Below, in pieces: positions 1-64,000 of a stretch of 64,000 nt of DNA (position 1 is the first letter of the stretch; each line of letters begins with the position of its first letter). Origin of the DNA: a virus. The DNA lies in IMG/VR virus record IMGVR_UViG_3300037493_006316, positions 1-64,000 of that record; one strand, 5' to 3'. The notes under the pieces were generated by a model. That model was given only the letters and a program-made list of their open reading frames with translations, did not search any database and was not told the DNA's origin. Position numbers and translations under genes: made by a program.

Positions 1-158
1 TCGAGCGCGCGGTCGGCGCCGAGCACGTCGACGAAGGTGACGCCGGCCACCGCCGGCGGGCCATCGGGGATGACCAGCACGTCGGGGCCGGTGTCGTCGG
101 GGTTGCCGCACGCGGACAGCACCGCGCCAGCGAGAAGGGCGAACAGGACGCGGTGCAT
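1..158 (-). CDS. Putative lipoprotein (partial, runs off left edge)
   Basis: Manual translation MHRVLFALLAGAVLSAC|GNPDDTG: basic N-terminus, hydrophobic stretch, lipobox LSAC; GGAG upstream. Confidence 0.6.
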   Translation of the reverse strand, partial: MHRVLFALLAGAVLSACGNPDDTGPDVLVIPDGPPAVAGVTFVDVLGADRAL

Positions 159-855
159 GGGGGCTCCTTACGACAGGCGGAGGGTGTCGCCAAGGCGGCG
201 ACGGGCGGCATCGAGGGCGGCCTGGGCGGCTTCGACCTCGTCAAGGCCCATTCGTCGTCGGGAACGCCGGCGACGATCTCGGCCACCTGCGCGGATGTGA
301 GGCCAGCAAGGCGCTTCACAGCGCCACCAAGGGCCAGCGCTGCAGTGCGCGGGCGGCGATCCGGGAGCGCCTGCCGGCGCTGCTCAGCACGTAGGCGAAC
401 CGACCGTCGACCTTCTCGACGGTGACGGTGCGCTTGGCCTCGGTGCGAGGGTCCGGTCGCGCCGGACTTGGCCGGGTTCGAGCGGCAGGTGCTCGGCGAT
501 GGCCTGGGTGGTCTTCATTGCGGGCTCCGTGGGGAGGGGTTGGCCGAGGACGCGCGGACCGGGGCGGCGAGGCTCGGACGGCTCGACTCGAACAGGCTGG
601 GCCATGCGGTCGGTGGTCACGACGTGCTCCGGGGGTCACACGGCAGGCGCGAGCCTGCCGTGTCAAGGATGGCAAGGGCGGCCTCGAGGGCCGCGCGCAT
701 GGTGGGCTGGGCTGGCGTGGCCTGCGACAGGCGCGGCGTCCGCACGACGTAGCCGCCGGCGGCGCGCACGCACTCGGCGCCGGGGCCGACCAAGTGCAGC
801 AACAGGATGTCGCTGGGGCCGGTGGGTGGCAGGTAGTGCTTGCCGACGCAGGGGA

Positions 856-1119
856 TCACGAGGTGCTCCGCTGGGCGATCTCGGCCTCAGGCCAGAGGGT
901 CAGCTGGGCGGCCAGCGTGGCCGCGGCCTGCTCACCCTCGGCGCCCAGCTTGAAGGCGATGTCCTCGCCGCTGTCGAGCGCGATCAGCGGGCGAGAGGTG
1001 ACCTGAAGGACCATCGAGCGCGTCACGCGCTCGGCCTTGTGGCGCTGCCCGGCGGGCCAGCGCAGGATGACGATGCCGGCGCCGTCGCCGACCTGGCGGG
1101 TGGCGTGCTGGTAGACCAT
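856..1119 (-). CDS. Hypothetical phage protein
   Basis: ATG preceded by GGAG, same strand as neighbours. Confidence 0.45.
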   Translation of the reverse strand: MVYQHATRQVGDGAGIVILRWPAGQRHKAERVTRSMVLQVTSRPLIALDSGEDIAFKLGAEGEQAAATLAAQLTLWPEAEIAQRSTS

Positions 1120-1318
1120 GTGGTCTCCGGTGGGGTGGTGCGCGCGGCGGGCGCCTCGCCGCGCTGATGGTGGGGCCAGGGCCGGCCGGGGGCTTAGGCC
1201 CAGCCGCCGTTGCAGAGGTCGAGCAGGGCGCGGATCAGGTCGGTCAGCATGGTGGGCTCCAGAGCGCGTCGAGGTCCCGGTCGGCGCGGGGTGGTGGGCC
1301 GCCGGGGCGGCAGAGGAC

Positions 1319-1609
1319 TCAGGCGTCGGCGGGCAGCACGTCGATGGGCTGCGTGCGCCGGATCTGCGCCAGCGCTGAGGTCACGACCTCGCCCCACGCG
1401 CTGTCGTCTTCGCCGAAGGGCGGCCGAACCTCGCCCCGCAGGGCATCGAGGGTGTCGGGGCTGACGCGCAGGCGGCCGTCGACCTTCTCGGCGGCTTCGA
1501 GGATGAGGCAGCCGAGGTCGGCGGCCACCTCGGCGATCTGCGTGGCGACCGCGTCGGCGCGGTCTTGGCGGGCGTAGGCCGCGAGGGCCTGGGCGGGGGT
1601 GTGGGTCAT
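1319..1609 (-). CDS. Hypothetical phage protein
   Basis: Start MTHTPAQ after GGAG; protein-like composition. Confidence 0.55.
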   Translation of the reverse strand: MTHTPAQALAAYARQDRADAVATQIAEVAADLGCLILEAAEKVDGRLRVSPDTLDALRGEVRPPFGEDDSAWGEVVTSALAQIRRTQPIDVLPADA

Positions 1610-1668
1610 GCTGAGCTCCGAGCGAACGGGTGGGCGGGGCCTTTGACGGCGGCCCCCGACCGCGCCGA

Positions 1669-2208
1669 CTACTCGGCGTCGTGCTTGGCCAGCTCGGCCT
1701 GGACGTCGGACCACAGGGTCTGCATGTTGATGCGGAACCAGTCCGCGCTCACGACCCGGGTGATGAGCTTGGCGTCCAGCGCGCGGTCGCGCAGGTCGTA
1801 GACCAGCGCGCCCCACTGCACGCCGCCGCCCTCGTTGATGTGCTCGATCAGCTGGGCGCGCCAGCCGCTGGGGTGGTCCTGCAGCAGGGCCTTGCTGACG
1901 AGCCACAGACAGGCGTGCGGGCCCGTCTGGAACAGCACGTCGCCGTCCTCAATGTCGGCGCTGAAGCCGAGGTGCTCGTAGGCCTCAAGGCGGTCGAGGT
2001 CGGCGATCACGAGGTCGCCGTCGTCGTTGGTCTCGGCCCGCGCGCCCGCCTTGCGAACGGCCTGCTCGATCTCGGCGATGTCGTCGTCACCCATGTCTGC
2101 GAGGTCATCGGCGCAGATGACGACCTGGCCAACCTCAAGGCCGGCCGCGATCAGCTCGTGGGCGTTGAGAGCGAGAGCGGCGGAGGAGATCTGGGAGGGG
2201 GACATCAT
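1669..2208 (-). CDS. Acidic hypothetical protein, first gene after a repeated promoter
   Basis: Start MMSPSQ after GGAG; strongly Asp/Glu-rich. Confidence 0.65.
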   Translation of the reverse strand: MMSPSQISSAALALNAHELIAAGLEVGQVVICADDLADMGDDDIAEIEQAVRKAGARAETNDDGDLVIADLDRLEAYEHLGFSADIEDGDVLFQTGPHACLWLVSKALLQDHPSGWRAQLIEHINEGGGVQWGALVYDLRDRALDAKLITRVVSADWFRINMQTLWSDVQAELAKHDAE

Positions 2209-2255
2209 GGCGGGGCTCCGGTGCGGTTGGTGGCCAGGTCCGTCCTGGCCCCCCT

Positions 2256-2284
2256 GTTGTAACCGGGGGAGTAGCAACGCGCAA
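2256..2284 (-). promoter_or_regulatory. Repeated early promoter copy 1 (TTGCGC-17-TACAAC)
   Basis: Minus strand TTGCGC gttgctactcccccggt TACAAC; spacer conserved in other copies. Confidence 0.65.
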
Positions 2285-2330
2285 GATGAGGCCACGAAGA
2301 AAAGTGCAGACCGATGAAGGGGTGCACCAC

Positions 2331-2376
2331 AACGACAAAGCCGGCGCTGCGGGCGCGGGCCGGCTTGGGTGCTCGG
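2331..2376 (-). terminator. Probable intrinsic terminator
   Basis: AAGCCGGC...GCCGGCTT hairpin followed by TGTCGTT on the minus strand, after the 2386 ORF. Confidence 0.45.
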
Positions 2377-2385
2377 GGTCGACGG

Positions 2386-2805
2386 TCAGCGCAGGCGGCG
2401 CCAGTGGTCTGCCATTCCGCGGAGGGTCATCGCGCCCTCGAGCTCGGCCCAGCTGTGTCGCGCGCAGGTCAGCGCGCCCAGCTCGGTCCACAGGATCTCC
2501 TCCGCCCGCACGCCAGCGGTGCGGGTGCCGTCCGCGTTGAGCAGCAGCCACATCAGGCCGTCGCGGCTGTGGACCATGCGCACCAGTTCGAGGCCGAGGG
2601 CGAGAGCTTGGCGCCGCACCTCGGGCTGGTCTGGGCTCTCCGGCCCGGTGAGCGGTGGCACCAACAGGTGCGGCACCACGGGGCAGTAGCCGTAGGCGAG
2701 AGCCAGCCGGCCGAGCAGAGTCGCACGCTCGACGTTGCGCGCGACCTGCTCGGGGTCGGGGTTGCCGTAGGGCGCGGCGATGTAGCAGGGGCGGAGGCGC
2801 TTCAC
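2386..2805 (-). CDS. DUF4406-like (nucleoside deoxyribosyltransferase-like) protein
   Basis: YIAAPYG...NVERA...GYCPVVPH...TAGVRAEE pattern; GTG start overlaps the upstream stop. Confidence 0.6.
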   Translation of the reverse strand: MKRLRPCYIAAPYGNPDPEQVARNVERATLLGRLALAYGYCPVVPHLLVPPLTGPESPDQPEVRRQALALGLELVRMVHSRDGLMWLLLNADGTRTAGVRAEEILWTELGALTCARHSWAELEGAMTLRGMADHWRRLR

Positions 2806-3398
2806 GCGGTCACCCGCTCGAACTCGACCACCCACACCCAGGGGTTGTCTTCCCACCGCACGCCGGGGGCGTTGTAGGCGCCGCTCCACACGTGCGGCCA
2901 CTCCTCGAAAACGTGGACGCCCTCGGCCCTGATGTCGGCCAAACTGATGCTGCGGACGCGCTCGACGCGCACCGCGACGACGCGCAGGGTGAGCCGCGAG
3001 GCCCACCGCGGCATGTGGATCGACGGACGCCACTTGGGCGGGTCGAACTTGTCGCCGTACTCGTCAATCCCGCCGCGCAGGTCCTCAGGCGTGAAGTCGG
3101 CGCGATAGTCGACCACCGCGCTGTCGGGCCAGGGGTCGCGAGGCTTGGGGCGTTCGGCAAACTGTCGCCAGGCCTCCCGCACCCACAGCAGATCGCCGGG
3201 TGCGCCGAACGGGCAAGGCTTGCTCCACTCGCCGTCCTCGGTGTAGGCGCCAAAGCACTCAGGCCCGGGCCCGGCTTCGCCGTAGCGGTCGGTCACGACC
3301 GGGTGGTAGTCGCCCACCAACAGGCGGCTGACGTCCGGCACACCCTTGATGGGCCGGCGCGTCTGCATCTTGTGGCCAGCAAGGATGGCCTGGACCAT
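2802..3398 (-). CDS. Conserved phage protein (ASCH/PUA-like, QTRRPIK...WRPSIHMPRWASR family)
   Basis: Motifs MVQAILAGHKMQTRRPIK, GDLLWVRE, WRPSIHMPRWASRLTL, NPWVWVVEF. Confidence 0.75.
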   Translation of the reverse strand: MVQAILAGHKMQTRRPIKGVPDVSRLLVGDYHPVVTDRYGEAGPGPECFGAYTEDGEWSKPCPFGAPGDLLWVREAWRQFAERPKPRDPWPDSAVVDYRADFTPEDLRGGIDEYGDKFDPPKWRPSIHMPRWASRLTLRVVAVRVERVRSISLADIRAEGVHVFEEWPHVWSGAYNAPGVRWEDNPWVWVVEFERVTA

Positions 3399-4221
3399 AG
3401 CTGTAGTGGTTGCGGTACGGGTTGCCCCACCGGATGCCGGCCAACAGGGCGGGCGAATGCGGCCCCCTCAACTGGTGCAGGTCCGGCCAGCCGAGCGCGT
3501 GCGCCAGTCGGTTGACCTCCGTGTCGGTGAGGGCGCCAGCGAGGCGCAGAAGGTCGGTGGCGGTCATCGGCCCTCCTTGCGGCCCGTCTCGGCGTCCTCT
3601 TCGATGAGCAGCGCCAAGGCCTCGAGCTGCACGGACAGCGGTTCGGGGCTTGGCTTGTTGCGCACGGTCGCCGCGTAGGTCCGCAGCACGGCGGCGCAGG
3701 CCTTGTGCAGCGCGTACTCGTGCCGCTGGCGCTCCCGCTTCTCGACGTCGCCGATCAGGCCCCGAAGGCCAGCCTCGAGGATCTTGCGGGGCTGCGGGGC
3801 CGCCAGCATGACGGCGAGGGCCGCGCCCTCGGCGAAGGTCAGGATGCGGGCGACCGCCGAGCGGTCCATGGTGCGGTCGACGCCGGCAACCGGCAGGGAC
3901 AGCAGGAAGCGCTCAGCCTCTTCGGCGGTGATGGCGACGACGCCGGACGCTCTCGAAACGGTGACAGTCACGTGCTCTCCTTTGGGGTGGTGACGGGTGG
4001 CAGGCCCAGCTCGGTCCGCCACACCGCGGCGTCTTCGGGCAGGCAGATCGCCAGGCCCTTCAAGTGCGCGCCGACGTCGGTGACAGCGACGGCGCCGGGG
4101 CCAACATAGCGCCGCTGCGCCCGCATCAGCGGCGAGCGCGGCAGGAAGCCCGACAACGGGATCGGGTAGGGGATGAGCATGCGCCGGCGCTCGGGCCAGA
4201 CCTGAAAGCCCTGGTCGGCCA

Positions 4222-4857
4222 TCAGGCCGGCCCCTTCGGCGCGTCCGCGGCCGCCCGGCAGGCCTGCCGGATGGCCTCAGCGACCACCTTCGGGTCCTCG
4301 CCAGCTTCCAGGCGCCCGGCTAGCGCCCAGCACGCCCAGCGCAGGTCGTTGGCCTCGCTGGCCCGGGCGGCGGCCTTGGCCTCGGCGCGGTCGAGGCCCG
4401 CAGCAATGCAGGCAGCATCGGCGCGCTGGCGTTCCCCGGCGATGATCTCGCTGGCGGTCAGGCCGCCGCCCATCTCGATGCGGACGGTGGCCACGAGGTG
4501 GTCGCCGTCGCGCACGGGGTACTCGAGGAAGGCGGCCTCGTCGGGGTGCTGCTCGAGCTGATGCAGCACCCACCGGCCGATGACTGCACGGGCCATGATG
4601 TGCGCGAGGTCCGGGTCGGTCGTGCCCGCGAGCAGCTCCGGGGTGACGACGCGCTCGGCGGGCCGTTTCGCGTGCATGATGCGCGTGCGCATCATGCGGA
4701 CAACGATGTCGACAAGCCAGTCGTAGTCACCGCTGCTGACGCCGGGGCGGTCGATCTTGTCGAGGCGAGCGCCCTCGGCGCGGATCATGCGCCAGCGGGC
4801 GGCGTCGCCATGGAGGGCGTGATCTTCGGTCGTGGTGGGGATTTTGGGGTCAGCCAT
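4222..4857 (-). CDS. Hypothetical phage protein
   Basis: ATG start, coupled to neighbours, protein-like composition. Confidence 0.55.
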   Translation of the reverse strand: MADPKIPTTTEDHALHGDAARWRMIRAEGARLDKIDRPGVSSGDYDWLVDIVVRMMRTRIMHAKRPAERVVTPELLAGTTDPDLAHIMARAVIGRWVLHQLEQHPDEAAFLEYPVRDGDHLVATVRIEMGGGLTASEIIAGERQRADAACIAAGLDRAEAKAAARASEANDLRWACWALAGRLEAGEDPKVVAEAIRQACRAAADAPKGPA

Positions 4858-5029
4858 TAGCGGTCATCCCTCGACATCTCGTCGTCGTAGGACTCGACGC
4901 CGTGATCGTCGAGCTCCAACCTGACGGCCCACTTGCCGTCGGCGCACCACACCAGCATCGGCCACAGGGCCGGATCGCCTTGGTGGGCATCCAGGGCGAC
5001 CCATGCCTCAGGGGGGAACTCAGGAAACA

Positions 5030-6538
5030 TCAGGCCTCCAGGCTGCGGACAATGGCGTCCGCCATGCGGTTTGCGGTGTTGACGCCCCGCCAGACGCGCA
5101 GCGTCCGAGGGGTGCCGAAAGTCGTCGCGCACTCGGCGACGGCGCCCGGCGGCTCGTAGGCGGCAGGCGCGCTGCGGGCGCCGAAGCTGTCCGCCCAGAT
5201 CAGCGGGCGGGCGCTGGCCTTGGCCAGCATGACGAGGTCGGGCATGCCGTCCCCGTCACCAGCCCAGATCACGCGGCCGATCCGCCCAGCGGCCAGCAGC
5301 GGCGCCAAGAGCTCACCCACGGTGTCGTCGTGGGCCCAGGTCAGGCCGGCCAGCGGGCGGCCGATGGGGCGGTAGCCGTCGACCATCTGGCCGTTGCTGT
5401 GCACGATGACCGCCACGCGGTCATCAAGGCGAGCGGCCTCGACGGCGCTGGCGAGCAGGGCGTTGGTGACGCCAGCGCACGAGCCGCTGACGTCGACGAG
5501 AATGGCCACTACCGCAGGCTCGGCAGCCGCGCGACGGGCGCGGGCGAGGCGGTAGCTCCTGCCCGCCAGCTCGCGCACAAGGCGCGCGCCGTCGAGCTTC
5601 GGGATGGGGTCGCCGAGAGTGCCGAGGTCATCAGCAAGCCGGCGGATGGCGCGCACCACTTGGCCAGCCGCTTGGCGGGCCACAGGCATCTCGCGCTCAA
5701 TGTCCACCGGGGTCACCACAACCCCACCGAACGAGCGGCGGGTGGTGGAGGCGGCAGCGGGTGAGGAGGCATCCCCGCTGTCGTGGTCAGGCCGTGGCGC
5801 CTTGCCCCGCCGACGCTCATCCGAGGGCTTAGCCTCCCCCGGAGCCAGCTCCGGGGTATCGCTCTCGGTGTCGTCGTCGGGGGTTGCGCCGGTTTCGCCC
5901 TCACGGGCCTCCCGTCGCTCAGCCCCAGCTGCGGAGGGCGGGTCAGCCGGGGGCGCACCTTGCGGTGTCCCGTCGGCCTGACGTTCGCCTTGTCCGCCGC
6001 CGCGGGGCGGGGTCTGTGCATCGGTCACGTCCTTTGGGGGCTTGCCCCCACCTTGCGGCTTGGCGCCAGCCAAGCCAATCGTTTCGCCAGCGCAACCGCC
6101 GCTGCCTTCGTTGCGGGCGTCTTCGCGCTCGACCTCACCGGAGGCGCCGTCGCCCCCGTGAAGTTCACCATCGTCCGGCTCGTCGCCAGTTTCGGCGACC
6201 TCGTCGGTGCCCTTCGGGCGGGACTTCGGCGGCGCCACGGGCATCACCGGCTCCCGCCACCGGCCGACGCCAAGGCGGTCAACCGTTGCGGCGGGCAGGT
6301 GGTGCCAACAGCCGCCAGAGCGGTGGCCGCCCTCAGGCCGGCGGCGCGCCATGACGTCGCCCTCGCTGGTGCGGACGATGCTGCAGCACCAGCACCGCGC
6401 ACCGAAGCTGTGCACCGTGTCGTCAAGGGTCCGAACGAACGCCTCTGCCTGCCGCTCGATTTCGCTGGGCGCGTAGCGCTCGCCTGCAGGGCGAGCGCAG
6501 AGCCGGCGAAGGTCGCGATAGGTGAGAACGTTGGTCAC
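5030..6538 (-). CDS. VWA (MIDAS) domain protein with low-complexity linker; probable MoxR partner
   Basis: ILVDVSGS (DxSxS) and VIWAGDG motifs after a long acidic Gly/Pro linker; downstream of a MoxR ATPase. Confidence 0.7.
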   Translation of the reverse strand: MTNVLTYRDLRRLCARPAGERYAPSEIERQAEAFVRTLDDTVHSFGARCWCCSIVRTSEGDVMARRRPEGGHRSGGCWHHLPAATVDRLGVGRWREPVMPVAPPKSRPKGTDEVAETGDEPDDGELHGGDGASGEVEREDARNEGSGGCAGETIGLAGAKPQGGGKPPKDVTDAQTPPRGGGQGERQADGTPQGAPPADPPSAAGAERREAREGETGATPDDDTESDTPELAPGEAKPSDERRRGKAPRPDHDSGDASSPAAASTTRRSFGGVVVTPVDIEREMPVARQAAGQVVRAIRRLADDLGTLGDPIPKLDGARLVRELAGRSYRLARARRAAAEPAVVAILVDVSGSCAGVTNALLASAVEAARLDDRVAVIVHSNGQMVDGYRPIGRPLAGLTWAHDDTVGELLAPLLAAGRIGRVIWAGDGDGMPDLVMLAKASARPLIWADSFGARSAPAAYEPPGAVAECATTFGTPRTLRVWRGVNTANRMADAIVRSLEA

Positions 6539-6555
6539 GGGCGCCTCCAGGGGAC

Positions 6556-7482
6556 TCAGTGGGTGACGGGAAACAGGGCGATGCAGCCGAGGCGGTCCAC
6601 GAACGCGCCCACGGCCCGCGTCGCGGCCTCGGGGTCAACCTGAAAGGTGCCACGGTAGAGGCGACCCGTGGGGGTCGACGCAATGACGTGATCGAATCGA
6701 CGAGCGGCCTCGCCGCCGTCGACGACGACCAAGACGCCCCAGCCGCCGTGGTCGGCGCAGTAGAAGGTCGTGCCCACGACGGTGGGCGGCGCCGCAAAGG
6801 CGCGATCAAACCGCGGCTCGTCAGGCGTGCCATCGCGCACCATGCTCTGCAGCATGGCGCCCCCCACCCGGCGAGGGGTGCCGGTGAGGCACACAGACGC
6901 GGGCAGCGACACAAGCTCCCGCGCGAGGAGCGCCTTGGCGAAGCCGCCATCCAGGCGATCAATCTCCTGCGCAATGACCGAGGCCCATTTGTCTGCCGCA
7001 GCAGCGGCAGAAGGCGCCCTCAGGGGCCAGAACACAACCCGCCCAGTCCGTCCGGATGTGTCGATCTGGGCACCATAGTGATCGTCGACCGGCAGACCGC
7101 CGATGAGCGCGCGCAGGCGGACGATGGCGCCGAGAACGGCGCGCACATCCTGCTGACGGTCCATCCGCCCGCCGACCCACTCGTGGGCCACGGGCCGGCC
7201 AGCCAGGGTCGAGAAGCTCGGCTGGCCGGCAAGCCGACCGCCGTGCAAGGCGAGCCACAGCGCGATGGCCAAGCGCCAGCCCTCAGATACGTCACCGCCG
7301 ACGTCAGCGGTGACGCACAGCGTTTTGCCGAGCAACGCGAACCGCATGCCCTTGGTTCCGACGGCGGCCACCGCTTGGGCGCCGACCACGAGTCGGTGAC
7401 ACCTGGCCAACTGGTTGAACAACTCGCCGCGGTCGTCGCTGCCGGGGGCGGCGACCAAGTCAAACTTCCACGATTCCATCAT
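6556..7482 (-). CDS. Hypothetical protein between MoxR and VWA genes
   Basis: Start MMESWKFD after GGAG, just downstream of promoter copy 2. Confidence 0.55.
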   Translation of the reverse strand: MMESWKFDLVAAPGSDDRGELFNQLARCHRLVVGAQAVAAVGTKGMRFALLGKTLCVTADVGGDVSEGWRLAIALWLALHGGRLAGQPSFSTLAGRPVAHEWVGGRMDRQQDVRAVLGAIVRLRALIGGLPVDDHYGAQIDTSGRTGRVVFWPLRAPSAAAAADKWASVIAQEIDRLDGGFAKALLARELVSLPASVCLTGTPRRVGGAMLQSMVRDGTPDEPRFDRAFAAPPTVVGTTFYCADHGGWGVLVVVDGGEAARRFDHVIASTPTGRLYRGTFQVDPEAATRAVGAFVDRLGCIALFPVTH

Positions 7483-7524
7483 TGTCGACTCCGCTGGTTG
7501 GTGGCCGGCGCCGCCGGCTCCTTC

Positions 7525-7553
7525 TCTGTAACCGGACAAGTAGCAACGCGCAA
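7525..7553 (-). promoter_or_regulatory. Repeated early promoter copy 2 (TTGCGC-17-TACAGA)
   Basis: Minus strand TTGCGC gttgctacttgtccggt TACAGA. Confidence 0.6.
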
Positions 7554-7571
7554 CCCGCGCGCCTGAGGTTT

Positions 7572-8417
7572 TCAGCCGGCGGCCCGAGCCAGCCTGAGCT
7601 CGCCCCACACAGGGGCAGCAGCGTCGCGGCCCGTGAGCATCTGGTAGCCGGCCGGGCCTCGGGCCAGGCAGCTGGCCAGCACCGCACCCACGTCGCCGAC
7701 ATCTTCAGCCTGCTGAAGGGCGCGAACCGCGCGCCCCATCTCGGCGAGGGTCGGCACCGCGCCGTCCGCCTGGGCGGCGCGGTTGGCGGCGCTGCGAACC
7801 ACCCGGCAAAGGCCGGCGCTTGAGCCCGTGCGCTCGCGCAGCAGGCGCAGCTCGGTGGCCTCATCCAGCCGGGTGATCGGCACGCGCCGGCAGCGGCGCA
7901 GCAGTGCATCGCCGATCTGGCGGGCGCCGTTGCTGGTGATGACCACCAGCACGCGCTCGGCGCGCAGGCGAAGGTGGCGACCGGGCGCCACCGGAACGCG
8001 GCCGCTCTGCAGCGCATCGAGGAGCAGGTGCTCCACGCGCTCAGGGGCCTTGTCCAACTCGTCGATCAAGAGTACCACGGGGCCCTCCTCGGCGGCCTGG
8101 GCTGCCAGCGCAAGCACGCCGGGCTGGCGCACCGCCGAAGCATCGCCAGCCACCGCAGCGGCCACGTCGACGCCCACAAACAGCTCGTCGGCGTCGCTCC
8201 AGGCGTGCGCCTGGTAGGCGACCAGCCGGGCGCCGGTCGCGACCGCTGCAGCCTCGGCCAAGGCGGTCTTGCCGGAGCCCGGGGGACCCTCAAGCAGCAG
8301 GGCTGCGATCTGGCCGCTCCGCTGCTCGGCCAGCTGGCCAGCAAGGGCCAGCAACTCGGGGCGACGGGCGACGTAGCCGGCAGCCGCAAGGGCCGCACTC
8401 AGCGCAGAGGGGGTCAT
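7572..8417 (-). CDS. MoxR-family AAA+ ATPase
   Basis: Walker A EGPPGSGKT, Walker B LLIDELDK, ITSN...DALLRRC sensor/Arg finger. Confidence 0.85.
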   Translation of the reverse strand: MTPSALSAALAAAGYVARRPELLALAGQLAEQRSGQIAALLLEGPPGSGKTALAEAAAVATGARLVAYQAHAWSDADELFVGVDVAAAVAGDASAVRQPGVLALAAQAAEEGPVVLLIDELDKAPERVEHLLLDALQSGRVPVAPGRHLRLRAERVLVVITSNGARQIGDALLRRCRRVPITRLDEATELRLLRERTGSSAGLCRVVRSAANRAAQADGAVPTLAEMGRAVRALQQAEDVGDVGAVLASCLARGPAGYQMLTGRDAAAPVWGELRLARAAG

Positions 8418-8455
8418 GACGGACTCCAAGGGGGAAGGTGGCCGGGTATTCGCTC

Positions 8456-8632
8456 GCTTGCGCGAGCCGCCTCCCGGCAGGGCGACCATTTTAGAGTGTC
8501 GGCACTCTGAAAGTGGGTTTGTTTCAATGGGGCTCGGGTCTTGTCCCCGAGAGGTATTGTTATTTTGCGGGCACTGACGTCGGTTTTGGGATGTCTCAAT
8601 GAGCGCCACCCCGAAGGGCACCGGGCTTTCAC
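8456..8632 (-). CRISPR. Cryptic CRISPR-like mini-array with non-identical repeats (2 clear repeats, 2 spacers, degenerate terminal hairpin)
   Basis: Minus strand: GTGAAAGCCCGGTGCCCTTCGGGGTGGCGCTCATTGAGAC (8632-8593), 36-nt spacer (8592-8557), TACCTCTCGGGGACAAGACCCGAGCCCCATTGAAAC (8556-8521), 34-nt spacer (8520-8487), GTCGCCCTGCCGGGAGGCGGCTCGCGCAAGC (8486-8456). Repeat 3' ends are 72 nt apart; each repeat is a hairpin; spacers are 47% and 44% GC. Confidence 0.7.
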
Positions 8633-8667
8633 CGGTCCGCGGCGGGGGCCGCGGGGCCTTGCGAGAC

Positions 8668-8976
8668 TCAGGCCGCCTCCTCCCAGAGGTCCGGCAGGCA
8701 GTCCCAGGCGTCGACCGCCTTCTGCCATTCGAGGTGCGCCTCGTACCAGCCGGAGTCCTCTTCCTCGCCCTCGGCCAGGGCAAGGGCGGCCGTCTCATGC
8801 GTGCGCAGGGCGTCGGCGGCGGCCTCGAAGGCGGCCATGCGCTCGGGCTTCGCCAGCCCGTTGATGTGCTCGGCCTCGTCGGCCGACTCGCAGCTGAGAA
8901 ACTGCCGCTCGGCGGCGCGGGCCTTGGTGGCGGAGCCCTGGGCGAGCTTGATGGCGTTGCGGGCGAGGCTGTTCAT
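8668..8976 (-). CDS. Small acidic protein between promoter copy 3 and the mini-array
   Basis: MNSLARNAIK... 102 aa, AGGAG RBS, Glu/Ala/Trp-rich C-terminus. Confidence 0.65.
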   Translation of the reverse strand: MNSLARNAIKLAQGSATKARAAERQFLSCESADEAEHINGLAKPERMAAFEAAADALRTHETAALALAEGEEEDSGWYEAHLEWQKAVDAWDCLPDLWEEAA

Positions 8977-9029
8977 GGCGGGCTCCTGCGGTGGGGTGGT
9001 GGTCGCGGGCACCGCCCGGCGACACACAG

Positions 9030-9058
9030 ACCGTATCCGGGGGAGTAGCAACGGGCAA
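9030..9058 (-). promoter_or_regulatory. Repeated early promoter copy 3 (TTGCCC-17-TACGGT)
   Basis: Minus strand TTGCCC gttgctactcccccgga TACGGT. Confidence 0.65.
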
Positions 9059-9108
9059 GGCCGACCCGCGATCTTTTTTGCACGACCGCGGGACGGCTCA
9101 TGAGCGCG

Positions 9109-9747
9109 TTACTCTCGGCGTTCGCCCTTGATGCGCCACGCGGGCAGGGCGTCGAGCAGCGTGGGCCCAGCTCGACGCGTGCGCGCCGGCCGGCGCCAGA
9201 CGCACCAGGCCGAGCCGCAGTTGTCGCTCACCTTGGCGCCCGGGGTGCCGTCCTTCTTGAGCTTGCGGTGCAGCTCGCCGCCGGGCCCGTCCCACACGGG
9301 GCGCAGGTCGCTGACGTAGATCGCGCAGGGCGGGTCTTCGCCGCTCATGAGCTGCTCGATGGTCGTCGCCCGCAGCAGCAGGCCGAGCACCTCGGCGCCG
9401 GTCCGGTCCTGCAGGGCGCGGTGCTGAGCGATCACCTGGTAGATGTTCCGATAGGCCGGGTTGGTGGCGATCAACGTGCGGCCGACGCAGTCGGGGTGCC
9501 AGTCGTCGACGCGCGAGTTGTGGACCTGGATCGGGCGCGGGTGGGAGAGGTTGAGTGCGCCGCGGTTGTCGATGTCGCAGCCCTCGAGGTGATGCGGCAG
9601 CCACCGCTCCTTCGCGGCGCGCAGGAAGCTGGCCCCGCCTGCCATCGGCTCGAGCACGGTGTTGAAGACGCCGGGCAGCACCGACAGGCAGGCATCGGCG
9701 AGGGCGGCGGGGGTGTAGTAGGCGTCAAAGGGGTCGCGGTCGGCCAT
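9109..9747 (-). CDS. Phage DNA amino-methyltransferase (N6-adenine type)
   Basis: DAYYTP, VLEPMAGGASF (SAM-binding motif I), ATNPAY (NPPY-like motif IV). Confidence 0.75.
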   Translation of the reverse strand: MADRDPFDAYYTPAALADACLSVLPGVFNTVLEPMAGGASFLRAAKERWLPHHLEGCDIDNRGALNLSHPRPIQVHNSRVDDWHPDCVGRTLIATNPAYRNIYQVIAQHRALQDRTGAEVLGLLLRATTIEQLMSGEDPPCAIYVSDLRPVWDGPGGELHRKLKKDGTPGAKVSDNCGSAWCVWRRPARTRRAGPTLLDALPAWRIKGERRE

Positions 9748-9906
9748 TTTCTGTCCTCGTGTGTGCTATGTCAAGTGATTGATAATGCGCGGATCTAACC
9801 CCGCGCGAGGGGCTTTGTCTGGTTGTCGCGATGCCGCTACACGCGACACGCGCACGCGAAAGCGCCGCCCGAACGGCGCCCCCGACGTGTTCGGCTGCGC
9901 AGGTGT

Positions 9907-10824
9907 TCAGCGCGGGAACGCAAGGTGCTCCACGCCGTCGAGGAGTCGACCTGTCTCCGCTCGTCCGCGGCGCTCCATCAGCTCTCCGTTGACGCGGACG
10001 CGGTCCCCTGTGGGCATTGCGTGGGGGTCAGCCGGGCCCCACTCCCCCCACTGCTTGAACAGGAAGGGCACCCCGGCAGTCGCCGCCTGGTCGCGCAGGC
10101 TGCGGGCCCAGTCTGGGTGCATCAGCCGCGGGTGCCGACCGGACTCACCGCCGACGATGACCCAGCCGATCCTGCGGAGCCAGCCGGCGCCGCCAACCTC
10201 AAGGCCGCACTCCCCGCACCTTGGCTGCAACGGCGGGTCGCACACGATGCTCGCGGTCGGATCGAACCCTCCCGCCTCGCAGCCCTCGCACCACAGCGGG
10301 CTCAGGTCCACCGCACCCAGCAGCGGCTCGCAGCTGACGAAGCGCACCCGCGCGGGCACGGCGAGCAGGTACGGCACGCGCTCGTTGGCCACAGCCTGGT
10401 CTTCGACCGACGTGCCAGCCCAAGCGTTGTCGGGCCAGCCATGCTGACGGGCCCAGCTCGCCATCCGCGCCGGCCGCTTGGTGAGCAGCAGCCAGTCGAG
10501 CTGGGGCGTCTCAGCGATGAGCGCCCACAGCCTGATCCGCAGCGGATCAAGGTCGGCGCGGTCCTCGAACACATCGGCCACCGACGCGCAGAACACCCGC
10601 CGACGCACGCCCTCCTTCGCCGCGGCCTTGGCCCACCGCAGCGGCTCCTTCCAGTAGGCCTCGCTGGCCGGGACGCGCTCGGCCTCCGGGCCCCATTCGG
10701 CACCCCGGCGCATGTGGGGTGGCAGAGTCGCGGCGTAGCAGTGCCTGCAGCCCGCTGACACCTTCGCGCACCCGGACCACGGGTTGAAGGTGTAGTCCGT
10801 CCATTCGATCTTGCTCTTCGCCAT
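9907..10824 (-). CDS. DUF5131 / phage Gp37-Gp68 family (radical-SAM-like) protein
   Basis: SKIEWTDYTFNPWSGCAKVSAGCRHCYA, LLLTKRP, RFVSCEPLL, WVIVGGESG, FLFKQWG. Confidence 0.9.
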   Translation of the reverse strand: MAKSKIEWTDYTFNPWSGCAKVSAGCRHCYAATLPPHMRRGAEWGPEAERVPASEAYWKEPLRWAKAAAKEGVRRRVFCASVADVFEDRADLDPLRIRLWALIAETPQLDWLLLTKRPARMASWARQHGWPDNAWAGTSVEDQAVANERVPYLLAVPARVRFVSCEPLLGAVDLSPLWCEGCEAGGFDPTASIVCDPPLQPRCGECGLEVGGAGWLRRIGWVIVGGESGRHPRLMHPDWARSLRDQAATAGVPFLFKQWGEWGPADPHAMPTGDRVRVNGELMERRGRAETGRLLDGVEHLAFPR

Positions 10825-10844
10825 GCGCTCTCCGTTGGGATCGG

Positions 10845-12152
10845 TCAGGCCGCAGCCTGACGGGGGTGGGGCAGGTTGGCGCGGACGAGCGCCTCTGCCA
10901 CGGGCGGGCAGACGCTGTTGCCGATCCGCGCGACCTGCGAGCTCTTGGTGCCGGTGAGGATGTAGTCCTCCCCGAACCCCTGAGCGCGGGCGAGCTCTCG
11001 CGGCTGCAGCATGCGCATGCCGATGTCGGTGATGACGTGGGGCTCGCCGTTGACGTGCACGACGACGAGCCCGAAACGGTCCTTGGTCACAACCGCGGGC
11101 AGGGGCCCGTCCGGCCGATGCCCAATGGCCGTGCCGTAGTAGGCCGTCAGGAAGGCGTACACGAGGCCCGTGTGCCCGCCGCCGCGGCCGCCGCCGGTGG
11201 TGACGGTTGGCATGGGTTCGGTGAGCGCTTGTCCCGCGCGGGCGGAGCCGTACAACTTGTCGAGGAAGGCCACCACGAGGCTGTGATGGTCGACCGCCGT
11301 GACCGCGCCAAGCGGCCGGTCAGCCGGATGACCGACCACGCCGTTGCCGTAGTGCTTCGCGATCCAGGCCGCGCCCACAGGCGCAATGAACGGCGCAGGC
11401 GCCTCCACCACGAACCTGCGCACGCCCTCAGCGATCCGTCGCAGCGTCGCCTCGGCCAAAGGCTTGTCGCGCTCGAAGATGCTCGGGCAGGGCAAGCTCC
11501 AGTCGATGCACTCCGCGGCGGTCCGCCACGGCAGCGGGCGCCCCGGGCCGTGGGTCGGCGCGGGCCACACAGGCGCGCGGTCCAGCGTCGCGACCACGTA
11601 GACCCGGCGGCGGGTCGTCGGCGCGCCGTAGTCCGCAGCGACCAGCACGCGGTACTCGACGACGTAGCCGGCGCCCTCGAGCGCGCAGACCCAAGCAGCG
11701 AACGTCTCGCCGGCCCGCTCGCGAATCGGCTCGCCGTCGTCGCCCAGGGGGCCCCACGTCAAGAACTCGGGCACGTTCTCGACGATGATGCACCGCGGCC
11801 GGGCGTCCCGGGCCCAGTCGACCACGACCCAGGCCAGCGACCGCTGTTGCTCCGACTTCGGGGCGCGGCCGCGGGCTCGCGAGAAGTGGGTGCACTGCGG
11901 CGAGGCCCACAGCAGGTCCGGCCGGCGGCCGCGCGAGCCCACCCCGGGCGAGACCTTGAACACGTCCTCGCGGAAGTGCATGGTCTCGGGGTGGTTCGCG
12001 GCGTGCATGCGGATCGCGTCGTCGTCGTGATTGACAGCGACCACGGGGTGAAAGCCGGTGGCGCGGCGCATGCCCTCCGAGGCGCCGCCACCGCCGGCGA
12101 AGAGGTCGACGCACACCGGACCGTCCAGGCGGCCGAAGAGGCTGACGGTCAA
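10845..12152 (-). CDS. DNA (cytosine-5) methyltransferase
   Basis: VDLFAGGGG, WASPQCTHFS (catalytic PC-like), IVENVPEF, RRRVY, GNSVCPP; TTG start overlaps the upstream stop. Confidence 0.9.
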   Translation of the reverse strand: MTVSLFGRLDGPVCVDLFAGGGGASEGMRRATGFHPVVAVNHDDDAIRMHAANHPETMHFREDVFKVSPGVGSRGRRPDLLWASPQCTHFSRARGRAPKSEQQRSLAWVVVDWARDARPRCIIVENVPEFLTWGPLGDDGEPIRERAGETFAAWVCALEGAGYVVEYRVLVAADYGAPTTRRRVYVVATLDRAPVWPAPTHGPGRPLPWRTAAECIDWSLPCPSIFERDKPLAEATLRRIAEGVRRFVVEAPAPFIAPVGAAWIAKHYGNGVVGHPADRPLGAVTAVDHHSLVVAFLDKLYGSARAGQALTEPMPTVTTGGGRGGGHTGLVYAFLTAYYGTAIGHRPDGPLPAVVTKDRFGLVVVHVNGEPHVITDIGMRMLQPRELARAQGFGEDYILTGTKSSQVARIGNSVCPPVAEALVRANLPHPRQAAA

Positions 12153-12640
12153 GGCGTCACCCCGAGCACCGCCACCGACGGCAGCCGGGCCAGCGACCAG
12201 ACGTGGTCGTCGCGGTGCACCTGGTAGCTCAGGCCACCCTGGCTCAGTGTGCCCGTGCAGCGGCCCGTGCGTTCGATCCAGCCGCCCCACCACTCCCTCG
12301 ACTGGCCAGGGCGCAGGCGGTCCAGCGCCTCGGCTGTGGCGCCGTCCAGGGCCGCCCAGGGCCCGCCGTGGCGAGGGTCGTTGTCGACCCCCGGCAAGGG
12401 CGTGCCGCCCAGCTCGCGAGCAGGGCCATCGCACAGCGCCGCGGGTCGGGCCGGCCGGGTGACCAGCACGATCCAGCGCCCCCACACAAACCAGCGCCGC
12501 AGCGTGGCCATCGTGTGCAGGTCGTCAATGTCGACCGTCGACCACGGCCACCGATGGTGACCCAGGCTCACGGCCGAGCGGCCGACGTGCATACGGAACA
12601 CCCAGCCAAAGCGGTCGCGCCAGAGCCTCGCGCCGATCAC
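12149..12640 (-). CDS. Hypothetical protein
   Basis: Start and stop overlap both neighbours. Confidence 0.45.
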   Translation of the reverse strand: MIGARLWRDRFGWVFRMHVGRSAVSLGHHRWPWSTVDIDDLHTMATLRRWFVWGRWIVLVTRPARPAALCDGPARELGGTPLPGVDNDPRHGGPWAALDGATAEALDRLRPGQSREWWGGWIERTGRCTGTLSQGGLSYQVHRDDHVWSLARLPSVAVLGVTP

Positions 12641-13224
12641 TGGTCACCATCCTTGATGCCGCACCAGTCGCGCCACTGCGCGACCGTGGCCTCGGCCGCC
12701 GCCTTGGCGACATCGTCGGGGATCTGCAGCTCCGGGTGCGCGCTCGCAGCGAGACGCAGGCGGTACTGCGCGGTCGCGGGCCCCTCGAACCGCCACGGCA
12801 GGACGGCCAAGAGCCGCCCGACCACGGTGTCGTGGTCCGCTTGCGACTTCATCCACCGATGGAAGCCCAGCGAGCCCTGGGCGCGGGTGGCGGCGATCTC
12901 CGCCGGCGTTGGGGGCGCGGCGAGCTCCAGATGAAACCGCGGCGCCGGCAACGGCACCGGCGCCGCGAACTCTGCCGGAGCGGGCCCGACCGCAGGAGCG
13001 TCGACAGCCTCGGCCACAGACCGCCGGGGGCGCTTCCGGCCCTTCATGCGCTCGATGTACGCCGCTCGAGCCGGCGTCATCCATGGCTTGGCCGGGTTGG
13101 CCTCGGCGCGACGCTTGCCCTCGGCGATGGCCGCCTTGTGCTCCGGGGTGTGCTTGCGGCCCTTGCGGGTCTCGCTCATCTTCGCCCGGGTCTCCGGGCT
13201 GTGCCTTGCAGGGCCGCGCCTCAT
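12637..13224 (-). CDS. NUMOD3-motif DNA-binding protein
   Basis: HSPETRAKMSETRKGRKHTPEHKAAIAE tandem NUMOD3-like motifs; no nuclease domain seen. Confidence 0.65.
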   Translation of the reverse strand: MRRGPARHSPETRAKMSETRKGRKHTPEHKAAIAEGKRRAEANPAKPWMTPARAAYIERMKGRKRPRRSVAEAVDAPAVGPAPAEFAAPVPLPAPRFHLELAAPPTPAEIAATRAQGSLGFHRWMKSQADHDTVVGRLLAVLPWRFEGPATAQYRLRLAASAHPELQIPDDVAKAAAEATVAQWRDWCGIKDGDQ

Positions 13225-13608
13225 GACCGCTCCGCCTCGAGCTGCAGGCGCAGCATGCGCACCTCCGCCTCCAGCTCGCTGTTGCGGTCGACAAGCGCAG
13301 CGACCGCGCCCAGCAGCGTTTCGAGCGCCTTGCGGGCGCCGGGCGCCGCGGCCTCCAGGTACTGCGCCAAGTAGGCGCAGGCGTAGTCGAGGTTCATCGG
13401 GCCTCCATGAGGATGGTGGGCGCCCGCAGGCGCCGTTGGGTGTTCGCGCGGCGCCGCACCTGCCGCCAGCGGCGGTAGATGTCGGGCGCCATCGCTGGGT
13501 TGGAGCGCGCCTCGGCGGCCAGTGCGCGCTGCACTGGCCCAAAGCTCTCGCGCTCCATTTCGTCGATCAGGTCCACATTGTCTCCAGGTTGGATGGTGCG
13601 CAGCCGGG

Positions 13609-13637
13609 TGCGTATCCGGGCGAGTAGCAACCTACAG
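13609..13637 (-). promoter_or_regulatory. Repeated early promoter copy 4 (weak -35)
   Basis: Minus strand CTGTAG gttgctactcgcccgga TACGCA; same spacer motif. Confidence 0.55.
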
Positions 13638-14462
13638 CGAGCGCAGCAGCGCCGCAAGCGCGCGCATGGCCTCCAACCGCCCCGGGCCCTCGGGCTCACG
13701 GTCAGCGCCAGCGGCGAGGAGGCGCGCCGCAGACGCGACAGGGCGGGTCGACGCGACGAAGCGGTCAACCGAGCCGACCGCCGCCGTTGTGATCGACTTC
13801 GGCCCTGAGCGCAACAGGCGCCTCAGTGCTTCGACGCCCTGGCTGGTCAGGGCGCGGACCTGCTCTTCGGCAGCCTCGGCTCGCTTCGTGGCCTCGGCCA
13901 GCTCGGCCCGGGTCTCGTCGAGCAGGGCCTGGGCGCGACGGTTGGCGGCCGGGGCCGACTGCTTGGCGATCTGGCTGCGCAGGCTCGCGCCCTCGGCGCG
14001 CAGCTGCTTGATGCTGCGCTCGGCATCGTTGAGGCTCTCCCGGGTCGAGAGCAGCGAGGCGCGGAGCCCGGCGATCTCGGCAGAGGTCTGGGCCTCCGCG
14101 CTCGGGGCGGCCTCGAGCTCTGCCACGCGGGCGGTCAGCTCGAAGATCCTCCGCTCAAGCGCCGCCGTGTCAGCCACAGCCGGCTGGCCCAGCAGAGCGG
14201 CCAGCTCGGCGTCGGCCCTGTCGAGCGCGGCGGACAGGCGCTGTACCTCTTGCTGCAGGCCCTCGGTCTCGGCTGCGTGCGCGGCCTGATCGGCCTTGCG
14301 CGCTTGAGACGCGCCAGCCAGCGCTGTCTGCAGCAGGGCGCGCCCGCGCTCGGCCGCCTCAAGCCGGACCGCGAGCGAGCCCTGCACCTTGACGGCATCG
14401 CGGCCCACGGCGGCCTCCACCTCGCGCTCCTCCTCGGCGCGGCGCCGGGCGAGCGCGATCAC
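13632..14462 (-). CDS. Coiled-coil protein
   Basis: Ala/Glu/Leu/Arg heptad-rich; GTG start overlaps the upstream stop. Confidence 0.6.
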   Translation of the reverse strand: MIALARRRAEEEREVEAAVGRDAVKVQGSLAVRLEAAERGRALLQTALAGASQARKADQAAHAAETEGLQQEVQRLSAALDRADAELAALLGQPAVADTAALERRIFELTARVAELEAAPSAEAQTSAEIAGLRASLLSTRESLNDAERSIKQLRAEGASLRSQIAKQSAPAANRRAQALLDETRAELAEATKRAEAAEEQVRALTSQGVEALRRLLRSGPKSITTAAVGSVDRFVASTRPVASAARLLAAGADREPEGPGRLEAMRALAALLRSL

Positions 14463-15142
14463 GCGAGCCTCCCGCAGGCGCCCTGCATGCGGCACCGCTT
14501 GCAGGCGGAGGTCTCGTTGATCGGCGGCACGGGCGCCGCCCGGTCGCACTTCGCCTCGCGGGCGGAGGCGTCGGCGATGAGGCGCGCGTAGGCGGCCACG
14601 GCCACGTCGGCCGGAGCCGCCCAGTCGCTGAGGTCCACGAGGTAGCACTGGCGGGCCAGCACGCCTGGGGCAGCCTCGCGGACCACGGCGAGTTGCGCCG
14701 TCGCCGCGGTGATCTCCCGCTCGGACGTGGGCACGCGACCCACGCGGTAGAGCACCGCGTGCTCGCCCTTCTGGCCGCCCTGGTGCGACACGCGCAGCTG
14801 CGCGCGCACCGTCATCAGGCCGTCGACCGACGTGAACGACAGGCCCTCCACCTTGGCCCACGACCCCGCGGCGACGCCGCGGACGGCCCAGTGCTGGGCC
14901 CAGGCTGCGCTGACCCGGCTGGCGGTGAGGAGCGCGTCGGCGTCGATGGGGCCCTGCGCCAACAGGTGCTCGAGCACCACCTTGGGGCCCGAGGTCGACG
15001 GGTCGCGGTTGAGCTCGACGCAGGCGCGATCGACGGACCGCGCGAGGCGCAGGCCAAGGCCCTCGTCAGGGCCGTTGTCGGCCTTGTCGAGGAACAGGCG
15101 GACGGCGCGGGCGCAGTCCGGCAGCAGGAAGAGGTCACGCAT
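14459..15142 (-). CDS. Cas4/AddB-like PD-(D/E)XK-fold protein, catalytic residues apparently degenerate
   Basis: One N-terminal Cys (PDCAR) plus C-terminal CKRCRMQGAC (CxxCx5C); LYRVG and QL occupy the usual DYKTG and QLxxY positions. Confidence 0.55.
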   Translation of the reverse strand: MRDLFLLPDCARAVRLFLDKADNGPDEGLGLRLARSVDRACVELNRDPSTSGPKVVLEHLLAQGPIDADALLTASRVSAAWAQHWAVRGVAAGSWAKVEGLSFTSVDGLMTVRAQLRVSHQGGQKGEHAVLYRVGRVPTSEREITAATAQLAVVREAAPGVLARQCYLVDLSDWAAPADVAVAAYARLIADASAREAKCDRAAPVPPINETSACKRCRMQGACGRLA

Positions 15143-15737
15143 CAGGGCTCCGGGGGATGGTGGGTGGCTGGAGGATCAGCGTGCTTCCGCCCCGCCAGCC
15201 GCGGGCGCGGAGGTGACACCGCAACAGGGTGCGGAGGTCTTCGAGGTTGGCGCCGCCGCGGCCCAGCAGTCGACCGACCTGCTTGTCAGAAACACCGACG
15301 CTGGCGCATACTTGGCCAGGCCGAAAGCGTTCATGCTCAGGCGGCAGGGCCCGAATCGTGACCTCGCCCTTGGCGACTGGGCCGCGGACAGCCAGGCCGA
15401 GGAAGTCGAGGCCCGACGCCACGGCATCGTCGAGGCCCAGCGGATCGACCCACCCAAGCGCGTCCGAGCCGCCGTCGCGGATGCTCAGCACGCTCTCGGG
15501 CCGCAGCCAGGGGGCGTCTTGCAGCAGACGGCGCGCGCCAGCGCCCGCCCACGCAAGGCGCCGCAGCGCCCCGGCGTTGACGCCGTTGTCACCCAACAGC
15601 GCGCCCACGGCGCTTGTGGGCACGGCCACGATCCAGCTTGAGCCGTCCCAGCGGACGGTGACGTGCTGGTGGTAGTGCGGCTCGGTGAGCGCGAGGACCA
15701 TGCCTCGCACCCACTCGGTCGCCGAGTCGACGGACAT
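15135..15737 (-). CDS. Tandem KH-domain (KhpA-like) RNA-binding protein
   Basis: Two GxxG loops: VGALLGDNGVNAGALRRL and VGRLLGRGGANLEDLRTLL. Confidence 0.7.
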   Translation of the reverse strand: MSVDSATEWVRGMVLALTEPHYHQHVTVRWDGSSWIVAVPTSAVGALLGDNGVNAGALRRLAWAGAGARRLLQDAPWLRPESVLSIRDGGSDALGWVDPLGLDDAVASGLDFLGLAVRGPVAKGEVTIRALPPEHERFRPGQVCASVGVSDKQVGRLLGRGGANLEDLRTLLRCHLRARGWRGGSTLILQPPTIPRSPDA

Positions 15738-15781
15738 CTTGGCTCCCTGCGGGGTGGTGGTGCTCCGTGGTAGCACGATAG

Positions 15782-15797
15782 GCGCCAAACCGCTACA
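15782..15797 (-). promoter_or_regulatory. TGTAGCGGTTT(G/C)GCGC motif in the divergent control region
   Basis: 15 of 16 nt match the copies at 16150 and 24417. Confidence 0.55.
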
Positions 15798-15805
15798 GGG
15801 CACCC

Positions 15806-16204
15806 ATGCGTCTCACCCCGACACCCCTTGGTCGACTCATTCGCGAGCGTCGCGCCGCGATGGGCCTGTCTTTGCCCGCCCTGGCGCGCGCCGTCGGCGT
15901 CACCCCGGTCGGGATCGGCGACATCGAGCGGGGCAAGCGGTTCTCGCTCGGTGAGAGCTACTGGCCGGCGCTCGCCTCGGCGCTCGGGGTGGACCTCGAG
16001 GTCGTCGCCGCAGCGGTCGACGCTGACCGTGTTGTAGTCCTTGCGCCGGCCCGGTTCTCCACCGATCACCAGCGCCGGGCCGCGGCCGCGCTTGCCGACC
16101 TCTGTGAGAGCGTGCACCTGCTCAGCGACCCCGAGGCAGCCGCGCTGGCTGTAGCGGTTTCGCGCTTGCACGTTGCCGGTTTCCCGGATACGGATCGGGC
16201 ATGA
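15806..16204 (+). CDS. XRE-family HTH transcriptional regulator
   Basis: LGRLIRERRAAMGLSLPALARAVGVTPVGIGDIERGKR. Confidence 0.85.
   Translation: MRLTPTPLGRLIRERRAAMGLSLPALARAVGVTPVGIGDIERGKRFSLGESYWPALASALGVDLEVVAAAVDADRVVVLAPARFSTDHQRRAAAALADLCESVHLLSDPEAAALAVAVSRLHVAGFPDTDRA
16150..16194 (+). promoter_or_regulatory. Rightward promoter (TTGCAC-17-TACGGA) with upstream repeated motif
   Basis: tgtagcggtttcgcgc TTGCAC gttgccggtttcccgga TACGGA; spacer resembles the leftward copies. Confidence 0.6.
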
Positions 16205-16767
16205 ACACCTTCCGCCTCACCCCCGCCGAGCAGTGGCGGCCCGAGCACGACGCCTACATGGCCGACATGCGCGTCCGTGCGGGCGTGCTTGTGTCGATGC
16301 TGCTCGTGCGGGTCAAGAACCCGCGCGTGGACAACATCCAGCGTGAGGAGATCCGCCGAGAGCTTCTCGAGCCGATGGCGGCCTTCCGTGACGGCGGGCG
16401 CCCGCTGACCTGGGCGCACGTGCGGCGCCTCGACACGCTGGGCCACCAAGGGTGGTCAAGCCCCATCGGCGGCCGCTACCTGCTCACGGGTGAGGGGCAG
16501 GCCTTCGACAGCACTCTCGGAGAGCCCGCCGGCGAGCGGATGCAACTCTTCGAGATCGTCCGGTCGGCCCTGCGGGAGGCCATGACCGGCGAGGGTTGCG
16601 GGATCAGCCTCGTCGCCGGCGAGGTCCACGCCGCCGGCCTTCCGCTCCACAAGAGCCAGCTCAGCCGGGTGCTGAGCGGGCGACAGCTTCGCTTTCCCAT
16701 CGAGCTGTTCGATGGGATCTTCCGGGCCTGCGGGCAGTCGTTGCCGTGGGCGCTCACAGCGGCGTAA
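16201..16767 (+). CDS. Putative DNA-binding protein with C-terminal HTH
   Basis: LHKSQLSRVLSGR HTH-like segment; ATGA-coupled to the XRE gene. Confidence 0.55.
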   Translation: MNTFRLTPAEQWRPEHDAYMADMRVRAGVLVSMLLVRVKNPRVDNIQREEIRRELLEPMAAFRDGGRPLTWAHVRRLDTLGHQGWSSPIGGRYLLTGEGQAFDSTLGEPAGERMQLFEIVRSALREAMTGEGCGISLVAGEVHAAGLPLHKSQLSRVLSGRQLRFPIELFDGIFRACGQSLPWALTAA

Positions 16768-16794
16768 GGCCGCCACCAACCACAAGGAGCTCCG

Positions 16795-18189
16795 ATGTCT
16801 CTTCCCAAGGCCGCCCAGGCCGAACTCAACGCGGCCGCCCGCCTCGGCGCGAAGGCGCTCATGGCCGCCGCTGACAAGATCGCCCCCGGCAACGTCGCGG
16901 GCCTGCTCGCCGAGCAGCTCGTGTCGCTGCGGCGGACCGACGTCGCCGTGATCGGCGACCAAGAGGCCTTTGTCCGTCGCACGGAGGACGGCAGTCTCAA
17001 GCAGGTCATCCGGCCGGTCAAGCTGACGGTCGCCAAGGGCGACCTCTTCCAGATCCCCAAGAACACCCCGGTCGACGTCCGCACTGGCGAAGTCGTGGCC
17101 CAGCTCAAGGGCCACCGCGGGGACGTTCGGTGGGAGAAGCGCCCGATCGACCCCAAGCGGGCCGCCCTGACGGTCCAGGGCATGCAGGCCATCAACTCTG
17201 TTGCGGGCGTCGCCGTGGCCACGCCCCCGACCGTCCTGGTGGACGGGGTTGTCCGCTCGAACCCCTACGTCGAGCGCAGCGAGGGCCGCAACGGTCGCCC
17301 CGGCGACATCGTCCGCATCGTGCAGAGCTGCGTGATCATCGGCCCGGTGCCCGCCACGGGCAACCCCGTGGCCGTCAACTACACCCTCGAGTACTCCCCG
17401 GAGCGGGAGCTGTTGGCCATGGCGGCCAACCTGCTCGGCCGCCAGAAGGGCGACGAGGACTACATCCGGCTCACCACCGACGTGGCCTTCGATGCCGCGA
17501 AGCTGGCCGGCTGGTCGTTCATTCCGATGTACGGCGGCCTCGGGTACGCCGTCAACTTCCGCAACAAGGCCGTGCAGGCCATGTACAGCGACTTCGTCAA
17601 CATGTTGACGAACGCGCCCAAGAAGGCACAGACGGTGTGCATGCGCAACGCCATGCGGCGGCACCCGGCGCTCGGCGCCTACCAGTCCGTCGCGGTCAAC
17701 GACGCGGGCGAGGCCACCGTGCCCGTCGTCGGCTGGGCTGGCAGCGGCGACACCCTGCGGCGCTACCAGAGCCTTGCCGGCCACATCGGCGCCGGCGCGA
17801 ACATGGGCGACCTGCAGCGCGCAGGCTTGCTGATCAGCGTGAACGAGATCGAGGAGTCCTTCGACCCCGCGGCTGAGACATCGCGGGAGCTCGAGACCAT
17901 TGACGTCGAGGCCGGCGAAGCCGCGGCTGTGTCGACCGCGGCCGTCGACCGTCGCGACGTGCTGATCGGCGACCTGTACGCGCTGGGCGGCGAGTACGCC
18001 CCGCTGGCCGCCAAGCTCGGGCTCAACCTCGACGAGGTGGCCCAGGGCGACCTCGGCATCCTTGAGCGCGCGGTGAACGACCTGCGCGAGGCCATTGTCG
18101 AGGCGGACAGCCGCCAGCCGGTGGCCTTCTCGAACGATGACGACCAGGACTACGGTGGGGACGACCCCACCGGTGAGGAGCAGGCATGA
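16795..18189 (+). CDS. Putative single-strand annealing / recombination protein (distant RecT-like)
   Basis: AAGGAG RBS; LTVQGMQAIN and KKAQTVCMRNAMRRHP motifs; acidic tail; precedes the Rad50-like ATPase. Confidence 0.4.
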   Translation: MSLPKAAQAELNAAARLGAKALMAAADKIAPGNVAGLLAEQLVSLRRTDVAVIGDQEAFVRRTEDGSLKQVIRPVKLTVAKGDLFQIPKNTPVDVRTGEVVAQLKGHRGDVRWEKRPIDPKRAALTVQGMQAINSVAGVAVATPPTVLVDGVVRSNPYVERSEGRNGRPGDIVRIVQSCVIIGPVPATGNPVAVNYTLEYSPERELLAMAANLLGRQKGDEDYIRLTTDVAFDAAKLAGWSFIPMYGGLGYAVNFRNKAVQAMYSDFVNMLTNAPKKAQTVCMRNAMRRHPALGAYQSVAVNDAGEATVPVVGWAGSGDTLRRYQSLAGHIGAGANMGDLQRAGLLISVNEIEESFDPAAETSRELETIDVEAGEAAAVSTAAVDRRDVLIGDLYALGGEYAPLAAKLGLNLDEVAQGDLGILERAVNDLREAIVEADSRQPVAFSNDDDQDYGGDDPTGEEQA

Positions 18190-20363
18190 TCGCCCGCATT
18201 GAGGCCGCGCTGTTCGGCCTAAACATCAACGAAGAGGTCGCCCCGGTGACCCTTCTCGTCGGGCAGAACCAGTCGGGCAAGAGCACCCGGCTGGGGCTCG
18301 CTGACCTCGTGATCCGCGGCGGGTCGGCCGGGGTGTACCCCGTGCTGGGCCGGCCCAAGGGCCCGTGGTCGGCGAGCGTGGTCCTGAACGGCAGGCGGTA
18401 CACCCGCGCCGGCAAGGATGGCTTGGCCAACGGCTGCCGGATCGACGGCGTCAAGGTCGCTGTGCGCGACTTCGACGCCGAGATCCAGGCCAAGGCCGGC
18501 GCCGCTGGCGTCTGGCGCCTGCGCGAGTTCAGCGAGGCGACGCCGTCGGCGCGGCTCGACTGGATCGTCGGCACCCTGTTCGAGGGCGCCGACACCTCCG
18601 GTCTGGCGTCGGCTGTCGAGGAGGCCCTGACTGGCCTCGGCGATCTGCGGGCGGCCCTGCAGATCGGCGCCGCGCCGTGGACGCCGGAGGCGGTGCAGCA
18701 GCTGCGCCGGGCGCTCGCTGACGAGCTGACCCGCCGCGGCCTGACGCCGGACCTTGCCCCGCGCGGCCCGCGCTTCAAGGAGGCGCCGCTGCCCGACACC
18801 CCCAGTGAGCGCGCCGTCGGCCACGCCTTGGTCGACACCCTGGCGACCGTGCTCAAGCTCGCCGCCCAGCTGCGGCGGGCAGACGCGAAGAGTGCTGAAG
18901 CGGAGGCTGAGCGGCTCGCCCAGCGGATCGCCGCGCGCGGCGAGCTGCCGGCCGGCACGGTGGCGTCGAACCGCGCCGCCGCAGAGGCGCTGCAGACCGA
19001 GATCAACCAGCTGCTGGAGCGCCGGCAGCAGGACTACGCCGACCTGCGCCGGCGCGAGAGCGCCGAGCAGGCAGTGGTCGACGCAACGACCGGGCTGCAG
19101 CAGGCCCGCGCCGCGGCGCCGCGGTCGGCGGCCGATGTCCGCGCCGCTCTGCTGCTGGCGCAGGCAGAGCACTCGGCGGCGCTGACCGCGCTTGAGACAG
19201 CCCGGCACCGCGCCGAGGAGCTTGAGCGCGAGGTGAAGCAGGCCAGCGACCGCGCGACGGCCACGGCCGACACCGAGGCCGCGGCCTTGGTGGCCGAGGC
19301 CGGTCGCGCTGAGGTTGAGCGCGTGGGGGCGGAGGTTGCCGAGCTGCTGGGCGCCGTCGAGGCGGCCCTGTTGGACCTGCGCAGCCTGATCGAAGCCGGC
19401 CGCCTGCGGGCGGCGGTGCTCGAGCGCCCCAGCATGGCGGCTCTGCTCGACGCGGCGGCCAGCGTGCGCGCGCGAGTCGCCGAGCCTGCACCCCCTGTCG
19501 TCGCGGCGGTGGAGGACAAGGCCGCCACCGAGGCCGCGCAGGCGAAGGCCGCGCTGCTTGAGGCGCGGGCCCGCTCGAGCGCGCAGGCGCGCGAGGTCAT
19601 GCAACTGACCGGCGCCGAGGCCGGCAAGCGCGCCACGATGGACGCGCTCGGCCGCGAGTTGCAGGAGCTCGACGCGAGCGCGGTGGCCCAGCGGGCCAAC
19701 GTCGAGGCGTGCCAGCAGCGCCTGCGCTTGGCCCAGGAGGCGCTCAACCGCGTGCCGGTCGTCGCGGGCCTCGAGCTCAGCGACGCGGTCATCGACTCGA
19801 AGACCGCCGACCGCGCCGCCCTCATCGCTGCCGCGGATCGCCTGAGCGACGTGGCCGGCGATCAGGTCGCTCTGGAGTCCGCCCGCGCCGACGCGCAGCG
19901 GCTGCAGGCCGAGCTGGATGTGGTCATCAAGGTGCGCGACGCCATCACCGCCGCCAAGGCGTGGTGGTTAACCACGCAGCTCGACGGCGCGCTTGAGCCC
20001 GCCCGGCGGATCACGCAGGCCGTGCTCGGCCTGGACGTCGACATCAAGACGTCCGACGAGGGCGCGCACATCGTGCTCGGCGACGTCGACCTCGACACCG
20101 TCCAGGGCGACCAGCTGCGCAGCCCGCAGATCGTGGCCCTCGCCGCCCTTCGCGTGGCCATGCTCGCTCGCCTTGACGGTCTGCGCGCCCTCTTCGTCGA
20201 CGACCTCGAGTCAATCGACGAGGGCCGTCGCGCAAAGTTCCTCGCCGCGCTCGCCGCCGAGGTCCGGGCTGGTACCATCCACCAGGTGATGGGCGCGTCG
20301 GTCGACGCGCTCCCCGCCCTCGACGGTGATGACGTGCGCGTCGTCACGCTGTTCCGGAGCTGA
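18186..20363 (+). CDS. Rad50/SbcC/SMC-like ATPase
   Basis: N-terminal Walker A GQNQSGKST, long coiled coil, C-terminal Walker B LFVDDLESID. Confidence 0.8.
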   Translation: MIARIEAALFGLNINEEVAPVTLLVGQNQSGKSTRLGLADLVIRGGSAGVYPVLGRPKGPWSASVVLNGRRYTRAGKDGLANGCRIDGVKVAVRDFDAEIQAKAGAAGVWRLREFSEATPSARLDWIVGTLFEGADTSGLASAVEEALTGLGDLRAALQIGAAPWTPEAVQQLRRALADELTRRGLTPDLAPRGPRFKEAPLPDTPSERAVGHALVDTLATVLKLAAQLRRADAKSAEAEAERLAQRIAARGELPAGTVASNRAAAEALQTEINQLLERRQQDYADLRRRESAEQAVVDATTGLQQARAAAPRSAADVRAALLLAQAEHSAALTALETARHRAEELEREVKQASDRATATADTEAAALVAEAGRAEVERVGAEVAELLGAVEAALLDLRSLIEAGRLRAAVLERPSMAALLDAAASVRARVAEPAPPVVAAVEDKAATEAAQAKAALLEARARSSAQAREVMQLTGAEAGKRATMDALGRELQELDASAVAQRANVEACQQRLRLAQEALNRVPVVAGLELSDAVIDSKTADRAALIAAADRLSDVAGDQVALESARADAQRLQAELDVVIKVRDAITAAKAWWLTTQLDGALEPARRITQAVLGLDVDIKTSDEGAHIVLGDVDLDTVQGDQLRSPQIVALAALRVAMLARLDGLRALFVDDLESIDEGRRAKFLAALAAEVRAGTIHQVMGASVDALPALDGDDVRVVTLFRS

Positions 20364-20535
20364 TCATGGTTCGCCGCGTAGGCCGGGTGCTCGCCTGGCT
20401 GCTCACCTCCTGCTCAATCCTCACCGGGGCCTGTGCCCTGGCCTACGCGGCCTTCCTGGCCTCCCGGGCGCTGCTCGCCGGATAGGCGGGCGGCGCCTCG
20501 CCGCGCCTGCGGCCACCTTCCCCCTTGGAGCCCAC

Positions 20536-22236
20536 ATGCTGAACGCTGAGCAGTCCCTTGCCGTCCACAACATCGACCGCTACCGCGTTCTTGTCGCCGG
20601 CGCTGGGGCCGGGAAGACCTCGACCTTCGCGGCGGCGCTGGTCGAGCAGCTCAACCGCGAGCCCGACGAGCGCGTCCTGGCGGTGACCTTCACGCGCGCC
20701 GCGGCTCGCGAGATGGAGCACCGGGTGCGCCGACTCGTGGGCCGGCCCGACGGAGACATCAACCCGGGCGGCTCGCAGCCCTGGATCGGCACGCTCCACG
20801 CCTGGGCGTGGTCGCAGATCGAGGCGAACCCCGAGCTCTTCGGGCGCCTGCCGGGCGTGTCGCTGTGGGACGACGGCGACGTCGAAGATGCCGTGCGGCT
20901 CATCGCCCGCGGCATCGGGCCCAAGGCGCTGAAGGTCGCCGACGTGGCCAAGGCGCGCCTGTCGACGCTCATGGCGCGCGAGTCGGTGGTCACAGAGCTG
21001 CGGGCCCTGCTTGTCGAGGCCAACGCGTTCACCTTCGACGGCATTGAAAGCGCGGCCGCCGGTGCGTTCGAGCGCGATCCCGTCGCGGCGCCGGCCTTCC
21101 AGCTCGTGATGGTCGACGAGGCGCAGGACCTCAGCCCGACGCAGGCGCGCCTGCTTGACCTGCTCGGCGACCGCCGGTTCCGCGTGGGCGATCCGCGGCA
21201 GTCCATCTACGGCTTCCGGGGCTCCGACCCCGGCATCATGCGCGGCTGGCTCGAGCAGCCAACGTGGTCGGCCCTGCACCTGACGGCGAACTACCGCAGC
21301 CAGGCCGCCATCGTCGACGCGGCGAACGCCCTGGCCTCGGCCATGCCGGGCGACTGGCTGCCGATGGTCGCCACGCGCGAGGGCGGCGCCGTGTACGCCT
21401 GGACCACGGAGCTGCAGGGCCTGACCGCGGCGGCGCTGGTAGAGCAGGCGCTCGCCGCCGGCCGCTGCCCAAGCGACATCTACGTCATCGCCCCGACGTG
21501 GGGCGACGTCAACGAGGCCGCGATCGCCCTGCGGGGCCTGAGCGTGCCCGTCGTCGTGGGCAAGGAGGCCAACCCGTGGACCGAGCCGGCCGGCCGCTTC
21601 GTGCGGCGCGTGCTGGCTTGCCTGCACAACCGCCACGACGACGTGCTGTGGGCCCTGGTTGCCGCGGCGCTCATGCCCGGCAACGAGCCGTGGGCACTGC
21701 GGACGGAGGCCCGGCGCTCCCGGCGGCCGCTGTCGGCGGTGCTGGCCGAGCGCTACCCCTGGGCCCGCTGGCTGTGCGATGTGCGCGGCCACTTCATGGC
21801 GGGCGCGGTGCTGCGCCGCGTGCTCGAGCTGGCCCCCGGGCCGTCGGTGGCGCACCTGCTGCCGGTGCTCGACACGCTGCCCTCCGCCGACGCACTGCGT
21901 GAGCTGGCGCTGTACCAGCAGATCGAGGCGCCGGCCGAGCCCGCCGACGAGGTGAGGCTCGGCACCATCCACGGCGCGAAGGGGCTCGAGGCGCCCGTGG
22001 TCATCGTGCTCGGCGCCACCGCCTCGCGCTTCCCCGCTGGTCAGGGCGCCGAGGCCGAGGAGGCCCTGCGCCTGCTCTACGTGGCAGTGACCCGCGCGGC
22101 CGACGAGCTGCACCTCGTCTGCCCGGCCGCCAGCCGCGGGTTCGGCGGCCTCTCCGCAGAGGCGCCCACGCCCTACCTCGCGACGATGGGGCTCACCTCG
22201 GAGCCGGGCCCGCTGGCCGTGTGGGGCGCGCCGTGA
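20536..22236 (+). CDS. UvrD/Rep superfamily 1 helicase
   Basis: AGAGAGKT, AVTFTRAAA, VDEAQD, VGDPRQSIYGFRG, NYRS, TIHGAKGLE, LLYVAVTRA. Confidence 0.92.
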   Translation: MLNAEQSLAVHNIDRYRVLVAGAGAGKTSTFAAALVEQLNREPDERVLAVTFTRAAAREMEHRVRRLVGRPDGDINPGGSQPWIGTLHAWAWSQIEANPELFGRLPGVSLWDDGDVEDAVRLIARGIGPKALKVADVAKARLSTLMARESVVTELRALLVEANAFTFDGIESAAAGAFERDPVAAPAFQLVMVDEAQDLSPTQARLLDLLGDRRFRVGDPRQSIYGFRGSDPGIMRGWLEQPTWSALHLTANYRSQAAIVDAANALASAMPGDWLPMVATREGGAVYAWTTELQGLTAAALVEQALAAGRCPSDIYVIAPTWGDVNEAAIALRGLSVPVVVGKEANPWTEPAGRFVRRVLACLHNRHDDVLWALVAAALMPGNEPWALRTEARRSRRPLSAVLAERYPWARWLCDVRGHFMAGAVLRRVLELAPGPSVAHLLPVLDTLPSADALRELALYQQIEAPAEPADEVRLGTIHGAKGLEAPVVIVLGATASRFPAGQGAEAEEALRLLYVAVTRAADELHLVCPAASRGFGGLSAEAPTPYLATMGLTSEPGPLAVWGAP

Positions 22237-22976
22237 ACCTGCCCTGGCCGACGCTCGCTGAGGAGTCGCGGACCGCCCTGCGCCTGATCTCCACGCAGCT
22301 CAGTGGGCGCGAGGTGGCCGCCCTCGACTGGCTCCTGGCCGAGACGGTCGGCAAGGGCGTGTGGTGGGTGAGCTTCCGGCCGCGCGACCTCGCCGAGGTC
22401 GTCGGCATGTCCGAGCGGCGCGCGTCGGACATGCTGCAGCGCTTCATCGGCGAACGCTACCTCGAGCTGCCGTCCATCGAGCGCACCACGCAGGACCCGT
22501 GGACGGTGCGCCCGGCGCTCTACGAGGACTGGCCCTGGCCAGCCGAGCTCAAGGCCAAGCTGCCGATCCGCATCCATGCCGTGCTGTGCGGCCCTTGGTG
22601 CAGCGGCGCGGTCATCGCGGCCGCGAACGACCTGTGGGACCTGGCCCGGGACACCGGCGCCGAGCGTGACCAGCCCAGCACGGACCTGCCCGAGCGCACG
22701 CCCTACGACGAGACCTGGCGGCGGTGGTGCGCCACGCTGTGCGACCTCATCGACCGCCCGCCGAAAATGGGCGGCACGCTGCCGACCTTCCGGCGCGTGT
22801 TGGCCTTCCTGCGCACCGACCCGCGTGAGCGCCAGCGCGTGCACGGGCCCTACGCTGACCGTCTGCTCGCCGTCCGCTACGAGCAGCTCTACCGCACGAC
22901 GCGCATGCAGCACGTCGTCGCCACCACCCGCTACCGGGACCATGAGCGTGGCCGGTACTCCAAGGAGCCCACGTGA
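22233..22976 (+). CDS. Putative replication initiator (lambda O-like N-terminal wHTH)
   Basis: LSGREVAALDWLLAETVG...DLAEVVGMSERRASDML; GTGA-coupled to the helicase. Confidence 0.5.
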   Translation: MNLPWPTLAEESRTALRLISTQLSGREVAALDWLLAETVGKGVWWVSFRPRDLAEVVGMSERRASDMLQRFIGERYLELPSIERTTQDPWTVRPALYEDWPWPAELKAKLPIRIHAVLCGPWCSGAVIAAANDLWDLARDTGAERDQPSTDLPERTPYDETWRRWCATLCDLIDRPPKMGGTLPTFRRVLAFLRTDPRERQRVHGPYADRLLAVRYEQLYRTTRMQHVVATTRYRDHERGRYSKEPT

Positions 22977-24421
22977 GCACGATCCCCATGGTCGCCGTCA
23001 TTCTTCGCACCGTCGACGGCAAACCCCAACGCGAGCGGATGCCGAGCAAGCGGCGGATCGCCCAGGCGATGGCCACGATGAGCGGCCATCCGGTGTTTCC
23101 GGCGCACTACCCGTTGCGCGACGCCACCGAAGATGACGGCCCCTTCGCCATCCTCGGCAAGGTCTACGACCTGCACATTCCCGTGCGCAAGGTCGGAGAC
23201 AAGGAGGTGCGCGCCATCGCAGGCTGGCACATGCCGGGCCTCGACGGCCCCGGACACCCGCTGGGCCCGCCGGCCGAATGGCCGCTCGACGCGCAGTTCT
23301 TGGAGCCCCTGGAGCACGCGATCAGCTTCGACCGCGTCGTCTTCACCGCGAGCGCGCCCACCGTCGCAGTTCAGGCGTGGCAGTGGTTGGGCCGGCGCAC
23401 CGTCGAAGCCCAGCGCGAGGCTGGCGTGCACGCCGACGTTGCGGTCGCAGCTGTGGATGAGGCCGTCGCGGCCATCGTCGCAGCCATGAACCGCTACAAC
23501 CCCTCGATCAAGCGCATCGCCCAGCCGGTCTACATGGACCTGAAGCGCGGCCTGATCACCGTCGACACCAGCGGCGCCGCGCGCGACGCAGCCCTGTCGG
23601 CCATGCGCTCGCTGTTGAGCACGGCATCCCTGCCCGAGGACTGCACCGAAGACGTGGCCACCAAGCTCAGCCCCGACGTGCTCCTGCGACCACTCGACAT
23701 CGTGACGTGGGTCATCGCCACGCACCCCGATGACCGGACGCTGACGGCGTCCGAGTGGCGCGACCGCTTCGGCCGGTGGCTGCTCGACACCATGCGCGGC
23801 GGGCCGCTGTACGTGTCCCTGCGCGACCCGGACTGCGTGTACCGCGTGAGCTTCGGCAACCGCATGAAGCTCACCGCCGGCGAGGGTGCGTTCAAGCAGA
23901 AGGTCCAGGCCGAGCTGTCCGACTCGCGGCGCGAGCGGCTCGCCGAAGTGGTCGACCTGGCCCGCGAGGTGGGGATGCAGGAGGCCACCATCGGCGCGAC
24001 CTTCGACCTCGAGATCGCCACGCCTGACGACACCGAGCCCGTCTACCTGACCCTGTCCGGCGGCGCCGTGATCGACGTGGACGTGCGCATCAAGCCGCTC
24101 GACATGAAGTACGACGCGCCCGAGCCGGGCACGATGGAGGCGAGCACGCAGGCCCCCGAGCGCCTGTCGGTCGCCGCCGACCGTGGCCTGCGCTTCGGCG
24201 CGGTCTTCGACGCGTTCTGCGTCATGGAGGCGCTGTGGACCGCGTGCTTCGGCGCGCTGCGAGACACGCGGCAGGCCACGATTCCGGCGGTGCCTGACCC
24301 CACCTACACCTGGCCGTTGCCCGCGCGCGGGGCGATCCTCTACACCGAGGCGGACCTCGACGCCTCGCAGTCCAGCGACAAGCGCGCCGCGGAGGTGCGC
24401 CGGGCCTGGGGCGTCTTGTAG
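22973..24421 (+). CDS. Hypothetical protein, possibly RdgC-like
   Basis: YMDLKRGLITVDTS and RFGRWLL resemble RdgC motifs; sits in the recombination cluster. Confidence 0.35.
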   Translation: MSTIPMVAVILRTVDGKPQRERMPSKRRIAQAMATMSGHPVFPAHYPLRDATEDDGPFAILGKVYDLHIPVRKVGDKEVRAIAGWHMPGLDGPGHPLGPPAEWPLDAQFLEPLEHAISFDRVVFTASAPTVAVQAWQWLGRRTVEAQREAGVHADVAVAAVDEAVAAIVAAMNRYNPSIKRIAQPVYMDLKRGLITVDTSGAARDAALSAMRSLLSTASLPEDCTEDVATKLSPDVLLRPLDIVTWVIATHPDDRTLTASEWRDRFGRWLLDTMRGGPLYVSLRDPDCVYRVSFGNRMKLTAGEGAFKQKVQAELSDSRRERLAEVVDLAREVGMQEATIGATFDLEIATPDDTEPVYLTLSGGAVIDVDVRIKPLDMKYDAPEPGTMEASTQAPERLSVAADRGLRFGAVFDAFCVMEALWTACFGALRDTRQATIPAVPDPTYTWPLPARGAILYTEADLDASQSSDKRAAEVRRAWGVL

Positions 24422-24461
24422 CGGTTTCGCGCTTGCATCCCCGCCGGCCCCGTGGTAGCCT
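24417..24461 (+). promoter_or_regulatory. Rightward promoter (TTGCAT-17-TAGCCT) with repeated motif
   Basis: 21 nt (24417-24437) identical to 16150-16170. Confidence 0.6.
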
Positions 24462-25435
24462 CTGCAGGCGCACGGGGCTTTCGCCTTGAGCGCCACCACC
24501 CTGAACGGAGGCGCATGGTCCAAGAGCAGCTCTTCGCTGACGTCGAGGTTGACGTGCGGGTGGTGTGGGTGTCGCTCATCGACCGCATGGCGCGGTTGGC
24601 GGTGGGCGGCGCCTACTACGAGGTGCACGAGGGGCAGGCGGCTCCGGCGCGTGGGCGGTTGGGCCGCGCGTTGGAGGCGGCGCTGCGGCGTGCCTTGCGT
24701 GAGGCTGCGGCCTCGGGGGTGTGTTTTGGGCAATGAACGGACGACTGGCGCTAGCCTGAGCCCCGAAGACCTCGCCGCGATCAGCGCGGCCTTAAGGATG
24801 GACGTGGTTCCGGTGAGGAGGGCGCCCGACCCCAGCGACCGGACCACCACAATGGGGTTTGACCCCGTGTCGGGGTCGGCGGAGCAGTTGCCGCCCGTTT
24901 TGGACGAGGGCCTCGCCGAGCTTATGGAAGAGCCTGACGCGGACGAAACCAAGCCGCTCCCGAGCGAGGGGGCCGACGATTGGGTCGCCGTCCTGACGGA
25001 GCGCCTCCGCGACTGTCCAGGGGTCTTTCTCGTTGCTCCCGACACCACGCGGCAACAGGTTGAGTCTAAATGGACCGATGCCGTGTTTTTGGTGGAGCGC
25101 GCTGAGGGCGGGTTTCGCTGGTTTCAACGGGGCGCCAGCGGTCTTGGCTGGGTTGCTGCCGGCAGGGTGGTTGCGACCTATAACGAGCTGCTCTCGAAAC
25201 TGCGGTTTGCCAACGATCTGGCGGCCGAGGTGGCGAAATCGACGCCACCAGCCAAGAAGGCCGTTTCCTTCTGGCAGCATCGCGCTGAGCGACTCAACGA
25301 CCACCTGGTCCTGCTTATGCAGCGCTCGACCCAGCGGCTTCATGATGACCTCTGCGCCGAAGAGTTTGACCTTGATGGGGTCGCAGTCCGAGCCGCCGAC
25401 ATCGCCGAGACCCTCCGCGTCCTGGCGGAGGCCTG

Positions 25436-26287
25436 ATGCGCCCGCACTCTCCCGCCCTTGACGCGATCCTGGGCCAGCGCTTCGACGTCCTCGATCACGG
25501 CTTCGTCCGCGTGATCGACTACATGGGGGACGACGCTGCGGTGGTCCAAGCCGCGCGGGTGTCCTACGGCGAGGGCACTCGGGCCGTGCGCGAAGACCGC
25601 GGGCTCATCCGCTACTTGATGCGGCACCGCCACACGACGCCCTTCGAGATGTGCGAGCTGAAGCTCCACGTCAAGCTGCCGGTCTTCGTGGCCCGCCAGT
25701 GGATCCGCCACCGGATGGCGAACGTCAACGAGGCCAGCGCCCGCTACAGCGTGATGGATCGGGAGTTCTACCTCCCGGCGCCCGAGGCTGTGGCGCTCCA
25801 GTCCGCCGACAACAAGCAGGGCCGGGGGGAGGCGGTCGACCCGCACACCGCGGCGTCGTTCATTGAGGTCCTGACCAAGGTCTCGGCCCAGGCCCGCGAG
25901 GACTATGACGGCGCGCTCGAAGCCGGCATCGCCCGGGAGCTGGCCCGGATCGGCTTGACCTTGAACACCTACACCGAGTGGTACTGGAAGATCGACCTGC
26001 ACAACCTGCTGCACTTCCTCGCGCTGCGCATGGACGCGCACGCGCAGATGGAGATCCGCGTCTACGCCGACATCATCGCCGGCATCGTGGCGCAGTGGGT
26101 GCCGCTGAGCTGGGAGGCCTTCGAGGACTACCGGCTGCACGCGGTGACCTTCAGCCGGGGGCAGCTCTCCGCCCTGCGGGTCGCCCTCAAGGGCCAGCCG
26201 GTGTCGCTCGCCGAGCACGGCATCACCGCCCGCGAGCTGCGGGACCTTGTCGAGGCCACGGGCCTCGAAGACGTGGAGGTCCGATGA
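25436..26287 (+). CDS. thyX: FAD-dependent thymidylate synthase
   Basis: AARVSY, HTTPFE, RQWIRHR...NEASARY (ThyX motif), NLLHFLALR...HAQMEIR. Confidence 0.95.
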   Translation: MRPHSPALDAILGQRFDVLDHGFVRVIDYMGDDAAVVQAARVSYGEGTRAVREDRGLIRYLMRHRHTTPFEMCELKLHVKLPVFVARQWIRHRMANVNEASARYSVMDREFYLPAPEAVALQSADNKQGRGEAVDPHTAASFIEVLTKVSAQAREDYDGALEAGIARELARIGLTLNTYTEWYWKIDLHNLLHFLALRMDAHAQMEIRVYADIIAGIVAQWVPLSWEAFEDYRLHAVTFSRGQLSALRVALKGQPVSLAEHGITARELRDLVEATGLEDVEVR

Positions 26288-26883
26288 GCCTGATCATCAG
26301 CAACCGCGACGCCCTCGTTGCGCACGCCGCGGGCTGTTTGGCCGCCCGCCAGGCACAAGCCCCGGCGCCGCGCCTGCGCCTGGGCAACATCAGCGGCCTC
26401 GACTTCTCGGGGCTCAACCTCGAAGGGTTGACGCTGTTGGCGCCCTTTCTCGCCGGCGGGTACAACATCTCTCGCTGCAAGTTCCGCGGCAGCAACCTGC
26501 GGGGCGCGCGGCTGACGTTCCACGACCTGACGGGCGTGGACTTCACCGAGGCGGACCTGACCGGCGCGACGCTCTTCGGCGCCGACCTGCGCCGCGCGAC
26601 GATGGCGGGCGCCAAGGTCGCCGAGGGCGTGGTGCACGCGACCGCGCCGCTTCTCGCCAGTTTTGAGACCCGCGAGAACGACGAGATGTGGCACGCCTAC
26701 GCGCTCACCGACGGGCGCGTCATCCTGACCCTCGGCAACGAGCGCCAGCCGCTGGAATGGTGGCTGGCGAACGTCAAGGCTTGGGCCAAGGCCCGCGCCT
26801 ATGCGGACTGGCAGTTCCGGCAGAAGGTGGAGCCTGCCATCCGCAAGGCCCAGGAGCTGGCGGCAGAGGTGGCTCGTGGGTGA
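26284..26883 (+). CDS. Pentapeptide-repeat protein
   Basis: CKFRG SNLRG ARLTF HDLTG VDFTE ADLTG ATLFG ADLRR. Confidence 0.8.
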   Translation: MSLIISNRDALVAHAAGCLAARQAQAPAPRLRLGNISGLDFSGLNLEGLTLLAPFLAGGYNISRCKFRGSNLRGARLTFHDLTGVDFTEADLTGATLFGADLRRATMAGAKVAEGVVHATAPLLASFETRENDEMWHAYALTDGRVILTLGNERQPLEWWLANVKAWAKARAYADWQFRQKVEPAIRKAQELAAEVARG

Positions 26884-27020
26884 GCTCGCGGATGACGAGC
26901 GGGGCCTGTTGTGGGCCCTGCGGTGGACGCTGTTGGCCCTGGTGGTTGTGTGGGTGACTGCCGGGGGTCTGTTTGCGGTGAATCAGGAGAGCCGCGCGGT
27001 GGCGCGGTGGGAGGTGAGCG

Positions 27021-27539
27021 ATGGGAGCCAATGACACGATCGTGAGGCCCGCGTACGAGATGAATCTGTGCTCCGGGCTGGTTGAGGCAGCGAACATGCT
27101 GGCCGCCGAGGCTGCAGCAGAAAGGCGGGTCATCGAGCGCCCATTCAACGGGCTGGCCATGAAGGCGTGGCCCGGCATCACTGGCGCGCAGGTCGTGGTC
27201 GACTGGCAGTACGGCCTTGGCTGCCGTCGTGAGACGAAGCAGCGCGCCGAGCGCGACGCCCTCCGCACCCGCGCCGAGGCCGCCGAGCAGCGCGCCGAGG
27301 CCGCCGAGGCCGCGCTGGCACAGGCCCGCGCCGACCGCGCGCTCATGACCGGCCTGTGGCTCGCCACGGTGCCGCCGGACGTGCTGCCTACGCTGCTCCC
27401 GGCAGACCCGGGCGACCGAGACCGGCTGGTCGCCGCGCTCGACGCGGTGGACCTGCAGTCGGGCACCGCGTCGCACACGGCGGCGGCGCGCGCGGTCATC
27501 GCGCGCATCGTGGCGGAGACGGCTGGGGGTGCGCGGTGA
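27021..27539 (+). CDS. Hypothetical protein with RAEAAE coiled-coil module
   Basis: GGAGG RBS; ATG start. Confidence 0.5.
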   Translation: MGANDTIVRPAYEMNLCSGLVEAANMLAAEAAAERRVIERPFNGLAMKAWPGITGAQVVVDWQYGLGCRRETKQRAERDALRTRAEAAEQRAEAAEAALAQARADRALMTGLWLATVPPDVLPTLLPADPGDRDRLVAALDAVDLQSGTASHTAAARAVIARIVAETAGGAR

Positions 27540-27790
27540 CCCTCCGCCACCTCCTCCGCCGACCCCGCACCACCGCCGAGCGCCGCGCTGCCTGCGCTGC
27601 CGCGGCCGACGTGCGGAGCGGCGAGGACGTGGTGCCGGTGCGGGCCTGGTGGCGGCCGACGGCGTGGGATGACCGCCCGGTCAGCGCGCGCGGCGACAGG
27701 TCGCGGCGGTGGCCGGGGTGGTGGCCCTGTCCGCGTGGTGCGGGTGGGGCGTGAGGGTAGAGGCGCCGATGGGGCGCGATGGAGGTGAGC

Positions 27791-28135
27791 ATGGGCGATA
27801 TCAGCATCAGCGACCTGCTGCGGTGCATTCCGAGCACGCGCGCGCAGATCGCCTACACCGGCGACCCGCTGGTGTACCTGCAGGCCGCGTTCGAGGCGGT
27901 GGCGCGGGAGGCTGCCGAGGACGCGCTGAAGGTCCCGCCGGGGGCGAGACGGCAATTGTTCATCCAGCCGCAGGCCGGCGGCGGGTGGTTCCACCTCGGG
28001 CCCGCCGACCGGGTGCGGACTGGCGATCTGCGGGACTCGTTGGTTGATTTCGAGGCTGAGGAGGGCGTTGAGTTCGACGTGCGCCCGATGACCCAAGCAG
28101 CCGTTGACGCTCTGCCCGAGTTTGACGGCTGGTAG
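27791..28135 (+). CDS. Hypothetical phage protein ending LPEFDGW
   Basis: GGAGGT RBS; MT..AVDALPEFDGW C-terminus common in small phage proteins. Confidence 0.55.
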   Translation: MGDISISDLLRCIPSTRAQIAYTGDPLVYLQAAFEAVAREAAEDALKVPPGARRQLFIQPQAGGGWFHLGPADRVRTGDLRDSLVDFEAEEGVEFDVRPMTQAAVDALPEFDGW

Positions 28136-28857
28136 TTGTCACCCGCTGAAATCCGCCGGCGCCCTCCGGGTGCTACGCTCCGCCCAGGCCCGAGCCCCCA
28201 CCACACCCGGGGGACGTGCGCCCGGGGGGAGCGTGGCACCGCACCGCACACGGCAGGCCCTGCTCCTCACCCTCCGCGACGCCGCGCGCCTGCTCCGGGC
28301 GCCGGTCGCGGGGCCGGACGGGCCGCTGGCCGACCGGGCGGCGGTGGCGCAGCATGAGGCCGTGGGCCTGCTGCTGACGGTGGGTGGGCTGCGGGGTGGC
28401 TGGACATGGTGGGCCGCGGTCCGGGTGGTCTGGGCCGCGGGGAGACTGTACGAGAGGGCGCGAGGGGCGCCGAAGGGGTGAGGGCGTGTCTGAACTTGAA
28501 CAAGCTATCGCGAACATCAAGGCGCACGTTGATGTCGACGACTACGAGGGTCGCTGCGGTCTTGCGCTAGCTCTGTCACTTCTGGAGGCCATGCAGGCTG
28601 CGGACCATGCATCTATGGTCGGGCAGATGCTGGGCTACCGATGGGCGGTCAGCCCTGCCGTCGGGCACCCAGCCGGGTGCGGGCTGTTCCTGAGCTACCA
28701 GCGCGGAGCGTTCGACATGCTCGCCGCTCGGGACACCGACACCGACCCGTGGGACCTGCTGACGAGCGACAGCACGCGGGCCGGTCTGACGACTGCGCAG
28801 ATGGTCGCCGAGGCGCGCGCAGCCGCCGCCCGGTTCGAGCGGGAGTCCACTGAGGAC

Positions 28858-29503
28858 TGACAGCACCAAGCCCCGGCCTGCCGATGCGGGCCGGGCAACA
28901 CGACGGGCGCGAGGGGCGCCGAGGGGGTGAGGGATGGGCGACATAGAGAAGCTTGAGGCGAGGCTTGATGCGGCCCTGGTGAGAGTCAAGGCGGCGCGAG
29001 CCGATGGTCAGCGCGCCGAGAATGAGGCGCTTGACCTGATGATTCAGATCGGCACCCATTCGGCGCGCAAAGCCGAGGTCGAGCGAGACGCCGCCGTGGC
29101 CCGCGCCGAGGCTGCAGAGGCCCGCGCGACGCTCGCCGAGGCGGACCTCGACGCGCTCGCCCGCACCGTCGGAGCCGCCATCGTGGCGGGCTCGCTCGCC
29201 TCGGGCGAGTCGCTGACCAGCCCACCACAGCACGCCATCGTCTCAACGGTGAACCGGCTGCGCGCCCGCGCTGAGGCTGCGGAGGCAGCGCTGGCCGCCG
29301 CCAATGCGCGCGCCGACCATGCCGTACACCGCGCGGCCAAGGCTGAGGTCGACGTGGATGAGGCTGACGTGCGCTGCGACGGTTTCGAACGCCTGCTTAG
29401 CGAGGGGCTGGAGATCGTCGAGAGCCTGAGCGCCGGGCATGACGTGTGGGCGGCGCAGGTGCGCCGCGCTCTGGGTGTCTGACAGCACAAAGCCCCGGCC
29501 TGC
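28858..29503 (+). repeat. 24-nt direct repeat pair TGACAGCAC(C/A)AAGCCCCGGCCTGC leading into hairpins
   Basis: Copies at 28858-28881 and 29480-29503, one mismatch, each starting at a stop codon. Confidence 0.7.
28934..29482 (+). CDS. Coiled-coil hypothetical protein
   Basis: Repeated RAEAAEA modules; flanked by 24-nt direct repeats. Confidence 0.55.
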   Translation: MGDIEKLEARLDAALVRVKAARADGQRAENEALDLMIQIGTHSARKAEVERDAAVARAEAAEARATLAEADLDALARTVGAAIVAGSLASGESLTSPPQHAIVSTVNRLRARAEAAEAALAAANARADHAVHRAAKAEVDVDEADVRCDGFERLLSEGLEIVESLSAGHDVWAAQVRRALGV

Positions 29504-29591
29504 TGGTAGCAGACCGGGGCCAGAACGCCCGTGCGCCGGGATGCCGCAGCCCATCACACCGTCACCCACAACCAACCCAAACGGAGCCTCA

Positions 29592-30077
29592 ATGCTAACC
29601 ACGGCTTTCGCCCTGGCCTCCTACATACACGCGGGCCAACGCTACGGCAACCGTCCGTTCATCAGCCACGTCATCGACGTGCACGAAGTCATCGCCGCGC
29701 TCTACCCCGACGACGTCGAGCTTCAGGCCGCCGCCTACCTCCACGACGCCATCGAAGACGCCCCTGAAGGCATGGACGCGCGGCAGATGATCGCCGTGCG
29801 CTGCGGCGCCGGTGTGCTCGCCTTGGTCGAGGCCGTCACCGACGAGCCCGGCGAGACCCGCGCCGAGCGCAAGGTCAAGACCCTGCCGAAGACCGCCGCG
29901 GCCGGCTGGCGCGCGGTGGCCCTGAAGCTGGCTGACCGCAGCTGCAACATGCGCGGCCAGGCCCACGCCGCCATGTACCGGGCCGAGCTGCCCGCCTTCC
30001 GCGCCGCGCTCTTTCCGGTCACCGCTGAGCGCCCCGAGTTGGCGCCGCTGTGGGCCGGGCTGGGGGTGGTGTCGTGA
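29592..30077 (+). CDS. HD-domain phosphohydrolase (RelA/SpoT hydrolase-like, Mesh1/SAH type)
   Basis: HAGQRY..PFISH, AAYLHDAIED, VEAVTDE, LKLADRSCN. Confidence 0.85.
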   Translation: MLTTAFALASYIHAGQRYGNRPFISHVIDVHEVIAALYPDDVELQAAAYLHDAIEDAPEGMDARQMIAVRCGAGVLALVEAVTDEPGETRAERKVKTLPKTAAAGWRAVALKLADRSCNMRGQAHAAMYRAELPAFRAALFPVTAERPELAPLWAGLGVVS

Positions 30078-30832
30078 TCGCCTGGATTGCCACCGACAAC
30101 TCGGATGGCGGCCCGCTCGCCTTCGACCATGACTTTGTGGCCATCGCCGAGGGCTACGAGCGCCTCGGCTACGAGGTCAAGGCCCTGCGGACCACGATCA
30201 ACCCGCACCAGACCCGCCCGGTGGACATGGGCGGGGTGACGGCCGAGACGCCCGTGGTCGGCGACCTGCGGCTGCTGCCGCGGCTGGTGACCGCCCTTGG
30301 CGGTCGGTGGGAGCCGATGCCGTCGTGGCCGGAGCAGCTCCGGTACTACATGCGCCGCGACCTGTCCGAGATCCGCGCCGAGGATGCCATCGACCGCATC
30401 CTCAACGGCGAGCGCCTGTTCCTGAAGCTCGATCACAAGTGGCTGCCGGGCGCGATCTACGACCTGGGCAACGTCGAGGCGCTGATGAACATCCACGAGG
30501 GTACGTTGCTCATGCGGTCGGAGATCGTTGACTTTGCGGCTGAGTGGCGCATCTTCTACGATGAGCACGGCGAGGTGGAGCACATGGCGCAGTATCGCGG
30601 TGAGGCCCATCCCATCGGTGACGCGCACTTCGAGCACGTCCGGTCGGCCGGCAAAGCCTTCGGCCGCGCTCCGGCCGGGCTCAGCATTGACTTCGGCGTC
30701 ACGCGCGGCTGGCACCTGCGCGTCGTCGAGGCGCACGCCGGGCCCGCCCTGGGGCTCTACGGCCTGCCCCCGCTTCTGGCTGCCCAACGGCACCTCCGCG
30801 CATGGCGCGCGTGCTTCGAGGTGGCGCCATGA
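30074..30832 (+). CDS. ATP-grasp protein (DUF4343 / R2K-like)
   Basis: WPEQLRYYMRR, LFLKL, SEIVDFAAEWRIF, SIDFGVT...VVEAH...LGLYG. Confidence 0.7.
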   Translation: MIAWIATDNSDGGPLAFDHDFVAIAEGYERLGYEVKALRTTINPHQTRPVDMGGVTAETPVVGDLRLLPRLVTALGGRWEPMPSWPEQLRYYMRRDLSEIRAEDAIDRILNGERLFLKLDHKWLPGAIYDLGNVEALMNIHEGTLLMRSEIVDFAAEWRIFYDEHGEVEHMAQYRGEAHPIGDAHFEHVRSAGKAFGRAPAGLSIDFGVTRGWHLRVVEAHAGPALGLYGLPPLLAAQRHLRAWRACFEVAP

Positions 30833-31245
30833 CGCCCTGGGTCGCCCTCCTGGCCATCGACGACGACCGCGACCGCTACGCAGAGCTGGCCCGCCGGCTG
30901 GCGCCGCACCGCGTGGCGGTGCTGGTCATGCACGAGGTCACCCGCGTCGAGCGGCGCCTGTCGACCGCGTCGACCGCGCTGCCCCTGGTCGGGATCTTCC
31001 TCGACCGAGACATGCCGGAGCGCGTGGGCGAGGACTGGGTGGCGCACCTGCCCGTCGATCTGCCGGTGTGCGTGTCGAGCGCCAACCGGGCCATGGCTCG
31101 GGTCGTCGCGGCGCGCCTGCGCGGCCGGGGCATCCACCACGTCGTGATGAGCGCGCTGGACGCCTCGCCCGAGTGGCCGTGGATGGGGTGGGCGCTCGAC
31201 GTGGTCGGTCGACATCGGCTTGCGGCCGCCCAGGCCCCGCGGTAG
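30829..31245 (+). CDS. Cyclic-phosphate-processing receiver-domain protein
   Basis: LAIDDDRDR, IFLDRDM, SSAN motifs. Confidence 0.65.
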   Translation: MTPWVALLAIDDDRDRYAELARRLAPHRVAVLVMHEVTRVERRLSTASTALPLVGIFLDRDMPERVGEDWVAHLPVDLPVCVSSANRAMARVVAARLRGRGIHHVVMSALDASPEWPWMGWALDVVGRHRLAAAQAPR

Positions 31246-31283
31246 GCTGGCGACGTTCTTCGCCGTCGCGCTTTCGGCGCTTG

Positions 31284-31322
31284 AGGCCCGCTGGGATGTC
31301 CCCGGCGGGCCTTTCGCTGTTG
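31284..31322 (+). terminator. Intrinsic terminator
   Basis: AGGCCCGCTGGG...CCCGGCGGGCCT stem followed by TTCGCTGTT. Confidence 0.55.
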
Positions 31323-31694
31323 GCCTTGTTGCTGTTCCAGGGCCCTGGCTGCAACAAGGCGCGCCGAACCGTCCCCATGTTGCAGCCCGTTGCCATCGCA
31401 GCCGCTGCCGCGGCGCGCTACCTTCTCGCTCGGCTCGAACGGACGGAAGGTGCCCCATGGCGCCACGGAGGGACGTGCACCGCGCAGACCCACCGCCCGC
31501 CGACGACCCGCGCCACCGGCTCTCGCTTTGGCTCCTGTCGCAGTTGACCCGGCCGAAGATCGGCGAACCGATGCTGATGCACCTGATGGTCGGGATTCTG
31601 CTGCTGCTCATGATGCAAGGAGGCCCCCGGTTGGGGAGCCTCCTCAGGTTGGCCTTCGCGGCCGGCCGGCTCTACGGACAGACCGCAGAGCGGC

Positions 31695-32048
31695 TTAGAG
31701 CGGCTCGGGGTAGGTGAAGCCGTTGTAGCGCTTCGCGTGGTTGCGCAGGGCCTGCCGCGCGGCCGTCGCGGTGATGCCCCGCGCGCCCGCCCCGCTGATG
31801 ACCCGGGCGTACCAGGCCGGGCTCTTGTCTTCGAGGTCCTCGGCCCAGTCGAGCGTGGTGACCTGGTCGTTGGCCGCGCTCGACCGCAGGGTGTTCCACT
31901 GCGCCATGGACAGGAACTCGTCTGGACTCATCGCGACGTGCAGCATGGCACCCTGGGACGGACTCTCAATGCCGAACGACAGCTCGATCATGACCGTGCC
32001 GTTCTTCTTGACCTTGTCGCTGCCGCAGTTGGTGATGTCGTGGCCCAT
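31695..32048 (-). CDS. Hypothetical protein
   Basis: ATG start coupled to the upstream stop. Confidence 0.5.
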   Translation of the reverse strand: MGHDITNCGSDKVKKNGTVMIELSFGIESPSQGAMLHVAMSPDEFLSMAQWNTLRSSAANDQVTTLDWAEDLEDKSPAWYARVISGAGARGITATAARQALRNHAKRYNGFTYPEPL

Positions 32049-32345
32049 CAGGCCTCCATGGGTTCGGGTTGGTGGTTGACGGTCGGGGTGGGCTCGGGGT
32101 CGAGGTCCAGCGGCTCCTCCGCGGTCTCTGCGGCCCGCAGGAGCAGCAGCAGCAGTGCGCGCTGGGGGGACATGCGGTTGGGTCCAGGCGGCGCGCCCGG
32201 GGCGACAGCGACGCGGCGCATCGCGCTCGACGTCCCCACCGACCGGGCCTCCATCGGTTGGCTCATGAGGTCTCCTTGGGGGCCCAGCGCCCCCGACGCG
32301 CCGCCGCCCGGGAGAGCGCCCCGCGCGCCATCCGGGCCGCGCGGC

Positions 32346-32639
32346 TCACTTCGTGTCCTCGACGATGTCGTGGATGTTGCGGATCTCCTTGCCCAGGCCG
32401 CCGATCCGACCGGCGAGCTTCTGGTCAGCGAGGCGCCGCTCGGCCTCCTCGCCCTTCAGCGCCAGCGCCTGGGCGTCGACCTTGTCCTCGACGGCCTTCA
32501 TCCGGGCGTCGAGCTTCTGGTCAACGCCCGCGGTGACGTGCTTGACCATCCAGCCCAGCAGGCCCAACAGGCCGGCTACCAGCATGCCCAGAATGCCGAC
32601 CGTGGTGGCCGGCACCTCCATCGGCATGCCCTCAGGCAT
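32346..32639 (-). CDS. Holin-like membrane protein
   Basis: One hydrophobic segment then a coiled coil; downstream of the putative endolysin. Confidence 0.55.
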   Translation of the reverse strand: MPEGMPMEVPATTVGILGMLVAGLLGLLGWMVKHVTAGVDQKLDARMKAVEDKVDAQALALKGEEAERRLADQKLAGRIGGLGKEIRNIHDIVEDTK

Positions 32640-32997
32640 CGGGCCCGCCCTTGCGGCCGGCGGCGACCCGCTGGGCCAGGCGCCCGAGCGCAGTGTCGTC
32701 GTCGTCGGCCGCCCGGTTGGCGAGCAGGGCGAGCTCGAGCAGGCCGCGAACGATGGTGTCGCGGCGCGCCTCGCTCAGCTCGGCCCAGCCGGCCGGCATG
32801 CTGTCGACGTCGTCCACGGCCCTGGCGACCCGCTGCAGCACCAGCGCGCGCCGCTCGGCGCCCGACAGGTCCTCGCGGCCCTCAAGCTCGCGCACGAGGT
32901 CGAAGACCAGCATCAGCAGGGTGGCCAGGAGCGGGGCGATCCAGCGCGCGTGCGAGGGCAGGAGCGCGTTGAGCAGGGTCTTGACGATGAGGGTCAA
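32632..32997 (-). CDS. Putative lysis-cassette membrane protein
   Basis: Hydrophobic N-terminus; coupled to the endolysin gene. Confidence 0.45.
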   Translation of the reverse strand: MTLIVKTLLNALLPSHARWIAPLLATLLMLVFDLVRELEGREDLSGAERRALVLQRVARAVDDVDSMPAGWAELSEARRDTIVRGLLELALLANRAADDDDTALGRLAQRVAAGRKGGPDA

Positions 32998-33614
32998 AGG
33001 TCACTCTCCTCGATGAGGGTGTAGGTGAAGCGCTTGCCGCGGCCAGCCATGACCTGCAGGTCCGCCAGCCGCATCAGCTCGTCAAAGTCGCGCTTGTGGC
33101 GGAAGACCTGGCACCCAGCCGAGGCCGATCCCACCCAGTCGTCAGACGCGCCCGAGCCCTGGTGGTGGACGTTGGTCTTGATGTTGCCCTCGAACACCGG
33201 CCCGCCGATGTCGAGCACGCCGTCGCCGTTGTTGTCCCGGGCGTAGCGGGCAGGCACCCGCTGCTCAAGCGCGCGGTGGCCGCCGCCGGGCTTGGAGCGA
33301 CCGTGGATGCCGATCTCGTAGAGCCCGCGGTACTGGCCCGGCAGCAGGATGGCTGTGCCCTGGCTGTGTCGCGCGCCCGTCAGACTGGTGAGGCCCGGGT
33401 CGGTCGTGATCGGGAACGCTTTGGCCACCGGAGCGCCGGACGTGTCGCGGTAGGCGATGACGAACGCGTCGTCGAAGCTGCGCGGCTCGCGGCTGCGGCC
33501 GCGGATGCCGATCAGGTTGAGGTTGTAGGTGCCGACGTCGAAGAAGACGTAGCCCTTGCGCTCCAGCACGAGCTTCATCCGCTGGTAGAGGGGTGTGGCG
33601 CCTTCGAGCTGCAT
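32994..33614 (-). CDS. Putative endolysin (YkuD / L,D-transpeptidase-like fold)
   Basis: YNLNLIGIRG, FDD, TTDPG, GTAILLPGQY, NVHH...SAGCQV (His/Cys). Confidence 0.7.
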   Translation of the reverse strand: MQLEGATPLYQRMKLVLERKGYVFFDVGTYNLNLIGIRGRSREPRSFDDAFVIAYRDTSGAPVAKAFPITTDPGLTSLTGARHSQGTAILLPGQYRGLYEIGIHGRSKPGGGHRALEQRVPARYARDNNGDGVLDIGGPVFEGNIKTNVHHQGSGASDDWVGSASAGCQVFRHKRDFDELMRLADLQVMAGRGKRFTYTLIEESDL

Positions 33615-33650
33615 GGGGCCTCCGGGTTAGCGTCGGGCCTGGGGGCCGAC

Positions 33651-34427
33651 ATGGTGATCGCGTGCGACCTGGACAACCAGCACTCCGGCCTCGCCCTTCT
33701 CGCTGGCGAGCCCGGCCGTGAACAGGTGCTCGACGTGCGGCGCGTGGTCATGGGCCCCGACCCCTTCGAGGCCATCATGTGCCGAGTCGCGCCCGTCGTC
33801 ATCGGCTGGCTTGAAGAGCAGCCCACCGCGCGGCTGCTCATCGAGCGGCCGCCCGGCAAGGTCAGCGCGAGCCTGCAGCACGGCCCTCAAGCGGTCATCG
33901 GGGAGGCGCAAGGGTGGGTCGCCGGCGTCCTGGCGGGCGCTGTGGCCTCCAGGCTGGTCGCTCCGCCCGTCCGCGTGCCCAACGGGGCCTGGCACGACAC
34001 GCTGGCCCTGGTGGCCGCCAGGCGGGGCGTCAGCCTGCCCACGGCCCACCGCAAGGGCGCGGGCCCGCCACCCGACCTGGTGCGGGTCGGCGGCGCCCTG
34101 CGCCTGCACTGGGCCTGCGGTCACGAGCTGCCCTTCAACCCGGCCGAGGCCGCCCGGGCGCCGCAGGCCTGCCCCACCTGCGCCAAGGCCCCAGCCGACG
34201 CGCGGCGCGACCTGCGCAAGCAGCGGGCGTGGGCGCTGGCCCAGGCGCTGGCCCCCGAGCTCATGGCTGGTGTCGTGGCCGAGGCCACCGCCAAAGCCCG
34301 CAGTGAGCGCGAGCCGTGGCGCCTCGCCGGCGTGGATGATGTCGCCGACGCTGTGGGCGTCGGCCTTCACGGCTTGAACACGAAGCTCGACACGAGCCCG
34401 AGCGGGACCGGCGTGGCCTGCGCGTAG
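33651..34427 (+). CDS. RuvC-like Holliday junction resolvase with Zn-ribbon insertion
   Basis: VIACDLD..HSGLALL, LLIERP, WACGH...CPTC, DDVADAVGVG. Confidence 0.65.
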   Translation: MVIACDLDNQHSGLALLAGEPGREQVLDVRRVVMGPDPFEAIMCRVAPVVIGWLEEQPTARLLIERPPGKVSASLQHGPQAVIGEAQGWVAGVLAGAVASRLVAPPVRVPNGAWHDTLALVAARRGVSLPTAHRKGAGPPPDLVRVGGALRLHWACGHELPFNPAEAARAPQACPTCAKAPADARRDLRKQRAWALAQALAPELMAGVVAEATAKARSEREPWRLAGVDDVADAVGVGLHGLNTKLDTSPSGTGVACA

Positions 34428-36313
34428 TGCACGTTGATGTGGCGGCTGGTGGTCGTGTAGAAGTCCTGATCCAGCGCGAAAATCAGCGCCCCCTCGGGGG
34501 TGAACTGTGCGTGGCCAGTCCGGGGCATGGTCGTGTAGCCGCAGCCGAACACACCGACCTTGCGCAAAATGCGCCGCTCGCGCTGGTAGGTGTAGGTCAG
34601 CGCGAGCAGAACGTACTCCTCAGGGACGACGACAGCCCTGCTCTCCACCGCTCCGGTGATGACGAGCTGCTCGCCGATGAAGTGCGGCTCCACGAGCACC
34701 ACGTCGTCGCCAATGGCCTGCATTTGCGCCGGCGAGCTCCACGTCGAGGGGTTGTCGCTGGTGAACCGGTAGACGCGCCACTCGCTGTCCGTCGTGCTGT
34801 AGATCGTGAAAATCGGCAGCTGGTCAAGCGGGTCGAACGTCATGCGGAAGTCGCGATCCGCCCCCGTCGTGAGCACGTTGAACCCGTTGTTGCTGTTCGT
34901 GCTCCAGGTCTCGCAGTAGTCGTCGCTGTAGATGACCCGGGAGCGCGTCGTGGTCGCGCTGTTGTCCACGTAGGTGGCCGAGAGGTAGACGCGCCCGTTC
35001 AGAGACTGCGTGATGGCCAGCTTGCTGATCGTGTCGGCCGCGTCGACCGCCGCCGGGTTCCAGATCGTGCCCAGCACGGTCCAGCTGGCGCCGCCGTCGA
35101 GGCTGCGGGCGGCCAGCACGCTGTTGGTGGACCCGATGTAGAAGGCCATGATCCGACCGTCGGTGTGGCCGGGCTGCAGGCCGACGGGCTCGGTGGCCGC
35201 GGTGTTGCTGGTGACCTGCACGTCGGTGAACGTCGACCCGTCGAAGTCGAGGTACTCAGGCGCCATGGAGCCGACCGAGCCGTCCCGGTAGCGGAACCGG
35301 ATGCCGCCACCGGTGAGCTTGAACAGCACGCCCATCGTGGGCGAGGCCCACGTGTCCAGGTAGCGGAAGAAGACCGGCCAGGGGTTCAGCAGGTCACCGG
35401 CCGCGTCGGTCCGCACCCGGGCGTATCGGCCCTCCACCCCACCCACGGGACCGGTGCCGTCCGGCGGGTTGAGCACGTCGATCATAGGCTGGAAGGTGAA
35501 GCTGAACGGCAGCCGCGGCCGGGCCCAGCTCTGCGCGCGCCGGTCGATGACCTGGATGGTCGAGCTCGCGCCGGTGTCGAGCATGACGTCAGCCAGCACG
35601 TAGCTGCCCGAGGCCGGGGTGCGCGTGCGGGACGCCAGCTCGTAGACCGGGCGCCAGCGCTGGACCGCGTCGGGCGCCGCAGGCGGGGTGACCCCCTCGG
35701 GGTAGTAGCCGCCGAGGCGCCACTTGCTGGCCGTCTCGCTGAAGCCGGGCGCCGTGGCTACGGTCAGCTCGGTGTCGCTGACGACCGTCAGGACCTCGAA
35801 CTCGCCCACGTTGGCCGCGTTGACCTCGCCGGACACGAGCCGGATCTTCGATGGCAGGGTGTTGCCGGCCGGGTTGCGCGGAGTCAGCATCGTGAACCGC
35901 GTGTTGGTGCCGGTGATCGTCGTGCTGCCCGACGTCAGCACCAGGCTCCCGCGCATGTAGGTCGTCTGCTCGAAGCGCACCGTGAGCGTGCGCCACGTCG
36001 CGTCGTCGGTCACGGTCGGCAGGGTGCGCTGATCGATCTCGACGGTGACCATGCCCTCGGGGGTGTACGCCACCAGCGGGTCCGTCGTGCGGAAGCCCAG
36101 GTAGGCGCCCGACCCGCCGACGAGGCTCTCGACCCGCCACTCGTCGCCGCCCACGCCGTCGGCCTCGGGGGCCACGACCAACCCGTAGGTCCGCAGGGCC
36201 GACCGCGCCGCGGCGAGGATCTCGTCGGACATCATCACGCTGCCCATCGACAGCTCGGCTTGGCCGACCTTGAGGTTCTTCTTCCAGGCGATGCCCTGCC
36301 GGTCGATGGTCAT
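34367..36313 (-). CDS. Tail fibre / receptor-binding protein with BNR (Asp-box) repeats
   Basis: SLDGGASW and SDDYCETW Asp-boxes; Thr/Ser-rich; last gene of the tail cluster. Confidence 0.65.
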   Translation of the reverse strand: MTIDRQGIAWKKNLKVGQAELSMGSVMMSDEILAAARSALRTYGLVVAPEADGVGGDEWRVESLVGGSGAYLGFRTTDPLVAYTPEGMVTVEIDQRTLPTVTDDATWRTLTVRFEQTTYMRGSLVLTSGSTTITGTNTRFTMLTPRNPAGNTLPSKIRLVSGEVNAANVGEFEVLTVVSDTELTVATAPGFSETASKWRLGGYYPEGVTPPAAPDAVQRWRPVYELASRTRTPASGSYVLADVMLDTGASSTIQVIDRRAQSWARPRLPFSFTFQPMIDVLNPPDGTGPVGGVEGRYARVRTDAAGDLLNPWPVFFRYLDTWASPTMGVLFKLTGGGIRFRYRDGSVGSMAPEYLDFDGSTFTDVQVTSNTAATEPVGLQPGHTDGRIMAFYIGSTNSVLAARSLDGGASWTVLGTIWNPAAVDAADTISKLAITQSLNGRVYLSATYVDNSATTTRSRVIYSDDYCETWSTNSNNGFNVLTTGADRDFRMTFDPLDQLPIFTIYSTTDSEWRVYRFTSDNPSTWSSPAQMQAIGDDVVLVEPHFIGEQLVITGAVESRAVVVPEEYVLLALTYTYQRERRILRKVGVFGCGYTTMPRTGHAQFTPEGALIFALDQDFYTTTSRHINVHYAQATPVPLGLVSSFVFKP

Positions 36314-38265
36314 GAGGTCCCCAGGATGATGCGCATGCGGTCGCCAGAGCTCCAGGCCCCAGCGGTGCGCGTGGTGGTGATGGTCAGGCCGGTGATGTTG
36401 GTGATCGTCGCCCGCTCATAGCCCGAGCTGCTCACCAGCTCGACCACGTCGTCGACCGCGAAGCCAAGCGTGCGCGTGACGTCGAAGGAGATGAGCCCCG
36501 CGCCGGCAGACGCGCTCGAGGAGGTCAGCAGCGTGTAGAGCCCGACCCGGTAGGTCAGCTCGGCCGTGCTGATGGGCAGGATGTAGCGCAGGGCCAGCCG
36601 CGCGATGTCGCTCGGGGTCAGCAGCAGCGACTGCGCCGGGAACTCGTAGGTCACCCGGTGCGAGGCGCCCTCGGCGTCGAGGTAGATCGGCGTGACGTCG
36701 GGAAAGGACACGTCGAGGTACCAGCAGGCCGGCGCGCTGTCGTCGGTCTCGAACACGCTGGCGTTGCAGGTCAGGCGCTCCATCTCGACGATGATGCCCC
36801 GGCTGGTGCCGCGCATGGACGCGTTGTCGAGGCGCGACCGCTTCCACGTCTCGAGCTCCCCGTTGCTCTCGCAGCCGCCGCGGAAGACCAGCCGCTCGAT
36901 GGCTGTCTGGTAGAGCATGGACCGCTGCTCGCGCGAGAAGACCTCGCGAGTCGCGACCACGGCGCCGAAGTCGGCGACAACATCACGGCAGGTGCCGTCC
37001 TGCTGCACCGTCAGGTGCGCCCGGGCCGACGTCGCGCTCGACGGGAAGTCGGTCAGCGGTGTGCGGTCGACGATCCGTCCGTCGATCACCAGCAGCACGA
37101 CGCCATCGGCCTCGGCCCGGAGCTGAACGGTGTGCTCCTGGCCTGCGTTCACCCGCCACTGCCGACCGATGGGCGCCGCGTTGAGCCCATCGGTGAACGC
37201 CCAGAAGGCCGCCTCGTTGCGCCACGTGCCTGCGTCGGCCGCGTACAGCGCGACGCGCACGGCTCGCCCGCCGGTGAACAGCTCCAGCAGCGGGCCCAGC
37301 TCATCGTCGGCGCCCGGGGTGCCGCTGTGCCAGATGACCGTCGTCTGGATGGTCGACTCGGTCGCGGCTGCGGTGGGCGCCACAGACAGAGCCGGGAAGA
37401 TGGCCACGGCCCGCTGCAGGTTCACTCCGGCCGCAAAGCGCACGCGCTGCCGCACCAACGAGGCCGTGCCGGTGACGGTCCAGGCCGGGGACTCCGCCGT
37501 CGGCGCCCGCAGGCCGGTCAGCTCAAAGCGGCTGACGACCTCCCGGGCCGCCTGCAACTCAAGCCAGGCCTCGCTGAGCGCCGCGTCGACCGTGGAGTAG
37601 GCGCCAGCCATGCCGCGCAGCAGCGCGTCCCCGACGTTGCCCCAGGCCTGCTGCATCCGGGCGGGAATGCGCGCGACGAAGCGGTCAAGCAGGAAGCTCT
37701 GCGGCTGGAAGGCGTCGACGGACACCCGGGCCGCGGTGATCCGCAGGTCGGCGCCGGTCGCGCTCGCGTCGATGACGCCGACAGTCGCCGAGCCCCAGGG
37801 CAGGGTGCTGGCCGCCGCGCGCTCGTAGGCGATCCGCATCAGCTCCCGGCCGTCCACCTCGACGATCCACCACGCCGCGGTCCACTTCCGCACGCGCAGG
37901 TCGAACGGTCGGGTGCCGAGCGGATGGGCCACGTTCGCGACGACGTTGCCCGCAGAGTCGACCGCCTGAACGCTGGTGCCGCCGACAACGACGGCGAGCT
38001 CGCGCGTGCCGTCGGTCAGGAAAATGCCCACCGGGGGCGCGCCAGAGGCCCAGCCCGCGGCGCTGTACGACGCGAGCTCGACGCGCACCTCGGAGTCAAG
38101 GTGCGACGCGCTGGTCACGTTGCCCAGCGCGCGCGTCATCTTCGCGTCGCCCAGGAACTTCAGCGCGGTCGCGGTGAGCGTGATCGACCCCGTGCCGGCG
38201 TCCTCGGTCCAGTCCGTGCCGTCGGGGCGGACACCCTTGAGGCGGCTCCAGTCGGCGAAGGTCAT
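36310..38265 (-). CDS. Baseplate/tail protein
   Basis: Directly after baseplate J; beta-rich. Confidence 0.55.
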   Translation of the reverse strand: MTFADWSRLKGVRPDGTDWTEDAGTGSITLTATALKFLGDAKMTRALGNVTSASHLDSEVRVELASYSAAGWASGAPPVGIFLTDGTRELAVVVGGTSVQAVDSAGNVVANVAHPLGTRPFDLRVRKWTAAWWIVEVDGRELMRIAYERAAASTLPWGSATVGVIDASATGADLRITAARVSVDAFQPQSFLLDRFVARIPARMQQAWGNVGDALLRGMAGAYSTVDAALSEAWLELQAAREVVSRFELTGLRAPTAESPAWTVTGTASLVRQRVRFAAGVNLQRAVAIFPALSVAPTAAATESTIQTTVIWHSGTPGADDELGPLLELFTGGRAVRVALYAADAGTWRNEAAFWAFTDGLNAAPIGRQWRVNAGQEHTVQLRAEADGVVLLVIDGRIVDRTPLTDFPSSATSARAHLTVQQDGTCRDVVADFGAVVATREVFSREQRSMLYQTAIERLVFRGGCESNGELETWKRSRLDNASMRGTSRGIIVEMERLTCNASVFETDDSAPACWYLDVSFPDVTPIYLDAEGASHRVTYEFPAQSLLLTPSDIARLALRYILPISTAELTYRVGLYTLLTSSSASAGAGLISFDVTRTLGFAVDDVVELVSSSGYERATITNITGLTITTTRTAGAWSSGDRMRIILGTS

Positions 38266-38271
38266 GGGGCC

Positions 38272-39657
38272 TCAGTAGGTCTGCAGGAGAGTGGCGTTGA
38301 TCTGGTCGCCGCTGGTCGCGTCGATCAGCCACAGCCGGGTCAGCACGGGCAGGCTGTCGGCCGCCACGTCGACGTTGGCGGCGGGCTCGAAGGTCGCGGT
38401 CTCCAGCGAGCCAACCCCGGGCGTCTGCCGCACCAGCACAAGCAGATCGGCCTCGTCGACGTCGTCGCCAAACTCGCGCTTGCGGATGTCGAGGAACTCG
38501 GCGATGCGGCTGGCCGCCGAGGCGTAGACCTGCCGCAGCGTGAAGCTCGGCCGCAGGGTGATGGTCGCTTTGACCTCCACCGCCGTCATCGTGGCGTTGA
38601 TGACGTCGATGCCAAGGTGCGAGCGCACCCGAGCCGCGATGAAGTCCTCGAGGGCTGCGAGCCGCGCCGCAGACATCGCCCCGCCGCCGCGCCCGACCAC
38701 TGCGATCTGCATGACGCCCACAGCGATGGACGTGGTCCGCACGGCGCGCAGGACCTCTTCGTCGCCCACCTGCGCCACCGACTCCACCCAGGCCAGGGTC
38801 TCCTGGGCCGCGCCCTGCGTGGTGTTGGCTGCCCGGCGCTTGGCCGCAAAGTCGCTCTCGGTGTCGGCGCCGCCCGTCGCCGCGTTGGGGTTGTTCACCG
38901 CGGTGATGGCCGCCACCGCCGGCGACAGGGTGGTCAGCGTGCCCGCAGCGACGTTGCCCGCGGCGCCGGCGGTGGTGCACTCAGCCCAAGCCTTGTCCGC
39001 AAGGGCCAGCGCGACGCTCTCGCCGGCGAGCACGGGGTTGGCGTCGCCGACCGACACCGCGTCGAGCAGCTCGAAGGTCTGGTTGCCGCCCGTGACCTGC
39101 TGCCCGACGGCAAGCACGCTGCGCAGGATCACCGCGCAGTCGTCTGTGCTCGGGGTGTAGGTTCCGCTGAGCGTGGCAACCTCGAGCTCATCGCCGCCGG
39201 CCGGGCCCGTGCCTGAGGTGACGGCGATCACCGTCGCGATCTCGGTCTCGGTGCCGTCCGAGTTGCGCACCCGGATCGACGAGCCCACGCTGAAGTTGGC
39301 GCCGTCGCCCGCGGCGATCTCAAGCAGGTCCGTCGCCCCGGACGTGATGTCGATCAGGGGCGTCGTGTAGGGCTGGAAGCAGACGAGCGCCTTGGCGCGC
39401 TGGGCGCCGCGCCGGGGCGCCCCGCTCTCGACAAGCACCTGGTCGAGCTGCTCACCGTCGGCCGCCTGCAGGGTGAAGCGCCGCAGCACACCGGTGTAGA
39501 GCTGCCCGGTGTAGCCGCCAAGCTGCGCCGACACGTCGAGAAGCGACCGCGCGACGCCGCCCTCACCGAACCACGTCAGCAGCGGCGTCGCGGCCACGGT
39601 GCGGCGGATGCCCTCCTGGGCGAGCTCCACCGCGTCAAGCACCCTGGGGAACGCCAT
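38272..39657 (-). CDS. Baseplate J/gp47-like wedge protein
   Basis: ADGEQLD, AECTTAGAAGNV, VNNPNAATGGADTESD motifs. Confidence 0.85.
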   Translation of the reverse strand: MAFPRVLDAVELAQEGIRRTVAATPLLTWFGEGGVARSLLDVSAQLGGYTGQLYTGVLRRFTLQAADGEQLDQVLVESGAPRRGAQRAKALVCFQPYTTPLIDITSGATDLLEIAAGDGANFSVGSSIRVRNSDGTETEIATVIAVTSGTGPAGGDELEVATLSGTYTPSTDDCAVILRSVLAVGQQVTGGNQTFELLDAVSVGDANPVLAGESVALALADKAWAECTTAGAAGNVAAGTLTTLSPAVAAITAVNNPNAATGGADTESDFAAKRRAANTTQGAAQETLAWVESVAQVGDEEVLRAVRTTSIAVGVMQIAVVGRGGGAMSAARLAALEDFIAARVRSHLGIDVINATMTAVEVKATITLRPSFTLRQVYASAASRIAEFLDIRKREFGDDVDEADLLVLVRQTPGVGSLETATFEPAANVDVAADSLPVLTRLWLIDATSGDQINATLLQTY

Positions 39658-39658
39658 C

Positions 39659-41365
39659 TCAGACTCCGAACGTCAGGGGGCCAGTCGAGTTGATCGCGCG
39701 CGCTTCGATGCTCACCACCAGGTCGCCGTCGTTGTGGGTGACGGTGGCCACGGCTGACTCTATCCGGCGGTCCGAGCGCACGAGCGCCTCAATGCGCCTG
39801 GACAGGTAGACGAGCCGCACAACGTCCGGCACCGCCTGCGACGCGGTCAGCAGGGCGTCCGCGTTGTCGGCGAGCAGCATCGCCATGCCCTGCTCGAGCA
39901 CTGCCGGGCCGCTCAGGACCTCAAGGTCGCCCGCGCCGGTCACCCGCAGGGCGGCAGACAGGTCGGCGCCCCACGCCGCCTGCCCTCGGTGCGAGCCGAA
40001 GGTCGGCAGGCCGTCAATGGGCTGCGGGCCCAGCGGGCGCGTCACGGGGATGAGCAGCTGCCGGTCCCGCTGCAGAGCCTCGACGGGGGTGAGCCGGTTC
40101 AGCGCCAGGATGTCGCCCTCGGCGGCGCCATAGGTCTCAGCGATGCTGGCCAGCGTGTCGGTGGCGATGACGACGTGCACCGTCGTGCCCGACACCGCGG
40201 GGCCCAGGATGCCCGCCCGGGCGCCGCCGGTCAGGTAGAGCAGGTACTCGTCGCGGCTCATGCCGAAGAGCGCGCCGGCGGCGAGCTGCCACCGGCAGGC
40301 CGAGGCCACTTCGCGCAGCTGGTAGACCTGCTCCACGCGGTCGAGCTCGAGGTTGGTGCCCTCACTTGGCGCGCCTGCGTAGTCCGGGTAGCCGCCGTCG
40401 TCGGACGGAGACCGGCCGCCGCGGCCCAGGTCATCCGCTGCGGCGTCAGCGGCCGCCGCGGCCTCGCCGGCCAGGTCAGGGAAGTCCTGCGTGGGGCGCG
40501 AGGCCGCGGTCGTCGCTTGCGCACCAGAGCCCGCCGCGGTGCCCGGGCGCGCGGCCGTGCCGTAGGTCGGGGGCCCGGCCATGACCCTGCGGGCAGCCTC
40601 GAGCTGCCCCTCGAGCGCGTCGAGCGTCTCCCCAACCAGCGTCTTGACCGGGCCCGCGAGCGCCTTGAAGCTGTCGAGGATGGTCTCCAGCGTGTAGCTT
40701 TCGAGCACGTTGTTGACGTTCTTCCACAGCGTCAGCGCCGTGAAGAGCACGTCGAGGATCTTGGTGCCCAGCGAACCCTCGACGATGGGCCCGGCCTCGT
40801 CGAGCTGCATCCGGTAGAAGACCGCCCCGGATGCGCCGCCGCGGGCGGCCTGTCGGCCGTCGCTCCACGAGCGCACCACGACCTGAAAGCGCCGCTGGTT
40901 CCAGAAGTCCCAGAAGTTGATGTAGGGCGTGGGGCTCAGCTCGGCCACGTACTGGCGCGCCAGCAGCGACACGAACGGGGTGCCGGTCAGGATGTTGATG
41001 CAGTCGTCGAACTCGGCCTGCGTCAGCGCCTCGCCCATCTTGACGACCTCGTTGACGAAGCGCTGATGGAGCATGTCGCCGTTGCCGATGTAGGGGCCCA
41101 GGCCGCGGGGCTCGACGCCGAAGGTGCCTGCGAGCGAGACCCGCCACGGCGCCCGGCCGCCGCGGGTGCCCGACCAGCCGCCGGCGGTGCGGGTCACCGT
41201 CGACATCGAGCCCGTGGCGTAGTCGATGGACGAGGGGCCCTTCACCAGCGGGTGGATGCCCATCGTCTTCGGGATCTGCGAGCCGGTGACGGGGTCGCGA
41301 AGAAGGATGCCCACCTCGAACATGAAGATGTTGAGGTTGCCGCCGGTGTTGGCGCCGATGCTCAT
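39659..41365 (-). CDS. Baseplate protein with LysM and C-terminal gp25-like domain
   Basis: HVVIATDTLASIAETYG...ILALNRL (LysM); GDLEVLSGPAVLEQ...SDRRIES (gp25-like). Confidence 0.7.
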   Translation of the reverse strand: MSIGANTGGNLNIFMFEVGILLRDPVTGSQIPKTMGIHPLVKGPSSIDYATGSMSTVTRTAGGWSGTRGGRAPWRVSLAGTFGVEPRGLGPYIGNGDMLHQRFVNEVVKMGEALTQAEFDDCINILTGTPFVSLLARQYVAELSPTPYINFWDFWNQRRFQVVVRSWSDGRQAARGGASGAVFYRMQLDEAGPIVEGSLGTKILDVLFTALTLWKNVNNVLESYTLETILDSFKALAGPVKTLVGETLDALEGQLEAARRVMAGPPTYGTAARPGTAAGSGAQATTAASRPTQDFPDLAGEAAAAADAAADDLGRGGRSPSDDGGYPDYAGAPSEGTNLELDRVEQVYQLREVASACRWQLAAGALFGMSRDEYLLYLTGGARAGILGPAVSGTTVHVVIATDTLASIAETYGAAEGDILALNRLTPVEALQRDRQLLIPVTRPLGPQPIDGLPTFGSHRGQAAWGADLSAALRVTGAGDLEVLSGPAVLEQGMAMLLADNADALLTASQAVPDVVRLVYLSRRIEALVRSDRRIESAVATVTHNDGDLVVSIEARAINSTGPLTFGV

Positions 41366-42024
41366 GTGGCCCTCGTTGCGCGCGTGGAGAGGGTGCCGCC
41401 CCCGGCCGCCTGATCGGCCGCGAGCCGGATCAGTGCAGACGCTGTGTCGGGGGTGAGCGTGCCGGCCGCGAGCCCGATGGCCACGACCTCGGTGAACACG
41501 CTGATGAGCAGGTCGAACAGCTCAGGCGCGAAGGCCAGTCGATGGCCGCCCGGCCCGCCAAGCTCCACACGGGGCGCGTAGGCCTTGATCGCCTTGCTGG
41601 CGTCGAGTCGCACTCCGGCGCCCTGGCCGCCGCCGACCTCGAGGTTGACCGTGCCGGTCGACACGCCAGCGTCGGACTTGAAGTCCAGCGCGAGCTTGAG
41701 GTTGTCGCGCGCCGGTGCGTCGCTGGGCTTCTTGGCCAGGCCCGACTCGTCGGTGGAGGGCCGGATCGACCCGAGCACCACCGGTGAGCGCGCCTTGCCG
41801 CGGATGAAGCCGACGACGACCAAGTCGCCCTCGACGATGAAGGCCGCCCCCGACGTGCCCAACGGCACCCAGATCCGCGGGAACCACTGCGCGCCGGACG
41901 GCTGCACGATGGAGTAGGTGTCCTCATCGAACTGGCCGCCGCTCTCGATGCGCAGCACGCGCCGACCGCCGACCAGCACGATCCGGCCGGTCTCGATGGT
42001 CGGAAACGTGCCGCCCTGGCCCAT
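41362..42024 (-). CDS. Baseplate spike (gpV-like)
   Basis: EGDLVVVGFIRGKARSPVVLGS OB-fold motif. Confidence 0.7.
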   Translation of the reverse strand: MGQGGTFPTIETGRIVLVGGRRVLRIESGGQFDEDTYSIVQPSGAQWFPRIWVPLGTSGAAFIVEGDLVVVGFIRGKARSPVVLGSIRPSTDESGLAKKPSDAPARDNLKLALDFKSDAGVSTGTVNLEVGGGQGAGVRLDASKAIKAYAPRVELGGPGGHRLAFAPELFDLLISVFTEVVAIGLAAGTLTPDTASALIRLAADQAAGGGTLSTRATRAT

Positions 42025-43583
42025 CAGGTCTCCGCGAAGTGCAGGGGGTTCGTCGGCGGGGCGTCGAGAGTGATCTCGACCTTCAGCGCGTCGATGAGCG
42101 GCCCGTTGTAGCCCCGGGTGAGCCGCAGCGTGCACTCGTAGGGTGAGCCCACCGACCACGACCACGTCACCTGCGTGCAGTAGAAGTGCACGCCCTCGCG
42201 CAGGCCGAAGGTCGCCGCCGGCGGCAGGGGAGGGACCTCCTCAGGCAGGAACACCGGGTCGCCCGGGCGGTAGTTGTCGTTGCCCTCAACGGTGATGGAC
42301 CCGCTGAGCATGCGCGCCGACGCCCAGTACCAGTTGAACAGGCGGTTGCGGGCGTTCGTGGCCTCGTTGACCAGCTGGCTGTCGTAGGCGGCCGCGCCCT
42401 CGGCGCGCTGTGCCAGGTCGCCACCCACAAGGCTCAGGGCGGCGCGGTAGCTGCGCAGGCCGTACCTGCGGGCCGCCCAGGTGTCGACCAGCGGGTAGCT
42501 CAGGCCGGCGCCACCAGCGTCGGAGCCCAACAGGTACTCGCTGGTCACGAGGTAGTGCGAGCACACCGACCGGTCGTCGATCCCCAGCGCTGTGCGCCAG
42601 ATCTGGTCGTTGGTGAACTCGTGGTAGGGCTTGGCCTCGATGAGCGTGACGAGGTCCTCGCGCCCCGAGTAGGCGCTGGTGACGCGTGCGCGCTCGAGCT
42701 TGGGGTCGTCGAACGGCTTGGGCCGGATGATGAGCACCGGCTGGCACACCGGATCGAACTTGCCCGGCAGGGTCTCCCGCGGGATGTCGTCGACCCGCAG
42801 CTCGAACAGGTCGGCGTCGATCAACGTCTGCAGGAAGCCCCACACCGTGCCCGCGTACTGGTTGAGGCTCTGGTTCCACAGCCGCACGTCGGTCGGGGCG
42901 ATGAACGTCTCGGCGTCAATGATCTCGGCCGCGCTCGCTGCCGAGCGGGGCGACGTCGGCGCGCCGAACGCGTTCCGGAGCGCAGGGACCTGCAGCGTCG
43001 AGCCGAACCGCAGCGCAAAGAGGGCCGCCTGCGACACTTCGGCGCCCAGGAAGGTGAAGCCCTCGTCACCCTCTGCGCCCCGGGCGGGCCCGCGCAGGCC
43101 GTAGATCATCTGCAGCAGAGGGTGGTCGCTGCCCAGCGCCGCGGCGATCTTGCGCTCGAAGTCGGCCTGCGTGGGGCCCAGCACCGTGCTCAGCACGATG
43201 TGATCGTTCACGAGCAGCTTGCCCATCGTCCGGCCGCTCAGGGTGACGGCCACCGATGCCGTGCCGCTCCCGTTGCGAATGGCCTGCTGCCGCTGCACCT
43301 CGACACGGTCGACGAGGCCCAGCGTGATGCCGCCGGGGCGGTCGTAGCCGATGCTGACCACGTCGTTGGGCTGCACGGCCCGCAGCCACCAGGACTGGTC
43401 ACGGGTCTTGCCCGGCAGATCTGCGGGGCCCGACGTGCGCGGGGCCAAGCGCAGGGTCCAGGTGCCGACGGGGCCGTCCACGTCCTTCTGCACCTGCAGG
43501 GCGAGCACCTCGCCGCTGATGTCGACCTTGCCGACGAACGGGTCGGCGGCGAACAGCCAGACGTGGGGGCGACCGAGGTTCAA
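42024..43583 (-). CDS. Baseplate hub protein (gp27/gpD-like)
   Basis: Position after the tape measure; GLVDRV...VTLSGR, SGSITVEGN...RPG, YECTLRLTRG. Confidence 0.7.
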   Translation of the reverse strand: MNLGRPHVWLFAADPFVGKVDISGEVLALQVQKDVDGPVGTWTLRLAPRTSGPADLPGKTRDQSWWLRAVQPNDVVSIGYDRPGGITLGLVDRVEVQRQQAIRNGSGTASVAVTLSGRTMGKLLVNDHIVLSTVLGPTQADFERKIAAALGSDHPLLQMIYGLRGPARGAEGDEGFTFLGAEVSQAALFALRFGSTLQVPALRNAFGAPTSPRSAASAAEIIDAETFIAPTDVRLWNQSLNQYAGTVWGFLQTLIDADLFELRVDDIPRETLPGKFDPVCQPVLIIRPKPFDDPKLERARVTSAYSGREDLVTLIEAKPYHEFTNDQIWRTALGIDDRSVCSHYLVTSEYLLGSDAGGAGLSYPLVDTWAARRYGLRSYRAALSLVGGDLAQRAEGAAAYDSQLVNEATNARNRLFNWYWASARMLSGSITVEGNDNYRPGDPVFLPEEVPPLPPAATFGLREGVHFYCTQVTWSWSVGSPYECTLRLTRGYNGPLIDALKVEITLDAPPTNPLHFAET

Positions 43584-45394
43584 TTGCCGCTCCCGGCCGG
43601 GCCAACCCCGGACCCAGGCGTGTTCATGGCGCGCCCGGCGTTGTCTGGCGACTGGCCGAGAATGCCGATCCGCGTGGCGTATTCGGAGGGCGAGAAGTCA
43701 CGCACCCAAGCTGCGGTCTCGCCTGCTTGGTTGACCATCTCGGGCACCCCGCGCTGGACGCCTTGCGCGGCGCCGCGGAAGAACTCTGGCGCGCCCATGT
43801 TGCGGCTCGCCCCTTCAATGGCGCCGGTGAGCTCTTTCAGCGCGCCGACCGCGCCGCTGACCATGCCCGGGATGTCGCTCGCCTTGAAGCCCGTCAGGTT
43901 GCCTAGGGTCTTGACGAGGTCCATGACCATGTCCCGCAGGCCCATGATGAGCGTCGTGGCCGGCCCACCGATGGCCATCTGGATCGCCTCGGTCTCGACG
44001 GCGAACCCTTCACCAGCGCCGATGCGCCCGGGGGCCCGGCCAAGGCCCGCGAACCCGCTCTTGCCGTAGGTCGCGCGCTCGCCCTGGTCGAGGCTGCCCA
44101 TGAACGCGCGCAGAGCCTCGGGGTCGCCCTCGCCGATGACCCCTTGCAGCTGCGCAAGGCCCTCCGCCGTCCCGAAGCGGTCGACCATGGCCTCGAGCTC
44201 GTGCGCCTTGAGCGCGCCGCCCGTGGCGCTTTTGAGCGCCTGGAAGGTCGCCGTCCGGCCAAGCCCCATGCGCTGGAAGCCGGCGAACATGTCGGCGATG
44301 TTGCGCGGGTCGTAGGCGCCGGCCTCCAGACGCTTCTGGGCCTCGATGTAGCCGGGCCCGCCCTCTTCGCCGTAGCCCATCATCCGCAGCCGGAAGACGT
44401 CGGTGGCTGGGTTGCGCATGCCCTCGGACAGGCGCCCGAGCAGCTCGGCTGCCGAGCGTCCGCGCCCCCGCTCGTCGCCGGGGCCGAACGCCATCCCGGG
44501 GATCTGCGTCAGGGCGGCGAGCTGATCCAGGTCAGCGCGACCGGTCTGCCGGAACATGGCCTCGGCCAACGTCGTCTGCGACTCCAAGAACTCGCCCAGG
44601 CGGCCCTGGCCCATGCCCTGCAGCGAGGCCCGGCCGGCCATGCGGGCCATCTCCGAGCTGGTCAACTGCCCGCCCGACAGGTTGCCGATGCGCCCCAACG
44701 TGGCCGCGGCGGTCTGCGGGTCCAGGCCGCGGTCGCGGGCGAACCCGACGATGCGGTTGTAGTCGCCGCGGGTCACCTGGTCGGTTTGCCGGCCGAGAGC
44801 CTCGACGATGGCGGCGTTCTTGCTGATCGTGTAGCCGTAGCTGTAGCCGAAGGTCGCGACCTCGCTGCCGGTCTCGCGGAACTGGCGCCCCAGCTGCGTG
44901 ACGGTGCCCGACAGCTCCATGAACTTCGAGGCCGCTGACGACAGGATGCCGATCAGGCTGGTGCCCAGGCCGAAGCCTGCGGCGGCCGCGGCGCCCTGCG
45001 CCAAGCTCGACGCCGTGTCGCGCCAGCCCGAGCCCTCTCGCTGCGGCGCCTGGGGCCGCCCCAGGCTGCCACCCTGGCCGCCCTGGGCCGGCGCGGGGCC
45101 CGGCGCCGGAGCGCCGCCCTGTGGGCCGCCAGCGCCGGGAGGCGGGGGGCCAAGGCCGCCACCGGCCGGCGGCGGGGTGCCTGGCGGCGCCGGCGGCGCG
45201 GCCGAGGGGGACGGCGGGGCGCCTGCGTTGGCGCCTCCGCCCACAGCGCCCGCGCCGCCCGGGGCGCCCGCCAGAGAGGCCAGGGCCATGCTCAGCGCGT
45301 CGGTGTCCGCCTTGGCGCCGCGCAGCTCGGCACGGAGCGCCTGCAAGCCCGCCAGCTCGGCCTGTGTGCGGATCTTCAGGGTGGTCTCACCCAT
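43580..45394 (-). CDS. Tail tape measure protein
   Basis: Ala/Gly-rich helical protein following the chaperone pair. Confidence 0.65.
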   Translation of the reverse strand: MGETTLKIRTQAELAGLQALRAELRGAKADTDALSMALASLAGAPGGAGAVGGGANAGAPPSPSAAPPAPPGTPPPAGGGLGPPPPGAGGPQGGAPAPGPAPAQGGQGGSLGRPQAPQREGSGWRDTASSLAQGAAAAAGFGLGTSLIGILSSAASKFMELSGTVTQLGRQFRETGSEVATFGYSYGYTISKNAAIVEALGRQTDQVTRGDYNRIVGFARDRGLDPQTAAATLGRIGNLSGGQLTSSEMARMAGRASLQGMGQGRLGEFLESQTTLAEAMFRQTGRADLDQLAALTQIPGMAFGPGDERGRGRSAAELLGRLSEGMRNPATDVFRLRMMGYGEEGGPGYIEAQKRLEAGAYDPRNIADMFAGFQRMGLGRTATFQALKSATGGALKAHELEAMVDRFGTAEGLAQLQGVIGEGDPEALRAFMGSLDQGERATYGKSGFAGLGRAPGRIGAGEGFAVETEAIQMAIGGPATTLIMGLRDMVMDLVKTLGNLTGFKASDIPGMVSGAVGALKELTGAIEGASRNMGAPEFFRGAAQGVQRGVPEMVNQAGETAAWVRDFSPSEYATRIGILGQSPDNAGRAMNTPGSGVGPAGSGN

Positions 45395-46324
45395 GCGCCC
45401 TCCCGAGGCTCAGCCGCGGCGCCTTGGGCGGCGCAGGCTCTGCTGGGGCAGCACCTATCGCGCGCAGGCGCGCCAAGGTCGCCGGGTCGCTGAGCCAGGC
45501 CTGCGCGTTCGACGTCATCTCCGCCTGCGCCTGCTTGTTGGTGGCGATCTTCCACACGTCCGAGAGGCCCGGGTTGCGCCGGAGCATCTCCCGCTCGTCA
45601 GCCAAGCGGTCGGCGTAAAGGTCCACCAGCATGTCGGTCTCGGTGAGATCCAACAGCGCAGGGTCGGCCGCAGAGAGGTTCCACCGCCGCCTGTAGGCGA
45701 AGCGCAGCGAGCTCGCCCGCTCGCGCGCCTGCTCGATCAGCCAAGCGTCCTTGCCGCCCTCCAGGTCCGGCAAAGGGCCGGCGACGCTCAGCGCCCGGAG
45801 GACAGCGCTTTTCCCGCGCGGAAGTCGACCACAGCCTCGTCGTAGGCGGCCTGCAGGGCGTCAATGGCAGCGTCACCCGCCACCACGCCGTCGAGCTTGC
45901 GCCAGGACTCAGGCCCGCGCAGGAAGCACGCGTTCCAGCGCCCCACCCACTCAGCCCGCTGAACGCTCGCCCGGGCGCGCAGGAACGCGTCCTTGAGCGG
46001 GCTGTTCAGTCGGCGGAACACCTCGTCACGCGCGGCCTCGCGCTCGTCGTCGGGGATGCCGGGGCCGGCCTCCTCGTCGCACTCCTGCGCCACCGCGGAG
46101 TACAGGTCGCGCACAGCCGCAGCCAGCTCGGCCTGCTCACGGAAGCCGCCGAGGAAGGCGGTCATCGCGCGCTCGGCCGCGGCCTGCTGCCGCACGGTGG
46201 GGTCGCCCTCGAGCACAACCTCGAGGGCCTCGGCCGGGTCGGTCGACCACCCACCGCCTGCGGTGACGAAGTGCGCCACGCCGTCGACGATGCGCGTGCC
46301 GCGCACCTTGACCGGGAAGCTCAC
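45387..46324 (-). CDS. Tail assembly chaperones G (45788-46324) and GT (via -1 frameshift, to 45387)
   Basis: Slippery heptamer G GGA AAA at 45815-45809 in the G frame; the -1 frame is open into ORF 45387-45773. Confidence 0.75.
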
Positions 46325-46800
46325 GAGCCCGCCAGGGCGGCCCACTCGGCGCCGTTGTAGGCGCGCGAGAAGACCATGCTGAGGTTCGTGGTCATCGCGC
46401 CGCGGGCCCCGTGGCTGTCGCTGACGCCGGTGATCCGCGCCTTGGTGAGCACCCGCAGGGGGGTGCCCGCGCCGGCGCGCCCGGGGGCGATGCGCTCGAT
46501 CACGGTGTAGCTCTTGCCGATGAAGCTCTGGCGGGTCGGGATCGACTCCGCCCAGGCGGGGGTGAAGAAGGCCGAGATGTCGGCCCGGCCGGTGTGCCGG
46601 TCCTGCACGAACTCGTCAACACCGTCGTTGCCGGCCTCTTCGACGGGGGTGACGGCGAACTCTTGGGTGAGGTTCATCGAGCTCGCGGCGCCGATGATGG
46701 GCGCGCCCGGGTCCGCTGCGTCGAAGATGAGGATCTCGACGCCGGCGCCGGACTGCTTCTCGCGGAACTCCGGCAGGGCCTGGAAGTCGCTGTAGGACAT
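46321..46800 (-). CDS. Tail tube protein
   Basis: 159 aa, immediately after the sheath gene. Confidence 0.75.
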   Translation of the reverse strand: MSYSDFQALPEFREKQSGAGVEILIFDAADPGAPIIGAASSMNLTQEFAVTPVEEAGNDGVDEFVQDRHTGRADISAFFTPAWAESIPTRQSFIGKSYTVIERIAPGRAGAGTPLRVLTKARITGVSDSHGARGAMTTNLSMVFSRAYNGAEWAALAGS

Positions 46801-46801
46801 G

Positions 46802-48562
46802 TCACACCAGCAGGTTGAGGGTGGAGCCGATGAAGTCGACGGTCTTCGGCGGCGAGCCGGTCCAGGTCACGTTGTAGCCGGCGCCCGAGGCGTCCTCGGT
46901 CACCGTCAGCACCCGGCCGGTGCCGGCCCGCAGCCAGCCGCGGTCGGCGATCTGGCCGAGCTTGGCCACCATCACCGACCGGATGCTGTCCGGGTCCACG
47001 CCGTCGGCGCCCTGCTGCGCACCCAGCGCATCGAGCATGGCCGCGTCGACCGCGTCGGCGAGGTCCCGCTGCATCACGAGGCAGCTCGCGTTGGCCGCGG
47101 TGTCCCAGGCCTGCAGGTTGGTCTGGTAGGTGCTCAGGCCCTGCTGGATGACGTAGCGCTTCTCCCGGTCGTACCGCAGGCGGTTGGTGACCACGCCCGC
47201 GCGGGTGAGCGACGTCAGCTCACCGAGCCCGTCCTCATTCCAGGTGACCTCGCTCGGCTCGATGGGGTAGGCGTCGCCGGTCAGGTTGTGGGCGACACCG
47301 CCCGCGCACCGCGCGCCCCAGACGAAGGCGGCCCGGGTCAGGTGCGCGCCCAGGTAGCCCATGCCGTTGGCCACCAGACAGAAGTCCTGGCTGTTGAGCG
47401 CCCGCGCCCGGAAGACCGGGGACGTGGAGTCGCTGGCCGAGACCACGACGTCGCCCCAGCCGCAGCCCGCGGTGACGTTGACCGGCCGGCGCCGGCTGCG
47501 CATGGAGCGGGCCCAGGTCGCGAACGACGCGTGCGCCGTCGTCGAGCTCGTGGCGATGAAGAACGCCCGCATGAGGCGGCCCTCGGCGAGGGCAAAGTCG
47601 TCGTACATGCCCGCGTCGAGCAGGCTGATCAGGTCGGCGTAGTCGGTGGCGGTCGCGGCCGGGCTCTCGCCCGGGGTGACGGTACCCCACGTGCTGATCT
47701 GCTTGAGCGGGGTCGCGCTCGACAGGTAGGCCACCGGCGCGGCGCCCGTGTAGGTGCCGGTCTTGGTGCAGTCGATCAGCCTGGACGTGTAGCGCGCCCA
47801 GGTGAAGAACTGCGCCGTGGTCGTGATGCCGGTCGCGGTCTCGCTGGCGGTCGTGTCGTACACCACCGCGTAGGGGAAGTCGGCCAGGGTCAGCGTCACG
47901 GTCACGCTCGACGCGAGGTCGATCCAGTACCGCTTCTGCCCGTTGGCCAGCGTCTCCTCGCCGGAGCCCGACACGACGGCGGCCACGTTGTTCGTGTCGT
48001 TGTCGCCGAGCTCCATCGCGAGGCCGGGCACGGCCCAGCTGTTGTCGGCCACGTAGATCCGCGTGCCGGAGCTGAACGCCTCGGTCACCGCGGTGAAGCG
48101 CTTCAGCGGAATGACCTCAACCGCCCCGCCCGACGTCCACTTCAGCTTCATGAACGTCGGGGGCGCCCCGAACAGGCGCGGAAACACGTTCAGCTCGGCG
48201 ACCGGGCCCGTGCTCGGGCACACCACGTTGCCGCGCACCAGCGCCGAGGCGTTGATGAAGAACGACCCCTCATGTCCAGCCCGCGCGGCCCACTCGGCGG
48301 CCTGGACGGCCTCAGCGTCCCGCGCCTGGCCCATCACCGACGCGGCCGTGGTGTTGGTGCCGAAGAAGGTCCAGGGCGCAAAGCTCTCGTGAGCCTCCCG
48401 CTCGGCCTTGGCCGTGTACGGGATGCCCTGGGGCGCGCTGCCGACCAGGATCGGCGTGTGGAACTCGGGCAGCGGGGTCGGGGTCCCGCTCACCGCTCGC
48501 ACCAGGCTGTAGACGCCCGGAACGTAGACCTCAGCGCCATCCGGGGTAGTGAACAAGGGCAT
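46802..48562 (-). CDS. Tail sheath protein
   Basis: N-terminal YVPGVYS; LTRAGV...YVIQQGLSTY; ends KTVDFIGSTLNL. Confidence 0.85.
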   Translation of the reverse strand: MPLFTTPDGAEVYVPGVYSLVRAVSGTPTPLPEFHTPILVGSAPQGIPYTAKAEREAHESFAPWTFFGTNTTAASVMGQARDAEAVQAAEWAARAGHEGSFFINASALVRGNVVCPSTGPVAELNVFPRLFGAPPTFMKLKWTSGGAVEVIPLKRFTAVTEAFSSGTRIYVADNSWAVPGLAMELGDNDTNNVAAVVSGSGEETLANGQKRYWIDLASSVTVTLTLADFPYAVVYDTTASETATGITTTAQFFTWARYTSRLIDCTKTGTYTGAAPVAYLSSATPLKQISTWGTVTPGESPAATATDYADLISLLDAGMYDDFALAEGRLMRAFFIATSSTTAHASFATWARSMRSRRRPVNVTAGCGWGDVVVSASDSTSPVFRARALNSQDFCLVANGMGYLGAHLTRAAFVWGARCAGGVAHNLTGDAYPIEPSEVTWNEDGLGELTSLTRAGVVTNRLRYDREKRYVIQQGLSTYQTNLQAWDTAANASCLVMQRDLADAVDAAMLDALGAQQGADGVDPDSIRSVMVAKLGQIADRGWLRAGTGRVLTVTEDASGAGYNVTWTGSPPKTVDFIGSTLNLLV

Positions 48563-48571
48563 GGGGGCCTC

Positions 48572-49330
48572 TCAGTAGAAGGTGCCAGGGAGGACTTGGA
48601 ACCCGCCGGGCTTCGGGCCGATGCGGTCGGTGTAGGTCACAGCATAGCGCGCCGAGACCTTGAGCACCGGCACCGACGCTATTGCCGGCTGCATCTGCGG
48701 GGATGGGGCGATGCCGCCATGGGACATGTCGAGCGCCAGCAGGCCGAGCGTGTCGATCAGCCAGCCCTTGCGCTCAAACAGCACCCGGTGCGCCGCGGCG
48801 TGGAGCGCCTCGGCGAGCTCACCGCTCAGCGACCACACGGCGATCTCGACGCTTTCGGCGATGATGCCGGCCCGCACGCGGTGCTCGATCACCGGGGCCA
48901 GCCGCACGGACTCGTAGCCGTCCGGCGCGGGCCCGATGAACTCCTGCTCGGTGCCGTCGGGCATGACCGCCACCGCCGGCCGGAGCTGCTGCGTGCTCGA
49001 GTACAGGTGGTCGGCCGCGGTGGCCTCGTCGGGCTGCTCGCCGCCGGTCATGACGTTGATCGACAGCGCGGGCATCTGCGCGTCGCCAGCCGGGTAGGCC
49101 GACACGATGCGCAGGCGCTGGTCGGTGCTGAGCACGCACGCCTTCAGCTTGGTGCGCAGCTCGGCCGCACGCTCTGCGTAGTCCGGGGTGCGCAGGCGGG
49201 TCTGCTCGGTCAGCAGCTCGATCAGCGCGGCGTCGTCGTTCACCAGCTCGACAAGGCCGCGCCAGAGCACATCGCGGAGCGCGCGAGACAGGGTCCCGAG
49301 CGAGCGGGCGCCGTTGGGTCGAACGGTCAT
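48572..49330 (-). CDS. Tail completion/terminator protein
   Basis: Position before the sheath; AYP...MPALSINV motif. Confidence 0.55.
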   Translation of the reverse strand: MTVRPNGARSLGTLSRALRDVLWRGLVELVNDDAALIELLTEQTRLRTPDYAERAAELRTKLKACVLSTDQRLRIVSAYPAGDAQMPALSINVMTGGEQPDEATAADHLYSSTQQLRPAVAVMPDGTEQEFIGPAPDGYESVRLAPVIEHRVRAGIIAESVEIAVWSLSGELAEALHAAAHRVLFERKGWLIDTLGLLALDMSHGGIAPSPQMQPAIASVPVLKVSARYAVTYTDRIGPKPGGFQVLPGTFY

Positions 49331-50310
49331 CGCGAGCCCCCAGGGGCGGCCGAGGGGTCGATCACGGACATAACGGCCTGCGAGAACAGCTCGCCCAGCT
49401 CGGGTCCGCTGTCGATGGCGGCCGCCGTGCGCGCCGCGACGTAGTAGCCGGTCATCGCGGGGATGTTCCACCCGTCGCTGTCGGGCGTGAGGGTGCGGAT
49501 CGTCAGGTAGCGCGTGTGGCCCGGGCCGCCGGTCTTGATCATCCCCTCGAAGCGGCTGGTCTTCCACTCGGGGTTGACGAGGTCCTTGCCGCGGCGGCCG
49601 GCGGCGACCACGCGGGCGCCCCGGCGCTCTTGCACCAGCTGCCCGGTGTGCGGGTCCGGCGCGAATGACGTCGAGGTCTGGCCCCGCCGCATGCGCGTCT
49701 CGGTGCCGCCCTTGCCGAGGTCCTCGGTCCGGTAGGTGTCCCGCTGCAGGAATCGGCCCTGGCCGCCGCCGGCCGGCGCCGGCGCGCGCACGGGGCCGCG
49801 GTTGTTGGCCACCCGCCAGACCTGCCGCTTGGCCTGCTCGTACACCGCCTGCGGCATCTGCGCCTTGGAGGCAGACTTGGTCATGCCGCCACCGGGCTGA
49901 CCTGGCACGGTGTGGCGGAAGGGGATGTGCAGGTAGGGCCGGCCCGACTCGCCGATCTTGATGCTGCCCCCGGTGTTACCCCAGTCGATCTTGTCGGCCA
50001 GCCGGAACGCGCCGTGGCCCTCTTCGACGATGGAGGCATGGGGTGCGGTGTTGGTGACCATCAGCTCCACACCCACGCCCACGCCGCCGTCGGGCATGCG
50101 GGTGACCTCGACGCGGCCCTCGTCGGTGATGCCGTTGCGGTACTCGCCGGTGTCGAACGCGCCGAGCTCGATGGCAGCCAGGCCCCACACCTGCTTGACG
50201 TACTCGCCCGCCAACAGCGCGCCCCGCTCGAGCGCGGCCGAGAGCCGGCCAGCGTCGAGGTCCATGTCCAGGGGCGCGCCCTCGATCCGCACGTCGCTCA
50301 GCAGAGGCAT
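49327..50310 (-). CDS. Neck / head-tail joining protein
   Basis: DTGEYRNGI, APHASIVEEG, YLHIPFRH, YLTIRTL...GWNIP. Confidence 0.6.
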   Translation of the reverse strand: MPLLSDVRIEGAPLDMDLDAGRLSAALERGALLAGEYVKQVWGLAAIELGAFDTGEYRNGITDEGRVEVTRMPDGGVGVGVELMVTNTAPHASIVEEGHGAFRLADKIDWGNTGGSIKIGESGRPYLHIPFRHTVPGQPGGGMTKSASKAQMPQAVYEQAKRQVWRVANNRGPVRAPAPAGGGQGRFLQRDTYRTEDLGKGGTETRMRRGQTSTSFAPDPHTGQLVQERRGARVVAAGRRGKDLVNPEWKTSRFEGMIKTGGPGHTRYLTIRTLTPDSDGWNIPAMTGYYVAARTAAAIDSGPELGELFSQAVMSVIDPSAAPGGSR

Positions 50311-51119
50311 CAGCGCAGACCCTCCTCGCCCCAGCGGTCCAGGCGGTGTAGTTGCGCGTGGTAGGGCATCGACGCTCCGGCCTCCATCCGCGCCCGGGGC
50401 GCGCTCTCGGCGACCATGTAGACCGCCTGCGCGCGGTAGCGCAGGGACACGGCGCGGCCACGCTCGGGGCCCTGGCCCGGCCTCCAGACGATGTAGGTCT
50501 GGCGGTCGACCCGCTCAAGCGTGAAGTGCACGCCCTGCCGCAGCTCAATGGCGCCGGTCGGCCCGCGCACCGCGCAAAACTCGACCGCCAGGACGTTCGG
50601 GTAGAGCAGGCGGTCGCGCTCGGGCTCAACCGCCCGCGGGGGCGGCTCGGGGCCCCAGTCCATCTCGGACCGGTCAGCGAGATCGGGCATGCCGCCGCGG
50701 TAGAGCAACTGCGCGACCACGTGCTCCTCACCCTCTGGCCAGAGCTGATCGCCGCGCCCAGGGATGAGCGGCACGTCCTCGCTGATGGACGACTGGAAGG
50801 TGGCCGACAGGTGGCCCGTGGTCATCTGCCCAACCGACAGAGCGCGCGTGCTGGCGTCCCGGGACGTCAGCAGCACGGTCGTGTGCACGTCGAGGCTCGA
50901 CGGGTACAGCAGGCCCGTGCCGAAGCAGTCGGGGCAGTCGACGGCGGCCTGCTCGCTCGCCGCGCGGCGGCAGGGGCAGACCATCGCCCGACGCAGGCGC
51001 CCGCAGGTGCCGTGCTGGGCGATGAAGCTGTCGAACTCTTCTGGATCGAAGTGCACCGGCGTGAAGCTGGTCGCCTTCGCGAACAGCTCGTCAACGCTCG
51101 GCAGCCCGCGCTGGCTCAT
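50310..51119 (-). CDS. Head-closure / neck protein with Cys cluster
   Basis: FDSFIAQHG...CPC...CPDCFGTG motif, as in SPO1/Twort-like neck proteins. Confidence 0.6.
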   Translation of the reverse strand: MSQRGLPSVDELFAKATSFTPVHFDPEEFDSFIAQHGTCGRLRRAMVCPCRRAASEQAAVDCPDCFGTGLLYPSSLDVHTTVLLTSRDASTRALSVGQMTTGHLSATFQSSISEDVPLIPGRGDQLWPEGEEHVVAQLLYRGGMPDLADRSEMDWGPEPPPRAVEPERDRLLYPNVLAVEFCAVRGPTGAIELRQGVHFTLERVDRQTYIVWRPGQGPERGRAVSLRYRAQAVYMVAESAPRARMEAGASMPYHAQLHRLDRWGEEGLR

Positions 51120-52075
51120 CGCAGGCTCCGCGTGCTCATCGCGATCACGCGCATGGGGTTCTTGTAGGCCCGCAGCGCCTTCCAGTCGATAGAGTCGGCG
51201 GCCTCTTTGTAGACGGCCTCCAGCGCGCTGTTGAGGCCGTACATGGCGCTTGCGGTGGTCGAGAACGACTTGCTCAGCCCGTCCACCGACAGCGAGGCTG
51301 ACGCGATGCCGCCACCCGACGCCGTGCCGGCAAGGCTCAGCAGGCGCACGCCGGCCGTGAGCCCGATCCAGTCGGCGATGGCGAGCTCAATGCGCCCGGG
51401 CATGTCCTTGCCGTCGTACTTGGCCCAGGGCCCGCAGGTGAAGTCGCAGCGCCAGAACCCCGGGATGGGTCGGTTCTGCGCCAGAACGGCCGGGCCGACG
51501 GCGCCGAACGCCACCGACAGGCTGCGCAGCTCGGTCGGTGTGACCGACACCTCGCCGCGCTGGCCGTCGACGATGTCGATGTGCACCCCGGTCGTCTCGG
51601 GGGTCCAGTCGAGCACCACGTTGCCCCACGCGACCCCGCGGATGCGCTCCACGCTGAGCAGCGAGGGCGGCAGGTCCAGGCGGATGAAGTCGCGGGACGT
51701 CGCGGGGTTGAAGGCGATGGGCTCGCTGCGCAGGTCATAGTCCCGCTGCAGGACGAAGCCGTCCTCGGTCGGCATGCCCTTGTAGCGGCGGATGGCCATG
51801 CTGATGCCGAGCTTGATCTCGGCGTCGGACAGCGCCGACCGCAGGTGCCACGCGATCACGTCGAGGGGGATGCCCTCGACGAGTCGCTTGAGGTCCTCGA
51901 GGTCGCGCTCGGTGCCGCCGCACCGGCGGATGGCCGCTTTGAGGTCCACGGAGCCGCCGAGAGCGACGCCCCACGCGTACCGCTTTCGCCAGAGGGCCGG
52001 ATCGATGGCCTCGGCGACCGAGCAGGTGGTGCCCAGGCAGCGATAGGACGGGGGGTCGTCGGTCCCGATGGTCAC
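51116..52075 (-). CDS. Head-tail adaptor protein
   Basis: GIASASLSVDGLSKSFSTTASAMYG motif. Confidence 0.65.
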   Translation of the reverse strand: MTIGTDDPPSYRCLGTTCSVAEAIDPALWRKRYAWGVALGGSVDLKAAIRRCGGTERDLEDLKRLVEGIPLDVIAWHLRSALSDAEIKLGISMAIRRYKGMPTEDGFVLQRDYDLRSEPIAFNPATSRDFIRLDLPPSLLSVERIRGVAWGNVVLDWTPETTGVHIDIVDGQRGEVSVTPTELRSLSVAFGAVGPAVLAQNRPIPGFWRCDFTCGPWAKYDGKDMPGRIELAIADWIGLTAGVRLLSLAGTASGGGIASASLSVDGLSKSFSTTASAMYGLNSALEAVYKEAADSIDWKALRAYKNPMRVIAMSTRSLR

Positions 52076-52082
52076 AGTGTCC

Positions 52083-52574
52083 TCAGAGCCGGCGGAGGTA
52101 GACGGTGGTCCGCTGCGTGTTCAGCGCGCCGCCGCTGCCGCTGGTGCCGCTGATGCGCAGGCGGTCGCCGGCGGCCAGCGTGTGCTTGGTGTCGTCGATG
52201 GCCGCGTCGACCTCGGTGCCGACCGCGGTCTTCACGTCGGTCGCCGCCGTCTGGATGGTAGCGAAGGTGGTCGGGGTGGCCAGCGCGGCCTTGTGCAGCG
52301 CCATGGTGCCGGTGGCGCCGGCAGCGGTCATTGCAGAGTGGTGGACCTTCACCACCTCACAGGCGAACGGCACCAGGTACGAGGGCCCGGTGGTCGTGGT
52401 GCCAGCCGAGGCGTCGGCGCCGTGCAGCTCGAGCGGGATGATGCCGGCCTGCTCGTCGAACCGGTTCAGGTCGATGCCGATGGTGTTGAGCGCGGCGCGC
52501 GCCAGGGCGGCCATCGCCGAGGTGAAGCGGAGGGTGACGTTGCTGAAGAAGACCGGGGGCACAACGGCGGCCAT
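52083..52574 (-). CDS. Putative capsid decoration / structural protein
   Basis: Small Thr/Ala-rich beta protein with LAAGDRLRI. Confidence 0.45.
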   Translation of the reverse strand: MAAVVPPVFFSNVTLRFTSAMAALARAALNTIGIDLNRFDEQAGIIPLELHGADASAGTTTTGPSYLVPFACEVVKVHHSAMTAAGATGTMALHKAALATPTTFATIQTAATDVKTAVGTEVDAAIDDTKHTLAAGDRLRISGTSGSGGALNTQRTTVYLRRL

Positions 52575-52582
52575 GATGGACC

Positions 52583-53407
52583 TCAGGGGTATAGGTTGTC
52601 GAACAGGGACTTCAGCTGCAGCTTGGCGGTCTCGTCATCGTCCGACAGCGGCGGCAGCTTGTTGCGCTGCAGGGCGGCCTGCACCTTCGCCAGCGACGGG
52701 CGGGGGCCTCGGCCGCTCCACAGGTTCTTGAGGGTGTTGACGGCCTCCTCAGTGGCCTCGTAGCGCATGGCCTCAGGCAGGGTGATGGCCCCGCGCTTGA
52801 CCGGCGCCGGCGCGGCCTCCTCGGCGGCCGCCACGATGGCAGCGACCTCCTCGATCACCACGACCGGGTCGGCCGCGGCGGCGGGCTGCACCTTCGGCTG
52901 CACGGCGGGCTGCTTGAAGTTGGGCGGGGGCGCCCAACCCGGCACCTGCCAGGGCCACAGGGTGGCGACCACACCGCCCCAGCCCTCGGGCGCCGGGGCC
53001 ATGACCATCTGGCCAAGGTTCAGGCCCGTGGTCGCGCTCACCCCGCCTGCGGGCCCGGGATCGCCGTGGGCGCCCGTGCCGACAAGGTCCTCGGCGAACC
53101 AGCCGTTGGCCAGCGCGAGGTCTGCAGGCGTGGTCGACACGACAGGCCGGGCCGCGGCCGGGCGCGACACCGGGGCATCGACGGCCAGCGGCTTGCGGTC
53201 GAACATCTTGTCGTCGACGAGGCGGTACGACGGATGCCCGGCCGCGCGCTGCTTGACCTCGGCCTCGGCGCCGGCCGGGACCTCCGCGACGAGGCGAGCC
53301 ATGCCGCGGCGGTCCAGGAGGAGGGCGAACTCGAGCGCAACCGAGCCCAGCGACGTGCGAAACTCGGTGGACCGGACGCCCGGGGGTTGGATGCGCTCGA
53401 CGAACAT
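52583..53407 (-). CDS. Hypothetical protein downstream of the capsid gene
   Basis: TGATG coupling with the capsid gene. Confidence 0.5.
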   Translation of the reverse strand: MFVERIQPPGVRSTEFRTSLGSVALEFALLLDRRGMARLVAEVPAGAEAEVKQRAAGHPSYRLVDDKMFDRKPLAVDAPVSRPAAARPVVSTTPADLALANGWFAEDLVGTGAHGDPGPAGGVSATTGLNLGQMVMAPAPEGWGGVVATLWPWQVPGWAPPPNFKQPAVQPKVQPAAAADPVVVIEEVAAIVAAAEEAAPAPVKRGAITLPEAMRYEATEEAVNTLKNLWSGRGPRPSLAKVQAALQRNKLPPLSDDDETAKLQLKSLFDNLYP

Positions 53408-54939
53408 CAGTAGCTCCGACGGCCAACGTTGGTGAACACGTAGTTCTTGCGCGGGTCGCGCACCTCGACGCCGTAGACCGACGCGAGGAGCTGCCGGCTG
53501 ACCACGAAGCCGAGCTTGGCCAGGTCCATGGTCATGAGCTGCGGGCCCAGGTGGGCCAGCGCGACCGTGTTCATGGGGGCGTCAGCCATCTGCGCGAAGG
53601 CGGCGCGGCGCTGCCAGGCGGCGTCGTAGGCCTCGGCCGAGGGGTTGGCCAGGGCGTTGACGGCCGGGCTGACGATCCGCAGGGCGAACGCGGTGGACAG
53701 GCCGGGGCGCACGTAGTTGAGGTCGTCGAAGGTCACCGACGCGGCGCTCGGCACGCGGACCTCGCCGATCAGCTGCGCGGCGGTCGTGGCGCCATCGCCG
53801 CTCGCCGGGGCGCTGCCGCGGTAGATGCGGAAGCTCTCCACGTTGGAAGCGCCGGGGGTGATGGTCAGGCGCGCGCGCTCGCCCACCGCCACGGCCTGGT
53901 GACCCGACGAGGGCACGCGGACGCCGGCGCCCTCGCGCTCGCCGACGACGGGGGTGACGACCCAGTAGAAGTCGCCGGCGCCGCCCGGGTTGCTGTCGAA
54001 GCGCGAGTTCGAGTCGCTCGAGGCAGCCACGCTCGCGATGGGGACGGTGATGGGCGCGCCGTCCTCGAGCTCGTCGGTGTAGAAGGGCTGCGCGAACGAC
54101 GGGTCCAGGGTGTTGTCGGTGAGGAACGCCACCCGGTTGCCGTTGGTCTGGACGCCCGCGACCATCTGGCCCATGAACATGGGCGACAGGCCGGCGGGGA
54201 TCTCGAGGCGGGCCGCGCCGTCCAGCGAGCTCTCGAAGTCCGCGCGGGTGAGCGCGTCCATGAAGATGCTGTTGATGCTGCCGAACGCGCGGATACCGCC
54301 CGCGACGACGTTGCGGATGTTGATCAGCGACAGGGGCAGGCCCCGCATGTCGATGATGTGCGACTGGCCGTCGACACCGGTGCCGGAGGTGCCGTCGGTG
54401 CCCTCGCGGATCTGCTGCTGCAGGCCAGCCACGCGCAAGCCCGCGGTCAGGCTGCGGGTCTTGCTGTCGTCGCTGAAGTAGATGTTGCGGGCCTTCTTCC
54501 GCAGCATCAGGTTGAGGGTCGCCGCCAGTTGGAAGGCCGCCGGGGAGCCGCTCCCCATGACGCTGACCATCTTCTGCAGCTCGGCGAGCTGCGTGGTGCT
54601 GCTCTCCTCGCCCTGCAGCTTGAGGTTCACCGTCTTCTTGTCGGTCGACGGGGTGTTGCGGTTGGCCGACCCGGTCTCGCTGAAGAAGCCGTTGCCCTTG
54701 GCGTTGCCGTAGCTGAGCACCCGCGCGTACTCGTGGACGACCTTGGTCGCCTGGACGCTCGGGATGCACTTCAGCAGGGTGAGCTCGTTGGGGCTGTTCT
54801 GGTCCCACTGGGTGTTGAACGCGACCTCCTCAAGGCTCTGGGGGACGACGCTGCTGATGCCGTCCGACGTGGTGGCCTTGGCGAGGGCGGTCCAGTCCTG
54901 GGTCTCGAGCTGGGCGAGGATCTGTGCGGCGGTGATCAT
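53407..54939 (-). CDS. Major capsid protein (Herelleviridae-like)
   Basis: PQSLE, VVHEYARVLSYG, FFSETG, IIDMRG, internal Ig-like insert (YWVVTPV...FRIYRG), QL..MDLAKL, VFTNVG. Confidence 0.85.
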   Translation of the reverse strand: MITAAQILAQLETQDWTALAKATTSDGISSVVPQSLEEVAFNTQWDQNSPNELTLLKCIPSVQATKVVHEYARVLSYGNAKGNGFFSETGSANRNTPSTDKKTVNLKLQGEESSTTQLAELQKMVSVMGSGSPAAFQLAATLNLMLRKKARNIYFSDDSKTRSLTAGLRVAGLQQQIREGTDGTSGTGVDGQSHIIDMRGLPLSLINIRNVVAGGIRAFGSINSIFMDALTRADFESSLDGAARLEIPAGLSPMFMGQMVAGVQTNGNRVAFLTDNTLDPSFAQPFYTDELEDGAPITVPIASVAASSDSNSRFDSNPGGAGDFYWVVTPVVGEREGAGVRVPSSGHQAVAVGERARLTITPGASNVESFRIYRGSAPASGDGATTAAQLIGEVRVPSAASVTFDDLNYVRPGLSTAFALRIVSPAVNALANPSAEAYDAAWQRRAAFAQMADAPMNTVALAHLGPQLMTMDLAKLGFVVSRQLLASVYGVEVRDPRKNYVFTNVGRRSY

Positions 54940-54950
54940 GATGGGCCTCC

Positions 54951-55757
54951 TCAGGCCTTGAGGGACTTGTTGAGGGCCTCGCGGATCGCCGCGTCCGTCG
55001 CGGCGTCAGCGGAGAAGACCCCGTTGAACTTGAACTTGACGGCTGCGTCGGGCGACAACACGCCCTGCTCGACACCCTTGCGCAGGTCTTCGTCGCTGAA
55101 GGCAGCGGGCGCAGACTTGCCCTCGGTGCCCATGCGGGCCGCGGCCGCCGCGGGGGACGACTGCAGCGAGGTGCCGGCCGGGACGCCGGCGGGGCGCGTG
55201 GTCATCGACTTGACCAGCGGATCGACGATGCTCTCGCCGAGCTTGGCCAGCGCGAGGTGGCCCGCGCCGACCAGGGTCTGCAGCGCTGCGTTCTCGGCGC
55301 GCACAACCTGAAGCTCGGCACGAATGACGGCGATGTCGGCCGCGTTGGTGGCAGAGGCGTCGGTGACGCTCTTGGCGAGAGCTTGCAGGCTGGCCGTGAG
55401 GTTGGCCACAAGCTCGGTGGCGTCGACATAGGCCTGGCCGTCGGCGCCCTTCTCGAGGTCATCGTAGCCGGCCTCGCTGCCGGGTTTCTCCATGTCCTCG
55501 TCGGACTTGGCGTCGCCCTCCTCCTTCTCGACGTCAGGCATCTCCTTGCCCTCGTCGCCCTTGTCGTCGGACTTGGCCTTGTCGTCGGCGTCGTCGCTGT
55601 CCTTGTTCTTGGCCATGTCCTCGGTCTTGTCCTCGGCCTTGCCGAGTTTCAGCAGGCCGAGCATGTCGCCCAGGCCCTGCTTGAGGCCGGCGCCAAGCTC
55701 GCGGCCGATGAGGGCGAGGCCGGAGCGCTCAAGCTCCGTGGGGGTGATGTCAGGCAT
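54951..55757 (-). CDS. Scaffold-like protein
   Basis: Acidic, coiled-coil, repeated LxK[A/G/S]; lies between protease and capsid genes. Confidence 0.6.
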   Translation of the reverse strand: MPDITPTELERSGLALIGRELGAGLKQGLGDMLGLLKLGKAEDKTEDMAKNKDSDDADDKAKSDDKGDEGKEMPDVEKEEGDAKSDEDMEKPGSEAGYDDLEKGADGQAYVDATELVANLTASLQALAKSVTDASATNAADIAVIRAELQVVRAENAALQTLVGAGHLALAKLGESIVDPLVKSMTTRPAGVPAGTSLQSSPAAAAARMGTEGKSAPAAFSDEDLRKGVEQGVLSPDAAVKFKFNGVFSADAATDAAIREALNKSLKA

Positions 55758-56499
55758 GGACGGCTCCGGCCGCGACGATGGCCGCGGCAATCTCAGGGGT
55801 GTAGCCCCGCGTTTCAGCCAACAGCCGGGCCACCTCGGCTCGGCGAAGAGGATCGGCCAGCTCGGCCCGACTCAGCGGCGTGTCAAGCGTCAGCCGGCGA
55901 GACAGCGCGAGCGGCTGGGCGGTCGCCTGGGGGTTCATCGGGATGGAGCACACCGCGGCCTGCGTGATCCGCGCACCGACGATGGTGTTGTTCCGCACCT
56001 TCGACTGGCCGTGCGCCGAGAAGCCGATGCCGCGACCCAGGGCCTCAATGGACTTGGCGAGGCCCCAGTACATGGACGCGCGGCCGAGCTCAGCCTCGGT
56101 GGGTCGCAGCGGCGCCGAGGGCTGCGGGATGGCGCCCCAGATGTCCGCCGGACGCCCCTTGGCGAACTGCTCCCAGGACGCCGGGTCGTCGCCGTCGAAG
56201 AGGTGACCCTCGGTCCACAGGCCGACCTTGCCGTGCTCCCGGGCGAGCGGATGGTCGGGCCCGCAGAACTCCAAGAAGGTCGGCACGCCCACGAACGTAG
56301 GCCGGTGCTCGTCGTTCCAGAGGCCCCAGCCGATGTAGGGCGCGAGGTCGACGGCGTCGACGCTGCCGCTGGCGAGGAAGACCTGCCCCTCGCGGTCGGA
56401 CACCGGCCGCAGGCTGCCGTCGGCCATGATCTCGTGCGAGGTCGCCAGCCAACCGCCAAGGGGCCGCGTGGGGGTCCACGAGGCCTTGCGCAGGTCCAT
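55750..56499 (-). CDS. Prohead protease
   Basis: GLWNDEH, GLWTEGHLF, IGFSAHG, AVCSIPMNPQA. Confidence 0.7.
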   Translation of the reverse strand: MDLRKASWTPTRPLGGWLATSHEIMADGSLRPVSDREGQVFLASGSVDAVDLAPYIGWGLWNDEHRPTFVGVPTFLEFCGPDHPLAREHGKVGLWTEGHLFDGDDPASWEQFAKGRPADIWGAIPQPSAPLRPTEAELGRASMYWGLAKSIEALGRGIGFSAHGQSKVRNNTIVGARITQAAVCSIPMNPQATAQPLALSRRLTLDTPLSRAELADPLRRAEVARLLAETRGYTPEIAAAIVAAGAVHA

Positions 56500-56524
56500 G
56501 AGGGCGGCGGACTTCAAGCGTGGA

Positions 56525-56572
56525 CCCCAAAACGACGAAGGCCCACCGGCCGCCCGTAGGCGGTCGTGGGCC
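56525..56572 (-). terminator. Terminator-like hairpin in the head-operon leader
   Basis: GGCCCACGACCGCC-TACG-GGCGGCCGGTGGGCC then TTCGTCGTTTT. Confidence 0.6.
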
Positions 56573-56602
56573 GTTGCTCTCGGTGGAGCGGCTGCTGCTG
56601 CC

Positions 56603-56631
56603 AGACTACGGCGTGCCCGTCGGCCTGTCAA
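56603..56631 (-). promoter_or_regulatory. Near-consensus sigma70 promoter TTGACA-17-TAGTCT facing the head genes
   Basis: Minus strand TTGACA ggccgacgggcacgccg TAGTCT. Confidence 0.7.
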
Positions 56632-56869
56632 CCCCAACGCGCACCACAAGGCGCCTGCGGGGCGTAGGCGCGGCCGGCGCCGGCGGCATAGTCAGGGCCA
56701 GGAAGGGCAGCGGAACGACCTCAGAGCACCTGTCGCCGGGGCACCGCAGGCTCATGGAGCCGTCGGCCTCCACGCGCAGCATGGCGCCCGCGAAGGTGAG
56801 CTGACCCGACCGCACGGCCGAGATGGGCGTGCTGCAGCGGGGGCAGCGTAGGCGGAAGGGGTCGTCCAC
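56606..56869 (-). CDS. Small Zn-ribbon protein (Com-like)
   Basis: GTG start after GAGG; CPRC...CPGDRC. Confidence 0.55.
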   Translation of the reverse strand: MDDPFRLRCPRCSTPISAVRSGQLTFAGAMLRVEADGSMSLRCPGDRCSEVVPLPFLALTMPPAPAAPTPRRRLVVRVGVDRPTGTP

Positions 56870-56901
56870 GTGGCCTCGCGGGCGCAGGCTATCGCGAGAC
56901 G

Positions 56902-57705
56902 TCAGCCGATGTGGCGGATGTCGGGCCAGATCAGCGCCGCCCGGCGGTAGGTCGCCGGCCACCAGCGTTGCAGCCACTGGAAGTGCAACTCGGCCATGTA
57001 GGTGTCGAGCCCGACGACGAACCACGAGTGCCGCATGGCCAACGCGTCGGCGCCGATGTCGATGCAGCCGTAGACCGGGTGCAGCGGCACCTTGTTGGCC
57101 CACAACATTGCGTGCACGTCCAGCGCGGTCCACGCCCGCAGAGGCGCGGCGCGCCAGGTGCCGTCGGCGATCTGGTAGAACGCGCCGCGCGACCACAGCA
57201 GCATGCGGCGGCGCTTGTTCTCCTCGGCGCGCAGGCCCCAGAACATCGAACGCCCCGCGCGTGTGCGGTTGGCGGCATCGAACCAGGGCCCGGACAGCGC
57301 GCCGCGGCGCTGGTCATCGGTGGAGCCGTCGAGCGGCCGCGAGGTGTCGATCTGCACCCACGGCAGCTCCAGCGAGCATTCGACCTCGAGCGCAACACGC
57401 TGCAGGTAGGTCTCCTCTCCCTCCCAGCACAGATCGTCGCGCAGCGACAGCAGCGGCACCCGAACGCCGGCCTCTCGCAGGATCAGCGCCAGCGCCGTCG
57501 AGTCCTTGCCGCCGGACACGCTGGCCTGCCAGGCGTCTGCTCGGGTCATGGCTGAGCGGACCACGTCAACGGCCTCGGCGCGGCGCCGGGCGAACTCGCG
57601 GCTGTTCGCGTGAAGCATCACCTGCCGCGCCGGGTAGCGAACGCCCCAGTCGTCGCGGTCGGGCATCGGGCCGTCCCACCAGCCCTCAAGCGCCTCACGC
57701 CGCAT
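56902..57705 (-). CDS. cysH: CysH-like (PAPS reductase family) protein associated with type IV-B
   Basis: PP-loop SVSGGKDS, WGLRAEE..RR, PLRAWTALDV, PLHPVY; last gene of the csf operon. Confidence 0.88.
   Translation of the reverse strand: MRREALEGWWDGPMPDRDDWGVRYPARQVMLHANSREFARRRAEAVDVVRSAMTRADAWQASVSGGKDSTALALILREAGVRVPLLSLRDDLCWEGEETYLQRVALEVECSLELPWVQIDTSRPLDGSTDDQRRGALSGPWFDAANRTRAGRSMFWGLRAEENKRRRMLLWSRGAFYQIADGTWRAAPLRAWTALDVHAMLWANKVPLHPVYGCIDIGADALAMRHSWFVVGLDTYMAELHFQWLQRWWPATYRRAALIWPDIRHIG

Positions 57706-64000: not shown

Follow-up and report, generated by a model that had tools for sequence, protein, structure and literature searches.

Genes and features of the locus

The window analyzed here is a stretch of 64,000 nucleotides from a complete freshwater phage genome (86,223 bp, 72% G+C). 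Our focus was a 106-nt stretch within the gap that separates a gene for a 102-amino acid (aa) protein from an AAA-ATPase gene, which an earlier note had read as a CRISPR mini-array with two spacers. The positions and sequences given there for the two strings were exact: spacer 1 is the reverse complement of 8557–8592 (36 nt, 47% G+C; minus strand, 8592→8557), and spacer 2 is the reverse complement of 8487–8520 (34 nt; minus strand, 8520→8487). The features of the locus, read along the minus strand, are as follows:

9033–9058, minus strand: copy of a 26-nt promoter-like element conserved in the phage, the likely start of the unit that holds the ribozyme-to-ATPase stretch (putative promoter function)
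8668–8976, minus strand: acidic 102-aa ORF of no assigned family, third-position G+C 0.91, its stop codon abutting the ribozyme
8589–8669 (8669→8589), minus strand: match to the Twister-sister self-cleaving ribozyme (RF02681), 54.5 bits, E = 1.7e-9, model positions 1–81 of 81
8593–8600, minus strand: first 8 nt of the predicted ribozyme 3′ product, AUUGAGAC, agreeing with the Cas6b crRNA tag at 7/8 positions
8557–8592, minus strand: spacer 1, unstructured (MFE 0), the candidate guide
8521–8556, minus strand: repeat-like element of 36 nt, with a hairpin (8551→8533), then CCCC, then AUUGAAAC (8528→8521)
8487–8520, minus strand: spacer 2, a 6-bp hairpin within a 24-nt palindrome, with no repeat after it
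8441–8478, minus strand: third hairpin of the leader, two-tier in the RNA fold, then a GGAG ribosome-binding site
7572–8417, minus strand: MoxR-like AAA+ ATPase gene, the next cistron (AAA_5, 4.7e-16; AAA, 1.3e-12)

The promoter-like copy at 9058→9033 is the probable start of transcription through the gap. Five matches to this element were found in the window, against none in 100 shuffles, with perfect copies at 2259–2284, 7528–7553, and 9033–9058; the next copy beyond the ATPase gene reads 7553→7528. The product of the 102-aa ORF had no match in Pfam or PHROG. Homologues with 81–91% identity are present in Logan, ENA, JGI, and NCBI assemblies, no relatives were found in IMG/VR, and patterns derived from the protein alignment gave 0 matches in metagenome contigs or genome contigs. 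Relatives of the ATPase occur at two distant IMG/VR loci (47–56% identity), both without the ribozyme. An in-frame ATG at 8489 was considered as an alternative ATPase start and dropped, as no ribosome-binding site precedes it. The G+C content of the two spacer strings is 44–47%, compared to 72% for the whole phage, and the spacer region falls in the largest of six islands with at most 45% G+C (30-nt windows) in the 86-kb genome.

A Twister-sister ribozyme in place of the upstream repeat

What had been taken as the first repeat of the supposed mini-array corresponds to the 3′ half of a Twister-sister ribozyme. The match is the only one to RF02681 in the 86-kb genome (Rfam gathering score, 34 bits), and it resembles the intergenic Twister-sister ribozymes of other phages in being full length, in possessing all of the core motifs (GCAAGGCC, GUGNAAGCC, and GGCGCUCAU), and in lying on the coding strand between two cistrons. 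A strict pattern of GCAAGG(CC), GUGNAAGCC, and GGCGCUCAU in that order matches the window at 8662→8599, and the same strict pattern recovered 160 other Twister-sister examples from 113 IMG/VR loci. Cleavage in this class falls between C62 and A63, after C58-G59-C60-U61, that is, at the C^A of GCGCUC^AU (PMC5660989, in excerpt), and the cut here is predicted between C8601 and A8600. Since the class cuts at this C^A, and since helix P1 at this locus is GUCUC/GAGAC with an extra U, the downstream RNA would start 5′-OH-AUUGAGAC; the same string is also the 3′ strand of helix P1.

The start of this product and the distance to the next gene differ from those of the other 160 ribozymes, 157 of which have a product that begins with AUGGG. 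None of the 160 has a product within one mismatch of the Cas6b tag, and none has ATTGARAC within 200 nt. A Shine-Dalgarno sequence and a start codon lie downstream in 138 of the 157 evaluable matches, at a median distance of 51 nt, whereas the leader from ribozyme to start codon is 183 nt here, beyond the 90th percentile of the other ribozymes (108 nt). Gut-phage examples score 79–91 bits, compared to 54.5 for this ribozyme. The exact string of ribozyme end plus tag was found 84 times in 83 IMG/VR stretches, none of which is a ribozyme; five of these matches had one core motif upstream, and none had both.

The abundance of Twister-sister ribozymes between phage genes, usually followed by a Shine-Dalgarno sequence and a start codon, favors plain intercistronic mRNA processing, in which the ribozyme would merely split the 102-aa and ATPase cistrons, the next 183 nt would be a leader with hairpins that stabilize or tune the ATPase mRNA, and the tag-like octamers would be coincidental. 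The conservation of the entire gap, the structured nature of spacer 2 and the third hairpin, and the failure to find a target of spacer 1 in the DNA searched point the same way. We regard plain processing as the main rival to a guide function, unlikely on balance yet carrying real weight.

Tag octamers and a repeat-like element

The octamer AUUGAAAC is the 8-nt 5′ tag of Cas6b-processed crRNAs, the repeats of which are 37 nt long (Richter et al. 2012; PMC3479195, in excerpt). An exact copy of this tag lies at 8528→8521, at the 3′ end of the repeat-like element, whose hairpin is present in both the MFE and the centroid folds, and a Cas6 enzyme may cut directly before 8528. The exact octamer ATTGAAAC occurs once in the genome. 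Its degenerate form, ATTGARAC, occurs twice in total when both strands of the 86,223-bp genome are read, against 0.62 expected, and both copies are at this locus, on the same strand and 72 nt apart, giving a 36+36 spacing. When the 175-nt downstream stretch was shuffled, the first octamer recurred with at most one mismatch in 3.7% of cases and ATTGAAAC appeared exactly in 0.13%.

It is this joint coincidence, which is small, that speaks against plain processing: across the 172 kb of the two strands, the octamer is confined to two sites, of which one coincides exactly with the predicted cut and the other, directly following a hairpin, is the exact Cas6b tag, at the 36+36 spacing. The leader, at 183 nt against a 90th percentile of 108 nt, is long for such a role, neither tag feature is shown by any of the 160 other ribozymes, and the phage keeps a Cas6b-like gene without having any array.

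The locus is not a canonical CRISPR array, which would hold at least two near-identical direct repeats. The upstream and middle "repeats" share only their last 9–10 nt in alignment, no repeat family was found at the locus, and no array-like k-mer spacing was found anywhere in the genome. The repeat-like element had no match to the Rfam CRISPR-DR families at E up to 10, and its 3′ part had a single match in IMG/VR, a chance one in an A+T-rich coding region. The mini-array premise of the earlier note was half right: its upstream "repeat" is part of a ribozyme and no third repeat was found at the locus, but the middle element does form a repeat-like hairpin that ends in AUUGAAAC.

The middle "repeat" could alternatively be a decayed remnant, namely the 3′ end of another Twister-sister ribozyme that once stood in tandem with the first, given that tandem copies are common in phages (up to five in one locus among the IMG/VR matches) and that the hairpin and the next 15 nt agree with the ribozyme 3′ end at 10 of 15 aligned places. 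However, no 5′ core motifs lie upstream of it, the Rfam search (E up to 10) returned no match there, and the element is unchanged in the related X2/X3 contig despite a coding divergence of 5–7%, which argues for a present function. We consider such decay very improbable.

Tags of the AUUGAAAC kind are used by CRISPR types I-B, I-C, and III. The RNA could act as a Racr-like decoy or as a hijacking guide for a host class 1 system with this tag, and not serve the phage's own Csf proteins. Solitary repeats that imitate those of the host have been described in phages (PMC10651486, in excerpt), phage mini-arrays occur in anti-CRISPR loci (bioRxiv 10.1101/2023.03.03.530964, in excerpt), and a small acidic ORF, that of 102 aa, lies just upstream in the same transcription unit. 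Against this stand the lack of a CRISPR-DR match for the repeat-like element at E up to 10 and the presence of the phage's own Cas6b-like enzyme and effector, which would be a simpler user of the RNA; we give a decoy or hijacking role a slim chance.

The csf operon and its Cas6b-like gene

The phage carries an array-less operon resembling type IV-B, 48 kb from the ribozyme locus and without a nuclease gene, that is the candidate user of the guide. Its members were assigned through profile matches:

56902–61676, minus strand: type IV-B-like operon (PADLOC, NCBIfam, and Pfam profile matches)
60498–61676, minus strand: csf1 (PADLOC typeIV_Cas8, 3.3e-12 within the operon)
59097–60284, minus strand: csf2/cas7 (PADLOC typeIV_Cas7, 1.1e-40 within the operon)
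58463–59100, minus strand: csf3/cas5 (NCBIfam csf3 match under the curated cut-off)
57695–58462, minus strand: Cas6b-like gene (PADLOC Cas6, 8.1e-6)
56902–57705, minus strand: CysH-like PAPS reductase, a member of the operon

The NCBIfam match to csf2 is, like that to csf3, below the curated cut-off. Csf2 has one distant actinophage match, at 27% identity; its alignment had no match in genome contigs, and no match was found in plasmids. Within the Cas6-like family, which comprises eight sequences, W-H-N-H-G-D-D is invariant. The best match of the family profile to a solved structure is Cas6b 4z7k (E = 0.12), with H-N-H aligned on residues 38–40, and residues 38 and 40 are the two catalytic histidines of Cas6b (PMC3479195, in excerpt). 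Pfam Cas6b_C matches all eight members, in each case under the curated cut-off, and at the sequence level the link to Cas6b is thus weak, which counts against a guide function.

Two related phages were read whole, one a fragment (G001, 33% complete) and the other complete (G002), and both lack an array, the tag octamer, a ribozyme above the cut-off (best, 20.8 bits), and a spacer match. G002 carries csf1–3 and cysH and is without cas6 and ATTGARAC; its Csf2 is 47% identical over the ORF and 44% in the tblastn match.

Conservation of the gap

Near-identical copies of the locus (about 90–96% alike) are carried by four of the four related runs and represent a single lineage, so that no spacer turnover or covariation can be read from them. 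In the X2/X3 comparison, which used a related 16-kb contig with all 30 differences listed, the 250-nt gap has two substitutions and one deletion; the coding stretches on either side carry 12 substitutions in 218 nt and 16 in 233 nt. The two gap substitutions fall in spacer 1 (8579 and 8587) and the deletion in a ribozyme loop, whereas the repeat-like element and spacer 2 are unchanged and the coding flanks differ by 5–7%. For the runs X4 and X5, 31 of 44 and 12 of 32 differences were listed, respectively.

Palindromes, folds, and promoter searches

Both strings had been held to look like promoter or operator DNA. Spacer 1 does contain the near-palindrome ACCGACGTCAGT, with five of six pairs, but it is at chance level, being equalled by 23% of 2000 spacer shuffles, and it is not conserved, with 8579 G>A disrupting its GACGTC core in every contig from the four related runs. 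In spacer 2, AGAGTG-N4-CACTCT was confirmed and extends to 24 nt (8512→8489), as had been proposed, with nine of ten pairs, a level that 0.15% of 2000 shuffles reach. The palindrome of spacer 2 is above chance and that of spacer 1 is not, and no such recurrence is seen at other sites of the genome. The RNA of spacer 1 has no structure (200 of 200 shuffles fold at least as well), and the RNA of spacer 2 has a fold of −6.7 kcal/mol (z −3.41), a value equalled by 2 of 200 shuffles. As its palindrome folds as an RNA hairpin, spacer 2 looks like the ATPase mRNA leader, and it is more likely a structured 5′ leader of that mRNA than a guide. A layout common to the two strings was partly upheld, with a gapped alignment score of 27 against 17.5 ± 3.2 for shuffled strings (0.75% reach 27), although this similarity is modest and post hoc.

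A consensus scan for sigma-70-type promoters (−35/−10, 16–18 nt apart) found none in 8418–8667 on either strand, and the only one in 7500–9800 is at 9774→9746. Inspection by eye showed no −35 box 16–18 nt upstream of either AAAAT; an ECF-sigma-type spacing from TGAAAC was likewise rejected by eye, as its spacings of 13 and 19 nt misfit the consensus. The possibility that the A+T-rich island is the promoter of the ATPase operon, with a phage repressor acting at the spacer 2 palindrome as its operator, can draw on the island being the largest of its kind in the genome and on a significant palindrome that stops just before TAAAAT. The scan goes against it, as do the lack, by eye, of a −35 at the right distance from the AAAAT boxes and the fact that the unit is already flanked by 26-nt promoter-like copies at 9058 and 7553; the palindrome, moreover, does not recur above shuffle level (20/34 vs 19.7 ± 0.8). 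We consider local regulatory DNA highly improbable, and the suggestion that spacer 2 is itself a local operator was not borne out.

Target searches

In the phage's own genome and in the two related phages, neither spacer finds a protospacer better than shuffled strings do. The best match of spacer 2 elsewhere in the genome is 20/34 (21 for its own palindrome on the opposite strand), compared to 19.7 ± 0.8 for shuffled strings, and a match to an A+T-rich leader at about 82990 (20/34) was set aside as being at shuffle level. A seed scan of the phage genome (18 nt, every sixth position ignored, at most three mismatches), together with exact words of at least 9 nt, returned only chance matches in coding regions and no complementarity to a cas promoter. 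The spacers had no match in phage records, a single match in plasmids (E = 4), and 0 matches in IMG/VR for either string, and spacer 1 had two chance-level matches in the JGI metagenomes, both in DNA that looks protein-coding. The idea that the strings resemble or target promoter or operator DNA found no support in these collections, where matches were absent or in coding-like DNA.

In its full form, that idea made the locus a two-spacer mini-array, with both strings guiding a nuclease-free effector to the promoters or operators of host defense genes or rival phages. The strings have 44–47% G+C in a phage of 72% G+C with six low-G+C islands, and from this composition a source genome of like composition would most likely have supplied non-coding DNA; both strings end in a −10-like AAAAT; and phage mini-arrays aimed at host cas promoters have been described, type I-B included (bioRxiv 10.1101/2023.03.03.530964, in excerpt). 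Weighing against it, no target was found in the DNA searched, spacer 2 folds strongly on itself (z −3.41) and lacks a following repeat, the palindrome of spacer 1 is at chance level and broken in relatives, and the resemblance between the two strings means that they are not independent acquisitions. We judge this reading quite improbable. The narrower claim of a crRNA-like guide is plausible for spacer 1, which has a crRNA-type tag, a hairpin repeat, and a nuclease-free csf operon with a Cas6b-like gene that could serve it. For spacer 2 it is not supported, given the self-folding, the lack of a following repeat, and a sequence identical to that in the X2/X3 contig, the one relative with a full list of differences.

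A candidate guide with a putative ribozyme-made tag

On the basis of the observed ribozyme match, tag pair and spacing, RNA folds, cas genes, and sequence conservation, we propose that spacer 1 serves as a single crRNA-like guide, the 5′ tag of which is made by the ribozyme, a tentative reading to which we attach a little less than even odds. In the fuller form of the proposal, to which we assign a probability of roughly 0.35, the Twister-sister ribozyme replaces the leader-side repeat of a one-spacer array and, together with the Cas6b-like enzyme, yields a dedicated guide for the array-less type IV-B effector. The RNA would be cut by the ribozyme in vivo directly after the stop codon of the 102-aa gene, leaving a downstream RNA that starts 5′-OH-AUUGAGAC, a near copy of the Cas6b-type 8-nt crRNA tag. 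The phage's Cas6b-like enzyme would then cut at AUUGAAAC after the repeat-like hairpin, releasing a single crRNA-like RNA made up of the tag, a 36-nt guide (spacer 1), and a 3′ hairpin. This RNA may load onto the phage's nuclease-free Csf complex, or onto a host class 1 complex that shares the tag, and be directed to a target, and the remainder (AUUGAAAC, spacer 2, and the further hairpin) would be the structured 5′ leader of the ATPase mRNA and not a second guide.

Several observations count against a guide. The protospacer is absent from all DNA searched and the arrangement is confined to one lineage. The first tag departs from the Cas6b tag at one position and is also under constraint from helix P1, and the recurrence of the octamer taken alone has p of about 0.04. 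The csf operon is 48 kb distant, the ribozyme scores below the gut-phage examples (54.5 vs 79–91 bits), and a guide embedded in an mRNA between two ORFs would be unusual. In addition, assembly of a type IV-B complex with heterogeneous RNA of non-CRISPR origin has been reported (bioRxiv 10.1101/2020.07.31.231399, in excerpt).

Relation to known systems

The locus shares with the regulatory mini-arrays of phages a short repeat-spacer unit far from a full array (Shmakov et al., bioRxiv 10.1101/2023.03.03.530964, in excerpt). Type I-B (Cas6b) examples exist among these, and their proposed role in the same source is to steer the Cas complex without cleavage. Here, in contrast, a ribozyme replaces the upstream repeat, the phage has its own effector genes, and no complementarity to a cas promoter was found in its genome. 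Likeness to the Cas6b-processed crRNAs of type I-B (PMC3479195, in excerpt) lies in the tag AUUGAAAC, in a repeat of about 37 nt, and in an enzyme with two histidines one residue apart; unlike in those systems, there is a single repeat, the other tag is mismatched and would be ribozyme-made if cut, and the effector genes are of type IV. The csf1, csf2, csf3, and cysH-like genes, with no nuclease and no array, match subtype IV-B with its CysH-like partner (PMC7937560 and its preprint), to which this phage adds a Cas6b-like gene and, if our reading holds, a distant dedicated guide, whereas the studied complex bound heterogeneous non-CRISPR RNA. Racr RNA anti-CRISPRs are, like this element, solitary repeat-like RNAs in phage genomes; they mimic host repeats and are without a guide (PMC10651486), whereas here a 36-nt unstructured stretch lies between tag and repeat.

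In engineered guide RNAs flanked by self-cleaving ribozymes, it is the ribozyme that sets the 5′ end of the guide. Those constructs are synthetic, whereas the locus here is natural, and a full-text literature search found no natural self-cleaving ribozyme that shapes a CRISPR guide. To our knowledge, type IV-B CRISPR-Cas systems lack an array, and no guide has been described for them. If true, the proposed arrangement would be, within the literature searched, the first natural self-cleaving ribozyme to shape a CRISPR guide; it would mean that type IV-B systems can be RNA-guided by cryptic ribozyme-capped guides far from the cas genes, and a biological role would be gained for one member of a ribozyme class largely without an assigned phage function. 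Should plain processing hold in its place, the "mini-array" would be a ribozyme followed by an mRNA leader, and the idea of promoter targets could be dropped. The locus supplies a concrete candidate RNA to be sought in the type IV-B complex.

Organization of the gap

We propose, at a probability of a little under one half (about 0.45), that the 250-nt gap between a 102-aa ORF and a MoxR-like ATPase gene encodes a single crRNA-like guide, spacer 1, whose 5' tag would be set by self-cutting of a Twister-sister ribozyme and whose 3' end would be set by a Cas6b-like enzyme cutting at the single repeat; spacer 2 and the hairpin following it would be left behind as the leader of the ATPase mRNA. Spacers 1 and 2 are the strings that the earlier note took for the spacers of a mini-array, and both are present exactly as quoted there. 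The features concerned are:

2259-2284, 7528-7553, and 9033-9058: 26-nt promoter-like element, perfect copies
13612-13637 and 16166-16191: the same element, 3-mismatch copies
9774->9746, minus strand: sigma-70-type promoter match, TTGACA-17-GAAAAT
8976->8668, minus strand: 102-aa ORF, family not recognised
8669->8589, minus strand: Twister-sister ribozyme, full model, 54.5 bits (gathering score 34), E 1.7e-9
8592->8557, minus strand: spacer 1, 36 nt
8556->8521, minus strand: 36-nt element between the spacers, comprising a 6-bp hairpin, CCCC, and AUUGAAAC
8520->8487, minus strand: spacer 2, 34 nt
8478->8441, minus strand: two-tier hairpin downstream of spacer 2, then a GGAG site and ATG
8417->7572, minus strand: MoxR-like AAA ATPase gene

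The virus record is complete (86,223 bp with 127-bp terminal repeats, ~72% G+C), and the window is its first 64 kb. DNA near-identical to the phage is contained in a sediment metagenome run, possibly the one the record came from; relatives ~90-96% alike come from four runs of four studies (aquatic, freshwater, and lake), and no similar DNA was found in the phage record collection. Likely genes in 1-16 kb are nearly all on the minus strand, and successive units of this early region are each preceded by the 26-nt element (consensus TTGCNCGTTGCTACT-N3-CCGG-N-TAC), which is conserved even between the putative -35 and -10 and has five matches in the window versus none in 100 shuffles. One unit, made up of the 102-aa ORF, the gap, and the ATPase gene, has a perfect copy at either end (9058->9033 and 7553->7528). 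The ATPase reading frame is open upstream across the gap and the ribozyme to an ATG at 8798 (7572-8798, minus strand); the ATG at 8489-8487, with which spacer 2 ends, shares the frame of the ATPase start codon at 8417 and has no ribosome-binding site before it. After the ATPase come a 350-aa and a 502-aa ORF (5030-7608, minus strand), the latter with a weak VWA_CoxE match (E 0.006, under the cut-off), and the ATPase and 502-aa ORF may form a MoxR-VWA pair in the phage early region.

The ribozyme and its predicted product

The ribozyme opens the gap and belongs to a known family, whose defining sequence features it carries. The class was reportedly discovered by Weinberg et al. in 2015. Since the ribozyme covers the upstream "repeat" of the earlier note, that repeat consists of the P5 hairpin, the GGCGCUCAU string that the class conserves, and helix P1's 3' strand. 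PMC6154101 summarises the discovery work, and in PMC5660989 the cut is placed at a C-A step (C62-A63, after C58-G59-C60-U61). Because the class cuts the C-A step in GGCGCUCAU, the predicted 3' product starts at A8600 and reads AUUGAGAC, a 7/8 copy of the Cas6b crRNA tag; according to PMC3479195, Cas6b-made crRNAs of two organisms carry the 8-nt 5' tag AUUGAAAC, their repeats being 37 or 30 nt long.

A strict core pattern yielded at least 160 other Twister-sister matches in at least 113 IMG/VR loci, which are not independent because many come from few gut samples. Among the matches listed, products start with AUGGG (157) or AUGGU (3), no product resembles the tag to within one mismatch, and ATTGARAC does not occur up to 200 nt away. 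Of the 157 evaluable matches listed, 138 have a start codon with its ribosome-binding site downstream; the ribozyme-to-start distance among matches listed is 51 nt at the median and 108 nt at the 90th percentile, versus 183 nt here. These figures bear in both directions on the main rival, ordinary intercistronic processing with the tags a coincidence: the downstream start codons suit it, the tagless products and shorter distances elsewhere do not, and we hold it to be rather unlikely. A scan for a ribozyme end plus tag gave 84 matches, none of them a ribozyme, and a second example was not found.

Directly after 35 of the 160 matches listed, mostly on gut phage contigs, stands a conserved ~100-nt element with CGCGCACCCATCGC (IMG/VR loci L104-L216, e.g., L113 at about 3100-3220, plus strand). 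No Rfam family at gathering score was found for it in the four loci scanned; a structured RNA not yet described, or a partner of the ribozyme, is a possible identity.

Properties and conservation of the two spacers

The octamer at 8528->8521 is an exact Cas6b tag. Counting both strands, the genome has two copies of ATTGARAC where 0.62 are expected, and both are in the gap, on the same strand and 72 nt apart; when the 175 nt after the first octamer were shuffled, 3.7% of shuffles had a copy with no more than one mismatch and 0.13% had ATTGAAAC exactly. We regard a decoy for a host CRISPR system as improbable. Only six islands of the genome have 30-nt windows of at most 45% G+C, and the largest of them contains the spacer stretch. 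This stretch is not a canonical CRISPR array, because its repeats are not near-identical and the target searches given below yielded no convincing protospacer.

The palindrome described for spacer 2 was borne out, with 9/10 pairs over 24 nt (equalled by 0.15% of shuffles), and as RNA this spacer forms a hairpin of -6.7 kcal/mol (z -3.41; 2/200 shuffles as good). The near-palindrome of spacer 1 is present with 5/6 pairs, a level that 23% of 2000 shuffles equal or better, and as RNA spacer 1 has an MFE of 0 and no structure (200/200 shuffles fold at least as well). An alignment of the two spacers, for which the earlier note described a common layout, scores 27 versus 17.5 +/- 3.2 when shuffled (reached by 0.75%). 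The ribozyme described here is the sole one of its class in the genome; that the element between the spacers is a decayed second ribozyme is an idea to which we give very little credence. On the plus strand, the repeat hairpin is terminator-like, yet has no plus-strand gene upstream.

The arrangement is known from one lineage, with relatives too close to reveal spacer turnover or covariation. All 30 differences were available for a 16,017-nt contig of sequencing runs X2 and X3, and part of them for X4 and X5. In the X2/X3 contig, 8200-8417 differs by 12 substitutions and 8668-8900 by 16 substitutions and two indels; changes in the gap are limited to the substitutions 8579 G>A and 8587 T>C and the loss of 1 nt at 8644, in a loop of the ribozyme. 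Both gap substitutions are inside spacer 1 (chance ~0.02, 36/250 squared), and no change falls in either tag, in the repeat hairpin, or in spacer 2. The 8579 G>A change, found in contigs of all four runs, disrupts the GACGTC core of the spacer 1 palindrome.

Searches for targets and promoters

The earlier note held that both spacers look like promoter/operator DNA and may be guides to non-coding regulatory sites such as promoters, in keeping with a nuclease-free CRISPRi-like effector, or else that spacer 2 is a local operator. In the phage, two related phages, and IMG/VR, and for spacer 1 in JGI metagenomes, spacer matches were absent or at chance level. Ungapped best matches were at shuffle level in the phage itself (spacer 1, 21/36; spacer 2, 21/34, which is its own palindrome on the other strand, with 20 elsewhere) and in two related phages, G001 and G002 (19-21), and seed-style and exact-word scans returned only G+C-rich words from coding regions. 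BLASTN with 8480-8600 matched none of 50,697 phage records and gave a single plasmid match, at E=4. Patterns built from nt 1-23, in which each sixth base could vary, had no match in IMG/VR for either spacer; in JGI metagenomes that of spacer 1 had two, both inside protein-coding-looking DNA and neither extending past nt 23, which we read as chance.

In a consensus scan neither strand of the gap showed a sigma-70-type promoter, nor does the gap hold a copy of the 26-nt element; the match at 9774->9746, the sole one in 7500-9800, precedes an ORF of 212 aa that matches a DNA-methyltransferase family in PHROG. Both versions found little support: two promoter-directed guides are very improbable, and a local operator more so still.

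The csf cassette and a possible guide supply

The phage's array-less type IV-B-like cassette comprises:

61676->56902, minus strand: csf1, csf2/cas7, csf3/cas5, Cas6-like gene, and CysH-like PAPS reductase
57695-58462, minus strand: Cas6-like gene

PADLOC matched typeIV_Cas7 (1.1e-40), typeIV_Cas8 (3.3e-12), and Cas6 (8.1e-6); NCBIfam csf2 and csf3 matches are under curated cut-offs, and the reductase matches Pfam PAPS_reduct (3.7e-8). No CRISPR array was found in the genome by k-mer spacing or Tandem Repeats Finder. The Cas6-like protein has seven homologues (46-98% identity) with invariant W-H-N-H-G-D-D. The best solved match of the eight-sequence profile is M. maripaludis Cas6b 4z7k, a weak one (E 0.12) that aligns H-N-H with residues 38-40, and all eight sequences match Pfam Cas6b_C under the cut-off. 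These weak matches suggest a resemblance to Cas6b, whose two catalytic histidines are H38 and H40 according to PMC3479195.

The spacer 1 unit may supply a guide to the type IV-B system, a subtype reported with heterogeneous non-CRISPR RNA bound (bioRxiv 10.1101/2020.07.31.231399). The proposed reading as a whole would explain why spacer 1 is unstructured and holds the sole substitutions of the gap, why spacer 2 has a fold and no changes, why a third repeat is absent, and why the cassette retains Cas6. Closest in working are the phage mini-arrays and crRNA-like RNAs of Shmakov et al. (bioRxiv 10.1101/2023.03.03.530964); here a ribozyme substitutes for the repeat, which is what is new. In a full-text literature search the ribozyme-guide designs were all engineered and no natural case was found; other papers could differ.

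G001, the closer relative (Csf2 73-74%), has cas6 and is a fragment, estimated 33% complete, without the gap region. G002 (L098/L099), a complete 133-kb phage whose Csf2 shows 47% identity along the ORF and 44% by tblastn, has csf1-3 and cysH in a type IV-B-like cassette, and no cas6, tag octamer, or ribozyme over the cut-off was found in it. It has two alike A+T-rich islands with CGGATTATTTTCT ... CATGGG-N-CGG in common, at record positions 78786-78856 and 83846-83919, one directly after csf2 and the other directly before cysH. In the present phage, an A+T-rich island outside the window (genome 82945-82987) holds the inverted repeat CTTTCC ... GGAAAG, which overlaps the ribosome-binding site of the gene starting at 82979 and is possibly a translational control hairpin.
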